Source: Candidatus Anstonellales archaeon
GTDB lineage: Archaea; Micrarchaeota; Micrarchaeia; Anstonellales; J096
Length of the DNA stretch: 64,000 nt
Assembly: GCA_038896535.1 (NCBI GenBank)
Contig: JAWACY010000002.1
Location: forward strand, 96,001 to 160,000
Reading direction: 5' to 3'
In this document: in pieces, positions 1 to 64,000 of the stretch
How the letters are laid out: each line of letters begins with the position of its first letter
Numbering within the stretch: position 1 is the first letter of the stretch
Translations under genes and position numbers: made by a program
Notes under the pieces: generated by a model
Seen by the model: only the letters and a program-made list of their open reading frames with translations
Told to the model about the DNA's origin: nothing
The model's database searches: none

Positions 1-533
1 TCCCTTTCAATTGCTTTTATGTAAAATTCAGGCCTTTCTTCAGCAAGCAATTTGGCAAATGAAAAAACAGCTTCAAATGCTGTATCAAAGTCATCTGATT
101 TTATAGAATTATATAGCAAAGGCAATATTTCATTTAACCTCCTTATTTTTTTCCCGCTTGTTAAAATATTTTGCAATGCAATAATGCAGGCCATTCTATT
201 AATATCAAATTCCTTTATTATAATTTCCTCTAATTTATTCTGGTTATTCTGTAATAAATAAGGAGTAATGATAATTAATGCTTCTCCTCTTTTGTTTTCC
301 TCAATACTAAAAAAGTGCTCAGCGACTTCAAGTGCTTCTTCTATTATTTTATTTCCTTTAACAATTCTTAAAATGTTCGGATTTGTTAAAGAATAAGCCC
401 AAAAATCCCTTATTAATTCAAGTAATGTTCTCTCTTTAATGTCCTTTCTTTGTAATGACCCATAAGTAGCTCTATTTATTAACCTACTCCTCATACCATA
501 ATTACCTAATTTATCTAATACAATTTCCCTCAT
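1..533 (-). CDS. Hypothetical helical protein, 3'-truncated by the window edge
   Basis: Read manually: ATG at 533 preceded by GGGGG, open frame to the window start (MREIVLDKLGNYGMRSRLINRATYG...FYIKAIEKG). Absent from the ORF track. Confidence 0.7.
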   Translation of the reverse strand, partial: MREIVLDKLGNYGMRSRLINRATYGSLQRKDIKERTLLELIRDFWAYSLTNPNILRIVKGNKIIEEALEVAEHFFSIEENKRGEALIIITPYLLQNNQNKLEEIIIKEFDINRMACIIALQNILTSGKKIRRLNEILPLLYNSIKSDDFDTAFEAVFSFAKLLAEERPEFYIKAIER

Positions 534-803
534 AAAAGCCCCCCTATTGTTTTTCTTATTTTTCTTATTTTTTCTTATGTTTTCCTTATTTTTGTTATGC
601 TTTTTATAAAAATATTTATTATAGGAAAGGTTTAAAAACACATATATTGAAAAATTAGGACTATAAAATCATATTAATCATAATTAGAAAAATAATTAGA
701 AAAAATAGAGGAGCAAGAGAAACAAAAAGCAATGAAATAGGGCAACATAAAAATAAGGCAATAAAAGCATTAATATTTTAAATAGTTGCTCTAATTTAAA
801 AAT

Positions 804-1613
804 ATGGTAAATTTTAATTTCACTGGCATTCCATTCAAACCATCTTATAAATCAATATTTTCCCATATATTTGTCCCATTGTTATTTGCAGTCTTATTTT
901 ACAGTTTCATTTTAATGCTCGAATCATTAATAGGGCTGTTTGCCAGCATAAATTTATCTTCAATTTTTGCTATTCCGCTTGTATTAATAATACTAATTTT
1001 TGCCTCATATTATGAAATAAAAAGGCACTACACAGTATATAAGATTGATAATAATGGCATAGAGATAATAACAGGCATAATAAATAAAAGAGAGGCAAAA
1101 GTACCATATAGAAATATACAAAACATCTTTGTAGAGAAGCATCTTGTTGATAGATTATTAAACATAGGAACTGTATATATAGAGACTGCAAGTGCAACAA
1201 AAGAAGAAAAAGACAGAATAGAGCTTTATGGGATTGAAGAACCAAATTTATTCTCTGATAAGATTAGCGAGAAGATAACGGCATTAAGCAAAGAAAAAAT
1301 AGAAAATAAGGAATATGAAAGGATAAAGGCTGAGATTGAGAACATTAAAAAAGACTTGGCTGCTGTTAAAGAGGCAATAGAAGGTTTTGGGCAGCATGTT
1401 GAAATGCATGAAAATGAAGTAAATTATATAAAATCAGAAATTGAAAAGCTTGATTCTCAAATTAAAATTATTGTAACAAGGCTGGATATAATAACTAATG
1501 AATACTACAGCCAAAAAAATGAAAAAACAGATTCAAAAATAGCTGGAGAAACAAAGATAAGGAAAATTAGAAAGAAGAGAAAACAAAACGAAGATGAAAC
1601 AGATGAAAAATAA
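804..1613 (+). CDS. Membrane protein with bacterial PH (bPH_2) domain and C-terminal coiled coil
   Basis: Two N-terminal TM segments, then YKIDNNGIEIITGIINKREAKVPYRNIQNI...RLLNIGTVYIETAS, typical of bPH_2. Confidence 0.8.
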   Translation: MVNFNFTGIPFKPSYKSIFSHIFVPLLFAVLFYSFILMLESLIGLFASINLSSIFAIPLVLIILIFASYYEIKRHYTVYKIDNNGIEIITGIINKREAKVPYRNIQNIFVEKHLVDRLLNIGTVYIETASATKEEKDRIELYGIEEPNLFSDKISEKITALSKEKIENKEYERIKAEIENIKKDLAAVKEAIEGFGQHVEMHENEVNYIKSEIEKLDSQIKIIVTRLDIITNEYYSQKNEKTDSKIAGETKIRKIRKKRKQNEDETDEK

Positions 1614-1651
1614 ATAAAAGTAAATTAATAATCTATTTATATTTCGCTTAT

Positions 1652-1735
1652 GCTGGGGTCGCCTAGCCCGGTATGGCGGCAGCCTGCTAAGCTGCTTCCC
1701 GAAAGGGTTCGCGGGTTCAAATCCCGCCCCCGGCG
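1652..1735 (+). tRNA. tRNA-Ser(GCT)
   Basis: GCTGGGG/CCCCGGC acceptor stem, GCAGC-CTGCTAA-GCTGC anticodon arm, long variable arm, GGTTCAAATCC T-arm, G73; CCA not encoded. Confidence 0.97.
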
Positions 1736-1918
1736 TTCTAAAAAAAGAGATAGAAAGAAGCAATAATAAAATTAAATGAAAAAATGAAAATATAATGATA
1801 TATGGAAGTAAAATAATAAAATAAAAAGATTAAATAAAAAAAATAAAAAATAATTTATTCTGAAGTGTTCTAAAACATTTTGCACATTTTGCAATTTCAA
1901 TTATTTCAATTCACTTTT

Positions 1919-2074
1919 TCATGCATTGCCCAATACTTTCCATACGGCTGTGTTGCAATTAGGACATTTTCCATTCAAGAACTTCTTTTTCCCTCTTTTA
2001 GTATCTTTAACTACTTCCTTTGCATCTCTCATTTCTACATTAGCCTTACACTTTACGCAATATCCTTTTGCCAT
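1919..2074 (-). CDS. Small Zn-ribbon protein, DUF5679/Cren7-like (51 aa)
   Basis: MAKGYCVKCKANVEMRDAKEVVKDTKRGKKKFLNGKCPNCNTAVWKVLGNA*, SD GGGTGG upstream; below the ORF-track cutoff. Confidence 0.85.
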   Translation of the reverse strand: MAKGYCVKCKANVEMRDAKEVVKDTKRGKKKFLNGKCPNCNTAVWKVLGNA

Positions 2075-2115
2075 TTTAACCACCCTTGTTTATATGGAAT
2101 TATATATTTATAAAC

Positions 2116-3009
2116 TTAACCAATGTCAGTATTTAATAAACCAGCATGCTTCAAAAATCTGTGTGCATTCATAAAAAATATATTGTACAACTCTGCTTTT
2201 GAAAAGTTTTTACGCATTTTAAGTTCAAGCTTTTTTAATTCATTTGCTTCTTTTATTGGCATTATTAAATCTTTCAATTTTATCCCATACATGTCAGAGC
2301 CAAGGGCAACAGCATTTTTACCAACATTATCAATCATTGCATCAATGCACTTTATAAAAGTATTCAAATCTTTAACCATATTCTTTGATATTGCAATTCC
2401 AACAATGCCTTTATTATCAGCAACTTTATTAGCGCATTCCATATCTATGTTTCTCTGCTTATCAAAAAATTCCTTTATCCCAGTATGTGATACAAAAACC
2501 CTTCCTTTATCTGCAATTTTTTCATTTAATATATCCATAATACTTTTCCTGCTTAAATGGGCCAAGTCAATTAAGCAATGTTTATCCATGATAATGCTTA
2601 CTGCCTTTGACCCAATTTCTGACAATCCATTATCTTTCTTATCACTGCATCCAGAAGAAAATGCATTGCCATAATTCCATGTAAATCCGTATGATGAAAT
2701 GCCCAAATCAGATAAAGCCTCTATTTCATCAAGCTCCAAGCCATAACAGCCTTCTAATGAGATAAGCATATTGAATTTTATTTTATTACGCATTTTCTTA
2801 TAAAACATAAGCTGCTTTATTATCTCTCTAAAAGCATTTAGCTCATAAACGCCTGCTTCAGTATAATTTAAAGGGAATATTGCTGCAATTATAACTGAAA
2901 ATTGGTTGTTCATATTCTTTATTATATTATCAGAAAAATCGTCATAACAAAGCATCCAAGGCTGTCTTGCCCTTATTATAAGGTCTTGATGCAGATCTAT
3001 GTATTTCAT
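2116..3009 (-). CDS. Membrane dipeptidase (peptidase M19) family
   Basis: IDLHQD, ISLEG, TWNYGN, IDLAH, VSHTG and LGSD motifs. Start placed at ATG 3009, ~25 nt downstream of a TATA-like box (track start 3048). Confidence 0.9.
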   Translation of the reverse strand: MKYIDLHQDLIIRARQPWMLCYDDFSDNIIKNMNNQFSVIIAAIFPLNYTEAGVYELNAFREIIKQLMFYKKMRNKIKFNMLISLEGCYGLELDEIEALSDLGISSYGFTWNYGNAFSSGCSDKKDNGLSEIGSKAVSIIMDKHCLIDLAHLSRKSIMDILNEKIADKGRVFVSHTGIKEFFDKQRNIDMECANKVADNKGIVGIAISKNMVKDLNTFIKCIDAMIDNVGKNAVALGSDMYGIKLKDLIMPIKEANELKKLELKMRKNFSKAELYNIFFMNAHRFLKHAGLLNTDIG

Positions 3010-3097
3010 AATTTTCTTTTGTATTATCATTTTAAATTTATTATACATTTACTCATCATTTCACTCAATACTTTTTTCATTATTTATTTTCATTGAT

Positions 3098-4392
3098 TTA
3101 CTTTGATCGCAATTTGCTTGTTAAATCAAAATTTAGCGTTATGCCCATTTCAAATAATGTTTTCCAGTCTTTATAAATAATAGGAAATCCATGCCATAAA
3201 GATAGGTCAATAACGTTCTTACTATCTATTGTCATATAAGCAGTGTATAGAGTTGATCCATATGTATTTAGAACAAGCTGTTCATATGCTGCTATGCCAA
3301 GAGCATCGCAAATTTTCTTATATACTGGATAAGCATAAAATGCCCAATCTTTGCCCCCCATATGTGGCATTGTTGGAGCAACACTATAAGCAAGAACAAA
3401 CCCAGGCACTGTTAAATGAAACACTCTTTTCTTTAATAGCTCAAATACTGCATATGGATGAATATTACTTATATCTTCATAAGTCAGCTTTTCCAGCTTT
3501 TTTTCTTCATTAAATTTCCTCAACGCTATTTTCTCTCCCATGGCTTTTAATACATCAACAAAATATATGCCGTGGCCTTCATAAAGTGCTTGCAAAGTAT
3601 CAACTATAACATCATAAACACTATTGAATGTGATAAACCTGCTTTTAATGTCCAGCAATGAAAATATTGTATTAAATGTCCTTACTACCGCTTCATTAGC
3701 TGGTAGCCCAACATTTTCTGCGAATATATCACGCAATATTAGAAGCCTTTCTATATAAGCATTTCTCTCCTGTTTGCTAAGTAAATTAAAAGCTTGCGTG
3801 CCTTTTATTCTATTAACTGCACTGTTTATGAATGAATTGCTTATAAATTCAATGAATAATGGAGAAAATGTTTGAAATACATATGGAACATTTTCCTCGT
3901 CTTTTTCGAATATTCTTGGAGATATTATATTGCTAGAAAATCTTAACACATGCGCTGAATCCGCCCTTGGCATTGCGAAATCTAGCACATGCAGACTGAA
4001 TAAAGGCCTCTTTCTCTAAGTGCATCAACTAAAAGCATTGAGAATATTTTATCTGCTGAAATATTTGGGGATGTATGCGAAAAGCTTGTAGTAAAATCTG
4101 GTTTTATTCCAGCAATTTTCTCAAACCCGGCTGTAAATGCTTCTCTTGCCTTAGGGAATAATGGCTTTATCTCTTTTGATTCTCTTATCTTTCTTTCGTT
4201 CTCTTCTATTAATGCATTTACTGATGGTCTGACAATGCCATATTTAAAATTCTGATTCAATAAAACAGAGCCAGCTAAATTATTAACTTCTAACCTCCCC
4301 GCCATATTAAAAGCTGCAGAAATTTCATTAAAACATTCATATTTTTTATTAACTTTAACATAACTAACACCAAAATGTTTTTGTTGCTCCAT
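3098..4392 (-). pseudogene. BshC-like / class I aaRS-related HUP-fold ligase split into two overlapping ORFs (3982-4392 and 3098-3988) by a single frameshift
   Basis: Joined product reads ...DKIFSMLLVDALRERG(L)FSLHVLD...PTMPHMGGKDWAFY..., resembling BshC (HKIISIIVL...PTLAFIAGPGEINYW). The break falls inside the predicted catalytic domain. Confidence 0.5.
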
Positions 4393-4444
4393 ATACAATG
4401 TTGTGTTTAGAAAGATTTTTAAATAATGGCCTATAATTTAATTA

Positions 4445-5119
4445 ATGCTCAATATTGCAAAAAAGGAGATAGAAAAAAATTTTCCATATTTCATACTCGG
4501 ATTCCAAGATGGGCTTGTTAATGTATTTGGTGTCATAATGGCAGTTGCTGTTGGCACTGGAAATGTTGCTGTAACAATTTTAGCTGGTCTCGCAGCAACA
4601 TTTGCTGAAAGCGTATCTATGGGCGCTGTTGCATATACAAGCACAAAAGCAGAGAGAGCATTAAATGAAAAGAAATTTGCTGAGCTTAATAAAAAAAGCA
4701 GAAATAGCTTGAAAATGCACATAAAGCATGTATTAAAAAGTCTCGATATGAAAGAAAGGGAAGCTAATGAAATAGCAAGCATAATGTCAAAAAATAAAAA
4801 GGCAAGCTTAAACTTCCTTATTAGCAATGAAATGAAGTTAAGCCCTGAGATGAAAAATCCTTTAAAATATGGCATAATTGTTTTACTCTCATCTTTTATT
4901 GGCTCTTTTGTGCCTTTAATAAGTTTCTTGTTTTTTCCTATAAAAATGGCTATAATTTATACTATATTATTTTGCGCCATATGCCTTTTCTTTGTCGGCG
5001 TTTATAAATCAAGGCTTTATAAGACAAACCCATTAAAAGAAGGCCTTGAATTATTAATTATAGGCATGACTTCTGCATTCATAGGATTTATAACTGGATA
5101 CATGTTTGGAGCAAAATGA
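4445..5119 (+). CDS. VIT1/CCC1 family Fe/Mn transporter
   Basis: ILGFQDGLV...AESVSMGA motifs, five TM segments. Confidence 0.92.
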   Translation: MLNIAKKEIEKNFPYFILGFQDGLVNVFGVIMAVAVGTGNVAVTILAGLAATFAESVSMGAVAYTSTKAERALNEKKFAELNKKSRNSLKMHIKHVLKSLDMKEREANEIASIMSKNKKASLNFLISNEMKLSPEMKNPLKYGIIVLLSSFIGSFVPLISFLFFPIKMAIIYTILFCAICLFFVGVYKSRLYKTNPLKEGLELLIIGMTSAFIGFITGYMFGAK

Positions 5120-5199
5120 TAAGGCTAAAAATAATAAAGAAATCAAAGTAAATAAACTAAAGAATAATGATTTAAAATATTGCCTTTATAAATTATAGA

Positions 5200-5730
5200 A
5201 TGCCAAGAAAAAAAACAAATGATAAAGAAAACAATGATAAGGAGATGAAAAAAGCAAAAGGTATTGATAAAAAAGAAGAAAGGCGGGATAAAGCACATAA
5301 AAACAAAGAGCAAGACTTTGAATACACAAGTTATGACAAGCTTATAGAGAGGGCTTACGAGCTATTGCCATCGAGTAAACAAAAGGCTGGGGAGAGGTTC
5401 CAAATGCCAGAAATGGACATAATAATTGAAGGAAATAAAACAATAATAAAAAATTTTCAGCAGATAGCAGAAAAAATAAGAAGGCAAAAGGGTGACATTG
5501 CTGCTTATTTAAAAAAAGAACTTGGGGCTCCAGTAAGGGTAGAGGAAGCAAGCTTGGTAATACAAAAGAAAATAAAGCCGGAATTTTTAAAAAGAAAAAT
5601 AGAGCTTTACATAGAGGATTTTGTCATTTGCCAAGAATGTAAAAGGCCAGATACGCATATTGCCTCAATACAGGGCATAAGATTTATAATATGTGAAGCT
5701 TGCGGAGCAAGAAGGGCGTTGAGAAAATGA
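5200..5730 (+). CDS. eif2b: Translation initiation factor aIF2 beta subunit
   Basis: YDKLIERAY, ERFQMP, GNKTIIKNF, CQECKRPDT...CEACGA zinc ribbon. Confidence 0.96.
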   Translation: MPRKKTNDKENNDKEMKKAKGIDKKEERRDKAHKNKEQDFEYTSYDKLIERAYELLPSSKQKAGERFQMPEMDIIIEGNKTIIKNFQQIAEKIRRQKGDIAAYLKKELGAPVRVEEASLVIQKKIKPEFLKRKIELYIEDFVICQECKRPDTHIASIQGIRFIICEACGARRALRK

Positions 5731-6032
5731 AGAAGGATGAAATTAAAAATGAGGAAATAACTCATGTTTTATTGCCAAAAGGTAATGAAGTATTTGGCTT
5801 AATACTTTCTGAGCTTGGCGGAGCAAGGTTTGTATGCCTATGCTCAGACAAAAAAGAAAGGATATGCAGAGTTCCTGGCAGGCTAAAAAGGGATGTATGG
5901 GTTAAAGAAGGCGATTATGTAATAATAAAACCTTGGGATGTTGAAGGAGATAAAAAAGGTGACATAATATATAGATACAGGCCTTTAGAAGTTGAATGGT
6001 TAAGAAAAAAGGGCCTTTTAAAAGAACTCTAA
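5727..6032 (+). CDS. eif1a: Translation initiation factor aIF1A
   Basis: LGGARF..C.DKKERICRVPGRLKRDVWVKEGDYV...KGDIIYRY; ATGA overlap with the aIF2beta stop. Confidence 0.96.
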   Translation: MKKDEIKNEEITHVLLPKGNEVFGLILSELGGARFVCLCSDKKERICRVPGRLKRDVWVKEGDYVIIKPWDVEGDKKGDIIYRYRPLEVEWLRKKGLLKEL

Positions 6033-6047
6033 TAATGGCTGTAAAAA

Positions 6048-6740
6048 ATGGCAGAAAGATGGAAGATAGAGGAACTAGTTTTTGATAAGAGGGCATTATT
6101 AACAATAGCAAGGATAATGAAAAAAAATATAATAGCAAACATAGACTTTCCCATCTCGACTGGAAAAGAAGCAATAGTATTTAGAGCAAAAACAAAAACC
6201 GGATTTGCTGCTTTGAAAATATATAAAATAGAAACAACTCATTTCATAAAAAGGACTGATTATTTATATGGTGATCCAAGATTTAAGCATGTTAAAAAAT
6301 CAATTGCTGATATTGTTTATGCATTCACAAAAAAAGAGTACAAAAACTTACTCATAGCAGAAAAAGCAAAAATAAATGCTCCAAAAGCATATTACCAAGA
6401 GAAGAATGTTATAGTCATGCAATTTTTAGGAATAGATGGACTGCCTTTCCCGAAGCTTGCAGAATTAAAAGAAGTTGAAAAAGATTATTTTTACTCAATT
6501 ATTGAAGATATAAGAAAGTTATACAAAGCAGGGCTAGTGCACAGCGATTTAAGTGAATTTAATATTCTTGCTGGTGATAAGCCATATATAATAGATTTTG
6601 CGCAGGGCGTTTTAACATCGCATCCTTATGCTGATGTATTTTTGAAAAAGGATATTGAAAATATCGTTACATTCTTCAATAAAAAAGCCAATATAAAAAT
6701 GGGTATAGAAGAGGCATTAAATTATGTTAAAAACAATTAG
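6048..6740 (+). CDS. rio1: RIO1 family Ser/Thr kinase
   Basis: ISTGKEA, LVHSDLSEFNIL, IIDFAQGV; conserved position after aIF1A. Confidence 0.95.
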   Translation: MAERWKIEELVFDKRALLTIARIMKKNIIANIDFPISTGKEAIVFRAKTKTGFAALKIYKIETTHFIKRTDYLYGDPRFKHVKKSIADIVYAFTKKEYKNLLIAEKAKINAPKAYYQEKNVIVMQFLGIDGLPFPKLAELKEVEKDYFYSIIEDIRKLYKAGLVHSDLSEFNILAGDKPYIIDFAQGVLTSHPYADVFLKKDIENIVTFFNKKANIKMGIEEALNYVKNN

Positions 6741-7572
6741 CGAATGGGCAAAGTTATTCAGAATAGAGCATGGCATAATGCTTAGCATATCTGCATATAT
6801 AGGATTAAAATTAGCTAAATATGTGAATGAATTAAACATCATATTTTACATGCTTGTGCCATTGCTAATACAGATGGGGGCTTTTGCATTAAACGACTAT
6901 TTTGATATAGAAGCAGATAAAAAAAATAAGAGATATGAAAGGCCATTAATAAAAGGCACAATAAAACCAATGCATGCTTATATTGCTGGCATCACATGCC
7001 TTTTTATTGGCATCATTACATCAATGCTTATAAATGAAAAAGCATTTTTATTTGTCATATTTCTGGCTGTGCTTTCATATCTTTATAATACAAAATTGAA
7101 AGACATTGCAATAGTTGGAAATATATACATTGCATTTACAATGGCTGCTCCTTTTTTATATGCCTCAATAGCAACGAACAGGTTTAACAATGCTCTTATG
7201 CTCATATCAATTTCTTCCTTTCTTATCGGGCTTGCAAGAGAAATAATAAAAACAGTGCAGGATTATGAAGGAGATGTAAAGGCAAGAAAAAGTAAAACAT
7301 TGCCCTTCTATATAGGAAAAAAGAACAGCATGAATTTAGCATCATTCATTTTGCTCCTATTCTTTATACCAGCTTTTATTCTCTTATATGAACTGCATAC
7401 AAATTATGATATAAAAATGCCTTTTATTTTTACTTCTCTTTATATAATATCAATAGCTATTGTTGCTTACTGCCTTGCATATGCAATAAAAGATATGCAT
7501 TATGAAATGATAAGAAAAATGACTTTATTTGCCATTGCACTTACTCTACTTTCACTAATATTGGGGTTGTAG
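6724..7572 (+). CDS. UbiA-family prenyltransferase, likely digeranylgeranylglyceryl phosphate synthase
   Basis: NDYFDIEADKKNKRYERPL and REIIKTVQDYEGD Asp-rich motifs, multiple TM segments. Confidence 0.88.
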   Translation: MLKTISEWAKLFRIEHGIMLSISAYIGLKLAKYVNELNIIFYMLVPLLIQMGAFALNDYFDIEADKKNKRYERPLIKGTIKPMHAYIAGITCLFIGIITSMLINEKAFLFVIFLAVLSYLYNTKLKDIAIVGNIYIAFTMAAPFLYASIATNRFNNALMLISISSFLIGLAREIIKTVQDYEGDVKARKSKTLPFYIGKKNSMNLASFILLLFFIPAFILLYELHTNYDIKMPFIFTSLYIISIAIVAYCLAYAIKDMHYEMIRKMTLFAIALTLLSLILGL

Positions 7573-7635
7573 GATAACCTGGTAGTCTGCTGCCTTCGGG
7601 AGGCAGAGGTCCCGGTTCAAATCCGGGCATCCCCA
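7563..7635 (+). tRNA. tRNA-Pro(CGG)
   Basis: GGGGTTG/CATCCCC acceptor stem with one U-U mismatch, CTGCC-TTCGGGA-GGCAG anticodon arm, CCGG-TTCAAAT-CCGG T-arm. Confidence 0.93.
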
Positions 7636-8150
7636 TTTTTAATGGCACCCCTATTTTTAATAAAAAACCTCGTAAACGGCTTAGCATAAAAAATGCCATT
7701 GCTAAACAATACGTCAGATATGTAAATATCAATGTTGTCATATTCAATAATAGCATTTTTCACTTCATATTTGCCTTTATCGCTACATAAATAAAGCTTA
7801 TTATCAGATATGCTTGATTTTGCATACACATTAAAATAGCCCCTACCATTTAACTCTTCAAGGCTTAAAAATTTCGAATGCTTTATTACTTCAATGACTG
7901 ATAATGGAGTTGTGTATATAGCATTATTTCTTATTTTTGCATTCATTATCTTTATTTCATCTCTTGCTTTTATATTTTTTATATGCATTGGCAAAGCATA
8001 AACAAATGCTTTATTGTTATTCTGCATAATACTGAATCCATGCCCATAAACATGTAAAACAACTGCATTTGATATTTTTACATGGTCAAGTTCTTTTACT
8101 TTATATATGTCATTTAATAAAAAATCAACAGCCATAAATAAATAACTCAT
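7617..8150 (-). CDS. Hypothetical protein, possibly OB-fold (RPA-like)
   Basis: 177-aa ORF; IKARDEIKIMNAKIRNNAIYTTPLSVIEV resembles OB-fold strands. Confidence 0.6.
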   Translation of the reverse strand: MSYLFMAVDFLLNDIYKVKELDHVKISNAVVLHVYGHGFSIMQNNNKAFVYALPMHIKNIKARDEIKIMNAKIRNNAIYTTPLSVIEVIKHSKFLSLEELNGRGYFNVYAKSSISDNKLYLCSDKGKYEVKNAIIEYDNIDIYISDVLFSNGIFYAKPFTRFFIKNRGAIKNGDARI

Positions 8151-8180
8151 GCTTTTTTAAACTTTATTACAAAAAGTTTT

Positions 8181-8873
8181 ATGGCATTTTTTAAAGATAG
8201 AACTTATTCCTTATCTCCTTCTTCCTTAGCTTTATTCAAAGAATGCAAAAGATGCTTCTGGCTTCATATAAATAAAAGGTTTAAAAGGCCTACATCTGCA
8301 TTTCCTTCATTGCCATCTGGTATAGATAAACTTATAAAAGAGCACTTTAACTATCATTTAGAAAGCGGCACAAGGCCAAAGGAACTTTCATTCTTATCAG
8401 AAAAGATAAATCTCTTTTCAAATAAAGAAATACTTAAAAAATGGATGGCAAATATTGAATGGCAAGACGAAGAAGGAAATAAGTTAAATGGTAAAATAGA
8501 CTATCTTTTAGAAGATGAGGAAAAAAGGGCTATAATAATAGATTTTAAAACAAAGGGCAGTTATGTGAATGAAAACGATGTTAAGAATATAGAAATTTTT
8601 TACAAACCGCAGCTAGAGATTTATGCATATTTAGTAATGAAAAACGGCTTTTATGTGAATAACTATGGCTATTTGCTCTATTTCTACCCTAAAAGCATAA
8701 ATGAAGACGGAAGCTTCGTATTTGGCATTGAAGGAAAAAAAGTTATGCTTGATATTATGCAAGCAGAAGCATTATTTAAAGATGCAATAGAAACATTAAG
8801 GGGCCCATTGCCAGAAAGCAGCAAAACATGCGATTTCTGTTCCTGGGCTGATAAAAGAGCATATTTTATATAA
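8181..8873 (+). CDS. Solo PD-(D/E)XK nuclease (AddB/Cas4-like)
   Basis: LSPSSL..FKECKRCFW, GKIDYL, IIDFKT, QLEIYA, CDFC. Confidence 0.9.
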   Translation: MAFFKDRTYSLSPSSLALFKECKRCFWLHINKRFKRPTSAFPSLPSGIDKLIKEHFNYHLESGTRPKELSFLSEKINLFSNKEILKKWMANIEWQDEEGNKLNGKIDYLLEDEEKRAIIIDFKTKGSYVNENDVKNIEIFYKPQLEIYAYLVMKNGFYVNNYGYLLYFYPKSINEDGSFVFGIEGKKVMLDIMQAEALFKDAIETLRGPLPESSKTCDFCSWADKRAYFI

Positions 8874-8918
8874 AGTACATTTTATACTTTTCTTAATAGC
8901 CAACTTTGTTCAAATAAT

Positions 8919-9497
8919 TTAAACTAATCTTTTGTAAGCTGTCAGGCCATAATGCCCTTTGAAAAACTTATAATTTGCATTATACAAAGCTCTTTCTAGT
9001 TTCGTGCCTCTTTTTTCAATTACATAATTTAGCTCGTCTTCTTTTGGATTTTCCCCGCATACACAAACAACGTAGTTTAATTTTTTCTCTTTTGCTCTTT
9101 GCTCTGTAAGCTCTATAAGCTTTTCTCTTATGCCATGTCCCTCAAATGCTATTAATATTGCTATATCCTGTAAGTATAGAGTGTTTGCTTCATTACAGCT
9201 ATATAGGGATTTTGTCAGCTCGTTAAAGCATAAAGGCCATGATAATGATAAACCAACTAAAAGTCTATCGACATATGCTCCATAACTCGTTTTATATCTT
9301 ATAATTTCTTCCAGCTCTTTTATTTCTTTTTCCCCTATTTCAAAAGCAGTCCTTCTCAGAACTGATACAACATCATCTATATCTTCTTTTTCCAATAGCT
9401 TAAATTCCGTCTGCTCACTATCAACTGCAAAACTCTTAATACGCCTTCTTTCTAATGCTATTGGCTCTTCTATCTTCTTTTCTTTTGTTTTTTCCAC
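8919..9497 (-). CDS. GNAT-family acetyltransferase
   Basis: LYLQDIAILIAFEGHGIREKLI (motif A-like). Confidence 0.75.
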   Translation of the reverse strand: MEKTKEKKIEEPIALERRRIKSFAVDSEQTEFKLLEKEDIDDVVSVLRRTAFEIGEKEIKELEEIIRYKTSYGAYVDRLLVGLSLSWPLCFNELTKSLYSCNEANTLYLQDIAILIAFEGHGIREKLIELTEQRAKEKKLNYVVCVCGENPKEDELNYVIEKRGTKLERALYNANYKFFKGHYGLTAYKRLV

Positions 9498-9611
9498 ATT
9501 TTATATAATTGCATAAGTTTTTAAAGCCTTTATACAAATATTTTTTTAGTGATGACATGAACAACCTCTGAACATATGATGAAGCTGACAGCGTCTGAAT
9601 TTGGTGGTAAT

Positions 9612-10028
9612 ATGTTTTTTGATCCTTTTGAATACATTGAAAGAATGAGAAAGCATTTTGATAAGCTATTTAAAAATAAGGAAGTTGGTATATTTACTAT
9701 TGCTCCTGTCAATGCATATAAAGATGGTAGCAATGTTGTTTATGAATTTCATATGCCTGGGTTTAGAAAAGATGAAATAAAAATAAGTTTATATGATGGC
9801 ATAATACATGTAAAAGCAGAAAAGAAAAGTGATATAAAAAAGCATGGCAAGGAAAAGAGTAAAGAATATTTCTATGAGGAAAGGGCCATAACAAAAATGG
9901 AAAGAAAACTGCCTATTCCTGATGGGGCAATATTAGAAAAAATAAGTGCAGAATATAAAGATGGCATATTAAAACTTGTTGTGCCAATTAAAACAAGCAA
10001 GAATAAAAAAGACATAAGCATAAAATAA
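9612..10028 (+). CDS. Small heat-shock protein (Hsp20)
   Basis: HMPGFRKDEIKI...SAEYKDGILKLVVP and C-terminal IxI; SD GGTGGT before ATG 9612. Confidence 0.93.
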   Translation: MFFDPFEYIERMRKHFDKLFKNKEVGIFTIAPVNAYKDGSNVVYEFHMPGFRKDEIKISLYDGIIHVKAEKKSDIKKHGKEKSKEYFYEERAITKMERKLPIPDGAILEKISAEYKDGILKLVVPIKTSKNKKDISIK

Positions 10029-10312
10029 AAATAAGCATTTTATATTAATCATTTTCTATCAATCTATCCTGCAATCCAGTTTTTATTCTACCAAAATGCT
10101 AACCCAAGATAGCCCACAGATAATACACAAGATAAATCAATAAAGTTAATAAAAAACAAATGAAAAAAGCGATAAACAATAAAAATAAAAAATAATAAAA
10201 TAATAAAAAAAGAAAAAAGAAAAAAATCAAAAAGAAAAAATCAACAAAAAGCAAATAAAAAAGCAAAACAAATGTTTAAAAATGTTGCATAACATAAATT
10301 ATTGGTGGTTTT

Positions 10313-12499
10313 ATGGTTGAGAAACTGCAAAGCCCTCCTCCAGCATATGAGGAAATAAATAAAAACACGAAGGATGAATCAAGAAAGCTGGCATTGGAAG
10401 CCCTTAACTCCCTCAGAAATAACCCCAAATTCAAACAAGAATGGTTAACAAAAGAATTAGGAGAAAAAATCTCATCAATAACAAAGAAAATAATAGAAAA
10501 CACATCAGGAGAATCAAGAAAGTGGGCATTCGAAGCTCTTAACAACCTCCTACAAAACCCAAAATTCAACCCAGAATGGCTAAAACCAGAATTAGGAGGC
10601 AATATATCATCAGTAGTTAATAAGATTATGAGAAACGATTCACTAAGTGAAGAGCAAAAAAGGGCCTCATTAAATAATTTAAATGGACTTCTTCAAAATG
10701 CAGAAAATCCCATACGGATATTGTCAGGACAAGGAGCCACACAACAAACACCAACAGTTAGAGGAGAAGTGGCAAGAAGAGCAAGGAGCCAGATGCAAAG
10801 TGAAAATTATTATAGAGGCATTTCTACTGCTCTGGCTTATTATTTAGTTGGTAAAACTAAATATGAATATTTAATAGCGGAGCAAAGGGATCAACTCCAA
10901 AAATATGGAGTTGATGAAAAAACATTTAATGCTTATATTAAATATTTTAGGGAAAAGGGGGTAAAAAGTAGCATTGTAGATAAAGACGCTTATATTAGGG
11001 GCGTGCCTTTAGAAGAAGCACTTTTTGTAATACTTGTAGTAACAGGGACTGGACCAGTTGGAATGGAGACAATAAGAGAGATAACTAAGAATTACAATGA
11101 AACAAACAAAATGAAAGATATTAACGATTTATTTGGAGGGTCTTTGGCCCACTTAAGTCAACGAGGTGTAAGGGGAGCAAGTGGCTATAAACAGTATTTT
11201 GGTGGTGTGATTGATTATCTAACATGGGAAAGTCCTCAAACGCAAGCAGGACCTTTAGAAGCAATTGGAGATATATTAAGAATGGCTAATGATAACAGAA
11301 AGAATTGGGGAGAAAAAGCTGTAAAAGAAGCATTGGATAACATTAGGGGGCTACTGGCTCAACCAGCACCACCTAAAGTTGAAGAAGGAAAAGTTCCACC
11401 AGCAACAGAACCTATAATTGGAAGGCCAGGTGCTCCCCCTCATGCTGAACAACAACCTGCGCCTCCTATAGCAACACCAAAGCCCGCTGTCACCGCACAA
11501 CCACCAGAAAAAGTAGAATTATTATCGCAGGGAGATTTGCAGAAAATAGTTGATAAATTAAACCAAAATCAAAATAAACCGCCTTATACTAAGTATGGTG
11601 TAGATGAGAGTGAGAATAAAATTAATGTTGCTTATGAAGTGGTTAAAGTGTTGGGGCTTGGTGAAGGACTCACACAAGACATAGAAGAATCAAGAAGGCA
11701 AAGAGCAGCAGTTGATCATGCATATAAGATTATAACTAATTTATCACCAAATGTTGAGGAAAGGAGGCTTTATTTAAAGAATGTAAACCCAGCAGCATTT
11801 GAGGATTTGAGGAGAATATTAAGTGGAACATATGCTTCTAAACTTTTAGATGACATTATAGGTGATGAAGCTGGTAGAAAATATATAAACTTAAAAAACC
11901 TTGATGCATTATATACAACACTTACTAAAGATGGTAGACATGTGTTGATAAAAAGTTTATTGAACGCTGCTGGCGTTAATGAAAATGATTTCTTAGATTT
12001 TATTAATTGGGATAAAGATAAAAAGGAAATTAAAAGTCTTAAAGACTTATGGGAAAGGCTTAGCGATGATGAAACAGGAGCAATGCTGGGAACTGCTGTG
12101 ATGTTTATTGCTGGGTATAAGGGTAATTATTTATACACATCTTATCGCAGCAGGGAGGGCGCAAAAACAGAAATAAGTTTTACTACAGAAGATGTTGAAA
12201 GCAAAATAGGCAAAGGTGGGGGAGTTGTATTAAGTATTAGGGCGCGCTATGGAAATGGACCAATAGAAACAATAACAGAAAAAGAAAAAGGAAAGGGGCC
12301 AATAAGTGAAGAAGATAAGTCAGCACAACCAAGTCTAACGCCTGGCGGTGGAGGGGCTGAGACCCCCCCCACAGCGGAGGGAGGAGGAGAAGGAGAAAAA
12401 AGAGAAGGAACAGAAAGCCAACAACAAGAAAAAAAAGAAGAAAAACAAACAGAAACACCACAAGCACCAGAAGGACCAGGAGGACCAATAACACCATAA
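10313..12499 (+). CDS. Large orphan protein (728 aa) with N-terminal 45-aa helical repeats, Pro-rich linker and Gly/Glu/Pro tail
   Basis: SD GGTGG; long ORF; internal repeat visible in DNA. Confidence 0.85.
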   Translation: MVEKLQSPPPAYEEINKNTKDESRKLALEALNSLRNNPKFKQEWLTKELGEKISSITKKIIENTSGESRKWAFEALNNLLQNPKFNPEWLKPELGGNISSVVNKIMRNDSLSEEQKRASLNNLNGLLQNAENPIRILSGQGATQQTPTVRGEVARRARSQMQSENYYRGISTALAYYLVGKTKYEYLIAEQRDQLQKYGVDEKTFNAYIKYFREKGVKSSIVDKDAYIRGVPLEEALFVILVVTGTGPVGMETIREITKNYNETNKMKDINDLFGGSLAHLSQRGVRGASGYKQYFGGVIDYLTWESPQTQAGPLEAIGDILRMANDNRKNWGEKAVKEALDNIRGLLAQPAPPKVEEGKVPPATEPIIGRPGAPPHAEQQPAPPIATPKPAVTAQPPEKVELLSQGDLQKIVDKLNQNQNKPPYTKYGVDESENKINVAYEVVKVLGLGEGLTQDIEESRRQRAAVDHAYKIITNLSPNVEERRLYLKNVNPAAFEDLRRILSGTYASKLLDDIIGDEAGRKYINLKNLDALYTTLTKDGRHVLIKSLLNAAGVNENDFLDFINWDKDKKEIKSLKDLWERLSDDETGAMLGTAVMFIAGYKGNYLYTSYRSREGAKTEISFTTEDVESKIGKGGGVVLSIRARYGNGPIETITEKEKGKGPISEEDKSAQPSLTPGGGGAETPPTAEGGGEGEKREGTESQQQEKKEEKQTETPQAPEGPGGPITP
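10376..10645 (+). repeat. Two 135-bp (45-aa) tandem coding repeats, followed by a third degenerate copy
   Basis: GAATCAAGAAAG... units start at 10376 and 10511 (ESRKLALEALNSLRNNPKF / ESRKWAFEALNNLLQNPKF). Confidence 0.85.
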
Positions 12500-12881
12500 A
12501 ATAATAAATACAGAACAGAGAACAGGACATTCGGGCAATGAGGGGGTTAGGTAGGATTGTTAGGTGGGGGCAGGGGGAGGTTGTTTTAGATGGGGTTATT
12601 TGGGCGGTTGGTTATTTATGAATACTGATGGAGAGATAGGATAAAAAGAATAAAAAGTTGAGCTTATTATATCACTTATCTTATGATATTATAGAGTAAA
12701 TAGATAAAGACAAATAAAATCAATGAGAGATGAAAAAAACACGATAACAGATTTGGGGAGAAGTGTTAAAAATAAGAGCGTGTGCTTTGTATATGGGCTG
12801 TTTTATCTCAAAAAATATCTCAAAAAAATCAACATGCGGAATTATATAGTATAAAAAGCAATAAAAACCAAATAAAATTCA

Positions 12882-15800
12882 TTATTTCTCTTCTTCAAGT
12901 TTTTTCTCTAATGCTTTCAAATCCTCAATGAGTTTATCAAATGTTTTTTGTTCGGATTGCTCTCGGAAAATACTAGGGGCACTAACCCTCAAAAAATTAA
13001 AGTACTCTTCATACCTGCCGCTGAAATCTCTAAAACACAGACCAGGCATATTATAAAGATCGTTTATATCATCCCTCATTTGGTTTTTGAATTCTTGTGA
13101 TGTTGTTTTTTTAGTGGCCATTTCTTGTGCTGTCTTTAGAAATTGCGCCTCATAACTATCTGGCACTAGTAAAAAATATGATTCAACACCATCTTGACCT
13201 ATTTTTCCTCCTACTGCTTTTATATAACCTAACGGATTATTTACGATAGATGTATAAAGATTTATTACCTTCTTGATTGAACTAAACTCCGTTTGTTCTT
13301 TTTCTGCTTCCTTTTGTTCTTGTGTTGGTTCTAGTTTTTTGTATAAATCGTTAAATAATCTTGTAATTTCCCCTTCGTTGCCAAGCAATTTTTTCAACGC
13401 TTCATATTCACTTTCTCCCAATATCTCTTTAGCGAGTTTTCCGTCTTCTACTTCTAGTAAAGGAGTATAATAATATATAATGGGCTCTAAATTCCTCAAA
13501 ACTGTTAAAACATCTTCAAAATAGCTTAAATAAGCATTTCTTATTTCACTCCTTATTTTAGATATTTCAAGCAACACATGATATTTAGCCCTTTCTGACA
13601 AATTAAATTTTTTCAGCTTCTCAATTAGTCTTCTCTCTTCTTCCTTTAACTCATTTATTCTGTCTTTGGTTTTTTCCAATGCCTCGTTATTCAATTTTTC
13701 TAATTCATTTATGTAGTTATTTATTGTTCCGCTGTCATATTTTGATAAAAAATCATGTAATGAAACCTGCTCTCCGTTAAAATAAAACCTATAATGAAAA
13801 GGCGTAAATGGTTCTTTAATACCAAGCAAGCTTAAAAAAGGCGACAAAAGTGGCACTCTTGCTTTTTTCTCATCCTCATACTGTTGTTTTACTATTTCTC
13901 TAAATCTATTATCGATCTTACTAATCACATTGTCTTTATCTAAACCAAATTTCGTTGCAAATGACTCCGCAATTCCAGTCTTTATCTCCATAAATGGCGC
14001 TGCACTACCATAATTAACCTTAAAAAACATGAAATCTATTAAAGCTCTATAATCAAGCTTAATATAATCAGCGGCTTCCTCAATAGAAACACCGTATGTT
14101 TTTGCAAGCGCTAAAATCCTTCTTACGGAATAAGAAAGAGCACTTATTACATCCCCTGTATAATTCCATTTCCTTTCATATATAAGAGCCCCTACATCTT
14201 TCTTAAATTTTTCTATGTTGCTTATTCCACTCAATTTTTCTACTGCTTTAACCAATACCTCAACAACATCGCTTTCCTTCATATCGCCAGAAAGATAAAA
14301 AACAGGTGAGCTGGGGTTTCGAATATCTATTTTTGTACTGAGATATGTTATTATTGCAGCCATTTCTCTTATTTGTTCCGGCTTTAGAGTATTCAGGTTA
14401 ACAAGTTTATTTAATCTTACGTATCTCTCCCTCATTTTTTCTGCTATTTTTTCTCTTAACGTTTTTCTTGCTTCGTCTCCATTATAAAAACTATAACTTA
14501 TCCATTGCTTCTTTTCCTCTTCCAACTCTTTTATCTCTTTTTCTCTTTGCCCCCTTATTATATCCCATGCTTTCTTGAATGCTTCCCCTCCTTGTTCAAC
14601 AAGAGTAAATATAAATTTCGGTGGAAAGCCAAAAGTTGATATATCCTCCAATTTCGATATTGATGCAAATTGCAATGTTTCATAAAATGCTTCTAATGAT
14701 GCATACACATAACTATTCTTGCCAAGAGGGTTTTTTCCATTTTCCAGTGCTTGCAGGATTCTTTCCATTAAACCCTTTGCTCTTATAATATCACCAAAAA
14801 TAAGAAGTTTATAAACAATTTCCATATGTTTTGACAGATCTTCTGTTTTTTCTATTTTTATCTCAGTCTTCAACAAATTATCTGCCAACACTGCAGTTCT
14901 CTTATAAAAATCAAAAGCCGAACTTAATACGTTCTTAGCTGCTTCCAATGGGGATATGCCAAGTTTTTTTATGTATTCTAATGCTGCTTCACCTGTATAA
15001 ACTATAATCTCTCCTGATTTGCCTGTTTCTACATAAATCATACCTCTTGCCCTTATATCTCTTTGATATTCACCACTAAATGCATTATTTACATACATAG
15101 CCAAAATATAAAATGCTGCCATTTGTGTATTTGTAAAAACAAATTTCCCAGATCTTATATTTAATGCGCCAGCCGGTGTTTCAAGGCTTAATTTACCGCC
15201 AGCCAGCCACCTAAAATCGAGTAAATCCGGGGCTAATGTAATGCCTGCATATGGCCCAAACTTATGAGACACTCCTGCTAAAAATTCTTCAACCTCGGCC
15301 TGAACATAAGGGTTCCATTGTGGCACTTCTGCCCCAATTGCAACGCCAGAACTAGAAGTTGGAACTTGCATTCTTCTGCCTTCAGGATGTGGTATTTCTT
15401 GTATTGTTCTTTCTTCTACCCTAACTCCAAATCCAGCTGTTGGTTGGAGCTTTTCTGTTGGGGTAATTATCACACCGAAACGAGGGCCTGCCTCTAACCT
15501 TTGTTCATAATAATTAGTTATTGCTGTTGTACCTCTGTTTATAAATACTTCCTCTAAAGCGTTTTTAATATCTTCCAAATTCGCATGTCTATTTTTTGAA
15601 CTCTTGTAAAGAGATTCAACTAGGCCCTCTAAATCTCCTTTTGTAAGATAAACAGTACCCCCCAACAGTTCTTTTATCTTCTGTAGTTCTCCTTCTGATA
15701 GTAAAATACCGCCAGACCCAGCCAAAGCTTGTGGGCCAGCTAATAAATCAATAGGTAGAACAAATACTCGACTCTCTTGATCATATATAACTACTTCCTT

Positions 15801-15986
15801 GCCATTATAGGTTATCTTACCATCCCTCCCTATTTTATAACCAGCATTTTTCATCTTATTTAAAAGCCAATCATAAACCTTTCTCCATGGTTCTCTCTTG
15901 TATTCTTGCTTTTTTCTTTGCTCCTCTGCCTTCTCTGCTGTTTCCCTTGTTCGTTGTTCCAGTTTACTTCCTTTTTCTTGCCCCAA
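12882..15986 (-). CDS. Giant orphan protein (1034 aa): Gly-rich beta-strand segment near the N-terminus, long helical/coiled C-terminal part
   Basis: TTG start with GGTGGG SD; uninterrupted ORF. Confidence 0.85.
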   Translation of the reverse strand: MGQEKGSKLEQRTRETAEKAEEQRKKQEYKREPWRKVYDWLLNKMKNAGYKIGRDGKITYNGKEVVIYDQESRVFVLPIDLLAGPQALAGSGGILLSEGELQKIKELLGGTVYLTKGDLEGLVESLYKSSKNRHANLEDIKNALEEVFINRGTTAITNYYEQRLEAGPRFGVIITPTEKLQPTAGFGVRVEERTIQEIPHPEGRRMQVPTSSSGVAIGAEVPQWNPYVQAEVEEFLAGVSHKFGPYAGITLAPDLLDFRWLAGGKLSLETPAGALNIRSGKFVFTNTQMAAFYILAMYVNNAFSGEYQRDIRARGMIYVETGKSGEIIVYTGEAALEYIKKLGISPLEAAKNVLSSAFDFYKRTAVLADNLLKTEIKIEKTEDLSKHMEIVYKLLIFGDIIRAKGLMERILQALENGKNPLGKNSYVYASLEAFYETLQFASISKLEDISTFGFPPKFIFTLVEQGGEAFKKAWDIIRGQREKEIKELEEEKKQWISYSFYNGDEARKTLREKIAEKMRERYVRLNKLVNLNTLKPEQIREMAAIITYLSTKIDIRNPSSPVFYLSGDMKESDVVEVLVKAVEKLSGISNIEKFKKDVGALIYERKWNYTGDVISALSYSVRRILALAKTYGVSIEEAADYIKLDYRALIDFMFFKVNYGSAAPFMEIKTGIAESFATKFGLDKDNVISKIDNRFREIVKQQYEDEKKARVPLLSPFLSLLGIKEPFTPFHYRFYFNGEQVSLHDFLSKYDSGTINNYINELEKLNNEALEKTKDRINELKEEERRLIEKLKKFNLSERAKYHVLLEISKIRSEIRNAYLSYFEDVLTVLRNLEPIIYYYTPLLEVEDGKLAKEILGESEYEALKKLLGNEGEITRLFNDLYKKLEPTQEQKEAEKEQTEFSSIKKVINLYTSIVNNPLGYIKAVGGKIGQDGVESYFLLVPDSYEAQFLKTAQEMATKKTTSQEFKNQMRDDINDLYNMPGLCFRDFSGRYEEYFNFLRVSAPSIFREQSEQKTFDKLIEDLKALEKKLEEEK

Positions 15987-16039
15987 TATCCCACCATTTA
16001 TTTATTAAAATATTCATTTCCTCGGCATGTGCACAATCA

Positions 16040-19000
16040 TTACCTAGTAGCCTTCAGTTTTGAGATCCTAAAAATGGCATCAAAATATGCTTTCACTACC
16101 TCTCCTGTTCTTTGAATGTTCAGTGCTATGTCGCCCCCATATTGACTTATTTCTGCGGGCCATGTCTCTGATATTGCCATACTACCATACACAACAATTC
16201 CTTGGAGCAGTTCATTACTTAGATCTTTACCAATAACTGTGGCTCTATACACACCACTACCAAGACGCCATGTCTCATCACTTATATTATTAAAAACAAT
16301 CTCACCATTCTTGATGCTATAATTTATCTCTCTTACTTCATTGTTGAAAGTAAAATCCCCCCTTACACCAGTGCCACCTGGAGTCATGCCTGGCCCACCT
16401 ATATCATGAGTATAAACACCAGTTGCAAGCCAACTTTTATATTTACTGATCTGCCCAATAATAATATCTTCCCTTTCTTTATTTTTTATCTTTACTCCCT
16501 CGCTCGTTTTAACTCTCTCGCCAAAAGCAAGTTGAACATTTGTAACTCTTCTAAGACCAGTTAGATATGTGTTAACTAAATTAAATGTGCCTGTCATTCT
16601 TCTGGCTATTAACTCATCTGCCTTTTCTCCTCCTGCTCCTACATATTGTGTCCCCCCTGTTCCGAAAAATAGCCACTTATTATCTTCTCCTGCAAGAAAG
16701 CCAAGCCACCCACTTGTAGCATCTTTTTGCCCCTTAGCTATATCTATATTTGTTCCTATTAATAACTTACCACTAACAAACTTCGCCTCTAATCTCCCCT
16801 CTAATGCTCCGCCTGTTATTGTTATCCTCTCCTTGCCATTAATTGTTTTGCCGTTTAAATTTTTTAAAACCGCTTCTCCTGTCTTTAAAGGCCCTAAATT
16901 TCTTGTCCACCCACCTAAAACAATAAGCCTCCCTTCTTGGTTTGGGGCAAGAGCAACAATTGCTGATATCTTATTCTTATCATCAAATTCAACATGCACA
17001 AAAGCATGCCTAACCTCCAAATCCTCTATTTTCTCTCTTCCAATACCAGCAATAGCATTAATGGTTTCTGTATCTAAACCTGCGTATGAAAGAAATTGCA
17101 AAACAGTCTTAGGATCTCCTTCTTTTTCTCCATTAACTATCAAAAGGTAATCCCTTAAAAAATACGTAAGAGCTGCTTGTAAACGCCTCCTCCCCTCATT
17201 AAAGTTGTTTATAATACCAAATTGAAAATCAGTACCAAAACTTTGAAGAGTTTCTATTTGTTTTTTTAATAGTGGATCACCTAGATCCTCATTTATTGTT
17301 CTCACAGAATACCCTAATGCTGCTAAAGCAATTGGTGCATTCCTGTATGGATTTGTATATTGAAATTGTGCTCCATATTCTAACTGTACTTTTTTAGGTG
17401 TCCAATGCTTAGTGACTTTATCAACAAAACCTTTTGCTTCCCAATTTGTTGTTCCTGGGGGCGCACTTATCCCACTAATATATACGCCCCGTCTTCCCAT
17501 TACGTCATAAATTTTACCTACGAAGATACTATAATTCCTTTGATCAAGATAGGATAAACCACCTAAGCCACCACCACCAATTGGTAAGTTCTGCCCAATT
17601 AAAAAACCGCCCCATTGATTAACCTGAAGTGCTGGGGCTGCTACAAAACCATCAATACTTGGTTTATTATGCAAGGCTATAACAAGACCATCTAGACTAG
17701 CCAGAGTTGTTCCCTTTGTTTCTCTTCCTCCTTGCACACCAGTTTCAATCACCAATCCCTGCGCCTTTGCCAAATTCCCCTCCTTTGCCTTTTCCCTTAC
17801 CCCTAAGTTATTAAGATAATTTATATACTCCTTTGCTTGTTCTTGTGGTACATAAAAGTATCCTGCTTCTGCATAAGTTCCATTTGGTTGTCTATAAAAA
17901 ATTCTTGCTTTATACTCTCCTTTCTCTATTTCCCCTCCTTTTGTTTTTTCGAAAACAAGGCCAGTTTCAACACCAGTCGGTAATAATAAATTCAACTTGT
18001 CCAAAGTTGTTAATTCTTTTGGCCCTTTATAAGATGCGTTGGCTTCAACAGTCCACAAAGTATTCCCGTCGTTGAGATTCACTCTTTTAAATCTTCCCTC
18101 TGCTATTGTTACTGCCCCCGAATCACTTGAGCCCCCGCCACCACTCAACTCAGCTTCTGTTCTGGTTATGCCTGGAAAGGCCCGTTGAATGTAGCTAAGT
18201 CTTCCGCTGAAATATCTACTCCATTGTCCCTCGCCATTTCTTTCCGCTCTGTAAGTACCGCCAAACGTTCCTTCAATAACTTTAAATGTCAGAGGTCCTT
18301 CAATTGGCAAATACTTGCTCAATATCTTGTTTAATTTACTATAATCAAATGTAAAATAAGGCAAGATTAATTGCAATGCTGGTGTGGTTAAATTAAATTC
18401 CAACATTTCTCCGTTTTCTATTGTTTTTCTGAGTTCTTCAAATGTTTTTGGTAGTGCAGTTGGTATTTCGCCAGGAAGAAGATAACCATGAAGAGAATTA
18501 TACACGGTTCTTGGAAGGTTGATATTGATCTTTAAATCTGGTATATTTACAGTAAAACCTTGTTGTTCTGTTTGTGTTATTTTTATTTTAAAAGTTTCTA
18601 AGCCAGTAGTCTGGTCTCTTTCAACTTTAAGATTTTCCATTTTTATATCTTGAATGGTTGGAAATATTTTATTTAATTCAGTTCCGACTTCACGCAGAAA
18701 ATTTATTGCGCCTGCTGTATAATTACTTTCATATAATGCCTGCGCACTACCTAAAATCAAAGACAACCCATGGCTAAGTATCTCAGTGTTGCCTTGTTTG
18801 CTTACAAAGGGCGTTAGATAAACTGCAGCAGCAAAATGCAGCTCAGGGCGTATCATAGAAAGATTCTCAATAAAAATCCTTAATTTTTCTCCTTCTACTG
18901 TCTTAAGAAATTCTCTAATTTTACTCATCGTTATACGTTCAGGGTCTCCGCCAAGCAAGGAAGCGGCATGCTTGGCTATATAAATTTGTGCGTAGTAATT

Positions 19001-19834
19001 AAGTAGCGCGAACTGTTTCTGTGTTGTCGTATTAGATCCTAAGGCCTCAAAGAATTTATTTCTAATTTCTAAATCTTTTGCCAAATTTTCATCACCATAG
19101 GGCAATATGAATTTTCTCAGTTCTGCCATTTGTTTCTCATTTTCAATTTCAATTTTGCCGTCATAATAAGCAAAAATGTCAGCTATAGCAGTTTGTCTTC
19201 TTCCATAAAATGTTGATAGAATTCTATGGAACAGCGTTCTTGTATCAAGATTGAGATTACTCAAAAGATCTTCGAAATCCTTGAGATCTCCATCTTTCCT
19301 TTTAATCTTTTCTTCTAGAACTTTCTCTAATTTTTCTCCTAATAGCCTTTTGTATTTAGTTTCAAGTTTTTTTAGGTTACCCCAAACTTCTTCTAATCTC
19401 TTTATAAAATCATCAATCTTTCCTCTTACAGTTTTTGCGTCTGCATCGGGGGGAATATTTAGAAAACAATCCGCATAAGCATCCTCTATTATTTTAGCCT
19501 GGGAGGTTAATTCATTTAATAATTTCTTATATTCTTGTATGAGCTCCCTTTCCTTCTCTGAAAAAAAGTCTAGATTAAGTTTACTTAAATATTGAACAAA
19601 CTCATTTAATGTTCTGTAGTTCAAGGCGTATTGGGTATATTTAGGCACTTCTTCCTCTATTTTCTGTGGAGCCTTCATATTAAATAGAAGCGTTAAACCC
19701 ATTACTACGCTCTCTCTTTGCTTCTGCGCCTCATTTGCTGTTTCTATTGCTCTTCTTTTTCCTTCTGTTAGTTCTTCTGTTAGTTGTGGTGTTTCTTTTT
19801 TTCCGACCGGACTTTTTTCTTGTGTGGCTGGCAT
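16040..19834 (-). CDS. Giant orphan protein (1264 aa): helical N-terminal part, long Gly-rich amphipathic beta-strand C-terminal region
   Basis: Uninterrupted ORF; TATA-like TTTTTAAA ~25 nt upstream. Confidence 0.87.
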   Translation of the reverse strand: MPATQEKSPVGKKETPQLTEELTEGKRRAIETANEAQKQRESVVMGLTLLFNMKAPQKIEEEVPKYTQYALNYRTLNEFVQYLSKLNLDFFSEKERELIQEYKKLLNELTSQAKIIEDAYADCFLNIPPDADAKTVRGKIDDFIKRLEEVWGNLKKLETKYKRLLGEKLEKVLEEKIKRKDGDLKDFEDLLSNLNLDTRTLFHRILSTFYGRRQTAIADIFAYYDGKIEIENEKQMAELRKFILPYGDENLAKDLEIRNKFFEALGSNTTTQKQFALLNYYAQIYIAKHAASLLGGDPERITMSKIREFLKTVEGEKLRIFIENLSMIRPELHFAAAVYLTPFVSKQGNTEILSHGLSLILGSAQALYESNYTAGAINFLREVGTELNKIFPTIQDIKMENLKVERDQTTGLETFKIKITQTEQQGFTVNIPDLKININLPRTVYNSLHGYLLPGEIPTALPKTFEELRKTIENGEMLEFNLTTPALQLILPYFTFDYSKLNKILSKYLPIEGPLTFKVIEGTFGGTYRAERNGEGQWSRYFSGRLSYIQRAFPGITRTEAELSGGGGSSDSGAVTIAEGRFKRVNLNDGNTLWTVEANASYKGPKELTTLDKLNLLLPTGVETGLVFEKTKGGEIEKGEYKARIFYRQPNGTYAEAGYFYVPQEQAKEYINYLNNLGVREKAKEGNLAKAQGLVIETGVQGGRETKGTTLASLDGLVIALHNKPSIDGFVAAPALQVNQWGGFLIGQNLPIGGGGLGGLSYLDQRNYSIFVGKIYDVMGRRGVYISGISAPPGTTNWEAKGFVDKVTKHWTPKKVQLEYGAQFQYTNPYRNAPIALAALGYSVRTINEDLGDPLLKKQIETLQSFGTDFQFGIINNFNEGRRRLQAALTYFLRDYLLIVNGEKEGDPKTVLQFLSYAGLDTETINAIAGIGREKIEDLEVRHAFVHVEFDDKNKISAIVALAPNQEGRLIVLGGWTRNLGPLKTGEAVLKNLNGKTINGKERITITGGALEGRLEAKFVSGKLLIGTNIDIAKGQKDATSGWLGFLAGEDNKWLFFGTGGTQYVGAGGEKADELIARRMTGTFNLVNTYLTGLRRVTNVQLAFGERVKTSEGVKIKNKEREDIIIGQISKYKSWLATGVYTHDIGGPGMTPGGTGVRGDFTFNNEVREINYSIKNGEIVFNNISDETWRLGSGVYRATVIGKDLSNELLQGIVVYGSMAISETWPAEISQYGGDIALNIQRTGEVVKAYFDAIFRISKLKATR

Positions 19835-19864
19835 AGAAAAATTTGAATAAATGAGTTTAAAAAT

Positions 19865-21712
19865 CTATATGAAATACTTGCAAGGAGAATTTAAAAGCGT
19901 TAGATTAATATCGCACTTATAGTCTAATTCTTTCGTTGCTCCGCCTATATTTCTTTGCACATTTTCTATTGTTAAATTAATTGTATAACTCTTTTTTTCG
20001 TCTTCACGCATATTATTAAAACCGTCCCTTGATGCTGTGGCATTAAATAGCATATAAGCTTGTTTTGGTTGAGATGTAGTCGTGTCGTTAACAATACTTA
20101 TTAATGCTGATAATTCAGCCAATAAATCACTGCCATCTTTAACCCCATACTTAGGAGCATTATCACAGCTCAAATATCTGTTTTGAGATATGTCAAAACC
20201 GCAAAATATATAACTGTATTTAAGAGTGCCGGGCAGCAATATAACTTTAACCGGCTGAGGAGAGCAAGCCAAAGATCCCATGCAATAAAACACCCTACTC
20301 TTATTGTTATCATCCTCATTGCTTTCAGCTATACTATTTTCAGGATCAGCACTCGTATTTACCTCTATTATTTTAAATTCATCTTCGCATATTAAATTGA
20401 ATTTTACTATATTATTATCTGGTGATAGCTCATATTTATCCTCTATTATTGTGCTTTGTGTTTGTGTTGTTTCTTTAATTTTCAATGATAAATTTGCTTT
20501 TCCTTGTGGCGGGAAATTTTCAAAAATAATCGATGCATTACACTCATAACTTCTGCCTTGGCCTATTTCATTGCCATTAAATGGGCATGATATGTCTGAT
20601 TTTAAGTTTGGTGTCAATATATTTACTGTTATTTGTGTAGTTATTGTATAACCACTACACCCAGATTCTAATGATTGAATTGTAACATTAAATGTCAGGC
20701 TTGCTGGCATTGGTTGATTGCCATTATAATTTAAATCCCCTGTTACATCAGCACTACTGCCACTAGCTATTTCCACCTGATTATCAAGAGAAAAAGCGAA
20801 ATTATTATCATTAGGCACTACAGATATAACTTTTATCTTCTCTTCTCCATTATTTGTGACTTTTATTGTAACTTTTGTAGGGTTTCCAGTATATACAATT
20901 CCATTACTTGATAACTGAACATTTATTAATTTACAATATGGCACATTAACCGGCAAGCTTATTGAGTAAGCATCTGTAGGTTGCCTGAAATATCTTATTC
21001 CTTCCCTAAAAGAAAAATAAGTATCATTCATATCAACAAGTAAGACACAAAAATAATTGGCATTTGCATTTATTGAATTTGGATTATTACTTATTGTGAA
21101 AGTTTTGGCAAAACTATTGCCTGATTCGCCACTTATAGATTGATAATAATTGTTAACAGATATATCCCCATGACAATACATTACTGCTGAACCATTTGAG
21201 ACTTTCCAGTTATTATCATTATTATAATATTTAACATTTACTTGCCTCCCGTTTGAAATTGAGAAAGCACATGAACCAGTTTTATTAAAATAATAATAAC
21301 CAACGCCATTACCAAAATCTGTTTTACAATTGTTTGATGCGTCGAATGGAAGCGAGCCTTGTTGGATAAAATTTACTGTTAAATTTTGCAATCCGGGCCC
21401 AGTTCCGCCAGTCGAGCCAAATGAAGAGCTTGTTGATGATATTACATCACCAGTAGGCCAAAACTTTAAAGTTAGGTTTGCTAAAACGTTAAATGGTTTA
21501 TTTGGTATTACTTTTTGAACTCTTACACCATTTTGATAAAAATCAACTGAAAAGTTAAATAACCATGAAATTGGAGCAATTAAATCAAAATTAGTTTGTT
21601 GCCCTGAACGAGGAGCATTTCCTGCCTTATATAAGTCACTTCCAGATTGTGATGTTTGTGCACTAAAAACAATTGTTAAAATTAAAAATAAAAAAAATAT
21701 TTTTTTTATCAT
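19865..21712 (-). CDS. Secreted/surface protein with Ig-like and CARDB-type domains
   Basis: Signal peptide MIKKIFFLFLILTIVFSA; VTIKVTNNG; ADPENSIAESNEDDNN (CARDB end motif); many Cys and N-x-S/T sequons. Confidence 0.82.
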   Translation of the reverse strand: MIKKIFFLFLILTIVFSAQTSQSGSDLYKAGNAPRSGQQTNFDLIAPISWLFNFSVDFYQNGVRVQKVIPNKPFNVLANLTLKFWPTGDVISSTSSSFGSTGGTGPGLQNLTVNFIQQGSLPFDASNNCKTDFGNGVGYYYFNKTGSCAFSISNGRQVNVKYYNNDNNWKVSNGSAVMYCHGDISVNNYYQSISGESGNSFAKTFTISNNPNSINANANYFCVLLVDMNDTYFSFREGIRYFRQPTDAYSISLPVNVPYCKLINVQLSSNGIVYTGNPTKVTIKVTNNGEEKIKVISVVPNDNNFAFSLDNQVEIASGSSADVTGDLNYNGNQPMPASLTFNVTIQSLESGCSGYTITTQITVNILTPNLKSDISCPFNGNEIGQGRSYECNASIIFENFPPQGKANLSLKIKETTQTQSTIIEDKYELSPDNNIVKFNLICEDEFKIIEVNTSADPENSIAESNEDDNNKSRVFYCMGSLACSPQPVKVILLPGTLKYSYIFCGFDISQNRYLSCDNAPKYGVKDGSDLLAELSALISIVNDTTTSQPKQAYMLFNATASRDGFNNMREDEKKSYTINLTIENVQRNIGGATKELDYKCDINLTLLNSPCKYFI

Positions 21713-21724
21713 TTTTTCACTTTA

Positions 21725-24700
21725 TTATGTAGATTCAGCATTCTTAAATAATTCTTCTGCCATTTCTTCTGGATCTCTTGTTATTGTTCTCCCCCATGCA
21801 TCTACATCTTCTGTTCTTAAACCTATCTGTTCTAAAAGCCAATTAACTGCCCTCTCTGCTCCAGACACAATAACTGTAAGTATTGGGACAAAGTAAGGGC
21901 CTACTTGAATAACAGAAATGCTAGGGTTAACAGACCAGTTCTCTCGCTCATAACTAACTGTATAAGTATTTATTAATCCCACTGATGGAATTGGGCTCCT
22001 TGCCCAAGATAAACCAAATTTTCCACCGCCAATTGCATAACTAGCTCCTGCTCCCCACATTAAACCGGCGCTGCTAAAACCAACAAATGGAGAAACAGTT
22101 AAATCTCCTAATCTAACATATGGGGACAGAGCAGCCATTCCATAAATAGCGAGGGCATTAGTTGCACTAGCACTAAGAAGCCAGGCAAGTCCAACATTCT
22201 CATTCCCAAATATTGGGAATGCAGTACTTATTCCAACTCCGGGATTTACAAATTTTCCATTAACAAACATAATTTGTGGCTGAATAGTAAATGGCCCCTC
22301 ACGAAACTCTAAGCCAACAATTGCTGTCCTTCTCAATCTATCAGCAAATAATTTTTGCTTTTCTTTTAATGTTAATTCTCTTGGCCTCTGCTCTCTTACC
22401 TCTTTTATTATTGGTTTAATCTTCTCTTGGTCTTTTTTATCAAATTCAAGCCCGCCTAATTTCTGGCCATTACTGTCTTTTACTTCAATAAATATTTTAT
22501 CATTTGTTTCTGTTACTGTATAATTATAATTCCTAAGATTGTGAGCCACATTTTTAAGTCCTTCTTTTGTATTTTCTCCTATATTAGGTATCTGATCGAT
22601 CTGATCATCGGTTGGCACATTAACGACCCAATTACCATTTTGCTTCGTGAGAGTTAAATTTTGCTGTAATTTCTTTATTGCTTCTTCAGCAAGGTTGCCG
22701 CCTACATCAGAAGGTAATATTGAACGAAATTCCGTCAAAGATATTTCATAACCAACAACTTCTGTTCTTATTATTGATTCCGTTGCTGTTGTTGGTAGGC
22801 TAACTACTGGCACAACTGGAAGGAGTGTTAAGTCTGGCTTTCTTGGCTGAATAAAAATTGGTGTTCCTACATTATCTATCATACCATAAAATTCTACTTT
22901 TGGCAGTTGCGGAGCTCTACTAACACTTTCTGAAGGAACAGGCATAGTTATAGAAAATTCTCCTCCCCACCTTGAAACGCTGCCATAACCAAGCTCAACA
23001 TCGCCATTCAATACAAAATAGTTGCGCCATATAAGTGCATCTTTTTTGTTATCCTCTTCTTTTTCATTCTTTTGTGATAGCATTAAAATTGCCATACTGG
23101 CACTTGATGCCATTATTATATTTTCTCTATCATTTTCTGGTGTCAGGACAAGCCTATCATTTTTCGTTACTAATATATCATCTTTTGCGGCTGCGTTAAC
23201 TGTTACATTCCCTCTATTATCAACATTAACTCTATAAACTGTTATTCTTTCACCATTTGGCTTTAAGATATCTATGTTATAAGTTCCGGGCTTTAAATTT
23301 TTTGCTTTAATTGTCTCTTGAATATTTTCAATCTTTTGTTGACTGCCAAACACATTTCTGTTTATATTGATGCCTTCTGTTGCTTTTTGCCATCCAGCTA
23401 TCCAATTTTGAGCATTAAATGCATTTCCAACCAGATCTTCAAATGGATATTCAACTGCCTGTATTGCAAACAAAACTGCTGCAGCATCTTCAACCGATAT
23501 TTTATTACTAAGGCCAAGTTCTTGTATCAATTTTCTTGCACTATCTCTTAAGTTATTCTTTTCTGTATCAGACATGGAATCAAAAATCCTTTGTGTATTA
23601 TTCAGAAAGTAATCAAAAACCGCGTTATATCTCCTCCTATATACTTCATTAGCTTCTTCGCTTACATAACCAAAATACCTTCTTATAACAAATTCTTTTA
23701 GGCCATTCAAATCATTTACTCTGCTGCCTTTAGCATATTTAACAATCCAAGCAACAGATGGATAATAGCCAAGAAATTCTTGGCTGTATTCATAACTTGC
23801 TGTTATACTATAACCTTTACCTTTCTTCTTTTCTCCTGCTGGTTTATAATATACTCTTGTCTCTGTTGCCCCTTGTGGTGGTTGTGGCTGCAGTGGTGAT
23901 TCAGGTGGTTTTTGTTCAACTTCAACATACTTAACCGGTAGCTTTGGTTGTATGCTTTCTACAAGTTTTAGAATACGCAAACCCTGCTTTTGCTCTTCTG
24001 ATCCTTTAGCAAAATATTCGTTTTTATTAAGCTCTTCATTAAAAGCAGAAATCTCATTATCGGTTTTTAAATGCTCCTTTATAATATTAAGCACATCGAC
24101 CTTTTCATTATCAGGCAACTGCTTATTCATAATTTGTATTAATGCTATTCTCCTGATTAAAGGCTCTAAAAACAAGGGCATAAAATCTTCTTCTATCCCT
24201 ACTCTTTTTGCCAGTGAAACAAGCTCACTCCTTATATCATTATCCTCTTTCTTTAACTGTTCTATCTGTGCAATAACATCTTTTAGATTAACATTATTCT
24301 TCAACATAAATACAACATCATTTATATCATAACCATAATCCCATAATAAACTTTTTACATCTTCCTCATTATTTTCATTGATAGTAATATTTTTTTGTTT
24401 TAATTTTTCTTTTATTTGCTGCCACACAACATCTGACCATTTTTCTTTTATTTTGTCTTCCAGATATTCGTTAAAATCTCTATACTTCATGCTTCTTAAG
24501 TTAATACTTTTTTCATACCAGTCTTCATCCAAAAGTTCAGCAACAAATGATAAATATTCATCCGCTGTCATTGAATTCATTATTTGAGTCAAAAAATTTT
24601 GCCTTCTCATAGAAACAATTGAAAATGCTTCTCTATCCCCTGCACTTCTATATGATAATCTTTCTTGAATAAGAATTAAAGCAAATTGGTTTGCAACTGT

Positions 24701-25681
24701 CATTGTAGAAGCTTTTGCATTCATATCAGCAAATGTTTTTGCCAGCTTTCTGTATTGCTTTTCAAACTCTTCTTTTTCTTGATCTCCTGAATTTTTACTT
24801 ATACTGTCTTTATAGAATTTTTGTAGTTTATCATAAAATTCTGAGACAATAAGATAAATAGATGCCAGCTTTCCTGCTTCTGCATCAAAAAGATGAAGAT
24901 ACTTACTTGGCAATTTTCCTCCTTCTACCAATCTTTCTACTACTCCCCTTAAGTCATTCATGCCTTTACTCAACTCATCGTAAAAATCATTCATCGATTT
25001 TGTTAGGTCTACTTTTTGTTCTCTTTCTCCTATTTGTTCATTAGAAATTAAAATGGAATAACCCTTAGCTAGAGTCAAATTCAAATATGCAACAGAATCA
25101 TAAAGCTCTTTGCCGGTTTTGAGCTTTTTTTCATCAAATAATGCTTTCATAATAAGTCCTATTGTTGCTTCCATATATACATTTTTTTCTTTTGCTGGCA
25201 ATTCTAAACTTTGGCCAATTGAATCAAAACCATCATAAGCAATGCCAATAACTTGCAATAGACTAAGCCTTATTCTTCCAGCTTCTGTTCCAACATCTTT
25301 TAACTCTGCAAGAGATTTTATCACATCTGCAATCTCTTCATCCCCTAATCCTTTCCTTTTTGCAGCTAATTCAACAAGCATTGCTGCTTCTATTGTTGAC
25401 GCATATCTTGCCTTTTCTTTAGGGTCTTTTTCATTCAATATACTCTCTATAAGTCCCCTATCAGTCCTTACAAGATAGGCAATTCTACCAAAAAAAGTTC
25501 TAGGCCATATTTTTGCATAACCTTGCTTTACTAATCTATCTATTAACTCACCTTCATTTTTTATTTGAAATTTGTTTACATATGCACTTAATACTTCTTC
25601 GCTTACCCCATATTTTTGTGCTAATTGCTTAACATCAATTTGTTTTTCAGTTGCTGTTTGATCAGGCATTTTTACACCCAT
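21725..25681 (-). CDS. Giant orphan protein (1318 aa): helical N-terminal half, Pro linker, C-terminal beta-barrel-like segment
   Basis: Uninterrupted ORF; leaderless-type TATA upstream. Confidence 0.87.
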   Translation of the reverse strand: MGVKMPDQTATEKQIDVKQLAQKYGVSEEVLSAYVNKFQIKNEGELIDRLVKQGYAKIWPRTFFGRIAYLVRTDRGLIESILNEKDPKEKARYASTIEAAMLVELAAKRKGLGDEEIADVIKSLAELKDVGTEAGRIRLSLLQVIGIAYDGFDSIGQSLELPAKEKNVYMEATIGLIMKALFDEKKLKTGKELYDSVAYLNLTLAKGYSILISNEQIGEREQKVDLTKSMNDFYDELSKGMNDLRGVVERLVEGGKLPSKYLHLFDAEAGKLASIYLIVSEFYDKLQKFYKDSISKNSGDQEKEEFEKQYRKLAKTFADMNAKASTMTVANQFALILIQERLSYRSAGDREAFSIVSMRRQNFLTQIMNSMTADEYLSFVAELLDEDWYEKSINLRSMKYRDFNEYLEDKIKEKWSDVVWQQIKEKLKQKNITINENNEEDVKSLLWDYGYDINDVVFMLKNNVNLKDVIAQIEQLKKEDNDIRSELVSLAKRVGIEEDFMPLFLEPLIRRIALIQIMNKQLPDNEKVDVLNIIKEHLKTDNEISAFNEELNKNEYFAKGSEEQKQGLRILKLVESIQPKLPVKYVEVEQKPPESPLQPQPPQGATETRVYYKPAGEKKKGKGYSITASYEYSQEFLGYYPSVAWIVKYAKGSRVNDLNGLKEFVIRRYFGYVSEEANEVYRRRYNAVFDYFLNNTQRIFDSMSDTEKNNLRDSARKLIQELGLSNKISVEDAAAVLFAIQAVEYPFEDLVGNAFNAQNWIAGWQKATEGININRNVFGSQQKIENIQETIKAKNLKPGTYNIDILKPNGERITVYRVNVDNRGNVTVNAAAKDDILVTKNDRLVLTPENDRENIIMASSASMAILMLSQKNEKEEDNKKDALIWRNYFVLNGDVELGYGSVSRWGGEFSITMPVPSESVSRAPQLPKVEFYGMIDNVGTPIFIQPRKPDLTLLPVVPVVSLPTTATESIIRTEVVGYEISLTEFRSILPSDVGGNLAEEAIKKLQQNLTLTKQNGNWVVNVPTDDQIDQIPNIGENTKEGLKNVAHNLRNYNYTVTETNDKIFIEVKDSNGQKLGGLEFDKKDQEKIKPIIKEVREQRPRELTLKEKQKLFADRLRRTAIVGLEFREGPFTIQPQIMFVNGKFVNPGVGISTAFPIFGNENVGLAWLLSASATNALAIYGMAALSPYVRLGDLTVSPFVGFSSAGLMWGAGASYAIGGGKFGLSWARSPIPSVGLINTYTVSYERENWSVNPSISVIQVGPYFVPILTVIVSGAERAVNWLLEQIGLRTEDVDAWGRTITRDPEEMAEELFKNAEST

Positions 25682-25731
25682 TAAATTTTTATTTAGTTAT
25701 ATTTAAAAATGTTGCTAAAATAAAAAAAGGT

Positions 25732-26310
25732 ATGAAAGCAATTTACATACATTTGTTTTGTATTGGCCTTATGTTATTAATTTTATTTGCTTCATTTATA
25801 ATAGCAAAACAGGAAATGCAAAGAAATACACTGCTTATAAGTGCTTTTGGATTCCTTGCCCTTTTATGGCTTATTTTTACAACATCATTGACAATTGCAA
25901 TTAAATTCCTGCCAAATAATGAGATATTGAAATTCTTAATAAAAGAAAGAAGGATTGTTGGGCTTTATGGCTTCTTTTTTGCTTTGATACATATCACTTT
26001 AGTACTAAACTTTTTTTTCAGATGGGACATTGAAAAGGCAATTTTTGGTAATACTTACAGATTTATTGGCGGGATCGCACTGCTTCTTTTATCATTATTA
26101 GCAATAACAAGCAATAATTTCTCTATGGCATTATTAAAGAAAAACTGGAAAACATTGCATTATTTAATATATATAATAATAATTCTAGCGCTAATTCATG
26201 CAGCAAACATAGGCTTAATTTTCATGAAAAATGATTACATAAAATATGGCATAATACTTTTATCAGCAGCAGTTTTATTATATAAATTTAAAAATCTTTT
26301 CTTAAAATAG
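25732..26310 (+). CDS. Ferric-reductase-like transmembrane heme protein (MsrQ-like)
   Basis: RRIVGLYGFFFALIH, LAITSNN...WKTLHYLIY...LIH. Confidence 0.88.
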   Translation: MKAIYIHLFCIGLMLLILFASFIIAKQEMQRNTLLISAFGFLALLWLIFTTSLTIAIKFLPNNEILKFLIKERRIVGLYGFFFALIHITLVLNFFFRWDIEKAIFGNTYRFIGGIALLLLSLLAITSNNFSMALLKKNWKTLHYLIYIIIILALIHAANIGLIFMKNDYIKYGIILLSAAVLLYKFKNLFLK

Positions 26311-26313
26311 AGT

Positions 26314-26745
26314 ATGGAGTATAATAAATTTTATGCTTTATTCCTTATATTGATGCTAATTTTCTTATATGGCTGTTATCAAAGCACAAGCCCATCAAAT
26401 ACTGAAATCAAAGAGGAGTTAGCAAATATTAATAAAAGTAATGAAAGCATTAATGTAATTAATATAACAAGCAGTGGTTTTATACCAGACACAATAAAAA
26501 TAAAGAAAGGCCAGGCAGTGAAATTCGTTAATGTCGATACAAACAAACATTGGCCAGCATCAGATGTCCATCCAACACATAATGTATATCCTGAAAAAGG
26601 GGGTTGTATAGGGAGTAAATTCGATGCATGCAAGCCCTTGCAAAAAGATGAGTCATTTATATTTGTATTCAATGAAATAGGAACTTGGGATTATCATGAC
26701 CATCTAAACCCTGGATTAAAAGGTAAAATTATTGTTGAGGGCTGA
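26314..26745 (+). CDS. Cupredoxin-like lipoprotein
   Basis: LYGC lipobox-like signal; GFIPDTIKIKKGQAVKFVN, HWPASDVHPTH, GTWDYHDHLNP. Confidence 0.85.
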   Translation: MEYNKFYALFLILMLIFLYGCYQSTSPSNTEIKEELANINKSNESINVINITSSGFIPDTIKIKKGQAVKFVNVDTNKHWPASDVHPTHNVYPEKGGCIGSKFDACKPLQKDESFIFVFNEIGTWDYHDHLNPGLKGKIIVEG

Positions 26746-26800
26746 GAAATAAAAAAGAAAAAAAGCAAACATATTTATTATTTTACACCCTATTTATTTT

Positions 26801-27211
26801 ATGTTCTCAAAAAAATTTCTCTATACATTGGATGCAGATGAAGTTATTGATATAACACATGATATAAAAAATGCTGTTGAAGAAAGCAAGATAAAGAATG
26901 GCATATGCAATGTTTTTGCTAAAGGTTCTACTGCCGCATTAATATTGAGTGAGTATGAGCATGGCCATATAAAAGATTTATTTAATGCAATGGAAATAAT
27001 AGCGCCATCAAAAAATTATTATGAGCATGACAAAGCATGGCATGATGGCAATGGAAAAAGCCACATAAGAGCAGCATTTTTACAGCAACATTTGACAATG
27101 CCATTAATAAACAAAAGGCTTGAAATAGGCCAATGGCAAAACATTCTATTGATAAATCTTGATACAAGAAAAAGAGAAAGGGAAGTATTGCTTTCTATAT
27201 TGGAGGGCTAA
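26801..27211 (+). CDS. yjbQ: YjbQ/UPF0047 family protein
   Basis: GSTAAL..EYE, YEHD...NGKSHIRA, GQWQNI. Confidence 0.92.
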   Translation: MFSKKFLYTLDADEVIDITHDIKNAVEESKIKNGICNVFAKGSTAALILSEYEHGHIKDLFNAMEIIAPSKNYYEHDKAWHDGNGKSHIRAAFLQQHLTMPLINKRLEIGQWQNILLINLDTRKREREVLLSILEG

Positions 27212-27212
27212 A

Positions 27213-27584
27213 ATGAGAAAAGGCATAAACGCAGAAAGAGAGCTTTTTCATTTACTAGAAAATAAAGGGTTCTTCGTAATAAGGGCTGCTGGTTCAGGGC
27301 ATCTAAAAAGCCCTGACTTACTTGCTTTTAAACTCGGCACTTATATTGGTTTTGAAGTAAAGGCACACAATAAAAAAGAATTAAGATTTAGCAGAGAGCA
27401 GCTGGATAATATGGAAAAATGGGAAAAAAACACAGGCATTGCTTTATACATAGCATGGAAAGTGCCCAAAAAAGGTTTTTTGTTTCTTCCTACAAAATAT
27501 ATAAACAAAAACGACGGAGCAAAAACTGTTAGCATAAAACTTGATGAAGCTTATAAACTTGCTTACAAAGAATGGGAACTTTAA
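27213..27584 (+). CDS. hjc: Holliday junction resolvase Hjc
   Basis: MRKGINAEREL...VIRAAGSG..SPDLLA...FEVK; SD GGAGG. Confidence 0.95.
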   Translation: MRKGINAERELFHLLENKGFFVIRAAGSGHLKSPDLLAFKLGTYIGFEVKAHNKKELRFSREQLDNMEKWEKNTGIALYIAWKVPKKGFLFLPTKYINKNDGAKTVSIKLDEAYKLAYKEWEL

Positions 27585-27585
27585 C

Positions 27586-28881
27586 TTATGCTCTTGGCTT
27601 TTTTTCCTTCGGCGGAGGGTATGTTTTTTCTTCTCTTGGTTTTTCCTGGGCCGGATATTCAGCATAGTAATACCTAATCGGATCTGGATTCCAAGGGTTA
27701 GTTAAACCGGCCGCGATAAACCTTGCTATAACATGTTGTAATATTTCTGCTTCTGAAGCAATATTTTTCATTACATCTTCTTTTATTCCAAGGGCACTTA
27801 TGTTTTTAAACAATTCATATTCATCTCCTTTCGTATAATCACCCCCTCGCGGTAGATAATATGAATTAATCTGTGTTAAAAAAGAAAATGGTTTATCACT
27901 AGATATCATGTTTGTTGCTTCTATTAAATATTTTCTAGCTTTCTCTCCTTCACCTATTCCAATAATAAGATTTGTATGCCCAACAAATGAATCTTCTTTC
28001 TTTTTATCTTCTTTTAATAAAAATGCATTCATGTAAGAAATGCTGACTTTTTCTTTTTCATTTCTAAGAGCTATTGATAAAAAAGACCCTAAAAGAAATG
28101 AGCTAGAATCACAATCTAAGACTCTTTCATTCATTGCGCTTACAAGATCAGCTGTTGCTTTTGGCTTATAACCCAACATCCACACAGATAAAGTCATTGA
28201 TATAATAGCAGCTTCAATCTTTTCTTCAGTAGTCAAATACCTCCTTTCCTCTGATATAGTTTTAGAAATTATTCCATTATAAAGTGCCTGTGTTAAAGTC
28301 ATTATGCGCAAAAAATTTCTAACTTGATTCTTTACTTCTCTATATTTTTTATTTCCCATCTCTGCTTTCAGATGATCAAACTTATTATAGAACTGTTCTT
28401 CATTTTCATATCCTATTGATCCTAAGAATACAATTATCTTTTCATCTACCATATCTTCTGCTAAAAGCTCTGGACTCATAATTTTTAATACATCTGCCGG
28501 CCTTTTTTCTTTTTGCCCATCAATTCTTGCTGCTATAGTATTTCCTCCTTTGCTGTATTCTATTATTAATGAGCTAATAGCAAGGCCGTGCTGTTTAAAC
28601 TTGTTTTCTAATATTTCTTTAACCATATTTATCTTTCTGCCAACTTCTTTTTCATCTCCTTCCCTATGCAAGAAATAAAGCACTAACTTCCCTGTCTTTT
28701 TAAATTCTTCTACTGCTTTCTTGTAAGCATCAATATTTACCCCTGTCATTTTTAATTGAGTGATAGTATGTTGTGATAATAAAACTTCATTGGCAAATCT
28801 CTCTCTGTCTTTTTTATCTTTTAAATCATATTTAGTTTTTTCTTGCTTTTGCTCTTTGCTCTTTTGCACACCATTTGCCAT
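27586..28881 (-). CDS. Transglutaminase-like (papain-fold) orphan protein
   Basis: LDCDSSSFLL...GHTNLII...YLIEAT putative Cys-His-Glu triad. Confidence 0.65.
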   Translation of the reverse strand: MANGVQKSKEQKQEKTKYDLKDKKDRERFANEVLLSQHTITQLKMTGVNIDAYKKAVEEFKKTGKLVLYFLHREGDEKEVGRKINMVKEILENKFKQHGLAISSLIIEYSKGGNTIAARIDGQKEKRPADVLKIMSPELLAEDMVDEKIIVFLGSIGYENEEQFYNKFDHLKAEMGNKKYREVKNQVRNFLRIMTLTQALYNGIISKTISEERRYLTTEEKIEAAIISMTLSVWMLGYKPKATADLVSAMNERVLDCDSSSFLLGSFLSIALRNEKEKVSISYMNAFLLKEDKKKEDSFVGHTNLIIGIGEGEKARKYLIEATNMISSDKPFSFLTQINSYYLPRGGDYTKGDEYELFKNISALGIKEDVMKNIASEAEILQHVIARFIAAGLTNPWNPDPIRYYYAEYPAQEKPREEKTYPPPKEKKPRA

Positions 28882-28927
28882 ATTAACATTAATAGTAGAT
28901 GTTTTTAAATTTTTAGTGTCTCGAAAG

Positions 28928-30679
28928 TTAAATAATTTCTAATGTATCAATGTTTAAAAGTTCTAAGCATGTTTTTATTACTGCTAAAAATCTTTTTGTC
29001 AGAAAAAGGCGTTTATGTGCTTGCTCTTTATCTTCGCTTATTATTTTGTATTTCTCATAAAATGTATTGAATGCATTGGCAAGTTCAAATGCATAATCTG
29101 CAATGACATTTGGCTCGAAAGTATTTGCAGACTTTTGGACATAATATGGAAATTGCCATATCAATCTTGCAACTGCCCTTTCATCCTCATTTAATACAAC
29201 ATTTAGAGATAGCTGCTTTTTTTCCATTTCTTTATACTCAGCATTATAATCAGCAATATCGCTTTTAACTTTATTTAAAATACTATTTGCCCTTGCATAG
29301 GCATATAGTAAATAAACACCGCTTGCCCCATCTAACTTCAATGCTTTATCCCAATCAAAAACAACAATGCTGTTGTTTGCCATTCTCAACATTGAGTATT
29401 TAATTGCAGCAAGTGCTATTTTTTTCTTATCCCCCCTCTCAATCCTTGCAATGCCCTCATTAAGCAAATCATCTGCAGTAAAACCTATCCATGTGCCTTT
29501 TCTCCCTGAAAAACGCTCTTCTTTTTTTCTAACATGGCCATAAGATACATGGAAAAAGTCATTTTCATTAATAATGCCCATCTCAACTAATGCTTTCTTC
29601 AATACATTTTGATGGGGCTGTTGTTCCTGCCCAATAACATTTATGATGATTGGGTCTTTCACATTATAAAAATTAAGCCCTTCATCAGAGGATTCATAAA
29701 TGCCATTATGAGATTTAAATAAAATGCAACATAAATGGCCTGCTTTAAACATATGAAATATTATGTCTTTTCCAAGATATGTTGGTATGCCATTGCTTCT
29801 AACAATCACTTTATATTGATTATCATTTTGATTAGCATCATTTATTTTTATTACAACGCAATCTTTATACTCTCCTTGCTCCGGCATTTCAACATTTTTA
29901 AGTGCCTTTATTTTTCTTATCCCATCATCAAATAATTTTATAACATCGCTTTCATAAATTGCAAAATCATGCCTTACTCCATATTCCCTAGCAGTCTCCC
30001 TTTGTGCATTTACAACATTTCTTATGAATTCCTTAAAACCTTGCTCTTTTCCGGCTTCAATATTTTTCATTAATTCTGCTATTTCTTTTATATTCTCTTC
30101 CTTCTCAGCCAGTTCATTTGCTTTTATATAATCAAGCCCAATATCAAAATCAAATTTCCCAGTGTTTTGTGTTTTGCCAAATTTTTTATAATACCAATAA
30201 CTTTGTGCAACCTGAAGGCCAAGGTCATTTATATAGTCCATTCTTATTACATCATAGCCATAATAATGCATAATATTCGAGATTGCCATGCATATAAGTG
30301 CATTTCTTAAATGGCCAATATGCCATGGTTTATTTGGGTTAACAGAAGGCCCCTCTATTATGCAATGTCTCTTTTTTCTCTCAAATGTATAAGAAGAGAA
30401 TAGCAAATTTTTATTATCCGCATAGAGGTTTAAAAATCCGTTAATGGCTTTTAAACGAAATCCGCTTAAATTGTATTTATCAAGATCAATGCTTTCTAAA
30501 TCTTGGGCAATTTTATAAACATTCCCGCCTTTTTCTTTTGCTATTTTGAATGCTATTGTACTTGCTATGTCCCCCTGCTCTTGAGATTTTGGCAATGATA
30601 TTGTATTAAAAACAAGCTCATTTGCTAATCCTGTTTCTTTTGCTATAGCATATGAAAACTTATTTATAACATCAAGCAC
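28928..30679 (-). CDS. argS: Arginyl-tRNA synthetase
   Basis: SVNPNKPWHIGHLRN, YINDLG, FSGRKG, anticodon-binding domain. Confidence 0.97.
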   Translation of the reverse strand: MLDVINKFSYAIAKETGLANELVFNTISLPKSQEQGDIASTIAFKIAKEKGGNVYKIAQDLESIDLDKYNLSGFRLKAINGFLNLYADNKNLLFSSYTFERKKRHCIIEGPSVNPNKPWHIGHLRNALICMAISNIMHYYGYDVIRMDYINDLGLQVAQSYWYYKKFGKTQNTGKFDFDIGLDYIKANELAEKEENIKEIAELMKNIEAGKEQGFKEFIRNVVNAQRETAREYGVRHDFAIYESDVIKLFDDGIRKIKALKNVEMPEQGEYKDCVVIKINDANQNDNQYKVIVRSNGIPTYLGKDIIFHMFKAGHLCCILFKSHNGIYESSDEGLNFYNVKDPIIINVIGQEQQPHQNVLKKALVEMGIINENDFFHVSYGHVRKKEERFSGRKGTWIGFTADDLLNEGIARIERGDKKKIALAAIKYSMLRMANNSIVVFDWDKALKLDGASGVYLLYAYARANSILNKVKSDIADYNAEYKEMEKKQLSLNVVLNEDERAVARLIWQFPYYVQKSANTFEPNVIADYAFELANAFNTFYEKYKIISEDKEQAHKRLFLTKRFLAVIKTCLELLNIDTLEII

Positions 30680-30732
30680 ATAACCACCTGGTCTCAGATT
30701 TTTAAATAAATAAAGTCAATTTCATAACGTTT

Positions 30733-31410
30733 TCAGCCATAAACTTTTGGTTGCTCTGATGGAAAATGAATAAATATTTTACTTATTTCTTCCTTTATTT
30801 TCTCTTTCTCTTTCTTATCTATTTTTATTTTATCTAATTTCTCCTCCCATTGTTTTAAAGAATCAAGCACTGCTGCTAAAAGTTCATCTTTTGTAATGTC
30901 AGAGAGCACTATTAAGAGTTGTGCTGCATAACTGTTTTTTGATTGCCCCAACCCTTTTATCGCCCTCAAAGATAAAAGCCTCGATTCCTGCGTATTAAGA
31001 TTTAAATATCTCGTCAGATGGAAGCTTAATAATTTCAAGCTCAATGTATCATCAAAATTTAGCAATAATGATAAAAAGTCATCTATGCCATCAAAAGAGG
31101 AAGTGTAATCAAGCACTGCTGTTGTTATATCTTCTGCTTTTATATTTTGCCCCCTTTCTTTTGCAAGTGACATGCTTAAAAAATCTCTAAAATATCTAAA
31201 TGAGCTTAACCTTTCATTTATTATGGCTATAATATAACCCTTTATTACATCATCATTTTTTTTGTATATCTCTACCAATTCCTTTTTCAAGCTCTCTTTA
31301 TCAGCCCATGATAATGCAACAGGATAAGATGATATATCACTAATAATTTTTCTTACCCTCTCTCTTATAATTTCATAATTCACATTTTCTTTTGGCATTT
31401 TATCCCTCAT
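30733..31410 (-). CDS. Hypothetical helical (HEAT-like) protein
   Basis: 225-aa ORF, translationally coupled to the upstream gene. Confidence 0.7.
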   Translation of the reverse strand: MRDKMPKENVNYEIIRERVRKIISDISSYPVALSWADKESLKKELVEIYKKNDDVIKGYIIAIINERLSSFRYFRDFLSMSLAKERGQNIKAEDITTAVLDYTSSFDGIDDFLSLLLNFDDTLSLKLLSFHLTRYLNLNTQESRLLSLRAIKGLGQSKNSYAAQLLIVLSDITKDELLAAVLDSLKQWEEKLDKIKIDKKEKEKIKEEISKIFIHFPSEQPKVYG

Positions 31411-31820
31411 ATGATTTTTATTTCTAAATCAGCAATTAAATGTGAGGCATAGGATATAAAAGCATATACTACCTGCTCTTGGATAATAAAAAATATAAAA
31501 CCAGTATATAATAACAATGCAACAATCGAATGCGTAAAACCCCTATGCCTTGGTATAAAAACCACTGTTAATATATAAACAATTAAAACAATTGCACTAT
31601 AAAGAACATTGTTTGTGAAAAGCCATAATGCAAATGCAAAAGCAATAGATAAGGCAAAAACAAGTTTTCTTATTATGCTTGTTCCTATGTCTATGTCTGG
31701 GAGAAGTGATGATATAATTATTAATGGAACTGCCATCATAAAATTTTCTATGTCATTTTTATAAAATGCTGCAAAAAGGCAGAGAACAAGTGCTACTATG
31801 ATATGCATATACCATTGCAT
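31407..31820 (-). CDS. YdjM-like membrane-bound metal-dependent hydrolase
   Basis: SLLPDID, HRGFTHS, YASHLIAD. Confidence 0.9.
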   Translation of the reverse strand: MQWYMHIIVALVLCLFAAFYKNDIENFMMAVPLIIISSLLPDIDIGTSIIRKLVFALSIAFAFALWLFTNNVLYSAIVLIVYILTVVFIPRHRGFTHSIVALLLYTGFIFFIIQEQVVYAFISYASHLIADLEIKII

Positions 31821-31868
31821 AATAAAGAAAAAATGATAAAATTTAAATACTTATTACAAAATGATATT

Positions 31869-33689
31869 ATGTGCGGTATAACTGGTTATATAGGAAAATT
31901 GCCTGCATCAATAGAAGCAATAAATGCGTTGTCAATACTCGAATATAGGGGATATGATTCAGCAGGCATAGCTGCAAGTAATGGAAAAAATATTATAACA
32001 AAAAAATTGAACGGATATGTAGAAGAGCTTAAAAAAGAAGTGCTGACAAACAAGATTTTTTTGAGCACTGATTATTATATGGCAATAGCCCATACAAGAT
32101 GGGCTACACACGGAAAGCCAACAATGAAAAATGCACACCCTCATTTAAGTTGCAATAATGAAATTGCTATAGTACATAATGGGATAATAGAAAATTATGA
32201 AGAAATAAAGGAGATGCTTATACATAAAGGCCATGTCTTTAATTCAGAAACTGATTCAGAAGTTATAGCACATTTAATAGAAGAGCATATGAAAAGCAAA
32301 ACATTCATAGAAGCAACAAAAAAGGCATTAGAAATGCTTAAAGGAACTTATGGACTTGCAATTTTATCAAGTAAGCATGATTGCATAATATGCGCAAGAT
32401 TAGCCAGTCCATTAAAAATAGGCGTTGCAAATCATGGCTTTTATATAAGTTCTGACGTTAATGCCTTAATAGGCAGGGCACAAAAATACCTTTCCTTGAA
32501 TGATGGGCAGATTGCAATAATAAAAAGGGATTCTTACAAAATAGAAGGAAATGCTGAATTAAAGGCAATTTCATTTACAAAAGATGAAGTCTCAAAAGGA
32601 GCTTTCCCAACTTATATGCTTAAAGAGATATTTGAACAAGAAAAAGCTGTCAGGATGGCATTGTCTGGAAAAAGCAACTTTGGCAGGCTTAAATTGCTTA
32701 AAGAACAGATAAATAAGGGAAATGCTGAATATGGCCTTGGAGATATTGGCAGCATTAATGTTTCATACATGAAAAAAGTAAAGAGAATTGCATTGATAGG
32801 AGCAGGCACATCTTACCATGCTTGTTTATTGGGCTCATATTTATTTAATTCCATAAATGATTTTGAAGCACATGCATTTCTATCATCAGAAGCGATAAAA
32901 ACAATAAAGCCGCATTATGACCTATACATATTTATAAGCCAATCAGGAGAAACAGCAGATACGATTGAAGTATTAAGGCAAGTAAACAAAATGGGTAAGC
33001 CAACATTTGGCATATGCAATGTGCCTGGAAGCACAATAGCAGAAGAAACAATGGGGGGCAAATTTACCTATGCTGGCCCAGAGTTAAGCGTTGCTTCAAC
33101 AAAATCTTTTACAACACAGCTTGCAGTTCTATATCTCATGTATTTATACTTTAAAGCTGTTAATAATATTGATGTAGAGCAGGAATTAAAAGAACTTGAA
33201 AGACTGCCGGAAAAAATAGGAAAATGCATAATGGAAAATGATAAGAAAGCAAAAGATCTTGCATATGAAATAGGAAATTCAAATTATCTTATTTACATAG
33301 GAAGAAATTTATACTACCCAATAGCACTTGAAGGAGCATTGAAAATGAAGGAGATAGCTTATATTCCATGCATCGCATATGCAGGAGGGGAATTAAAACA
33401 CGGCCCATTAGCACTTGTTAATGAAAATACTAATGTCATAGCAATAAATCCTGAGAATGAAGCAAAGCATGAGATGGAAAGCAACATAAAAGAAGTTGAA
33501 GCAAGGAGGGGAAATATTATACTCATATCTGATCATAATGCTAATTTCAATTTGCCCAAAACAATGCCAGTATTTTATCCAATTCTCTCTATATTACCAT
33601 TACAACTCTTAGCACATCATACAGCTACAATAAAAGGGAATAACATTGATAAGCCAAGGAATTTAGCAAAAAGTGTTACTGTAAAATAA
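31869..33689 (+). CDS. glmS: Glutamine-fructose-6-phosphate transaminase
   Basis: MCGITG start, LEYRGYDSAG, HTRWATHG, SQSGETADT, PRNLAKSVTV. Confidence 0.98.
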   Translation: MCGITGYIGKLPASIEAINALSILEYRGYDSAGIAASNGKNIITKKLNGYVEELKKEVLTNKIFLSTDYYMAIAHTRWATHGKPTMKNAHPHLSCNNEIAIVHNGIIENYEEIKEMLIHKGHVFNSETDSEVIAHLIEEHMKSKTFIEATKKALEMLKGTYGLAILSSKHDCIICARLASPLKIGVANHGFYISSDVNALIGRAQKYLSLNDGQIAIIKRDSYKIEGNAELKAISFTKDEVSKGAFPTYMLKEIFEQEKAVRMALSGKSNFGRLKLLKEQINKGNAEYGLGDIGSINVSYMKKVKRIALIGAGTSYHACLLGSYLFNSINDFEAHAFLSSEAIKTIKPHYDLYIFISQSGETADTIEVLRQVNKMGKPTFGICNVPGSTIAEETMGGKFTYAGPELSVASTKSFTTQLAVLYLMYLYFKAVNNIDVEQELKELERLPEKIGKCIMENDKKAKDLAYEIGNSNYLIYIGRNLYYPIALEGALKMKEIAYIPCIAYAGGELKHGPLALVNENTNVIAINPENEAKHEMESNIKEVEARRGNIILISDHNANFNLPKTMPVFYPILSILPLQLLAHHTATIKGNNIDKPRNLAKSVTVK

Positions 33690-33739
33690 GAAAGTGAATA
33701 AGAAGGTAAATAAGAAAGATTTTTTAACCCTACTATTGA

Positions 33740-34522
33740 ATGTTGGTTATGGACAAAAAAAAGGTTGCTGAATACATAAAAGAAAGGCTTGAAAAACAAG
33801 GAGCTATGATATTCTCACTTATTGACCCTCTGGATTATAAAAATGAGGAAGAAATTTTTAGAACAGCAAAAAATTTGAATGAAGGAAATGTTGATTGCAT
33901 CCTTATTGGCGGCTCAATAGGTGTGCAGGGCCATTATTTAGATGAAATAATAAAAGGCATAAAAAGCATATCATCTATCCCTATTATCCTATTTCCAGGC
34001 AATATAGGGACATTAAGCCCATTTGCTGATGCTGTTTATTTTATGAGCTTATTAAATTCTAGAAATAATTACTGGATAACAAGGGCACAAATGCTTGCTG
34101 CTCCTGTTGTAAAAAAGATTGGCATAGAAGCATTATCTGTTGCTTATCTTGTTGTTGAGCCTGGTGGCTCTGTTGGCTTTGTAGGAGAAGTTGACCTATT
34201 ACCAAGAAGCAATTTAAAAGTTGCCAGCGCATATGCAATGGCTGCTGAAATAATGGGCTTTAAATATATCCTAACTGATGCTGGCAGCAATCCAGACAGG
34301 CATATTCCTTTGCCATTTATTAAAGCAGTAAGAAATTCCACTTCACTGCCATATATTGTTGCTGGCGGGATAAAAAAGCCGGAGCAAGCAAAATCTATTA
34401 TAGAAGCTGGTGCAGACATTGTGCAGATAGGAACAGCATTCGAGCAAGATAACGGCTTAGAAAAAATAAAAGCTTTTGTCAATGCAGTAAGAGAAGCAGG
34501 AAAAAAGAGAAAGCAGTATTAG
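33740..34522 (+). CDS. Geranylgeranylglyceryl phosphate synthase (PcrB/GGGPS family)
   Basis: LIDP, IGGS, PIILFPG, MSLLNSRN.YWI. Confidence 0.93.
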   Translation: MLVMDKKKVAEYIKERLEKQGAMIFSLIDPLDYKNEEEIFRTAKNLNEGNVDCILIGGSIGVQGHYLDEIIKGIKSISSIPIILFPGNIGTLSPFADAVYFMSLLNSRNNYWITRAQMLAAPVVKKIGIEALSVAYLVVEPGGSVGFVGEVDLLPRSNLKVASAYAMAAEIMGFKYILTDAGSNPDRHIPLPFIKAVRNSTSLPYIVAGGIKKPEQAKSIIEAGADIVQIGTAFEQDNGLEKIKAFVNAVREAGKKRKQY

Positions 34523-34657
34523 GCTCGTATTAGGCTTATATTGTCAAGACTTTTAAATATCAAATGCGCTCATCTCTTCCGTGTTTATGCCTATTAAAAA
34601 TTAATGGTAAAAAATCAATCTAAAATCCTAACTGCAACAATTAATGCCTAATTGATT

Positions 34658-35323
34658 TTAGTTTAATCTTTCTGTTAGGGTTATATATGGGAATTCCTCT
34701 TGCAACATTTCATCTTCATCTCTTATGTAATCTAATGTTTCCAAGTCAGATTTTGCTTTGCCTGATAAGTCAAATAAATTCATTCTTGAAACGCCAGCGA
34801 GGACAAAACCAAAAACTTCTGTATTATCTTTCAATGCTTTTGCCTGCTCAATAATAGTTGTTTCGCTTTCCCCATGAGCTTCTTTTAATGCTTCTGTATT
34901 TTCTACTTTAATAACAAGCATTGCATTGAAGAACATATCTCTAAGCTTGCTAAAAGGAAATGAAAATATATTATTGGCTAAAGCATTTTTATCATCATTT
35001 TTACCGCCATTTTTATCATTTAATTTATTGTTATCATATACATAAAATTGGTAATATGGCAAATTTATGAGAACGCCTTTTTTCCTGTATGAATCCCTGC
35101 CTATTGGATAAAAAATTAGCAAATATTGCTCAAAAATTTCTTTGCCATTCAATGCATCTCCAAACTCATTAGGTGTTTTAATAGTTGCTTTCACTGCAAC
35201 AAAATCGCATTTTCTGAGTTTTTTTACCAACCCTTCATTGCCAGTTATTTGAATCTCAAAATAAGGTTTTTCTGCATTGCTTTTTTCTGCATTGTTTTTT
35301 TTATCCTTTAACATATCAACCAC
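34658..35323 (-). CDS. Hypothetical protein
   Basis: 221-aa ORF, no recognisable motif. Confidence 0.7.
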   Translation of the reverse strand: MVDMLKDKKNNAEKSNAEKPYFEIQITGNEGLVKKLRKCDFVAVKATIKTPNEFGDALNGKEIFEQYLLIFYPIGRDSYRKKGVLINLPYYQFYVYDNNKLNDKNGGKNDDKNALANNIFSFPFSKLRDMFFNAMLVIKVENTEALKEAHGESETTIIEQAKALKDNTEVFGFVLAGVSRMNLFDLSGKAKSDLETLDYIRDEDEMLQEEFPYITLTERLN

Positions 35324-35375
35324 AATATAATTGTTATATTACGTATTTAAAAATGTTTCTACTATAAAAATTATT

Positions 35376-36119
35376 ATGACACTATGCATGGGATTTGGGC
35401 AAAATAAAGAAATAAAAAGGAGTGCTGAAAATGATAAGAATAATGAAGGGTATAAGATAAAAAGCAAAATAGCATCCTTTTATGGATTAAAGGATAAAAT
35501 AAATGGGGATAAAATAAATGGGGGAATGAATAGAATCAAAAGAATGCCAAGAGCATTTGCCATTGCTTATGCTATTTTATCTTCTCTTTCCTACATTAAT
35601 GGATTAAATTATTTGGCTAAATCAAATATGGACATTGCTTTTTATAATAGCATTGCAGGAATTAATTTAAATACAAGAACAACAAATTATGAAGAAATGG
35701 CAAGAAAAATAAAAGAAATAAGGGCTGATTTTTTAACTAACTCAATAGAGATGAAATTATTGAACAACATGAACAGACAGTTTAAAGAAGGAGAAAAAAT
35801 AAATTTAGATATTGACATCACAGCAGATAAAGATCTTTATATAATGGCTGCTCTTATAGTAATAGGTGGAGGAAGAATGGCATTAATTGTTAATAAAGAG
35901 GAAGAAAATAATTTAACTATAAGGATTTCATTCACAATAAGTAAAGGGTTAATAAAAGAAATTAATGGGCTTAAAGTTTTATACTTAAAACTTATTGTTA
36001 GCGGGGTCGATAAAGAATTATTAGCAAAAAAAAGTACTAATGAAAAAATAGATAATGAAAATATAGATAAAGAAGACGTTTTAATAAAGGTGTTTAATCT
36101 TGCCATACCATTAGCTTAA
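35376..36119 (+). CDS. Hypothetical protein, possible single TM
   Basis: Start placed at ATG 35376 downstream of TTTAAAAA. Confidence 0.65.
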   Translation: MTLCMGFGQNKEIKRSAENDKNNEGYKIKSKIASFYGLKDKINGDKINGGMNRIKRMPRAFAIAYAILSSLSYINGLNYLAKSNMDIAFYNSIAGINLNTRTTNYEEMARKIKEIRADFLTNSIEMKLLNNMNRQFKEGEKINLDIDITADKDLYIMAALIVIGGGRMALIVNKEEENNLTIRISFTISKGLIKEINGLKVLYLKLIVSGVDKELLAKKSTNEKIDNENIDKEDVLIKVFNLAIPLA

Positions 36120-36180
36120 ATACAATTAGCTTATAGCACTAGTAGAGTTAAGTTTAAAAAACAAATTGAGAAAATGCTTT

Positions 36181-36759
36181 ATGCGAGATGTTGTTGTTGC
36201 AATATCAATATTATTAATAGTTGCTTTCATTATTAGCATATTGCTAATTTTTGCTACTGCAAAACAAACAGGCCAAATTTTAAGTGTGGAGAAACAATCA
36301 ATAGAGAACGCCATAATAGAAGACGCAAGCCAGAGATTCAGAGGGGCTGATATAATAGATATTGTAAAACTTACAAAAAAAGATAACAATGAGGTTGCAG
36401 TATTAAGAGTAACATATAATTATTCTTCAATATGCCCAAAAAGGGAGCATGTTTACTATTCTTATCCAGAAGGCAGGTTTTTGCCTCAATACCCAATAGA
36501 AGTAATAACATCTTGCGACTTATGCAGGAATAGCAATAATTGCTTAATCGCATATGAAGAGGAAGCAATCATTGCAAGCACAAATATTAAAGGCACTGAA
36601 AAACTTAGAGATTTCGTAATAAATGAAGGGGCCAGCCCGATACCAAAAAAGATAGGAGAAAATGTTTGGAAGGTTACATGGATCTCTGAAGATGGGAAGA
36701 TAGGCACGGCCAGCTTTACAAATAAAGGAGAGCTTATACAAGTTTCTGTTAGCTCTTAA
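36181..36759 (+). CDS. Membrane-anchored hypothetical protein with Cys motifs
   Basis: N-terminal TM; CPKR, C..C....C, IAYEEEAIIAS. Confidence 0.75.
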   Translation: MRDVVVAISILLIVAFIISILLIFATAKQTGQILSVEKQSIENAIIEDASQRFRGADIIDIVKLTKKDNNEVAVLRVTYNYSSICPKREHVYYSYPEGRFLPQYPIEVITSCDLCRNSNNCLIAYEEEAIIASTNIKGTEKLRDFVINEGASPIPKKIGENVWKVTWISEDGKIGTASFTNKGELIQVSVSS

Positions 36760-36778
36760 TTGCATTAAAGGTGGTAAA

Positions 36779-37885
36779 ATGATTGAATTAAAAGAACTGC
36801 CATTGGTAAAAGCAGATGAGCCATTATCTAAAGGCATTGCACTTTTATTAAAACCATCTCCGATTGTTGGTGTTTTAGAAGGCAATAACTTAATTGGGGT
36901 ATTAGATGACAGACATTTGAGCATAAGGGCAAAAGATGCTTCGCAGATAAAATGTTCCAGTGTTTCCATAAAGTGCCATAAAATAAAGAAAATCGGCAGC
37001 ATAGAGCATTTAATAAAAATTTTTGCTAACGAGCATTTCAAAGCACTTCCTGTTGTTGGAAAAGATAACAGGCCAGTTGGTTATTATTCAAGGAGCGAGA
37101 TATTAAAGGCAATTGTTGATAAAGGCCTTTTGCCAGATGTTAGCATAACAGATATTATGTCTGCTCCTATTTATACAATAGATTCAAATGCAACATTAGG
37201 AGAAGCAAAAGCAAGAATGAAAGAGCTGGGCGTAAAAAGATTGACAGTATTGGAGAATGGCAGATTAATTGGTGTCATATCAAGCTTTGATCTTATAGCA
37301 TTGAAAATAAAACCAAAACAAAGACAAAGCATGCAACTTGTAAAAGAAGTGAAAAATATTGAAAATACAAAAGTAAAAGAGCTTTTAAGAGAGCCATTGC
37401 TTATAGTAGCAAAAACAGATAGGCTTTATGATGTTGTAACAAAAATGTATGAAAAAAATGTTTCTTATGCATTAGTAGTTGAAAGCTTGGAAAAAAGAAA
37501 GCCAATTGGCATATTAACAGCAAGGGCGATATTCAAAAAAGTTTTAGAGAACATAGAAAAGCCAAAAACAAAAATAGAGATATCTGGATTAAAAGATAAA
37601 AATATGTGGGCCTTTGATGAGATAAAAGATGCATTTATGAAGTTGGCAGAAAAAATAAATAAAATAAAAAGCCTTGATAAAATATCAATAACAATCAAAG
37701 AAGGAAAAAGCACTTATCGTTATAATGTAGGGGTTTATTCAGAAGGCAAAATAGAGCATTTCCATTCAGAAGATGAAGAGCTTTTAATGGCTGCTTATAA
37801 AGTCATTGACATAATAAAAGCGCGGGCGTTAAAAGAAAAGGGAAGAAAACACTTAAGAAAACCGGCTGAAGAGGAATTTGAATGA
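36779..37885 (+). CDS. Four-CBS-domain protein with C-terminal HPF/RaiA-like domain (putative ribosome hibernation factor)
   Basis: Two CBS pairs, then KIEISGL...LDKISITIKE...YNVGVYSEGKIEHFHSEDEELLMAAYKVIDIIKAR, matching the HPF beta-alpha-beta3-alpha pattern. Confidence 0.75.
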   Translation: MIELKELPLVKADEPLSKGIALLLKPSPIVGVLEGNNLIGVLDDRHLSIRAKDASQIKCSSVSIKCHKIKKIGSIEHLIKIFANEHFKALPVVGKDNRPVGYYSRSEILKAIVDKGLLPDVSITDIMSAPIYTIDSNATLGEAKARMKELGVKRLTVLENGRLIGVISSFDLIALKIKPKQRQSMQLVKEVKNIENTKVKELLREPLLIVAKTDRLYDVVTKMYEKNVSYALVVESLEKRKPIGILTARAIFKKVLENIEKPKTKIEISGLKDKNMWAFDEIKDAFMKLAEKINKIKSLDKISITIKEGKSTYRYNVGVYSEGKIEHFHSEDEELLMAAYKVIDIIKARALKEKGRKHLRKPAEEEFE

Positions 37886-38307
37886 AAAAACATAGGGCAC
37901 AAGTTTCATTTGAATTGCTTGCTATTATCTTCTTTATTTTTGCATTATTTATCCCTATATTATATTTTTTTTACATAAGGTCTTCAGATATAACAAGGCA
38001 GGCATCAAATGATTATGCAAGTGCTTATTTAGATGCAATTTATTCAAATGCTTTATCTGTCTATCATGCTGGTAATGGCAGTTATGTCATAGCAGTCATA
38101 AATGTCCCGAATGGAATAAAGAATATTGCTATAAAAAATATAAACAGCATGCCAATATTACTTGTAATTGAAACTGAAGGCAGTAATATGACAAAGATCA
38201 TGCCAGCAAATACAACTATAGATGGAAAAGATAGATTGATATTGCCAGGAATAAGAGAGATAAACATAAGTTATGACGGAAATGCTATATTAATAAAGCC
38301 AAAATAA
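37882..38307 (+). CDS. Class III signal peptide (type IV pilin-like) protein
   Basis: KKHRA|QVSFE followed by a hydrophobic stretch. Confidence 0.85.
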   Translation: MKKHRAQVSFELLAIIFFIFALFIPILYFFYIRSSDITRQASNDYASAYLDAIYSNALSVYHAGNGSYVIAVINVPNGIKNIAIKNINSMPILLVIETEGSNMTKIMPANTTIDGKDRLILPGIREINISYDGNAILIKPK

Positions 38308-38344
38308 ACAGCAATAAATAAAAAAAGGCAGAATAAAATATTTT

Positions 38345-39610
38345 ATGGCAAGCGTTATAGCACTAATAGAAAAAAATAAAAAATTACTGATTGAATTACA
38401 TGAAAAGGATAAATCAATGTATTCAAATGCATTAACACTCCCAGGCGGGCATATAGAAAAGGGCGAAAACGAGGAGCAAGCATTAATAAGAGAAATGAAA
38501 GAAGAGCTTGACATTTTACCATTGAAATATAAAAAACTCGGCACATTCAAAGTAATAAAAGATTTTAACAATTATTCTTATGAGCATGTTTTTCACATAA
38601 CCTCATTTGAAGGCAAGATAAAAAAATTGTCAGCAAGCAATCTATTCTGGATAAATAAAAACATTGCTGAAAGTATGCTAGAATTAGAGCCAGATAAAAA
38701 TGCTGTTAGATTTCTATTCAAAAAGGGAAAACAAAGAGCATTAAAATGCTTTGGCATAGAATTCAAAACAAAAAATGTTTTTTTAGATTTTCATAAAAAA
38801 TATGGGCCAGTAACAGTAATAAAAGGGAAGAGAAACATTATGATAAAAAGCGGTGAAAAGCCGAAAAGTTCTGGTCTTTTTCTTGCATTTGAAACAGCAA
38901 AGAAAATGAAAAGTAATAAAGTTTATAAAGTTCTTGACATAGGCACTGGCAATGGAGCAGTTTTATTTGGCATATATGCATTTGCTGATATAGATTGCTA
39001 TTGCATAGAAAAGCATGCAGGTCCTTTAAAAGAATTAAAAACTAATGCTGAGATAAATAAATTGAGAAACATAAAAATAATAAGAAAAGATATAAATAAG
39101 GATATAAATTTAATAGAAAATAAGAATAAAACCTTCGATTTTATAACAAGCAATATAGCACAACTCCCATACAATGCTGGGATTATTAAAAAACTCAGAT
39201 TAAATAAAGAGAGCATAGATTATAATTTTGCTAAATCCAATGGCTGGCAAAATATAAAAAGCGTTTTGTCATTGTCAAAAAAAATATTGAATAAGGACGG
39301 AAAGTTAATGCTATTAATGTTTTCATTTTTAGGCACTTCTAAAAGAACTGGCAAAGAAAAATGTCTCATTGAATTAGCAAAAGACAATTTCTCATTTAGG
39401 CTATGTAATTCATATATAAGAAAGATAAGGGGCAATGGCATAACAGCATCTGCATTGCCAGCAATTGCAAAACACTACCCAAAAGCAGAATTTTTCTATT
39501 TGACAAAAAATGGAATTAAAAAATGCTATGCAAGAAAAGCATATAAAATGTTTTCTCATAATTTTCCATTATACACAAAAATGGAGGTCTGGGAGTTATG
39601 CAGAAGATAA
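38345..39610 (+). CDS. Nudix hydrolase fused to class I SAM-dependent (HemK-like) methyltransferase
   Basis: Nudix box PGGHIEKGENEEQALIREMKEELDI; VLDIGTGNG; FDFITSNIAQLPY. Confidence 0.85.
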   Translation: MASVIALIEKNKKLLIELHEKDKSMYSNALTLPGGHIEKGENEEQALIREMKEELDILPLKYKKLGTFKVIKDFNNYSYEHVFHITSFEGKIKKLSASNLFWINKNIAESMLELEPDKNAVRFLFKKGKQRALKCFGIEFKTKNVFLDFHKKYGPVTVIKGKRNIMIKSGEKPKSSGLFLAFETAKKMKSNKVYKVLDIGTGNGAVLFGIYAFADIDCYCIEKHAGPLKELKTNAEINKLRNIKIIRKDINKDINLIENKNKTFDFITSNIAQLPYNAGIIKKLRLNKESIDYNFAKSNGWQNIKSVLSLSKKILNKDGKLMLLMFSFLGTSKRTGKEKCLIELAKDNFSFRLCNSYIRKIRGNGITASALPAIAKHYPKAEFFYLTKNGIKKCYARKAYKMFSHNFPLYTKMEVWELCRR

Positions 39611-40167
39611 TTTTTATTGGCGGAGCTTCAGGAGTAGGAAAGACAACATTTGCTAGAGAACTCGCAATTAAAAACAAAGCAGAATATTTGCACTTCTTCA
39701 AGTATTTTCATTCATTTTTTGGGAAGCCTGATAAAAAGCATTATTATGAATTATTGAATTATTTTACTCAAATACTAATAAAGCAATTAAAAGCATCTGA
39801 CAATGATGTTTTCATTGACATGCATTATGCTCTCCAGTTAGATAGCATAAATTGTTGGAGTAAAAGGGCAGTTGATCCAAATGCAAAGTTTTATCCAAGC
39901 CTAAAAAAGGAAAGCATAAAATTGTTAAAAAGTTATTTTGATGTCTATGCTATAATGTTATTAACTGGATATGGAAACATTGATAAAAGATTTGGCATTA
40001 GAAAAGAGCAATTCGAAAAAGAACAAGAAGGAGAGCTAGAGCAATATTTAAATCTACCATTGGAGAATGAAAGGAAATTAATGCTATTAAGGACTGATCT
40101 AAAATTTATGGCTCAACTTCTTCAATCGTATATTCTGGGAAAAAGGCTGGAAAATCAAATGATTTAA
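39598..40167 (+). CDS. P-loop nucleoside-monophosphate kinase-like protein
   Basis: IFIGGASGVGKTT Walker A; FIDMH resembles the archaeal adenylate kinase DTH motif. Confidence 0.8.
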   Translation: MQKIIFIGGASGVGKTTFARELAIKNKAEYLHFFKYFHSFFGKPDKKHYYELLNYFTQILIKQLKASDNDVFIDMHYALQLDSINCWSKRAVDPNAKFYPSLKKESIKLLKSYFDVYAIMLLTGYGNIDKRFGIRKEQFEKEQEGELEQYLNLPLENERKLMLLRTDLKFMAQLLQSYILGKRLENQMI

Positions 40168-40714
40168 ACCTTTCATAATTTATTTCTTCTTTTTTCTTAT
40201 CATCTATTTTTGCTATTGTAACAACCTTCTTTTCTCTGTCCACATTTATTACTTCTAAACCAGCGAATTTAAAGAATGCTTTTATTTTTTCAATTTCATC
40301 TTTTATGACCTTTCTTAACTTAACTTTCACAATAACGCTCTTGCCAGCAAGTGGATGGTTAAAATCTATTGTCACTCTGCCAGCTTCTATTTTCTTAACA
40401 GTTCCTTGTATTGGTCCGTATGGCCCTTTAAATTCCAATGTCTGCCCTTCTCTTATATCAGCATTTGCAAAAGCAGATAGGGGATATGTCTTTACAAGGC
40501 TTAAATCTCTTTCCCCAAATGCTTCATGCTTGTTCAGCTCTTTTTCCATCTCTTGCCCTTCTTTAAGCCTGCCTATATCAATATCAATGGCATTGAATAT
40601 TGAATTATAACCATATATTATAAGCGCCCCTTGTTCTTTTGTTTCAATGCTTAAATCGCCATCTTTTTCTTTTATCTTGTAATCAACAACAAGAAAATCT
40701 CCAAATATTGCCAT
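40106..40714 (-). CDS. FKBP-type peptidyl-prolyl isomerase (SlyD-like)
   Basis: EAFGERD, RVTIDFNHPLAGK. Confidence 0.93.
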   Translation of the reverse strand: MAIFGDFLVVDYKIKEKDGDLSIETKEQGALIIYGYNSIFNAIDIDIGRLKEGQEMEKELNKHEAFGERDLSLVKTYPLSAFANADIREGQTLEFKGPYGPIQGTVKKIEAGRVTIDFNHPLAGKSVIVKVKLRKVIKDEIEKIKAFFKFAGLEVINVDREKKVVTIAKIDDKKKEEINYERFKSFDFPAFFPEYTIEEVEP

Positions 40715-40773
40715 TTTACCACCAATACATAATTAAAACATACGATTTTTAAATTCTCCTTAAAAATTCATTT

Positions 40774-41742
40774 ATGGATGCAAAAAAAGCTCTTGCTATC
40801 TTTATTGCATTAATATTACTTGGGGAAGCTTTATATTTAATATTTATAAATAATCAAAGAGTAAATATAGGCAACAATAATGAAGAACAAAGAGAGCTTT
40901 TTACTGCTATTATAAAAGCAAAAATAGTGAAGCTTGACAGGATAACAACAAAAAATAGCGATTTAGCAAATGCATTAAGTTTTTGCAACCAAAATAAAAT
41001 AATGGATGATTACATAATAAGCTGCCAAGAGCAGGGCAATTTGAGCAGTATTTTAAAAAATTTCGATGGTTTTAACAGCACTACATTCAGATATAAGATT
41101 AATACAGAGAAAGTCATTACAAAGGTAAGCCAAGGCAATTTCACGCAAGACATGGATATTACACTACCATATTACATAGAATTAAATGGAACAATAGAGC
41201 TTGAGGGCACAGCAACAATAATAAATGATTCAATATCAAGCATAAGTATAAACAGCATATACACAAAGAGAGACTTAATAAATGAGAGCGCTAAAGTGTT
41301 AGAATCAAAAATTATTAATTATTTATATTCAATACCATTTGATTATAGAAATATCATTCCAAAAAATAATGAATCAAATATTAATATTAGAAATGTTGTT
41401 TATACAAACATGACAAATATAGAAAAACCAGATTTTGTATCATTTGTTGGAGAAGGGTATATAATAGTAAATGACGCTGTTAATGCAGAAGAAGTAAAAA
41501 AGTATTACAAAGATGCTGTGATGCCAAATATCATTTATGAAACAAAAGAAAAGATTAATAATAATTATAATTTCAGTTATTCAATTTTATATAATCTAAC
41601 TTTAAACACAAGTATTGGGCTAATAAACACATCTTATAATAGCAATAAAACAATAAATGAGGGAGAATATTTAAACATATCAATTGATTTAATAAAGTCA
41701 GGCGATTTAATAATAAGTAAAAAATTAACAATTATTGGTTGA
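40774..41742 (+). CDS. Membrane-anchored extracellular hypothetical protein
   Basis: N-terminal TM, Asn-rich with many sequons. Confidence 0.75.
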   Translation: MDAKKALAIFIALILLGEALYLIFINNQRVNIGNNNEEQRELFTAIIKAKIVKLDRITTKNSDLANALSFCNQNKIMDDYIISCQEQGNLSSILKNFDGFNSTTFRYKINTEKVITKVSQGNFTQDMDITLPYYIELNGTIELEGTATIINDSISSISINSIYTKRDLINESAKVLESKIINYLYSIPFDYRNIIPKNNESNINIRNVVYTNMTNIEKPDFVSFVGEGYIIVNDAVNAEEVKKYYKDAVMPNIIYETKEKINNNYNFSYSILYNLTLNTSIGLINTSYNSNKTINEGEYLNISIDLIKSGDLIISKKLTIIG

Positions 41743-41820
41743 TTTTATTAAGATTTTATTGTTTATTAAGATTTTATTGATGGCCACATTAATAATCAAT
41801 TTATTTAATAATTAAGTTAT

Positions 41821-43815
41821 TTAATAACCAATTTCATTATTTTTTAGTCTCATGATCTCTAGCTCATCTATATACTTTTTGAAGATTTTTAATAATATGG
41901 GCTTAACAATTTTCATAGACAAAATCCTTATAAATGAAGCTGGCGCTGAAAAAAGCGTTTTTATGCTTAGCCTTTCTTTTTTATCTTTTGAAACTTGTAT
42001 GTTCAATATGAAATTTCTTAAATTATCATTAGCATAAAATGCAATTAATTTTTCTGTTCTTATTATATGTAGCAGTTCAACATAGCTCTTAATCGATCTC
42101 TGCCCATATTTAATAAGAGATGAGATTATTGGCTCTTTAATATCATTTCTTGCGTATAACCCCTCAGCTTCAAACAACTTATTTAATTCATTTAGATAAT
42201 TTAAAAATGACCTATTATCATATAAGCTTTTTTTCTCTTCTATCAATCTATCCAAAAATGAAGCAGCGATATTTGACATAATGTTAAGCTTTGTAAAAAA
42301 TCCTATTTTGCTCTCTTTAAAAATATCTCTTATCTCATAAAAGTCTATATAGCTATCAGCATTTTTAACATAAAATGGCAAAAGATAAATTAATTTATTT
42401 CTTACAATAAATGAATAATCACCATCAATAAATTTGTAGAATTCAAACTCTTTGTACTTTTCATTTAATACTTTCAATACTTCATTATCAAAAGCTATGT
42501 TGCTGAACTGTTTTGTTTTTGCCATGCTATAAACAAAATCATTTATAATTTCATTAACAGCTCTGACTAAATATATATCGTTAATATTATCAGAATTGAG
42601 CGTTTTTATTAAATTACATACAAACATTGAATAATATAACAAAAATGCTTTTCGTTCTTTTTCTGATTCTGATATTGGGTCACTCTTATTTCTTTGCTTT
42701 CTGTAATCACTAACTTCATTCTTCACTTTTTCTTTTATTCTCCTAACTACAAAAATTGGGATGCCGGCATTATTAAAATAAGAATCAACGCTTTCTAATG
42801 CTGGGTTGGTCTGTTTAAATAATAGTTCATCATAAGCCTTATCCATAACTTCTATAAATAGTCTCTTCCTACGTTCATGCATTATATAGTTTTCAAGATT
42901 AATTGGTATTCTGTAATCAAGCATTGATAAGCTGCCCGTATCAATATTTAGCGCTAAAGATGGGGTGTATATTATTTCATTCATAACACAAATGCCCAAT
43001 GGCCTTAAAACTAATTTTCCTTTTTCAAAATTTACCACATCACACATCAATCTTAGTATTTTTTCATGTTCTGAGAATAAAGCATTTAGCCATTCATGCC
43101 TTACAGGCTTATAAAAAAGCCTTATTTTATCAAATCCATATTTAAAAGCCATATTCAGGGCAATTATTAACTGCATCGGGTTTCTAAATGCCTTATCTTC
43201 CTTAACATTATCCTGATCAAAATAATAATCTGGGTATTTTTTATCATTATTATTAAATTCCACATCATAGCAATTGTTTTTATCAGCACGGGTAAATTTA
43301 AAGCTATATGAGATTTGTAAATGTGTTCTATAATCATTTCCAACAATCATATACCTAGGCCCAGATAATGATAATAGGTCTTTTTTTATGTAATCTTGCC
43401 CATCTTCTTCATTTTTTGATTTTATATCAAATGCATTTTTTAATATAAAATGATGAATCCTTAAATAGCGCAACTCATTAACAATATCGCTTCCAAATAT
43501 GTAAATAAGTAACCTATCAAATTTCTCTGATACTGGGGGAAAATGTTCATTTAAAAATACTTTACTCGGGTGATAGCCATCTATGCCAATTATTTCTTGC
43601 CTAAACTCTGATAAATTTTTGTCTACTTCAAATATTTTATCTATTAATGTTCCAGCCACTTTTATTTGCTCTGCTAATTTAGCATTTAATTTGTCATAAA
43701 AACTGCTATCAGTTCTTAAAAAAATCTTCCTGCATTTTATGAGCTGTTTTTTCAAAGCTTGCAAATAATCATGTCTTTCAATTATTAATCTTTTTCTTGT
43801 ATCAAAGCCCCCCAT
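41821..43815 (-). CDS. Orphan protein (664 aa)
   Basis: Long ORF with upstream TATA-like box. Confidence 0.8.
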   Translation of the reverse strand: MGGFDTRKRLIIERHDYLQALKKQLIKCRKIFLRTDSSFYDKLNAKLAEQIKVAGTLIDKIFEVDKNLSEFRQEIIGIDGYHPSKVFLNEHFPPVSEKFDRLLIYIFGSDIVNELRYLRIHHFILKNAFDIKSKNEEDGQDYIKKDLLSLSGPRYMIVGNDYRTHLQISYSFKFTRADKNNCYDVEFNNNDKKYPDYYFDQDNVKEDKAFRNPMQLIIALNMAFKYGFDKIRLFYKPVRHEWLNALFSEHEKILRLMCDVVNFEKGKLVLRPLGICVMNEIIYTPSLALNIDTGSLSMLDYRIPINLENYIMHERRKRLFIEVMDKAYDELLFKQTNPALESVDSYFNNAGIPIFVVRRIKEKVKNEVSDYRKQRNKSDPISESEKERKAFLLYYSMFVCNLIKTLNSDNINDIYLVRAVNEIINDFVYSMAKTKQFSNIAFDNEVLKVLNEKYKEFEFYKFIDGDYSFIVRNKLIYLLPFYVKNADSYIDFYEIRDIFKESKIGFFTKLNIMSNIAASFLDRLIEEKKSLYDNRSFLNYLNELNKLFEAEGLYARNDIKEPIISSLIKYGQRSIKSYVELLHIIRTEKLIAFYANDNLRNFILNIQVSKDKKERLSIKTLFSAPASFIRILSMKIVKPILLKIFKKYIDELEIMRLKNNEIGY

Positions 43816-43948
43816 AAAATAAAATAGAATTCGTTTTTTAAAATTTTACTTCCAATAAGCAATTCACAATAATTCAAGATAAACTTTTACTCCTACTAAT
43901 CTCCAATTTATTCTTTCCCTTATTTTTCCAATGCTTTATCATTTTTTC

Positions 43949-45331
43949 TTATCTTTTGCCTGCTCTTATTATTTTTTGCCCAGCCGCCTTTCTTAATAGC
44001 TCAGCTATTTCTTTATAGACATTTTCAGCAGCCAATGTTAAAGCTGTTCTGCCTTTATTATCTTTAACATTGATATCTGCTCCTTTTTCTATTAATAATT
44101 TAACTCCCTCTAATTTAACTTTTTCTTTTTTGTTATTGTAACCATCAATAAGAGTCATTAAAGCAGTTTCTCCTCTATTATTTATGATATTTGGATTAAC
44201 GCCTGCTTTTAATAGTAATTCAGTTATTTCATTGGTTTCATGAATCCCATAAGTAGAATATATTAAAGCAGTATTGCCTTCTTTATCTTTAACATTGATA
44301 TCTGCTCCTTTTTCTATTAATAATTTAATTGCTTCTACATTACCGTAAGGAGTGTCAACAGCATAAATTAAAGCTGTTTTTTCTTCATCATCTCTTGCAT
44401 TTACATCTACTCCTTTTTCTATTAATAATTTAATTATCTCTATATAGCCTCTGTAAGCAGCTAACATTAAAGCTGTTCTGCCTTTATTATCTTTAGCATT
44501 TACATCTACTCCTAATTCTATTAATGATTTAACTGCTTTTTTATTGCCAATGTTAGCAGCATACATTAAAGCAATGGCCCCATATCTACTTTTAATGCTT
44601 TCTTTTGCTCCTGATTTTATTAATAATTCAAGTATTTCTACATCACCATTTGCTGCAAAATATACCAAAGCAGTATTGCCATATTTATCTTTAGCGTTTA
44701 CATCTATGCCTGATTTTATTAATAATTCAACTGCTTCTTTATTTTCATATTCAGAAAAAGCAGCATGCATTAAAGCTGTTCTGCCATCTATATCTTGAGC
44801 ATTTACATATGCCCCTAATTTTATTAATAATTTAATTGCCTCTGCATTGCCTCTTGAAGCGCTATAAATTAAAGCTGTCCTGCCTTTATTATCTTGAGCA
44901 TTTACATATGCCCCTTTTAACAAAGCTTTGACAATCATGGCAATTTTTCTCTTTCGACAATTAACCATTAGTTTTCCGTTTTCTTTCTGGATCTGCACAA
45001 ATCTATAATATTTTTTTAATTTTGCATTTATTTCTTCATTTATCTCCTTAAAAGCAATTGCTAATATTCCACTTTCATCATTTATTACTCTTTCTGCTAT
45101 TTCCTTATACCTCTTCTGTCTGGCTAAGCTAAGGATTTCCTTCTTTTTTTCTTCTATTGTATTTTTTATCGTATTTTTTTCCTCATCTACTAATGGCTGC
45201 TTATTATGAAATGCATTACCATATTTATTAGAATTAGATACATTATTTCCTTCTTGCTTTACATTGTTCCCTTCTTGCTTTACTACTTTAATCACATTTT
45301 TAATTTCTCCACTTCCCATCATCTTACCCAA
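43949..45331 (-). CDS. Ankyrin-repeat protein (~9 repeats)
   Basis: Repeated DVNAKDxxGxTALxxA...xVKLLIxxGA units; start may be ATG 45322. Confidence 0.95.
   Translation of the reverse strand: MGKMMGSGEIKNVIKVVKQEGNNVKQEGNNVSNSNKYGNAFHNKQPLVDEEKNTIKNTIEEKKKEILSLARQKRYKEIAERVINDESGILAIAFKEINEEINAKLKKYYRFVQIQKENGKLMVNCRKRKIAMIVKALLKGAYVNAQDNKGRTALIYSASRGNAEAIKLLIKLGAYVNAQDIDGRTALMHAAFSEYENKEAVELLIKSGIDVNAKDKYGNTALVYFAANGDVEILELLIKSGAKESIKSRYGAIALMYAANIGNKKAVKSLIELGVDVNAKDNKGRTALMLAAYRGYIEIIKLLIEKGVDVNARDDEEKTALIYAVDTPYGNVEAIKLLIEKGADINVKDKEGNTALIYSTYGIHETNEITELLLKAGVNPNIINNRGETALMTLIDGYNNKKEKVKLEGVKLLIEKGADINVKDNKGRTALTLAAENVYKEIAELLRKAAGQKIIRAGKR
45123..45221. repeat. 99-bp dispersed repeat, copy 1 (copy 2 at 61356-61454)
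   Basis: Direct comparison: identical except 2 nt; encodes GNAFHNKQPLVxxEKNTIKNTIEEKKKEILSLA. Confidence 0.9.
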
Positions 45332-45434
45332 ATAAATAGGTTTATATTTATTTTATAGCAGTTTTTAAAAATGTATTTTTTATTTATTTTTTATTTTCAT
45401 TTATTTTGCTGTTATTAAGCAATTGTCGAAATGT

Positions 45435-45842
45435 ATGGTTAAAGATTTTAAAAATGGAAGAAATATTAAACAATGCATGAAAACAAACACAACAAATACA
45501 ATAACAAAAGGAGTAAATAGATTGGAAAATTGGCAGAGACAGGAAAATGAGCAGGAGAAAAAAGAGAAAAATGGGCAAATAGGAAAAGATAAATCAAATA
45601 AAAAAGACAAATTTATAGAAGCAATAAAAAGAGGAGATATTACATCTGTTGAGAGGTATTTAAAAAATGGGGTTAATCCAAACACAAAAGAAAAGAGAAC
45701 AGGGTTTTATGCTGTTGAAGTTGCTATATGGTTCGGGAAAGAAAACATAGTAGAATTATTAAAAGAATATGGAGCAAACATGAAAATAGCAGAAGATTTC
45801 AGAAAAAAAATAGAACTTGGGCCTCTTTTTCCGTACTTTTAA
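45435..45842 (+). CDS. Short ankyrin-repeat protein
   Basis: AIKRGDITSVERYLKNGVNPN...AIWFGKENIVELLKEYGAN; start uncertain. Confidence 0.8.
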   Translation: MVKDFKNGRNIKQCMKTNTTNTITKGVNRLENWQRQENEQEKKEKNGQIGKDKSNKKDKFIEAIKRGDITSVERYLKNGVNPNTKEKRTGFYAVEVAIWFGKENIVELLKEYGANMKIAEDFRKKIELGPLFPYF

Positions 45843-45879
45843 ATTTTTTTAAATATTTTTTAAACTATTTAATTAAAGA

Positions 45880-46389
45880 TTAATGCCCATCTTTGATGCC
45901 CATCTTTGATAATATATAATTAGATATGTGCTTTGCATTTTCGCCTAAAAGAAAAACAGGGCCCTTGTCTTTTATCCCATACGTTATAACATGCTCTTTT
46001 GTAGCATAAGCCATAAATGCAAGCCCTGCAATATCTTCTTCTCCTTTTATCAATAAAGCTCCGCCATTTAGCATTAAATGTTTGGCAATGCCCAAAAGCT
46101 CTTTATTAAATGTCCCAGCATTATTTTTTGCCTGCATTATATGCCTGAATGTTTGCTTTAACCTTGCTTTATCTTCTTCTCTTATTTCTTTTCTCAAATT
46201 CCTAAAATCGAATACAGCGACAAAGGGCTTAAACCCATAATCTAAACATGATAGCGTTACAACATCTCCTACGCATACTAAATTTCTATTATTGGCTTGA
46301 GCAAAATCAATAATATTGTTAATATCGCAAATACTTCCAAATGGACTTGCTAAAACTTTCCTGAGCTCTTCATTTATTTTTATTTCCAT
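45880..46389 (-). CDS. GTP-dependent dephospho-CoA kinase (DUF359)
   Basis: PFG, VGDVVT, N.AG, GEEDI, YG. Confidence 0.88.
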   Translation of the reverse strand: MEIKINEELRKVLASPFGSICDINNIIDFAQANNRNLVCVGDVVTLSCLDYGFKPFVAVFDFRNLRKEIREEDKARLKQTFRHIMQAKNNAGTFNKELLGIAKHLMLNGGALLIKGEEDIAGLAFMAYATKEHVITYGIKDKGPVFLLGENAKHISNYILSKMGIKDGH

Positions 46390-46432
46390 TTTATCATGCA
46401 CTAAAAGCTAATAAAAGGAAGCTAATAAAAAG

Positions 46433-46792
46433 CTAATCCCTTGTAATATCGAAAATTGTTTTTATGCCAACAATCAATATTACTGGGGCTAGAAAGAGTA
46501 TTAATGCTTTTAAAAATAGTAGTAATGGCTCGGTTATAAATGCTGGCATTATATCGCTTGTTAAATTGCTCTTTAAAAATTCACTTGCAATTATAACTGC
46601 TGTGACTGAAACAAGCAGTTTTACAACCTCTTCTGGTGTTATATTCAATAAGCCCACTATAAAACCAAACAATAATATTGAGATTAATATGATATTGTTT
46701 TGTAGGAATACATAAACAACACAAGCTATTATTCCAACAATAAAAGATGTCGTCCCTATAATATCAAAAATATTTGTTTTCTGCTCAGGCAT
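46433..46792 (-). CDS. Small membrane protein (~4 TM)
   Basis: Hydrophobic 119-aa ORF, GFIVGLLNI..EE, SD GGTGG. Confidence 0.8.
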   Translation of the reverse strand: MPEQKTNIFDIIGTTSFIVGIIACVVYVFLQNNIILISILLFGFIVGLLNITPEEVVKLLVSVTAVIIASEFLKSNLTSDIMPAFITEPLLLFLKALILFLAPVILIVGIKTIFDITRD

Positions 46793-46806
46793 TCAACCAC
46801 CAAAAA

Positions 46807-47025
46807 TCAAAGGGAATAAATATAGACTATTGAATCTCCTCTTAAAAACATCTTTTCAGCATTTATTTCCTGGCCGTTTTCAAGCTTCATATTAACTTTT
46901 AGCAATGATAGGTTTAAATGTATGTCATATGCAACAAGCTTTGCTTTTATTTCTCTATTCCCTTTTATGCCTATAACAACATCTTTGCCAACCATCTCAT
47001 TTATATAATCAAAGGGTTTTGCCAT
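46807..47025 (-). CDS. Sm-like (Lsm) RNA-binding protein
   Basis: KLVAYDIHLNLSL, FLRGDSIVYI. Confidence 0.95.
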   Translation of the reverse strand: MAKPFDYINEMVGKDVVIGIKGNREIKAKLVAYDIHLNLSLLKVNMKLENGQEINAEKMFLRGDSIVYIYSL

Positions 47026-47042
47026 TTTATCAACCTTCTTAT

Positions 47043-47357
47043 TTAACTGCTTGATTGTTGATTACTTTGTTTAGCATCATTTAAAAAACCTTCCCTTTTT
47101 TGTATGTAAACTGGCTCGACTCTTTTTAATACTTCCTTGTCAGCATAAACATAAAATGTTACCCTTATTGCCCTCAAACCAGCCCTTTGTTCTATTTTCT
47201 TAATTATAGTTAACTCTGGGTCTTTTCCAATAGCTGATATTATAGCACTTTTTATCTCTGCTCTTGTTGGGGTTGCTTTATCAAAATGCAAATCAGCAAT
47301 ATATTCTTCCCTTCCTATTGCATTATTATCATTTTTTGTTATTATATTTATTTTCAT
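47043..47357 (-). CDS. rps24e: 30S ribosomal protein S24e
   Basis: N.AIGREE, ATPTRAEI. Confidence 0.9.
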   Translation of the reverse strand: MKINIITKNDNNAIGREEYIADLHFDKATPTRAEIKSAIISAIGKDPELTIIKKIEQRAGLRAIRVTFYVYADKEVLKRVEPVYIQKREGFLNDAKQSNQQSSS

Positions 47358-47361
47358 CTTA

Positions 47362-47763
47362 TCACTCTTTAAATACTCTTAAAACTGCTTTTCTGCCTAA
47401 TGCTTCCATAACTTCTATCTCTTTGCCTTCTGCGACCTCATTTTTTAGCTCATCTGGAATTATCACATCAAATGTTTCATAATTATCTTTATCCATTACA
47501 TTAGCGATATTGCCATTTATTGCTAAAACCTGTGCTGTTCTCTTTTTAACAACAGGCACTTCAACACTTGCATCAGTAGGCACTAAGAGTGTCTTTTTTT
47601 GATTATCAAATATGCCTATTGCAGTAACTCTCATTTTTGCTGAGCCATGCTTGCCTGGTTTTGACACTTCTATGCTTACAACTTTGCAAGGAATGTCATC
47701 AATAACTACAAACCTCCCGACTTTCAATTCTTTTGCTTCAACCTTTATTACTTCATCTGTCAT
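47362..47763 (-). CDS. eif5a: Translation factor aIF5A
   Basis: SKPGKHGSAK hypusine site. Confidence 0.98.
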   Translation of the reverse strand: MTDEVIKVEAKELKVGRFVVIDDIPCKVVSIEVSKPGKHGSAKMRVTAIGIFDNQKKTLLVPTDASVEVPVVKKRTAQVLAINGNIANVMDKDNYETFDVIIPDELKNEVAEGKEIEVMEALGRKAVLRVFKE

Positions 47764-48248
47764 AACAATCCCCTTGATTTTCTGCCTGCTTTTGTTAAGC
47801 CTCTGAATGCCCTGCCTGTTCTTTTTACTACATTTGAAGCATGCTTATCTTTAACATCTCTGGTAGCAAGCAAAACCTCATAAAATACATGCTGTCCATC
47901 TTCCCCAACATAATAACTTCCTAAAACTTCTGCATTTCTGTGCTTTCTAGCAACCCTTTGTTCAGCAATTGCCTGCTTATTCAATGAGGTTTGAATATAT
48001 CTATAATTATGCCTAGCTTTTCTTCCTGCCTTTGGAGATGGTCTTTTTCTAAGCCCTTTTTTAACCATGCATCTAACAACAAAAAATCCTTTTTTCGCCT
48101 TATATCCAAGCGCTCTAGCCCTTTCAGGATTTAAAGGCTTATCTACTCTTACAATTGCGCCTTGCTTTCTCCATTCAGCAAGCCTGTTTTTGTAGTAATC
48201 AGGCCTTGTCTTAAATGTTTGTTGAAAATTCTTCATTATATGTCCCAT
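47760..48248 (-). CDS. rpl15e: 50S ribosomal protein L15e (short form)
   Basis: ARALGYKAKKG, IAEQRVARK, GRAFRGLT.AGRKSRGL. Confidence 0.96.
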   Translation of the reverse strand: MGHIMKNFQQTFKTRPDYYKNRLAEWRKQGAIVRVDKPLNPERARALGYKAKKGFFVVRCMVKKGLRKRPSPKAGRKARHNYRYIQTSLNKQAIAEQRVARKHRNAEVLGSYYVGEDGQHVFYEVLLATRDVKDKHASNVVKRTGRAFRGLTKAGRKSRGLL

Positions 48249-48257
48249 ATTACCGCC

Positions 48258-48635
48258 TCATGCTTCTTTATTTATGATCATAATTGCCTTTGCGATATCG
48301 CCTTTTGCTTTTTTTAATGCCTGTTCAGCTATTTCTTTGCTTACATTTGCCTGCTTTGACACAAAATCTACATCAGCAGCATTTATTTTATAAACTTCTT
48401 GCATTTCTTGCCTTTCTTCTCCAGCTTCATGTTTTTCCTTTTCTTCCTTTATTACCTTGCCTTCTACTATAAATGTTTTTTTGCCTGCCTGTTCCATTTC
48501 AATTACTGAAGGCGTTTCTATCTTTATTTCATGTTTTGTTGTTTTAATAATAACTTCAACTGCATCAATACTATCAACCTTTATACCGGCCTGCTTGAGC
48601 ATTGCCATCATTTTTTCTCTACTCATACCAAACAT
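48258..48635 (-). CDS. nac: Nascent polypeptide-associated complex protein
   Basis: MMAMLKQAGI, DVDFVSKQANVS...GDIAKAI UBA domain. Confidence 0.93.
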   Translation of the reverse strand: MFGMSREKMMAMLKQAGIKVDSIDAVEVIIKTTKHEIKIETPSVIEMEQAGKKTFIVEGKVIKEEKEKHEAGEERQEMQEVYKINAADVDFVSKQANVSKEIAEQALKKAKGDIAKAIMIINKEA

Positions 48636-48651
48636 GTTCTCATCTCTATAA

Positions 48652-49245
48652 TCATGCTGCTATAATTTTTTGCTCGCTTTTCCTTACAATAACATGTGAA
48701 ACTGGATTTATCTTATTAAGCTCTCTTCCTAAATCCTTTGCAAATGTATCTAATAATATACTCTTTATTAACTCTTCTCTTGTTTTACTGCTTGCTGCTT
48801 TTAAAACAAATGCCTTTGCTGCTTTTCTAAGATTTTTCTTTACTACTTCTGAAACTTTTCTCAATGTTATTATGACAATCTTAAGCCTTATTTTCTGCCC
48901 ATCATTTGTATTGACATCAATGACTTCATGTATAACACTCCTATGTTTTCTTGCAAGGCTCCTTAAATATGATTGTGCAACTTCATGGCCTATGAATTCT
49001 GTTTTTACTGTTCCTTGGCCGAGTTCAATTACTCTTAACAAAACTGTTGTATAAAGGCTTAAAGGAGATGCCTTTATATCTTCAAGCTCGTTCAAAGCCA
49101 CTTTTATTATTCTATTTATTACTGTATCCTTCCTTCCTATAAGCTCACCAACTTGTTTATTATTAAATAATGCTGGAGCAATGATAGCATATTCAGTTTT
49201 TTGTTTTCCTTTTTCTGCTTTTGCTGCTCTTGTTCTTCTTGCCAT
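48652..49245 (-). CDS. rps3ae: 30S ribosomal protein S3Ae (eS1)
   Basis: Y.IIAPALF, TEFIGHE..QSYLRSL, IVRKSE. Confidence 0.93.
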   Translation of the reverse strand: MARRTRAAKAEKGKQKTEYAIIAPALFNNKQVGELIGRKDTVINRIIKVALNELEDIKASPLSLYTTVLLRVIELGQGTVKTEFIGHEVAQSYLRSLARKHRSVIHEVIDVNTNDGQKIRLKIVIITLRKVSEVVKKNLRKAAKAFVLKAASSKTREELIKSILLDTFAKDLGRELNKINPVSHVIVRKSEQKIIAA

Positions 49246-49258
49246 TTTATCACTCTTA

Positions 49259-49720
49259 TTATGCTCTTATAAGTGCTGCTGCCTCTTCTGGGTCATATTT
49301 CCATGTAGCACTTATCTCGCCTTTTTTCTTATAATATGAAGCAAGCCTGTTTATTTTGCTCAAAATATGGTTATATTTAACCCTATTTGCAATGTCCTTC
49401 TTATTCTTTTTCAAATGCTCCCATAACCTGACAGCTTTTCTAATTAAGTTAAGCATGTCCTCAGGCATTTTTGTATATATTTTTTCCTGCTTGAGAAATT
49501 GTTTCATGCTAACTCCTGTAAGCCCTTTGAATGAAGGCACACCATACTGGTCTCTTAAAATTACTCCTATATTTGCAGTACTATTGCCCTGCCTAAAAAG
49601 TTTTTTTACAATGTCCTTTGCCTCTTCTGCATTTAACTGCGCAAATGCTGGACTGCTTTTCTTCCTGCCAGCAAATTTACTTGAACTTTTTCCTTTTTTC
49701 TTTGAATGCAATCTTGCCAT
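49259..49720 (-). CDS. rps15: 30S ribosomal protein S15 (uS15)
   Basis: MARLHSKKKGKS, ILRDQYGVP, PEDMLNLIRKA. Confidence 0.97.
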   Translation of the reverse strand: MARLHSKKKGKSSSKFAGRKKSSPAFAQLNAEEAKDIVKKLFRQGNSTANIGVILRDQYGVPSFKGLTGVSMKQFLKQEKIYTKMPEDMLNLIRKAVRLWEHLKKNKKDIANRVKYNHILSKINRLASYYKKKGEISATWKYDPEEAAALIRA

Positions 49721-50035
49721 TTAATCACCCAATTCAATCATATTTTCTTTATACCCCATCTTTATGAGCAATTCTTTTGCCTTTTTTTTATGCTCACCTT
49801 GCAACATTATCTTATCATCTTTTAAAGACCCACCGCAAGCAAGTTTTGATTTCAACTGCTTGAAAATTTCTTTTATCTGGCTCTTTTCTATGCCTTCAAC
49901 AATTGTTATAAATTTCTTGAACTTTGCTTTTGCAGTATATATTTTTATTCTTTTAACCGCTCCTTCTCTTGTCAATGTATCACAAACGCAAAGTTCAAGT
50001 GGTAAATTACATGTAGGACATTTTTCTCCTATTAT
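49721..50035 (-). CDS. sui1: Translation initiation factor aIF1 (SUI1), probable non-AUG (ATA) start
   Basis: LKSKLACGG..K..KIMLQGEH core. The conserved N-terminal CPTCNLPLELCVC lies in frame upstream of the track's TTG start, with no ATG/GTG/TTG before the in-frame TAA at 50051-50053. Confidence 0.9.
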   Translation of the reverse strand: MIGEKCPTCNLPLELCVCDTLTREGAVKRIKIYTAKAKFKKFITIVEGIEKSQIKEIFKQLKSKLACGGSLKDDKIMLQGEHKKKAKELLIKMGYKENMIELGD

Positions 50036-50039
50036 AATA

Positions 50040-50060
50040 TCAACCTCCTCTTACTGCCAT
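50040..50060 (-). promoter_or_regulatory. 6-codon uORF (MAVRGG*) containing the aIF1 Shine-Dalgarno GGAGGTTGA
   Basis: ATG GCA GTA AGA GGA GGT TGA between the rpl29 stop and aIF1. Confidence 0.55.
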
Positions 50061-50068
50061 TATATATT

Positions 50069-50257
50069 TTAACTTGCATAACCTCCTTTTTCAAACTCTT
50101 TACCATGTATGAATGTTATTATTCTTGCTCGCATCCTTTTTAATTTCTTTATTTTCACTTCATCCTGGGCTGATAAAGCAAGCATCTCCTTCTCAATATT
50201 TTCAAGCTGCTTTTTCAGCTCATCAACAGGCATTGATTTCAATTCTTTTTTCTTCAT
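50069..50257 (-). CDS. rpl29: 50S ribosomal protein L29
   Basis: KELKSM..DEL...IKKLKRMRARIIT; operon position. Confidence 0.92.
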   Translation of the reverse strand: MKKKELKSMPVDELKKQLENIEKEMLALSAQDEVKIKKLKRMRARIITFIHGKEFEKGGYAS

Positions 50258-50265
50258 TCTACCAC

Positions 50266-50919
50266 CTAATTATTTTGCTCCTGCTGCTCTTGGCTTTGTT
50301 TTTCATTTTCTTGATCTGCATATATCTCTGGCTTAACAAGCCTTGCAATCTCCTTTCTGGCTATTCTTACTGTTATGCCAATAATACCAGATTTCGTCAA
50401 TGCTCCATACTTATAAACACCAACATATCTTGATACATCCCCCGCTTTTGGTACAAATCCAGCACTCACTTTTATACTTTTTGCCTTGCTTCCCTTTGCA
50501 CCAAGCTTTCCACCAGCAATTATTTCAACCCCCAAAGCTCCAGCGTTCATTACAGAACGCATAAGCTTATTAAGAACTGCCTTTACTTTTTCTCCTCTTT
50601 CTATTGCATTTGCTGCTCTTTTTGCAACAATCCTTGGCTCAAGCCATGGCTCTTTGACATCTATTACTGTTATATTAGGATTGTCTATGCCAAAATCATT
50701 TTTTATTTTTTCAACAATGCTCTGTATTTTCCTGCTTTTTTTATTCATCAATCTCTTTGGATCAAGCATCTCTATATATATTCTTGTCTCTACCGGGCTC
50801 TTTTGTATTATAACATTAGCAACAAGCACATTATCAAGCTCTTTTTCAAGAAATTCTGCAATCATGGATTTTTTTATTGCATCTGATATAAATTTATTTT
50901 TTATACTTGTCATAACCAT
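50266..50919 (-). CDS. rps3: 30S ribosomal protein S3
   Basis: KH domain, GALGVEIIAGGKL, GIIGITVRI. Confidence 0.95.
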   Translation of the reverse strand: MVMTSIKNKFISDAIKKSMIAEFLEKELDNVLVANVIIQKSPVETRIYIEMLDPKRLMNKKSRKIQSIVEKIKNDFGIDNPNITVIDVKEPWLEPRIVAKRAANAIERGEKVKAVLNKLMRSVMNAGALGVEIIAGGKLGAKGSKAKSIKVSAGFVPKAGDVSRYVGVYKYGALTKSGIIGITVRIARKEIARLVKPEIYADQENEKQSQEQQEQNN

Positions 50920-50933
50920 ATTATCACCACATA

Positions 50934-51635
50934 CTATTTATCAATATCTTCATGCCCTTCGCCTTTTTCTTTTTCTCTGCTCTTTTTTTCTCTTGCTTTT
51001 CCTTTTTTGTCTTTGCTTTCTTTTTGTTTGCTTTCTTTTTGTTTTTCTTTTTCTTTGCTTTCTGCTTTTATACTTTCCTGACTTTGACTTGTTTCTCTTC
51101 CTTCTGTCTGCTTTGGCTCTTGCTTCTCCTTTAATTCCTGCTTCTTCTCCTTTAATTCCTGCTTCGGTTTTACTGGCTTTGCTCCTTTTTGCATTACAAC
51201 AATTTCAAGCCTTGCTAATTCATAAGACCTTGGCATCCTCCTTCCCTTTGGTTGCATTCTTCTATATGCCGCTTTTTTATTAGCGCATGCATGAGCAATA
51301 AAAAGCATTTCTTCATTTGCTCCTTTTCTAACTGCATTTGCAATAGCATCTTTTAATAAAGACAAAACATATTTTACTGCTTTTACTGGATATCTGCCTT
51401 TTCTGCCGTTCAATTCTTTTCTATGAGCAAGCTTTTTATTATGGGTTTTATAAAAAATAGGGGTTTTTCCTTCTTTCCCAAGAGAAGCTTTTTCAAGAAA
51501 AACAATGGCTTTTTGAACATTCATATTTCTTATATTATTACAAACTTGACAAAGATCCTTGAATGAAGCATTAATTGCCTCATTCCTTGCTTTTCCTACA
51601 ATATTATTTTCTTCATCAAATTTCATTGTATACAT
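50934..51635 (-). CDS. rpl22: 50S ribosomal protein L22 with Lys/Glu-rich C-terminal extension
   Basis: SFKDL.QVC..IR.M, GRYPVKA, ANAVRKG. Confidence 0.95.
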   Translation of the reverse strand: MYTMKFDEENNIVGKARNEAINASFKDLCQVCNNIRNMNVQKAIVFLEKASLGKEGKTPIFYKTHNKKLAHRKELNGRKGRYPVKAVKYVLSLLKDAIANAVRKGANEEMLFIAHACANKKAAYRRMQPKGRRMPRSYELARLEIVVMQKGAKPVKPKQELKEKKQELKEKQEPKQTEGRETSQSQESIKAESKEKEKQKESKQKESKDKKGKAREKKSREKEKGEGHEDIDK

Positions 51636-51639
51636 GTTA

Positions 51640-52059
51640 TCACTTTGCTGCTACAAACTTGCTTCCTCTTGTTGCCCCTATTCCAGGGCTTGAATGGCTC
51701 TCGAATTTCACAGTATATGAATATTCTCCCAATCTATGGCCAAGCTTATCTATTGTTATATCAACTGGCTTCCATTCTTTGCCATTATAAACAAGGAATC
51801 TCAGCCCAAGCCATTCTGGAATAATAACAGCTTCTCTGCAATGCGTCTTTATAGGTTTTTTTTGCAAATCTTCTTTTTTTGCAAGTTTTTTCCTAACTTT
51901 TTTAACTAAGTTTGCATACTCAATATTTCTTCCATCAAGCATTGACATTATTGCCCTTCTGCTTCTTGCTTTTACAAGTTTTGCAAATTCTTCAATAGGC
52001 ATTGCCTTTAATTCTTGCTCATTTTTTCCTCTATAAACATCCTTTGCTATTTCTACCAT
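51640..52059 (-). CDS. rps19: 30S ribosomal protein S19
   Basis: IKTHCRE.VIIPE, GHRLGEYS, PGIGATRGSKFV. Confidence 0.97.
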   Translation of the reverse strand: MVEIAKDVYRGKNEQELKAMPIEEFAKLVKARSRRAIMSMLDGRNIEYANLVKKVRKKLAKKEDLQKKPIKTHCREAVIIPEWLGLRFLVYNGKEWKPVDITIDKLGHRLGEYSYTVKFESHSSPGIGATRGSKFVAAK

Positions 52060-52071
52060 TTTGCCACCTCG

Positions 52072-52839
52072 TCATTGATTTTGCTGCTTTGATGCGGCTG
52101 TCTTTCTAGATTTTCTGCCGGTCATTTTTGCTCTAAGATGGCCAACTTTTTGTCCAGGAACTGCATGCTTTCCAACAGTTGTAGGCTTACCGCCATGATG
52201 CTCTTTTCCTCCAAATGGATGGTCATAAGCAGACATTTTAACGCCCCTTACCCTTGGCCATATTGCATTTGCTGCTTTTCTATATTTATAAAATGCATTT
52301 CCTGCTTTTAATAATGGCTTCTCTTTTATTCCCCCGCCAGCAGCAACGCCAACCTGGGCAAGGCATTCTGGATTAAGATTAATGATTTTGTTGCTCGGCA
52401 GTTTTATTTGCACATAATCCGCGCTTTTCATCAATATCTGTGCAAAACTGCCTGCTGCTTTTGCTATTTTCCCACCATCGCCTGGTTGCTTCTCTATATT
52501 ATAAATGTAAAATCCTTCTGGTATTGATTTCAAAGGCAAGACATTCCCAAGCTTTATGCTTGCTTGCTCTCCTATCTCTATATTGCTTCCTGATACAATG
52601 CCCTCTGATGCAATTAAATAACCTTCATTCCCATCATTAAACTTTACTTTTGCTAATATTGTATTTCTTTCTGGTGCATCTACAAAATCTTTTATAGTAC
52701 ATGTTAATAATGGCTTTTCTTTTCTGACTGCTTTTGGATAAAAATCATTATAGCTGACTTTAGCTTTAAACCTATGGCTCTTCGCCCTATATCTTGGCGT
52801 GCCTTTTCCTCTTACTTGCTGTTTTAATCTTTTTCCCAT
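52072..52839 (-). CDS. rpl2: 50S ribosomal protein L2
   Basis: MGKRL..QVRGKG, WPRVRGVKMSAYDHPFGG, PGQKVG. Confidence 0.98.
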   Translation of the reverse strand: MGKRLKQQVRGKGTPRYRAKSHRFKAKVSYNDFYPKAVRKEKPLLTCTIKDFVDAPERNTILAKVKFNDGNEGYLIASEGIVSGSNIEIGEQASIKLGNVLPLKSIPEGFYIYNIEKQPGDGGKIAKAAGSFAQILMKSADYVQIKLPSNKIINLNPECLAQVGVAAGGGIKEKPLLKAGNAFYKYRKAANAIWPRVRGVKMSAYDHPFGGKEHHGGKPTTVGKHAVPGQKVGHLRAKMTGRKSRKTAASKQQNQ

Positions 52840-52843
52840 ACTA

Positions 52844-53095
52844 TCACGCTATATTTAATTGTGTGGCAAGCTCCTCAATATTAACTTCTGGAGCAAATTT
52901 AACATAAGCAATTTTTTTACCTTTCCTGACATGAGTATTAATTTTTTCTACTTTAACTTTAAAAATCCTTTCTATTTCTTTCTTTATTTCCTGTGCATTT
53001 GCATTTATATTCACAAAAAATGCGAGCTTCCTTTCTTTTAAAGAAAGTTTTATAATTTTTTCTGTTCTTACTGGGGCTATTATTATTCCTGCCAT
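52844..53095 (-). CDS. rpl23: 50S ribosomal protein L23
   Basis: PVRTEK, FKVKVEKINT, KIAYVK. Confidence 0.95.
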   Translation of the reverse strand: MAGIIIAPVRTEKIIKLSLKERKLAFFVNINANAQEIKKEIERIFKVKVEKINTHVRKGKKIAYVKFAPEVNIEELATQLNIA

Positions 53096-53853
53096 TTTCT
53101 CATCTCCTCTATTGCTTTTTCTGTATATATTGCAACCCTTCCTGCATGAGTGCCTGGAGCAAGATGCTTGACTTTAAGCTCATCAATATTTACAGCATCA
53201 ACGCCTTTAATATTTTCTATAGCTTTTGCAAACTTCAATTCATCTTTTGCACAAACCAGTAATGCTGATTTAGGATATTTTTTATTTCTCCCTCTTTTTT
53301 TAGCTGCTCTCTCAAGTTCTTTTGGCATTATTTTACTTAAAAATTCCACAAATGTTTTTGTCTTTATCGTTGCTTTGTCCAAATTATTAAATGATATAAT
53401 AATGGGCAAATCAACATCAACCTTATGGCCCCTTGTAATAACAATTTCCCTATTAGCTGTTGCTGCAATAGCACTTCTCAATGCAAGCATATATTCTTTT
53501 TTATTCATTTTTTCTTCTATTTTTTTCTCAGGTTTTGGCGGATGTGCTCTTCTTCCCTTAACAGAGCTAGGAATGATCCTTACCCTGCCTGGAATGCCAC
53601 CCCCATAAAATTCTCTTGGCCTCATTGCTTGCCCTCTATTCTTCAATGATTTATAAGCTTCTTTTCTTCCAACATAAGTTGCTGAAGTTTCCAGGCCAGC
53701 CCATCTATAAGCTCCTTTTGGCTGTCTTTCTTTGCTTTCCTCTGATATGACTGCTCTTGCAATAACCTCCTTTCTGTATGGAGTTGCAAAAATGCTTGGC
53801 AGATCAATTTCCTTGACAGCATTGCCTTCAATATCATAAACTTTTGCTTTCAT
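53083..53853 (-). CDS. rpl4: 50S ribosomal protein L4
   Basis: GRRAHPPK, HLAPGTHAGR. Confidence 0.97.
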   Translation of the reverse strand: MKAKVYDIEGNAVKEIDLPSIFATPYRKEVIARAVISEESKERQPKGAYRWAGLETSATYVGRKEAYKSLKNRGQAMRPREFYGGGIPGRVRIIPSSVKGRRAHPPKPEKKIEEKMNKKEYMLALRSAIAATANREIVITRGHKVDVDLPIIISFNNLDKATIKTKTFVEFLSKIMPKELERAAKKRGRNKKYPKSALLVCAKDELKFAKAIENIKGVDAVNIDELKVKHLAPGTHAGRVAIYTEKAIEEMRKWQE

Positions 53854-53873
53854 ATTATCATCTCATTATCATT

Positions 53874-54821
53874 TCATATTGTAAAGCTTGCATCTTTTAT
53901 TTCCTTTAATGTTTGTTTTCTTATTGATAATCTAAATCTCAAAAGCCTCTTAACAGGGCCAGGCAAGCTACCTTTAATTATTATAGCATCATTTTTTAAA
54001 ACTCCATAATTTTGGAACCCGCCTTTTGGATTTATCTCTATTGCTTTTTCTTTTGGCAAAACTGCCATTACTAACTTATTTAACTCGACCCTTTTATGAT
54101 AACCAGTCTGCCCTGCATGAGGGACAGTATAAAATGTATAAGGCGGTTTAAACTGCCCCAATGTACCGACATGCCTTATTTTACCTGTTGCTTTTCTCCT
54201 CTGCTTGGCTATGCCAAATCTTCTAACTGGTCCTTGCCAACCTTTGCCTTTTGTTACTGCTGATACATCAACAAACATACCAGCTTTTAAAACATCTCCT
54301 GCTCTTATTTGCTTTCCTAAAAGGCTCAAGCCATAATCAACAGCTTCATTTAAATCATTTCCACCTATCCCTAGCTCAAGTTTCTCTATGTGCTTTTTCC
54401 CTATGCCAGTTAATGAAGGCATAGAAAAGCATAAAAGCCTTGCATTCTCATACTTGTCCTTTATTTCATTAATTTTGCTCGCTGTTGCTTTAACATTCTT
54501 TATATTCATTAATTTTAATACATCTTTATTATCTGTTAATATGTCCTTGCAGTATGAATCTTTTATTAATCTTACTCCATATGCATATAATGGAGGTGCT
54601 TCAACAACAGTTGCTCCTCCAGCATATTCTATAAGCCCTTTCTTACCTTCTGCCTGCTCTAGCCATGTTGCTGTAAGCATACCAGCTTTATATCCAGCAA
54701 AACCCAGAATAGCTTTTTCTTTAACTACTGGCCATGCATTAAATCCAGCATTCTCATTATCAGCTCTCTTTCTAGGCCTAAAAGCCATTGATCCTCTTCT
54801 TGGTTTTCTTATATCTGTCAT
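53874..54821 (-). CDS. rpl3: 50S ribosomal protein L3
   Basis: PRRGSMAFRPRKRA, GYKAGM, VTKGKGWQGPVRRFG. Confidence 0.98.
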   Translation of the reverse strand: MTDIRKPRRGSMAFRPRKRADNENAGFNAWPVVKEKAILGFAGYKAGMLTATWLEQAEGKKGLIEYAGGATVVEAPPLYAYGVRLIKDSYCKDILTDNKDVLKLMNIKNVKATASKINEIKDKYENARLLCFSMPSLTGIGKKHIEKLELGIGGNDLNEAVDYGLSLLGKQIRAGDVLKAGMFVDVSAVTKGKGWQGPVRRFGIAKQRRKATGKIRHVGTLGQFKPPYTFYTVPHAGQTGYHKRVELNKLVMAVLPKEKAIEINPKGGFQNYGVLKNDAIIIKGSLPGPVKRLLRFRLSIRKQTLKEIKDASFTI

Positions 54822-54825
54822 AAAA

Positions 54826-54858
54826 CCACCGGTTGCCCTCTTTTGTTGAGGGTCCGCT
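54826..54858 (-). promoter_or_regulatory. GC-rich 5'-leader hairpin abutting the rpl3 SD (candidate r-protein leader)
   Basis: mRNA CGG-A-CCCUC-AACAAAA-GAGGG-CAA-CCG followed by GGUGGU SD. Confidence 0.5.
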
Positions 54859-55244
54859 ATTATATTAAAATCTAAATATAGTTTAAGATAATAAATTTGC
54901 CTATCATTTTTTAAATATATGCTCTTTTTTCTTGCTTTTTTCTTTTTTCATTCTTTTTATTCTTTTTTTATCCATTTTTTATATTTTTTTATCCATTTTT
55001 TATTGCTCTGATTATATCATCTTTATTATATTATCATGCTTATTATATCATGCTTATTGTTCTCGTTATTCATTCAGCTTTATTATTTCATTCAGCCTTA
55101 TTATTCATATCCTTATGCTCTCATCATCTTTCTATAATCCTGCTTCTAACATTCTCTCTACAACATTCTGCTCTCTAACATTATGCTCATATCATTCTCC
55201 TATTTTATCCTTTTTCTTTTTATATTATCTGTTTTTTGCCTTGT

Positions 55245-56093
55245 TCATTCTTCCTTTTCTTCCTTTTTGCTAATTTTCGGCATAAAATAAAATAAGTTTT
55301 CTGGCTTTCTGGAACGGAAGAATAAAGTGCTTCTCAGCATCCAGCCTATGAATCCTGACGGGTGCCTTTTGTCCTCAATATTAAAATGCTTAAACATATT
55401 TTTAAACATGTTGAGGTTTTTTTGATTGCTCTCATTTACCATATTCACAATGTTTTCTGTTACTATTATATTCCCTTTTTCTGCAAGCCTTTGTATCTTC
55501 ATGCTAACATTTATAGGCTTGCCTATTATATCATAATGTATTTTACTATAAGGTGAACCTATTTTAACAGCTATTGCATAACCAGAATCACAAGCTATGC
55601 CATAATCAACTTTTTGCATGCCTAAATCATGCATTACATCGCTTATTTCATGCATTGCTCTTGATATTGCATAAGAGCATAGAAGTGTTCTCTTTATACT
55701 ATCCTCTATTTTTTGGCAAGGAAAAAATGATATTACGCCATCTCCAAGAAATTTTAATACATGCCCCCCAGCTATCTCTGTTAAACTGCCGGTTATATTA
55801 GAAAAAATTGATATTATGGCCGCAATGTCTTTAGCATTTTTCTCGTAACTTAGCTGTGTGAATCCTCTCAAATCTGTGGCAAGGAATGCGCAATAAAAAG
55901 GCCTTGATTTATGCGCATTCCAATAATCATGTAAAAAATTTTGTGCAGGGTCATTTGGCGGGCTGTTTATTTCTTTTTTTATCTTTGCTATCTTTGCTAT
56001 CTGAATACCAACTTTTTCAGCTTTTTCTAATGTATCTACCTCTGTTTCTCTCTCTTTAAAAAACGGCTGGGCTTTTATATCCTCATTGGCCAT
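55245..56093 (-). CDS. Class III adenylate/guanylate cyclase
   Basis: TDLRGFT, KFLGDGV, YDIIGKPINVSMKIQ. Confidence 0.92.
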   Translation of the reverse strand: MANEDIKAQPFFKERETEVDTLEKAEKVGIQIAKIAKIKKEINSPPNDPAQNFLHDYWNAHKSRPFYCAFLATDLRGFTQLSYEKNAKDIAAIISIFSNITGSLTEIAGGHVLKFLGDGVISFFPCQKIEDSIKRTLLCSYAISRAMHEISDVMHDLGMQKVDYGIACDSGYAIAVKIGSPYSKIHYDIIGKPINVSMKIQRLAEKGNIIVTENIVNMVNESNQKNLNMFKNMFKHFNIEDKRHPSGFIGWMLRSTLFFRSRKPENLFYFMPKISKKEEKEE

Positions 56094-56573
56094 GCCAATA
56101 TTTATAGTTTAAGATTTAAAAATGTGATATTTTAACAGCAATAAATTTAATGACATAAAATTTAATGACATAATATTGGCAATATGACAATAATCTATAA
56201 TATTTTACTATAATGTTTGCAATAACATAATAACATTTTGCAATGATATTGTTGTTAACTTATTTGAATGATCCACAACTTCACAACAAATCAGAAGTTA
56301 AGGATGGGACTGACGAAGAATTAAAAGAAAACTTAAAGATTTAAGTATGTTCTTCTTTATACCTATGCTAAAAGATTTATGAATAAAAGGAAATGAGAAC
56401 GCTGCTTCTTAATTATTTCTTTAGTAACAGCGTGGCTGATATAGTTGATAAACAGAATATTTACATAAAAATCGTAAGAAAACACTCACTGATCATTCAC
56501 TGATTTTTCATAATAGTGGATATGTTTACATCAGGCAATGAAGGGTAAATGAAGAAAGAGTGATGCTATGATG

Positions 56574-57764
56574 CTAATTGAAACGTTTTAGAGCAAGCTC
56601 AAATGCTTCTGGGTTTTTGTATCTTTCTGTTATTTCTTCCCTCGCTTCCTTTTCTGTTTTTATTCCTAACTTAACAGCAACAATAAGCCAGTTTGCTGGT
56701 GTGTTTGGACTTGTTATCTCAATAATTCTATGTACTAATTCTCTAAGTTTATCCACCATAAAAAGGTTTACAAATAAGTGCGCTCTTGAGCCTAGAGACA
56801 TAAAATCGCAAGGGTCTGGTTCAACTGAATTAACAAAGGCCAGCAGGTCCAGAAGTTTTTTTCGGTCTTCAAAAAGAGAACAATAGAAGTGGATGAACTG
56901 GTTTATGGAGACAACTGTAATGCCTCTTTCTAAGTCATATGCATTATAATTGCCTAGGTTTTCAACTTCTAATGGGTAATCATAGGTCTCGCCATTCTTT
57001 TTATTATGCACGTGTACATGTTTAAAGTAATCAAGAGAAAGAGCGCTTTCTAGCAATCGTTCTTCTATTTCCCAAGATCTAAAAATTCCATGGAATGTAT
57101 CTACATCAATATAAACAAGTTCAGGATTATTTTTTAAGAACGCGGAGGTATAAGTTTTTTCTAAACCACTTGAAAGAACTGCTTTACTTGGTTCTAATAA
57201 ACATGGACTTGTTTCATCTATTATTATTTTCTCTCCTTTTCTTAATTGTTCAAGAGCCCAAATGACTTTATTGAATCTTCTGGTTGAACTTATTAACCTT
57301 ATTTCAAGATCAGAAAACGGGTCTTTTTCGTAGCTGTAAACCACAGGGATGGTTAAACTTCTACCGATACAATTTAAATCGCCTTTAATATTCTCTATTC
57401 CACTCAGACCAGAGAAAAAGTATGGGAAAGCTGGGAGACCTTCTGTAAACGGAGCAAAAACAAAATCTATTGAGGAAGTTATAGAGTTTATTGCAGCTAC
57501 AAAGTCTTCAGAATAATCCTCAACGAATAGAGCTTGCCTTACTGAAGTGCCAGAGAACTTGCCTAACTTTTGATAAAGGTCATTGAAAAAATCCATTCTC
57601 TTCGCATTCTCAACATAATTTTTTGGGCTATATTCTTCACAAATCATGAGTTTTGAGAAAGCCTTCTCAGGATTTTCTGGTAAAGAATTCTTCACCTTTT
57701 CTCTTAGAGTCTGAAGATACTTTAAACGCCTTTCTATTATAATGTCCGCAAACATATATATCAT
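56574..57764 (-). CDS. Hypothetical protein, possible transglutaminase/papain-like triad and helical C-terminus
   Basis: GDLNCIGRS...KHVHV...TYDYP. Confidence 0.65.
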   Translation of the reverse strand: MIYMFADIIIERRLKYLQTLREKVKNSLPENPEKAFSKLMICEEYSPKNYVENAKRMDFFNDLYQKLGKFSGTSVRQALFVEDYSEDFVAAINSITSSIDFVFAPFTEGLPAFPYFFSGLSGIENIKGDLNCIGRSLTIPVVYSYEKDPFSDLEIRLISSTRRFNKVIWALEQLRKGEKIIIDETSPCLLEPSKAVLSSGLEKTYTSAFLKNNPELVYIDVDTFHGIFRSWEIEERLLESALSLDYFKHVHVHNKKNGETYDYPLEVENLGNYNAYDLERGITVVSINQFIHFYCSLFEDRKKLLDLLAFVNSVEPDPCDFMSLGSRAHLFVNLFMVDKLRELVHRIIEITSPNTPANWLIVAVKLGIKTEKEAREEITERYKNPEAFELALKRFN

Positions 57765-58111
57765 TGTTTTAACTTTTCTCTTACTCTCTCAACAATATCT
57801 GATTTAACTTCGCCGCCAGACCTAGCCATAATAGCCGGAATAGCAGCTCTTGTCGCTGCCTCTCTGAATCTTAAGTCGCTTGCCTCCCTAAATATGTCAA
57901 TTATTTCCAAAGGACTTAAATTAAGACCTTTTTCCTTAAAGAAAGGTTCTAACAAATCGACGAGTTCTCTTGATTTCATAGTTAAAAGACTATCTGGCTC
58001 AATGTTTTTTGAAGATAAAAATTTTGTTAAGCCATTTACCAATTCATCTGCTTTTTCGCCAAACCTTCCTTTAAAAACTTCTTCAATACATTTTATTGCC
58101 ATATTTACCAC
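57761..58111 (-). CDS. Small helical hypothetical protein
   Basis: 116-aa ORF, ATGA-coupled to the downstream gene. Confidence 0.75.
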   Translation of the reverse strand: MVNMAIKCIEEVFKGRFGEKADELVNGLTKFLSSKNIEPDSLLTMKSRELVDLLEPFFKEKGLNLSPLEIIDIFREASDLRFREAATRAAIPAIMARSGGEVKSDIVERVREKLKQ

Positions 58112-58171
58112 AATATAATTATATGGGGGTAAAGTTTTTAAATATTATCGTTTTTGGCTGTTTTCAGATAT

Positions 58172-58323
58172 TGCCGCGGGTGGGATTCGAACCCACGACC
58201 TCCAGATAGCCCAAAGCCAAATTATAAATTTATAAATTAAATTCAAACATCATTGCATAAGCTCAGCACTCATAGATATATGCTTCCATGAGTCTGGCGT
58301 TCTACCAACTAAACTACCGCGGC
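58172..58323 (-). tRNA. Elongator tRNA-Met(CAT) with 79-nt intron at 37/38 (exons 58287-58323 and 58172-58207)
   Basis: GCCGCGG/CCGCGGC acceptor, CCAGA/TCTGG anticodon stem; bulge-helix-bulge: CTCA:TGGG central helix, TG|G and CT|A bulges, AAGC:GCTT closing helix. Confidence 0.95.
58247..58276 (-). ncRNA. Intron-encoded box C/D-type guide element predicted to methylate tRNA-Met C34
   Basis: Guide TCTATGAGT-G, box D CTGA (58263-58266), hairpin GC-TTAT-GC, box C-like ATGATG (58248-58253). Confidence 0.75.
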
Positions 58324-58374
58324 ATTATTTTTTATTAATGCAAATGATTTAAATAATTTTACACAAATCTAATC

Positions 58375-58962
58375 ATGGTAGAAAAAACACACGAAGCAAT
58401 AAATATGCCTTGGGAAGATGAAAGGGCAAGAGTTTTTGTTAGCGACATAGGCATAATTTCTAGCAATGGTAAATATGGATATAACCTCATGTCTTGCGAA
58501 TGGACACATCAAATATCTTATAACCCAGCCAGAATTAGCATATCTGTAAATAAAGAAAGTGCGACACTTGAAAATATCATGGAGAGAAAATATTTTGGAG
58601 TAAATATACTAGAAGAAAAACAAGCATTGGTATCAAGCATATGTGGAAACATATCAGGAAAAGATGTTGATAAAATCTCTGTAATAAAAGCACTTGGCTA
58701 TGAATTTGAAAAGGCAAAATATATAGATGTATTATTATTAAGAGATGCTTTATTTAATGCTGAATGCAAAGTCATAAATATCTTAGATATTGGTGACCAT
58801 GTGCTTTTTATAGGAGATATTATTGAAGCAAAAAGAAGGAATGGGGCTCCATTAATATATCATGCTGCATCTTATTGGAAAATTGGCGAAAAATTGAGCA
58901 GGCCATCAAAGGAGGAGGTTGATAAAATTAATGCAATCATAGAGAAGTTCAAGAAAAATTAA
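58375..58962 (+). CDS. Flavin reductase family protein
   Basis: SYNPA.ISISV, TLENI, FGVNIL, GDHVLFIG.I, PLIY. Confidence 0.92.
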   Translation: MVEKTHEAINMPWEDERARVFVSDIGIISSNGKYGYNLMSCEWTHQISYNPARISISVNKESATLENIMERKYFGVNILEEKQALVSSICGNISGKDVDKISVIKALGYEFEKAKYIDVLLLRDALFNAECKVINILDIGDHVLFIGDIIEAKRRNGAPLIYHAASYWKIGEKLSRPSKEEVDKINAIIEKFKKN

Positions 58963-58975
58963 AAATGGCGATAAA

Positions 58976-60757
58976 ATGGAAAATGAGAATAAAATAATTG
59001 GAAATAAAGTGAAGATAGGTATTGAAATACACCAAAGGCTTGATGTAGGGAAGCTTTTTTGCCAATGCAAATCAAAACAAGAAAGCAATCTGGATTTGAA
59101 TTTTATAGTTAGAGAATTAAGGCCAATAACATCAGAAACAGGGGAAATTGACATAGCAGCATTGATGCAAGCTGATAAAGGAAATGTATTTAGCTACTTT
59201 GGTAATAATGCTGCCTGTCTTGTTGAATATGATGAAGAGCCACCACATTTAGTAAATGAAATGGCATTGCTCTGTGCAATAAATGTTGCAATGCAGATGA
59301 ACATGAAACTGCCTGATGCAATAATTTTTATGAGAAAAATTATAATAGATGGCAGCAACACAACAGGTTTTCAAAGAACTGCTCTTATAGGCATTGATGG
59401 AGAAATAAATATGCAAACATACAGTATTGGAATACAAACTCTAAGCTTGGAAGAAGAGAGTGCCGGCATTATTAGCAATAATGTATACAGACTTGACAGG
59501 CTTGGAATTCCGCTACTTGAAATAAGCACAAGGCCAGATATAAAAGATGGAAAGCAGGCAAGAGAAGTTGCAGAAACAATAGGCTTAATGTTAAGAACAA
59601 TTCCTTATACAGCGAGAGGCATAGGCACAATAAGGCAGGATTTAAATGTGAGCATTGAGAATGGCGCAAGAGTCGAGCTAAAAGGGGCTCAAGAGCTATA
59701 TATGATAGATAAATGGATAAATCACGAGATAAAAAGACAAAGTGATTTATTAAAAGTCATTGAAGAACTAAAAAGAAGGGGCATTGATAATGAGAAAGTT
59801 AAAAAACAGGCATTGGTCGATATAACTGACTTATTTTTATCTCATGAGAAAGAACTTGCTGGTTTCATAAGAAATGCATTGGCAAACAATGAAAAAGTTT
59901 TTGCAATAAAATTAATGAAGCATAAAGGCATATTGGCAATGCAAGCAGGGAATAGAAGGTATGGCTCTGAGCTGGCTGATTATGCAAAAGCAGCTGGCAT
60001 TGGAGGCATAATACACAATGATGAAATGCTTGATAAATATGGCATAAATGAAGCATTGAAAAGAGAAATAAAAAAAGCTCTTAATATGAGTGAAGATGAT
60101 ATTTTTGTAATTATGGTTGGTAAAGAAGAAAAAATTAATAGAGCAAGTATATTTCTTAAAAATAGGGCTAGCATGCTCTTTATTCCTGAAGAAACAAGAA
60201 AAGTACAGGAAGATGGAAGCTCTATATTCATGAGACCTCTGCCTGGAAAAGCAAGAATGTATCCAGAAACTGATGTGCCATATATATTTTTAAATGATGA
60301 GCTGAAGTCAAAGGCCAAAAGTATTGCACAACCATTCCATGAAAAAATCAAAAAACTTGAAAAAATGCTTAATAAAGAGATGGCATATAAAATATTAAAA
60401 GGTAGACATCTGTATTTATTTGAGGATTTAAGTAAATCAATAGACCCTTTAATTGTTGCTATAACATTGGAAGATACAATAACAAAAATTAGAAGAGAAC
60501 ATGGTATAGAACCAAAGGAACATTCAATAAGAAGGGCTTTGGAACTTTATAAGAATGGGAAAATAACGAAAAAAGCAATAGAAACGGCAATAATAATGCT
60601 TGAAAAAGGAAAAGATGAAGATGAAATAATGAAAAGCATAGGAAAGATAAGTGGTAAAGATTTAAAGGCATTATTTGATAAGATAAAGGACAAAAAACAA
60701 ATAATAAAATCATACGGCATAAGGGTCGATTATGAAGAATTAGAAAGTATTTATTAG
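58976..60757 (+). CDS. gatE: Glu-tRNA(Gln) amidotransferase subunit E
   Basis: GIEIHQRL...KLFC, MRKIIIDGSNTTGFQRT, GTIRQDLNVSI, RPLPGKARMYPETDVP. Confidence 0.98.
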   Translation: MENENKIIGNKVKIGIEIHQRLDVGKLFCQCKSKQESNLDLNFIVRELRPITSETGEIDIAALMQADKGNVFSYFGNNAACLVEYDEEPPHLVNEMALLCAINVAMQMNMKLPDAIIFMRKIIIDGSNTTGFQRTALIGIDGEINMQTYSIGIQTLSLEEESAGIISNNVYRLDRLGIPLLEISTRPDIKDGKQAREVAETIGLMLRTIPYTARGIGTIRQDLNVSIENGARVELKGAQELYMIDKWINHEIKRQSDLLKVIEELKRRGIDNEKVKKQALVDITDLFLSHEKELAGFIRNALANNEKVFAIKLMKHKGILAMQAGNRRYGSELADYAKAAGIGGIIHNDEMLDKYGINEALKREIKKALNMSEDDIFVIMVGKEEKINRASIFLKNRASMLFIPEETRKVQEDGSSIFMRPLPGKARMYPETDVPYIFLNDELKSKAKSIAQPFHEKIKKLEKMLNKEMAYKILKGRHLYLFEDLSKSIDPLIVAITLEDTITKIRREHGIEPKEHSIRRALELYKNGKITKKAIETAIIMLEKGKDEDEIMKSIGKISGKDLKALFDKIKDKKQIIKSYGIRVDYEELESIY

Positions 60758-60853
60758 AGTAAGATGCTTTACTCATCCTTTACTCCTAAGTCCATTTAAC
60801 TTATATATATTTAACTCACACCTATTTCATTTAACTTACACCTATTCTTACAC

Positions 60854-61525
60854 CTATTTAATTAATAACCAAAATATTTCTTTATTGCTGCTGTAATAAG
60901 CTGCATACATCGTAGCAGTCCAGCCATAATTATCCTCTTGATTTACAGCTGCTCCTCCTTTTCTTAATAGTTTAACTATTTCTGTATTGCCATGTTTAGC
61001 AGCATACATTAAAGCAGTTCTGCCATCTTTATCTTGAACATTTACATCAACCTCTGCTTTTATTAATAATTCAACTATATCAGTATTGTTATTTTCAGTA
61101 GCCCATATTAAAGCAGTATTGCCATCTTTATCTTTAGCATTTACATCTGCCCCATTTAAAAACGCTTTAACAACTCCAATAATATCACCATTTTTTGAAC
61201 TGTTTATTAGCTTTGCATTTTCTCTCATTTGCTCATATTCATTTTCCATTAATTCTTCCGCTTTTTCTTTATTTATTCCCTTCAAAGCAATGCCAACCTT
61301 CCTGCTTTTATCACTTATTATCATTTCCGCTATTTTTTCATATTCACCCTTATCAGCTAAGCTAAGGATTTCCTTCTTTTTTTCTTCTATTGTATTTTTT
61401 ATCGTATTTTTTTCCTTTTCTACTAATGGCTGCTTATTATGAAATGCATTACCAGATTCAGTAAATCCACTGTCCGTCTTTTGATTTACTATTCTACCTA
61501 CATTTTTTTTAATCTCCCGCTCCAT
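60854..61525 (-). CDS. Ankyrin-repeat protein (~3 repeats), paralog of 43949-45331
   Basis: GADVNAKDKDGNTALIWA repeats; shared N-terminal block. Confidence 0.93.
   Translation of the reverse strand: MEREIKKNVGRIVNQKTDSGFTESGNAFHNKQPLVEKEKNTIKNTIEEKKKEILSLADKGEYEKIAEMIISDKSRKVGIALKGINKEKAEELMENEYEQMRENAKLINSSKNGDIIGVVKAFLNGADVNAKDKDGNTALIWATENNNTDIVELLIKAEVDVNVQDKDGRTALMYAAKHGNTEIVKLLRKGGAAVNQEDNYGWTATMYAAYYSSNKEIFWLLIK
61356..61454. repeat. 99-bp dispersed repeat, copy 2
   Basis: Matches 45123-45221. Confidence 0.9.
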
Positions 61526-61745
61526 AATCTCATCCCCATATTCATTTTTAAAGACATGTTAGAAATTATTTAAAGGGCTTTAAAAATATATATGTTAGAA
61601 AAATGTTAAAAAAAGTGTCTCATTTTATTATTTTAACATCTTTTACATTTCTTAATTCTTAATTCTTAATTCAGGCCATTTCCTGCTATTTTTATGCTTT
61701 CTTATAATGCCTTATGTGCCTTACTTTTTTAATATGCTTTTATTT

Positions 61746-64000
61746 TTAATATGCTTTTACATCATTAAGAGATAGCATAACAGCTTTTGAAAAACCTTGA
61801 ACTTTTGATACGCCAATAATAGAATCTGCTTTGCTTATGACTGGGTCTCTATGGCTTATTATTATAAACTGTGTTCTTTTGCTCAATGTCTTTAAAAATT
61901 CAATCATTCTCTCGCAATTAACTTTATCAAGGGCAGCATCAGCTTCATCAAATATATAGAAACCAGATTGCTTTATACTATTTATTGAGTATAAAAAGAA
62001 CAGAGATACTAATGTTTTCTCGCCTCCAGCTAAAGAATCAATATAAATTGGCTTTCCATCTTGATATATAATTATGTGTAATTCTGCATTATCAGGATCA
62101 TCACCTTTTAATATAAGCTCACCAGATTCAAAACCTTTAATATACTTTATCATTTCTTTGAATTTCTCATTTAATACATTAAACGCCTGCATAAATGCTT
62201 GCTTCTTCTTTTTATCTATCTCACTTATCATGTTAATTACTGCATTTTTTTCTTCTTTTAGTTTATCTACCCTTTCTTTTATTTCATTCACACCTTTTTC
62301 CATCTGCTCATAAAGCGATTTTGCTGAAAAGTTTATATCCCCTAGCTTTGATATGCTATTTTCTATTTCATTTAGCCTTTGCTCCAAATATGAAATTGAC
62401 TTATCAGAAATGAAAGTGAAAGCCCCCATTTTTGCCAATTCTTGATTTATGATATTAAGCCTTTCTTTTGTTGATGCTCTAGCTATTTCTATACTATTTA
62501 TAGATTTTTCTATACTGTTAAGCTTTTTTTCCAGCTCAGATTTTTGTTTTGCGTATTCCTGCTGTTTTGCATCAAGCTCTTTTAACTGTTCTATGAATGA
62601 TTCAAACTCTTTGTATTTTCTCGAAACTTCATCTTCCAATGATGTTATTGATGCCTCTGCCAAAAGTTTTGCATCATTTACCCTTCTCAATTCTTTTTCT
62701 ATGTCATTAAGGCTATTGATCAAGGCCTGCTTTTTTTCATTAAGCCTGGCAAGGTTTATTTCTAAATTGGCCTTTTCTTCTATCTGCATTTTTATCTTCA
62801 TCTTAAGCTCTGCCTTTCTTTCTATTTCTTGTTTAAACATCTCTTCAGCTTTTTTCTTCTCCTCTTTTAACTTTTCCAACATGCTATGTGCATTGTTAAT
62901 GAATTCCTTGCTCTTTTCTATTTCTTCATTTTTGTTTTTCAACCATTCTTCTATCGCCTTTATTTCAGCAATTATCTCATTTTGCCTTTTTATCTGTTCC
63001 TCTCTTAATTTTATTTCTTCTTCCTTTGCTTGTGCCTTTGCTTTTTGAAACCTCAACTCATTTATTGTTTCTCTAATGCTGTTGAGCGTATTAAGCAAAG
63101 ATGCTTTCTCTTCTTTTAATGCCTCAATTTTTTTACTTATCTCCTCCACATATTTAGAAGAAGCTAAGCTTGACTTGCTTGCCCCTCCTGTTATAGCGCC
63201 AGATTTTTCAAAAAGCTCTCCAGATAATGTAACAACTCTGTCATATTTTTTTGCAAGTTCCTTTGCTTCATTAAAGCTCTCTGCTAATATTGTAGTGCCA
63301 AATGTATATATTATTGCTTGCTCATATGCTGGGCTGTATTCAATAAAGTTTATTATTGCTTTTGGATTTTCTTTATCTTTTTTTATATTCATCTCTTTTA
63401 TTGGCAAAAATGTTACTCTGCCAAGCTGATTTTTCTTGAGCATTTCTATTATTTCTTTTGCAACGCTTGAATCTGAAACAACAATATAAGAAAGCCTATT
63501 TCCTCCTGCCGCATCAACAGCACTTGTTAAATGCTCTGGGAAATCGATTAAGTCTATGACTCTTCCAAAAATACCATTTATTTTATTGGTCTTTCTTAAT
63601 TCTTCTATAAAAAGATAAGCATTGCTTTGTGATAAAGATGCGCTTGCTTTTACTAATGCATATTTTTCTCTCAATGATATTAATTCATTGTCTATTGCTA
63701 TAAGCCTTGCATTTATTTCTTTTTCTTTGTTTATTGCCTCATTTAGTTTCTTGCTTATGCCTTCTATATTTATTTCTTGCCCTTCTATTTTATCTATCTT
63801 TATTGTTTTCAATGTTTCTAATCTTTCTTTCTTTATTGATACGTCATTTAAAAAAGCCCTTTTTTCTTCAATTGCTTGATTCAGCTCATCTATTTTTTGA
63901 TCTATGCTCGCAATAATAGATATTTCCTCCTGCTCTTTTTCTGAAATTTTTATATTGCTTAATTCAACAAGCTTGTCTGCATTTACGCTTATTTCTTGCT
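61746..64000 (-). CDS. smc: Chromosome segregation protein SMC (5'-truncated by the window edge)
   Basis: Hinge (GIFGRVIDLI...GRVTFLP...VTLSGELF..SGAITGG), coiled coil, LAGGEK, FDEADAALD, IISHR; frame open to 64000. Confidence 0.96.
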   Translation of the reverse strand, partial: QEISVNADKLVELSNIKISEKEQEEISIIASIDQKIDELNQAIEEKRAFLNDVSIKKERLETLKTIKIDKIEGQEINIEGISKKLNEAINKEKEINARLIAIDNELISLREKYALVKASASLSQSNAYLFIEELRKTNKINGIFGRVIDLIDFPEHLTSAVDAAGGNRLSYIVVSDSSVAKEIIEMLKKNQLGRVTFLPIKEMNIKKDKENPKAIINFIEYSPAYEQAIIYTFGTTILAESFNEAKELAKKYDRVVTLSGELFEKSGAITGGASKSSLASSKYVEEISKKIEALKEEKASLLNTLNSIRETINELRFQKAKAQAKEEEIKLREEQIKRQNEIIAEIKAIEEWLKNKNEEIEKSKEFINNAHSMLEKLKEEKKKAEEMFKQEIERKAELKMKIKMQIEEKANLEINLARLNEKKQALINSLNDIEKELRRVNDAKLLAEASITSLEDEVSRKYKEFESFIEQLKELDAKQQEYAKQKSELEKKLNSIEKSINSIEIARASTKERLNIINQELAKMGAFTFISDKSISYLEQRLNEIENSISKLGDINFSAKSLYEQMEKGVNEIKERVDKLKEEKNAVINMISEIDKKKKQAFMQAFNVLNEKFKEMIKYIKGFESGELILKGDDPDNAELHIIIYQDGKPIYIDSLAGGEKTLVSLFFLYSINSIKQSGFYIFDEADAALDKVNCERMIEFLKTLSKRTQFIIISHRDPVISKADSIIGVSKVQGFSKAVMLSLNDVKAY

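Follow-up and report, generated by a model that had tools for sequence, protein, structure and literature searches.

How is the archaeal initiation factor aIF1 translated from a gene that offers no ATG, GTG or TTG ahead of the first conserved residues of the protein? The question is raised by a minus-strand gene in a 64,000-nt stretch of a Micrarchaeota genome (the window), for which a first-pass annotation, made from the letters alone, had proposed initiation at a non-AUG codon, relayed by a short upstream ORF and limiting the factor's own synthesis.

A single-copy aIF1 gene inside a ribosomal-protein operon

The gene is a real, single-copy aIF1 gene of this Micrarchaeota genome and lies inside a ribosomal-protein operon (Table 1). 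Its frame is open for 109 codons and ends with the TAA at 49723-49721. The SUI1 domain that it encodes scores 60.4 bits (curated cut-off 25.5) and is the only PF01253 match in the 751,790-bp assembly, a metagenome-assembled genome (MAG) of 5 contigs with 91% completeness and 31–32% G+C. Among solved structures, it matches the aIF1 chain 4mo0_A (E 4.1e-26), with residues 4-102 aligned and the N-terminal knuckle included. Genes follow each other in the window in the order S3-L29-aIF1-S15, and S3 was found upstream of aIF1 by tblastn in 77 of 109 related loci. Since the ATG of the next gene directly adjoins the aIF1 stop (TAAATG), aIF1 sits within the operon. On the other side, rpl29 stops at the TAA 50071-50069, and its final codons contain a first GGAGGT (50086-50081).

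Table 1. Features of the aIF1 locus, in positions of the window.
Feature	Position	Strand	Remarks
rpl29 (uL29), 5′ of aIF1, same frame	50069..50257	-	Pfam Ribosomal_L29 E 4.9e-4, under the curated cut-off
Mini-ORF ATG GCA GTA AGA GGA GGT TGA (MAVRGG*), 6 codons	50040..50060	-	Other frame; ends on the SD; TGA 50042-50040
In-frame TAA closing the aIF1 frame at its 5′ side	50051..50053	-	Third in-frame TAA after rpl29 (others: 50071-50069, 50062-50060)
SD GGAGGT (50048-50043), extended GGAGGTTGAT	50039..50048	-	Pairs with the 16S 3′ end except for one extra T
Candidate start ATT	50038-50036	-	Spacer 5 from GGAGG; 6 codons to first Cys, a distance seen in 0/55 in the order
Candidate start ATA	50035-50033	-	Spacer 8; 5 codons to first Cys, 4/55 in the order (3 of them own genus)
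Candidate start ATA	50032-50030	-	Spacer 11; 4 codons to first Cys, 37/55 in the order
aIF1 (SUI1) CDS, predicted from ATA 50035	49721..50035	-	3 nt shorter if from ATA 50032
Predicted N-terminal zinc knuckle CPTCNLPLELCVC	49982..50020	-	Four Cys intact; aligns to the 4mo0 knuckle; motif common to relatives
Rival internal start GTGAT-ACA-TTG (TTG 49975-49973)	49973..49983	-	Modal SD spacing; would give 84 aa without the knuckle
SUI1 domain (PF01253)	49748..49954	-	Residues 29-97 of the 105-residue translation from 50038; E 2.4e-16
Ribosomal protein gene (S13/S15 family), 3′ of aIF1	49259..49720	-	ATG abuts the aIF1 stop

The frame lacks a canonical start ahead of the knuckle

Read on the minus strand, the 5′ part of the frame runs TAA (50053-50051), GAG GAG GTT GAT, ATT (50038-50036), ATA (50035-50033), ATA (50032-50030), GGA GAA AAA, TGT (50020-50018), CCT ACA TGT and, further on, TGC GTT TGT. 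The interval from the stop to the intact knuckle contains neither ATG nor GTG nor TTG; the first canonical in-frame codon is the TTG at 49975-49973, 3′ of the knuckle. This reading, quoted in the first-pass annotation, was reproduced exactly from the sequence and its translation, and the archaeal Zn-knuckle is intact as claimed there, with all four cysteines kept in the alignment to 4mo0. The same alignment gives a CxxC...CxC knuckle as the likeness to the solved archaeal aIF1 4mo0 (also 5jb3, 5jbh) and 5zcy.

An assembly slip does not account for the absence of a canonical start. An ATG misread as ATA had been named as an error to look for. The letters of the window agree with the contigs of four metagenome runs at 0 differences (Logan contigs, in which minor variants are invisible). 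Contigs of runs X1, X5 and X6 span 50030-50038, and that of X2 stops at 50036; X1, with a depth of 17.5, is possibly the source. These runs carry the label hot springs metagenome and come from several samples and two studies. One could still suppose a sequencing or assembly error, with a minor variant masked in the contigs, or a decaying pseudogene whose functional copy falls into the unassembled 9% of the MAG. Such an explanation is scarcely credible in view of the identical letters in the four runs, the one SUI1 match genome-wide, the intact frame with all its motifs and the conservation of the feature in many other genomes, described below.

A near-cognate codon behind a strong Shine-Dalgarno sequence

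The 3′ end of 16S rRNA, located in the genome, reads ...GATCACCTCC, which makes GGAGGTGATC the Shine-Dalgarno (SD) sequence of this genome. As the first-pass annotation had noticed, a strong SD precedes the candidate start codons: GGAGGT lies within GGAGGTTGAT, which ends 3 nt 5′ of ATA 50035. SD statistics for the genome were taken from a crude gene call (745 ORFs). A match of at least 6 nt accompanies only 53 of these 745 calls, and the GGAGGT of aIF1 belongs to this stronger class. The 190 ORFs with a match of at least 5 nt start with ATG (162), TTG (20) or GTG (8), and their spacer, measured between the final G of GGAGG and the start codon, has its mode at 7 nt (103 ORFs), followed by 8 nt (27).

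Three near-cognate codons are candidate starts (Table 1). At ATA 50035, the arrangement GGTTGAT-NNN-start matches that of the Lsm gene of the operon (GGTTGAT-AAA-ATG), a parallel drawn in the first-pass annotation and recovered here. ATA 50032 is aligned with Met1 of 4mo0. Among relatives' aIF1 genes, 5 of 55 have a spacer of 8 nt and 4 of 55 one of 11 nt. Because geometry favours one ATA and homology the other, we leave the choice between them undecided. Translation is likely to start at a near-cognate AUA, at 50035-50033 or 50032-50030, giving a predicted N-terminal peptide (M)IGEKCPTCNLPLELCVCDTLTR or one residue shorter; AUU 50038 is a less likely start. Thus, a near-cognate start behind a strong SD, as originally proposed, remains the best reading of the locus, while the preference for ATA 50035 over ATA 50032 is not settled by geometry and homology.

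Genome-wide relaxed start usage in the host was considered and rejected. We scanned the host genome for all strong SD 6-mers at the 5′ end of ORFs of at least 60 codons, which gave 43 sites: a canonical start was present at the SD in 33, nearby in 4 and missing in 6. By reading of the sequences, these six comprise aIF1, two ORFs whose ATG follows six or seven codons later, and three off-frame artefacts, so that, of the 43 sites, that of aIF1 alone convincingly combines an SD with the lack of a canonical start. No other convincing non-canonical start was found in the scan of the 745 ORFs of the host genome, so that aIF1 is the only such case in both scans.

Upstream and internal alternatives

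The six-codon mini-ORF described in the first-pass annotation, beginning 8 nt after the rpl29 stop (ATG 50060) and ending on the SD, is present as stated. If it were required for aIF1 synthesis, ribosomes would either initiate at its ATG, terminate at its TGA and reinitiate at AUU or AUA, or shift by +1 at GGT TGA T in the manner of prfB, thereby fusing MAVRGG to aIF1. Its position directly past rpl29, the stop lying on the SD and the fact that slipping by +1 at GGT-TGA leads into the aIF1 frame are all in keeping with such a role. The frequency of such ORFs argues against it: ATG mini-ORFs of 2–10 codons occur within 40 nt upstream of 50 of the 190 SD-led genes, compared with 18% of random 40-nt windows, which is a chance level. 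Moreover, this mini-ORF is absent from the relatives examined, in which near-cognate starts often directly follow an in-frame stop, and its ATG has no SD at a working distance, the first GGAGG being 21 nt away. In the prfB frameshift, a slippery P-site codon re-pairs in the +1 frame next to an in-frame stop, with an SD about 3 nt upstream. The likeness here is confined to the stop at GGT TGA T; re-pairing from GGU to GUU would be poor, the SD does not precede the P-site codons by 3 nt but coincides in part with them, and the arrangement is not conserved, so the site does not qualify as a frameshift of this type. A required role for the mini-ORF is therefore very improbable, and the reinitiation relay, being neither conserved nor above chance, is the part of the first-pass annotation that we could not support. 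Readthrough from rpl29 into aIF1, across three in-frame TAA stops, was rejected as well.

A second possibility is that translation starts inside the frame, at TTG 49975, and that the knuckle codons upstream are a recent relic. This TTG is a canonical codon with a 5-nt SD match at the spacing most common in the genome, and a standard gene caller would choose it. Yet none of the four cysteines has been lost, the LP.ELCVC motif is preserved, and no stop interrupts the frame between the knuckle and the strong SD. The supposed SD, GTGAT, is at the same time the Cys-Asp (TGT GAT) of CVCD, and the TTG encodes a conserved hydrophobic position; of the 64 genes with a knuckle in the order, 2 pair GTGAT with a canonical codon at this position, close to the chance expectation (8/64 x 9/64). 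No relative has its aIF1 cut down to the SUI1 core, and even the 9 of 73 genes without the cysteines keep an N-terminal segment of similar length. In other lineages, the near-cognate start directly follows an in-frame stop and the knuckle is under purifying selection. Taken together, these observations make the internal start improbable and favour translation of the knuckle from an upstream AUA.

UUG is the predicted rule for aIF1 across the order

To place the locus among its relatives, aIF1 loci were read from 136 Micrarchaeota genomes with family and genus codes, 73 of them from the order of the window (12 families) and 63 from sister orders. Starts were assigned by a classifier anchored on the knuckle and, separately, by a blind SD-based caller that was applied to aIF1 and to all other long ORFs of the same loci. 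An earlier choice of controls, S15, L29, S3Ae and NAC located by tblastn, matched only 3, 1, 2 and 0 of 109 loci, and L29 starts read by position were messy; the blind caller was used instead.

In the order of the window, the classifier assigned TTG to 43 of the 73 aIF1 genes, ATG to 14 (5 of them without an SD at 5–11 nt), GTG to 2, ATA to 1 (the host genome) and CTG to 1, with 3 ambiguous cases and 9 genes without a knuckle. TTG starts are spread over 9 of the 12 families and 21 of the 33 genera. In the relative with CTG (G005), this codon is the sole start candidate for aIF1. One of the ambiguous relatives (G148) reads GCT ATA ATA GAC AAA TGT, with ATA ATG or TTG TTG at this place in its sister genomes; its only in-frame canonical codon is a GTG inside the SD.

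The blind caller, restricted to genes with an SD match of at least 5 nt, gave TTG 37, ATG 10 and GTG 6 for aIF1 in this order (n = 53) and ATG 115, TTG 8 and GTG 6 for the control genes from the same loci (n = 129). Judged from these predicted starts, aIF1 as a rule begins with UUG throughout its order, a codon seldom used by neighbouring genes. In the sister orders (63 genomes), aIF1 has ATG almost throughout: the blind caller found ATG in 22, TTG in 1 and GTG in 1 aIF1 gene (n = 24), and among control genes ATG in 50, GTG in 12 and TTG in 7 (n = 69). The starred classes that the classifier returned for ATG lineages are artefacts, the ATG sitting one codon after an ATA.

The closest relatives of the host carry TTG, contrary to the all-ATG pattern that the first-pass annotation had listed as counter-evidence. 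Protein identity to the relatives found did not exceed 64%; searching metagenomes with the one protein yielded none closer, and in a metagenome profile scan the best relative had 59% identity. Genome counts overstate independence here. On a FastTree tree of S3 and aIF1 from 111 genomes (99 with an assigned state), at least 15 changes of start class are needed, 12 of them between ATG and non-ATG; the predicted start class is clustered by phylogeny and has nevertheless switched repeatedly.

An SD-anchored scan of the related loci for non-canonical ORFs gave a noisy result: in GC-richer loci it picked up many ORFs in the wrong frame. Besides aIF1, it returned one L29 gene with ACG (G089); the other matches looked off-frame.

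The predicted weakness lies in the codon, not in ribosome binding

We compared SD strength and spacing between aIF1 and control genes within the calls having an SD of at least 5 nt. In the order of the window, the SD reaches at least 6 nt in 47 of 55 aIF1 genes versus 65 of 131 controls. The spacer is 9–10 nt in 41 of the 55 aIF1 genes, and mostly 7–8 nt in the controls (73 of 131). Thus, the weakness read from these sequences is one of codon choice and not of ribosome binding.

The orders that use ATG differ in their spacer, which is 12–13 nt in 28 of 32 aIF1 genes versus 6 of 74 controls. In 27 of 80 named loci, the upstream ORF comes to its stop 11 nt ahead of the first Cys codon; as read from the start regions, this stop overlaps the ATG as TAATG. 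The long spacer in these orders may accordingly stem from TAATG coupling to rpl29 instead of marking a site kept poor on purpose.

Near-cognate starts in a second phylum and selection on the start codon

Beyond Micrarchaeota, aIF1 starts were read by eye in a phylum seeded from Woesearchaeota (30 loci) and one seeded from Hadarchaeota (5 loci), with ATG in 34 and GTG in 1; the phylum of genome G176 was represented by a sample of 5 genomes only. A third group, the phylum of genome G180, was reached from record L051, consists of genomes of 0.3–1.0 Mb and has no entries in common with the two other phyla. Within the order of G180 (30 loci), 12 aIF1 genes lack any canonical in-frame codon and would have to use CTG (8) or ATA (4). 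In 8 more, CTG is the best placed codon, with a GTG or TTG inside or adjoining the SD; 3 have GTG and 7 have ATG. In the rest of this phylum (27 loci), 5 genes are without a canonical codon (ATC 4, ATA 1), the four ATC codons standing directly behind an in-frame stop or the SD, and 15 have ATG. Among 80 metagenome contigs, 10 carry an aIF1 gene for which CTG is the only choice and 15 carry TTG.

Six groups with a near-cognate start could be followed through their members. The odd start codon is invariant within each of them, and the next 22 codons show 52/21, 35/7, 60/29, 154/80, 195/40 and 4/0 synonymous/non-synonymous differences. An invariant start codon followed by mainly synonymous change indicates that the knuckle is translated and that the start codon is held by selection, as a plain Leu or Ile codon would have drifted. 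The weak aIF1 start therefore looks selected and, on these comparisons, is no accident of the host genome. The alignment of aIF1 5′ regions proposed in the first-pass annotation has thus a divided outcome: predicted weak or near-cognate starts are conserved in the order of the window and in a second phylum with genomes of DPANN size, and ATG prevails in sister Micrarchaeota orders and in two other phyla. On these comparisons, a weak or near-cognate start is a conserved, gene-specific trait of aIF1 in the former two lineages and is not universal.

Negative feedback as the likeliest function

PMC4705826 and PMC6237735 describe that S. solfataricus aIF1 makes the 30S complex reject an mRNA with AUU in vitro and destabilises complexes on non-AUG codons. 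Because aIF1 acts in this way, we take negative feedback to be the likeliest function of a weak start on its own mRNA. The strong GGAGGT would hold the 30S subunit, so that pairing of the initiator tRNA with a mismatched codon would become limiting. Abundant aIF1 would then reject its own AUA start, and scarce aIF1 would let it through, which, by analogy with IF3 (AUU) and eIF1 (AUG in a poor context), would fix the amount of the factor relative to that of ribosomes. Feedback of the infC/eIF1 type on aIF1 is plausible on the strength of this analogy. For the reading as a whole, namely an aIF1 gene without ATG, GTG or TTG that is translated from AUA behind a strong SD, whose weak start is selected and whose likeliest function is negative feedback, we put the chances somewhat above even.

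The same sequence would arise if the weak start just lowered the yield of aIF1 relative to the co-transcribed ribosomal proteins, the level of aIF1 having no effect on its own translation. The gene does lie between rpl29 and rps15 in one operon, an initiation factor is needed in a smaller amount than ribosomal proteins, and UUG is a poor start in archaeal reporters: in Haloferax volcanii, PMC4574771 gives AUG as 5–37 times better than GUG and UUG activity as undetectable. For such static attenuation, however, any weak signal would do, and yet the SD of aIF1 is stronger than that of its neighbours. Only codon choice or spacing is weakened, the very step that aIF1 itself checks; TTG is rare in other genes of the same loci (8 of 129), and the same gene drew near-cognate starts in separate phyla. 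We regard static attenuation as unlikely, although it keeps an appreciable share of the probability. What speaks against the feedback reading is the ATG of aIF1 in nearly all 63 sister-order genomes and in 34 of 35 loci of the two phyla. As weak starts are not universal, feedback, if it exists, uses another feature in those lineages or is lineage-specific.

Self-control of a fidelity factor through its own poor start is textbook knowledge for bacterial IF3 and eukaryotic eIF1, and an archaeal case is undescribed in the literature searched. In the open full-text literature, we found no statement of an archaeal aIF1 with a non-canonical start or autoregulation; the available portions of PMC4705826 (2014), PMC6237735 and PMC7531240 (2020) hold no mention of either, and the string 'autoregulat' is absent from PMC7531240. 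The selective role of GUG and UUG starts in archaeal translational control is called still to be determined in PMC4705826, and a conserved near-cognate aIF1 start offers a testable handle on the role of weak starts in archaeal control. What is new here is the Micrarchaeota case together with the UUG rule for aIF1 predicted across a whole order against matched control genes. Automatic annotation will give such aIF1 genes a wrong, truncated or missing N-terminus.

A broader proposal is that feedback of start stringency on the fidelity factor's own mRNA operates in all three domains, with lineage-specific archaeal forms: UUG, AUA, CUG or AUC behind a strong SD in Micrarchaeota and the second DPANN-size phylum, and perhaps an over-long SD spacer where AUG is kept. 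This generalisation is offered tentatively and at somewhat less than an even chance. If true, the aIF1 mRNA would be the cell's sensor of initiation stringency, automated gene finding would systematically misplace the aIF1 start or shorten the gene throughout the lineages concerned, and the logic for setting that stringency would be either convergent or inherited in common with eukaryotes.

The nearest bacterial counterpart is infC, which encodes IF3 and has an AUU start subject to translational autorepression (Butler et al. 1987, cited in PMC4705826). In both cases, the gene of a factor that rejects non-canonical starts itself begins, or is predicted to begin, with a non-canonical AUN behind a ribosome binding site, and the odd codon is conserved. 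They differ in that IF3 and aIF1 have unrelated folds (PMC4705826), that feedback has been shown genetically for infC and is inferred for aIF1, and that the usual weak aIF1 codon in the order is UUG, not AUU, and that the trait is restricted to certain lineages among the archaea sampled. Eukaryotic eIF1 has an AUG in a poor Kozak context and is autoregulated (Ivanov et al. 2010, via PMC4705826 and PMC6237735). It is homologous to aIF1 (Pfam SUI1; eIF1 chains match at E about 2e-4) and likewise has a suboptimal site on its own mRNA; eIF1 keeps AUG and weakens the context, whereas in the aIF1 genes described here the codon would be weakened and the SD is strong. A closer parallel to eIF1 may be the 12–13-nt spacer of the ATG orders, which also fits TAATG coupling to rpl29.

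Zinc knuckle variants of aIF1

In 9 of the 73 genomes of the window's order, aIF1 has lost the four cysteines of its N-terminal CxxC...CxC zinc knuckle and has kept the N-terminal segment (DPITGLPKELGVW-type). In the G177 phylum, 7 of the 30 loci likewise carry cysteine-less aIF1 with this segment. Loci of this kind include L016, L157, L161–L166, and L172. Loss of the aIF1 zinc knuckle has thus occurred repeatedly and has not shortened the protein. In aIF1 of L115, L218 (family f21), L070, and L073, an extra CxxC pair is present in an N-terminal extension ahead of the usual knuckle.

Start regions of aIF1 and neighboring genes

Where aIF1 keeps ATG (Micrarchaeota families f13–f24), the SD lies 12–13 nt upstream of it in 28 of 32 genes (for example, at L117, L118, and L138), compared to 6 of 74 control genes, i.e. 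other long ORFs in the same loci whose starts came from the same blind SD-based caller. Among 80 named loci (L031–L110), 27 have an upstream ORF whose stop lies 11 nt ahead of the first aIF1 Cys codon; reading the start regions by eye, we saw that the TAA of this ORF and the ATG overlap as TAATG. The long SD distance together with TAATG could reflect either coupled translation or a start context that is poor by design.

In the aIF1 gene of G162 (L126, family f14), AGT CTG CCT takes the place of the CTA ATG CCT seen in relatives, apparently due to a 3-nt deletion converting CTA-ATG to CTG; the sole canonical codon in frame, a GTG, falls within the SD.

In the window, the Lsm gene has the same variant SD as aIF1, with one T more than the 16S complement GGTGAT. 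In genus relatives rpl29 ends (...GGV*/GGA*) exactly at the aIF1 SD; compared to them, segment 50032–50086 of the window looks like a duplication of the SD segment (~30 nt). The TAA of the 15-codon ORF overlaps both ATA candidates of aIF1 as TAATA, one letter off the TAATG coupling motif.

Features of the window near the Lsm, rpl29, and aIF1 genes
Feature	Position	Strand	Detail
Lsm gene SD	47023–47035	minus	GGTTGAT, then AAA ATG
First GGAGGT	in rpl29 3′ end, 50086–50081	minus	ATG 2 nt further on
15-codon ORF	ATG 50079–77 to TAA 50034–32	minus	opens behind first GGAGGT

At the rpl29 start position of G089 (L135, minus strand, around locus position 1234), ACG stands immediately behind an in-frame TAA and an AGGTGA SD, whereas the sister genome G071 (L133) has ATG (TKIKEIRNMS vs MKIKDIKNMS, respectively). 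This ACG is either a start codon or a T-to-C error in the MAG.

Follow-up and report, generated by a model that had tools for sequence, protein, structure and literature searches.

A single box C/D kink-turn in the elongator tRNA-Met intron of an Anstonellales archaeon as a probable guide for C34 of its own precursor

Results

The window, by which we mean the whole 64,000-nucleotide stretch of Anstonellales DNA that was analysed, carries on its minus strand an elongator tRNA-Met(CAU) gene interrupted by an intron. The Rfam tRNA model matches positions 58323 to 58172 with a long insertion inside the anticodon loop, and ARAGORN calls a tRNA-Met(CAU) at this place once introns are allowed, the gene being missed at the default setting. 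The parts of the gene, with the basis of each assignment in brackets, are as follows:

58172-58323, minus strand: elongator tRNA-Met(CAU) gene with intron, G1-C72 (Rfam RF00005, 61.9 bits; ARAGORN with introns)
58287-58323, minus strand: 5' exon, positions 1-37, position 37 being G (sequence reading; BHB geometry set by hand)
58208-58286, minus strand: intron of 79 nt at the canonical 37/38 site (hBHBh' motif)
58172-58207, minus strand: 3' exon, positions 38-73 (sequence reading and Rfam tRNA match)
58208-58217, minus strand: 3' strand of the splicing motif, with h' GCUU, H UGGG and bulge CU (enforced BHB fold)
58225-58245, minus strand: A+U-rich hairpin insertion found in this genome's intron only (MFE and centroid folds; missing in relatives' introns)

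In the hBHBh' motif, helix H pairs C32-A35 with UGGG (58213-58210), the inner helix h' is AAGC/GCUU, and the two 3-nt bulges are U36 G37/G and C U/A38, where the slash stands at the exon-intron boundary. The span given by the first-pass annotation, 58208-58290, consists of this intron and the exon bases C34-G37.

The host genome (751,790 bases in 5 contigs, 91% complete) contains 43 tRNAs, of which two have the anticodon CAU. The second CAU tRNA has no intron and displays initiator features, namely A1-U72 and three G-C pairs (GGG/CCC) in the anticodon stem, and the gene at 58172-58323 is therefore the sole elongator tRNA-Met found in the genome; isoleucine AUA is decoded by tRNA-Ile(UAU). The locus is identical among contigs from four sequencing runs in two studies.

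Within the intron, an antisense stretch is followed by the elements of one box C/D-type kink-turn:

58285-58293, minus strand: target strand, A31-G37 plus intron bases 1-2, with C34 at 58290 (9/9 pairs with the guide)
58268-58276, minus strand: antisense guide UCUAUGAGU, with the G at 58271 opposite C34 (9/9 pairing)
58263-58267, minus strand: one-base linker G (58267) and D'-type box CUGA (58266-58263) (sequence)
58255-58262, minus strand: kink-turn stem I and loop, GC-UUAU-GC, GCUUAUGC (homologous stem covaries in relatives)
58247-58254, minus strand: 3-nt bulge AAU (58254-58252) and C'-type box AUGAUGU (sequence; relatives)

The target reads A31 C32 U33 C34 A35 U36 G37 G(i1) A(i2), the single G-U pair of its duplex with the guide is that of G37, and C34 lies opposite the fifth base upstream of CUGA, the N+5 position. 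At the sequence level the parts of a kink-turn are all present, with a Watson-Crick C stem, a 3-nt bulge and tandem G-A/A-G pairs; residues G3A4U5G6 of the C' box fall at 58251-58248, and D'1:C'6 is a C-G pair in this intron. Set beside an archaeal C/D sRNA, the intron has the internal D'/C' K-turn or K-loop (CUGA-hairpin-AAU-GAUG) and an antisense element directly upstream of D' with its target base at the fifth pair (9 bp, C34), and it lacks the terminal kink-turn of box C (RUGAUGA) and box D, having one CUGA and one UGAUG. Reading of the 79-nt intron revealed no second CUGA or UGAUGA, nor did it show a further guide, a C/D pair at the termini or any boxes that circularisation of the intron would create. 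The nine-base duplex with C34 at N+5 and the single D-then-C kink-turn lacking a terminal C/D pair are both as the first-pass annotation had described them. Of its phrase "half or circularly permuted guide", the half stands, while circular permutation is not needed to account for the arrangement.

Folded without constraints, the precursor has the 9-bp guide hairpin in its MFE and its centroid structure alike (z -3.56; 0/200 shuffles as stable), and in the anticodon arm plus intron this hairpin is the MFE structure at -24.7 kcal/mol, compared with -17.2 kcal/mol for the enforced BHB fold. Since both need C32-A35, the guide duplex and the BHB helix are mutually exclusive, which agrees with the earlier proposal that a pairing across the junction competes with the BHB helix. 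The chance level was estimated from mononucleotide shuffles of this intron, 106 of 300,000 of which contained AUGAGU, an N-NUGA at that offset and UGAU or UGAA nearby, or about 3.5 in 10,000 for a lone intron. The 11-nt core pattern ATGAGTNNTGA occurs twice in the 64-kb window versus 0.51 expected. By itself this one sequence is only suggestive of a guide; it is conservation that makes the case.

A BLAST comparison of the precursor with 40 relatives gave similarity that extends into the intron, members of other families included, and the relatives' loci share the layout of guide, one base, NUGA, hairpin, RAU and GAUN. With the guide written into it, an exact pattern found matches in 39 of the order's 176 genomes (19/48 genera), and the backward control pattern gave one match. 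When the guide was left out of the pattern, which was limited to the anticodon arm plus introns of up to about 61 nt, 22 genomes matched and 20 of these had the module, with identical guide-to-box spacing in all 20; four of the 20 carry guide variants that the exact pattern had overlooked, and the other two genomes, from genus g5, have short introns without the module. We then searched with a covariance model, R1, which was built from a MAFFT alignment of 29 sequences and a structure assigned by hand. It gave exactly one match per genome in 124 of the 151 genomes of the order (57/62 high-quality; 42/45 genera), and in an even sample of the phylum Micrarchaeota, which takes in one unpublished genome (G195), the tally was 128/151 genomes (113/133 high-quality; 70/85 genera). 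The locus studied here scores 49.6 bits, in the middle of the range.

A scan over one genome per prokaryotic species, using the pattern AGACTCAT, gap, TRTGAGTNNTGA, gap, RATGA and thereby covering lineages with the A29-G30-A31 side of the anticodon stem, returned at least 120 loci, about 105 of them in a tRNA-Met context by hand count. Among the matches listed, 15 are chance loci without tRNA context, mostly bacterial, and the tRNA-Met loci are distributed by title as Micrarchaeota, Micrarchaeia or Anstonellales (44), Hadesarchaea or Hadarchaeota (11), MAGs titled uncultured Methanosarcinales (11), Woesearchaeota (6), Aenigmatarchaeota (4), Marsarchaeota-titled MAGs (3) and plain "archaeon" (17), with one or two loci each in Nanohaloarchaea, Nanoarchaeota, Nanobdellati, Undinarchaeota, Diapherotrites and Methanobacteriota. 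One locus belongs to a Candidatus Micrarchaeum strain with a complete genome record, and several loci with named titles are identical in sequence to those of the window's relatives, which puts the order in Micrarchaeota (Anstonellales).

Across 118 unique sequences the intron is 34 to 135 nt long (median 52). The guide is UAUGAGU in 92 of them, UGUGAGU in 25 and AAUGAGU in one, so that 117/118 have the core U(A/G)UGAGU, a count that the searches partly imposed; such "invariant" figures are partly circular in that exact patterns forced parts of the motif, and the relatives are not independent of one another by kinship. The linker base is G in 79, U in 25 and A in 14; the D' box is AUGA in 68, CUGA in 36, UUGA in 12 and GUGA in 2; and the bulge is GAU in 77, AAU in 33, UAU in 6 and something else in 2, or RAU in 110/118. 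The GA of the box is invariant and D'2:C'5 is U-U in 78 and U-C in 28 of these sequences, and the D'1:C'6 pair is weak, being formed in 51/118 (permutation mean 37, maximum 50).

The searches did not impose the hairpin that separates the two boxes, and it varies in length and sequence while its pairing stays. Its first three stem I pairs are formed in 113/116, 109/112 and 85/93 sequences, with all four Watson-Crick types, compared to permutation means of 66.7, 70.0 and 42.7. In an alignment made with MAFFT only (A1), 88.8% of cells are paired versus 80.3% after shuffling (0/500), and slid registers give 27-45%. A second, model-fitted alignment (A2), which is biased towards the structure and whose 101 rows include one spurious partial match, has 90.2% of cells paired versus 77.2% shuffled, with 29-48% in slid registers; its stem I reaches 98.8% pairing, with double changes numbering 21, 26 and 29, and its covariation score is 0.236 versus 0.077 shuffled (0/500 shuffles). 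Conservation and covariation in related tRNA-Met introns had been named by the first-pass annotation as the check on its reading, and both are found: one module per genome in 124/151 and 128/151 genomes, with a covarying stem I.

Spacing is the most constant property of the module. In 100 unique order-level sequences, which were obtained by means of the patterns and model R1, 94 have a linker of 1 nt followed by N[U/C/A]GA, and one more has AGGA at unchanged spacing, making 95/100 with the standard arrangement; the remaining five, all from genus g24, have an extra base at the boundary of guide and box (a 2-nt linker or a 5-nt box). C34 is thus at N+5 nearly everywhere, while the lengths of the surrounding loops and stems range between 3 and about 40 nt. 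The guide GAUGAGU, with a mismatch opposite A37, is present in 19/94 sequences, and the minimal invariant guide duplex is 7 bp. As in the tRNA-Trp type of intron guide, the intron is bounded by a BHB motif at 37/38 and the duplex runs across the exon-intron junction. In 71/93 sequences intron base 1 and the base next to the guide on its 5' side form a pair (A-U 47, G-C 8, G-U 7, U-A 7, C-G 2), and in the 17 with a non-U base on the guide side, no pairing is possible with A38 of the spliced tRNA. Because the junction pair covaries and these 17 cases are incompatible with A38, the unspliced precursor would be the target. In many relatives the target and guide arms are joined by loops of 3-4 nt, UUCG and GAGA among them, which favours intramolecular pairing, and relatives' introns of 34-45 nt are too short for a second C/D motif.

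Two further elements were considered in the relatives' introns and set aside. The CUGAG at their 3' ends is not a D box, as it forms the strand of the BHB motif opposite C32-A35 and also occurs as UAAG, CGAG and UGGG. A stretch AAAAGGCGCUC after C' is conserved in many relatives, is complementary to tRNA positions 22-28 and is lacking in the intron studied here; the ideas that it is a further guide, or that it forms a helix with the 3' end of the guide, were rejected, the complement being only 6-8 nt long, with no box and no clear covariation by eye.

The module is absent from two lineages. In family f17 it was found in 0/8 genomes with R1 (phylum sample) and in 0/5 with the pattern, and fibrillarin is encoded in 5/5. 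Two of the five f17 genomes searched (G250 and G270) have a free, canonical dual-guide C/D sRNA with an identical guide, in the order C box, 13 nt ending in UAUGAGU-N, NUGA, GNRA-capped hairpin, C' box, 12 nt and CUGA. The hairpin of this sRNA resembles stem I of the introns, and the motif occupies the C'/D' place. In G250, whose tRNA-Met intron measures 26 nt, the first guide pairs with seven exon bases and intron bases 1-3 of the genome's own pre-tRNA-Met. The second guide of the f17 sRNA, GACCUUGAGUG, would have C34 at N+5 in a loop of the tRNA-Leu(CAA) type and makes that tRNA a candidate target. A replacement guide was not found with the sRNA pattern in the other three of the five f17 genomes. 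In genus g5 the module was found in 0/6 genomes with R1, fibrillarin is encoded in 5/5, and a search of five genomes for a trans guide gave one dubious match and no replacement guide.

The host genome encodes the proteins of a box C/D system, with fibrillarin at 249.6 bits, L7Ae at 97.5 bits and a Nop-domain protein of 232 aa at 127.4 bits. Their genes lie on contig C2 at 4758-5387 (fibrillarin), 63765-64031 (L7Ae) and 234180-234878 (Nop5). The alignment of the Nop-domain protein with Pyrococcus Nop5 covers residues 196-365 and, weakly, 112-155; in the search for Pfam NOP5NT the control genomes were all below the cut-off, and no PDB sequence match was found for the ORF upstream of Nop5. Six canonical dual-guide sRNAs (C, 12 nt, CUGA, 3-4 nt, C', 12 nt, CUGA) are also present in the genome and show that the C/D system is in use in the host. 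One of the six lies inside the window:

9549-9598: canonical dual-guide C/D sRNA

No other ATGAG-NN-NUGA site with a C/D context was seen by eye in the genome, nor any other credible guide for C34. A permissive Rfam search over the intron gave sub-threshold chance matches only, and no curated family covers the module.

Discussion

We propose, with a probability of roughly 0.7, that the intron of this elongator tRNA-Met is a natural half-mer box C/D guide for C34 of its own precursor. In silico, the logic of such a guide can be followed through the pairing, the spacing, the conservation, the covariation, the mutual exclusion of the folds, the protein genes and the guide of the f17 sRNA; from these we infer binding of the proteins, methylation, the timing of that step relative to splicing, and action in cis over action in trans. 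The D'-type NUGA and the C'-type GAUN, with the short stem I and the 3-nt RAU bulge, would make up a kink-turn or K-loop, to which L7Ae and afterwards Nop5-fibrillarin would bind. A stretch of 7-9 bases lying immediately 5' of the D' box would pair with A31 to A/G37 and the initial bases of the intron, forming in many relatives a tight intramolecular hairpin of target and guide, so that the ribose of C34 would stand at the fifth pair from the box and be converted by fibrillarin to Cm34. The guide duplex would then open, the BHB fold would re-use C32-A35, and the splicing endonuclease and ligase would excise the intron after methylation, the order of steps that the first-pass annotation had likewise proposed; the excised intron may persist as an L7Ae-bound RNA.

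Several features speak against the guide reading, namely the shortness of the invariant duplex at 7 bp, the mismatches opposite A37, the D'1:C'6 pair that is often missing, the extra base in genus g24 and the lineages that have no module. A lone kink-turn may also fail to fix the site of methylation unless the geometry of the hairpin, or dimerisation, does so. A wider version of the proposal is offered tentatively, at somewhat less than even odds. In it, the intron module is a natural one-kink-turn box C/D enzyme acting in cis, in which the tether between guide and substrate takes the place of a second kink-turn in fixing the site; the intron would have been retained across Micrarchaeota, other DPANN groups and Hadarchaeota as the guide for Cm34, and the module would have moved in evolution between intron and free dual-guide sRNA, as in family f17.

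Chance resemblance, for which the shuffling rate in a lone intron and the two copies of the core pattern in the window might have been cited, is already refuted by conservation, the module being found in a single copy per genome in 124/151 and 128/151 genomes, always in tRNA-Met and with covariation. It is unlikely that the guide acts in trans only, as an excised and perhaps circular intron RNP (possibly with a Nop5 dimer) that methylates other pre-tRNA-Met molecules, perhaps the initiator. Such action would accord with the f17 sRNA, which carries the same guide in trans, and with the initiator loop of this genome (GCUCAUA), where G31-A37 could pair 7/7 with one G-U; the tRNA-Trp intron guide is also reported as trans-acting in a review (PMC7994747), and the RNA from the tRNA-Met intron of N. 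equitans is described as stable and abundant (PMC3491384). On the other hand, the 3-4-nt loops (UUCG, GAGA) of many relatives favour an intramolecular duplex, and the precursor takes up the guide hairpin as its MFE fold.

We consider it distinctly improbable that the kink-turn binds L7Ae for a non-catalytic end, such as folding, protection, the timing of splicing or the stability of the intron, with the antisense stretch merely masking the anticodon. L7Ae is known to bind the kink-turns of many non-guide RNAs, there is a single kink-turn here, and the lineages without the module, g5 and f17, retain fibrillarin; hemi-complexes are moreover described as non-specific (PMC1635284). A purely structural site leaves unexplained, however, why the one-base linker is fixed, with C34 at N+5 in 95/100, while loops and stems vary, and why the same guide sits within canonical dual-guide C/D sRNAs. 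The strongest argument that the intron would be a methylation guide and not a mere L7Ae site is this last one, the same module in the D'-C' place of a genuine C/D sRNA. Even less probable, in our estimate, is that the module of this particular genome is a decaying relic. Its G37 is unique among the 118 unique sequences, the junction is altered by 2 nt, which MAFFT places there as a GG insertion, stem I has just 2 bp, there is an A+U-rich insertion and the R1 score is mid-range; yet the guide matches the altered junction (G37-U, G-C, A-U) with 9/9 pairs, the box residues are all consensus with D'1:C'6 as C-G, and the locus is unchanged in the contigs of four runs from two studies.

Guides for the same nucleotide are familiar as separate RNAs. 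The haloarchaeal sR-tMet is said to be a trans guide for Cm34 of tRNA-Met that requires the intron-containing precursor, and in this it may be likened to the f17 sRNA, which likewise pairs with an intron-containing precursor. Human SNORD97/SCARNA97 is described as a trans-acting guide for Cm34 of elongator tRNA-Met, and a Pyrococcus sRNA is described as guiding this modification in trans (PMC7994747). These trans guides are free RNAs with a terminal C/D motif that share the target nucleotide and the machinery, whereas in the present case the guide lies within its target.

The established intron-borne guide is the intron of euryarchaeal pre-tRNA-Trp, which in Pyrococcus (sR50) and Haloferax volcanii is reported to be a complete sRNA for Cm34 and Um39 (PMC7994747). 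Common to both introns, on that account, are a D' antisense element across the junction, a predicted or reported target at C34 of the own precursor at N+5, and rivalry with the splicing fold. They differ in that the tRNA-Trp intron has C, D', C' and D boxes with two guides, while the tRNA-Met intron has one kink-turn and one guide; the guide for position 39 and the second motif of the tRNA-Trp type are absent from it. An engineered single-site "hemi" box C/D RNP is reported to be active in vitro and not site-specific (Hardin and Batey, 2006; PMC1635284). As described there, it shares with the natural module the one kink-turn and the one guide, and it is synthetic and works in trans, whereas the natural module is tethered to its putative substrate by a hairpin.

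The nearest relative of the element is in Nanoarchaeum equitans, whose elongator tRNA-Met has a 66-nt intron that gives rise to a stable, abundant RNA (Randau, 2012; PMC3491384), for which a coverage value of 31,500 is given. As that paper describes it, this RNA contains a box D, a box C that carries one mutation, and a G+C hairpin, and is "potentially guiding RNA methylation"; the Plexy target entry is "no prediction", and the main text does not mention the anticodon, C34 or the wobble position. The first-pass annotation had referred to a report of a tRNA-Met intronic guide in this species, and a report does exist, although not one of a guide with a named target. Compared by eye, the two RNAs share the host gene, the intron site, a UAUGAG-type stretch, one base, CUGA, a G+C hairpin and GAU-GAU. 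The N. equitans paper treats the RNA as a peculiarity of that species, whereas here the RNA receives a predicted target and almost the whole of another DPANN phylum carries the module; stability of the RNA, for its part, was demonstrated for the N. equitans intron. Beyond Randau (2012), we found no description of a guide in a tRNA-Met intron in a search that covered mainly literature outside the subscription journals.

On its sequence, the present locus is a further member of a published and barely characterised kind of RNA, one that would gain a target and a mechanism and that proves widespread. A predicted target can now be assigned to the N. equitans RNA, which was published without one. 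The introns, at about 45-80 nt, would also serve as a minimal box C/D substrate provided by nature, in which there is a single kink-turn and one hairpin holds both guide and target, and which would let specificity be probed without the bipartite architecture deemed necessary in vitro. The occurrence of the guide in cis in the intron and in trans in a free sRNA in sister families provides a natural comparison for the movement of guides into and out of introns. For the biology of these archaea, the proposal supplies a testable reason why one intron is retained in very small genomes: the intron may be the tool that modifies the very anticodon it interrupts.

Variation of the intron module among relatives

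The module in the elongator tRNA-Met(CAU) intron, which comprises a guide antisense to C34, a D' box, a hairpin and a C' box, varies among relatives in both its boxes and its flanks. In five loci of genus g24, from the same order (L212, L235, L237, L254 and L255), the GA of the D' box stands one base further from the guide (GC + GNGA), and the C' box reads GACG; judged from the sequences, the extra base may represent either a 5-nt box with an additional pair or a shifted target register. Relatives' introns also conserve a stretch 3' of the C' box, AAAAGGCGCUC (e.g., loci L013, L060 and L046), which is complementary to tRNA positions 22-28 (GAGCGCC) or, alternatively, to the 3' end of the guide; this stretch is absent from the intron studied here. 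In several relatives (L002, L005, L011, L013, L030) the tRNA-Met gene is interrupted a second time, by an intron in its T-arm; the gene in the window has the anticodon-loop intron only.

The position 37 nucleotide is an A in each of the other unique tRNA-Met intron sequences (117/117), and is a G in the present gene (window 58287, minus strand). An A at this position is the usual t6A site in tRNAs for A-starting codons. The MAFFT alignment additionally places a GG insertion at the exon-intron junction. Because contigs from four hot-spring metagenome runs of two studies have identical letters at this locus, G37 and the junction change are probably genuine rather than artefactual.

Second, weaker matches to the covariance model of the module (R1) in other Micrarchaeia (L267-L270; genomes G190, G188, G192 and G214) are tRNA-Trp introns. 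These contain a single kink-turn (UUGA, GCC..GGC, GAU, GAUG) and then AUCUGGA, a complement of the Trp anticodon loop; in these introns the antisense element therefore lies 3' of C'. The tRNA-Trp intron of our genome is only 15 nt long and has neither kink-turn nor antisense element.

Box C/D components and AUA decoding in the same genome

Window 9549-9598, plus strand: canonical dual-guide box C/D sRNA (GUGAUGA, 12 nt, CUGA, ACAU, AUGAUGA, 12 nt, CUGA)
G000:C2:6295-6343: one of five further C/D sRNAs, ~900 bases from the fibrillarin gene
G000:C2:234180-234878 (L032:1297-1995): Nop5 homologue, 232 aa
G000:C2:208746-208846: intron-containing tRNA-Ile(UAU)

All five further sRNAs lie outside the window and have the identical strict dual-guide design. 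The Nop5 homologue has 232 aa, versus mostly 233-310 aa for the Nop open frames of relatives, and since its similarity to Pyrococcus Nop5 begins near residue 112 in sequence comparison, no canonical fibrillarin-binding domain is evident at its N terminus. The 232-aa open frame adjoining it upstream had no Pfam or PDB match. Given the tRNA-Ile(UAU) gene, and as no third CAU tRNA was found in this genome, AUA is probably read without an agmatidine-type tRNA-Ile2.

Free-standing guides in a family without the intron module

Region of G250:C1:34969-34991: free-standing dual-guide C/D sRNA (L272)
Region of G270:C18:10552-10574: free-standing dual-guide C/D sRNA (L273)

Both sRNAs belong to a Micrarchaeia family (f17) without the tRNA-Met intron module. 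Their D guide, GACCUUGAGUG, would fit C34 in an anticodon loop of the tRNA-Leu(CAA) type, and their D' guide is predicted from complementarity to span the exon-intron junction of pre-tRNA-Met and to target its C34.
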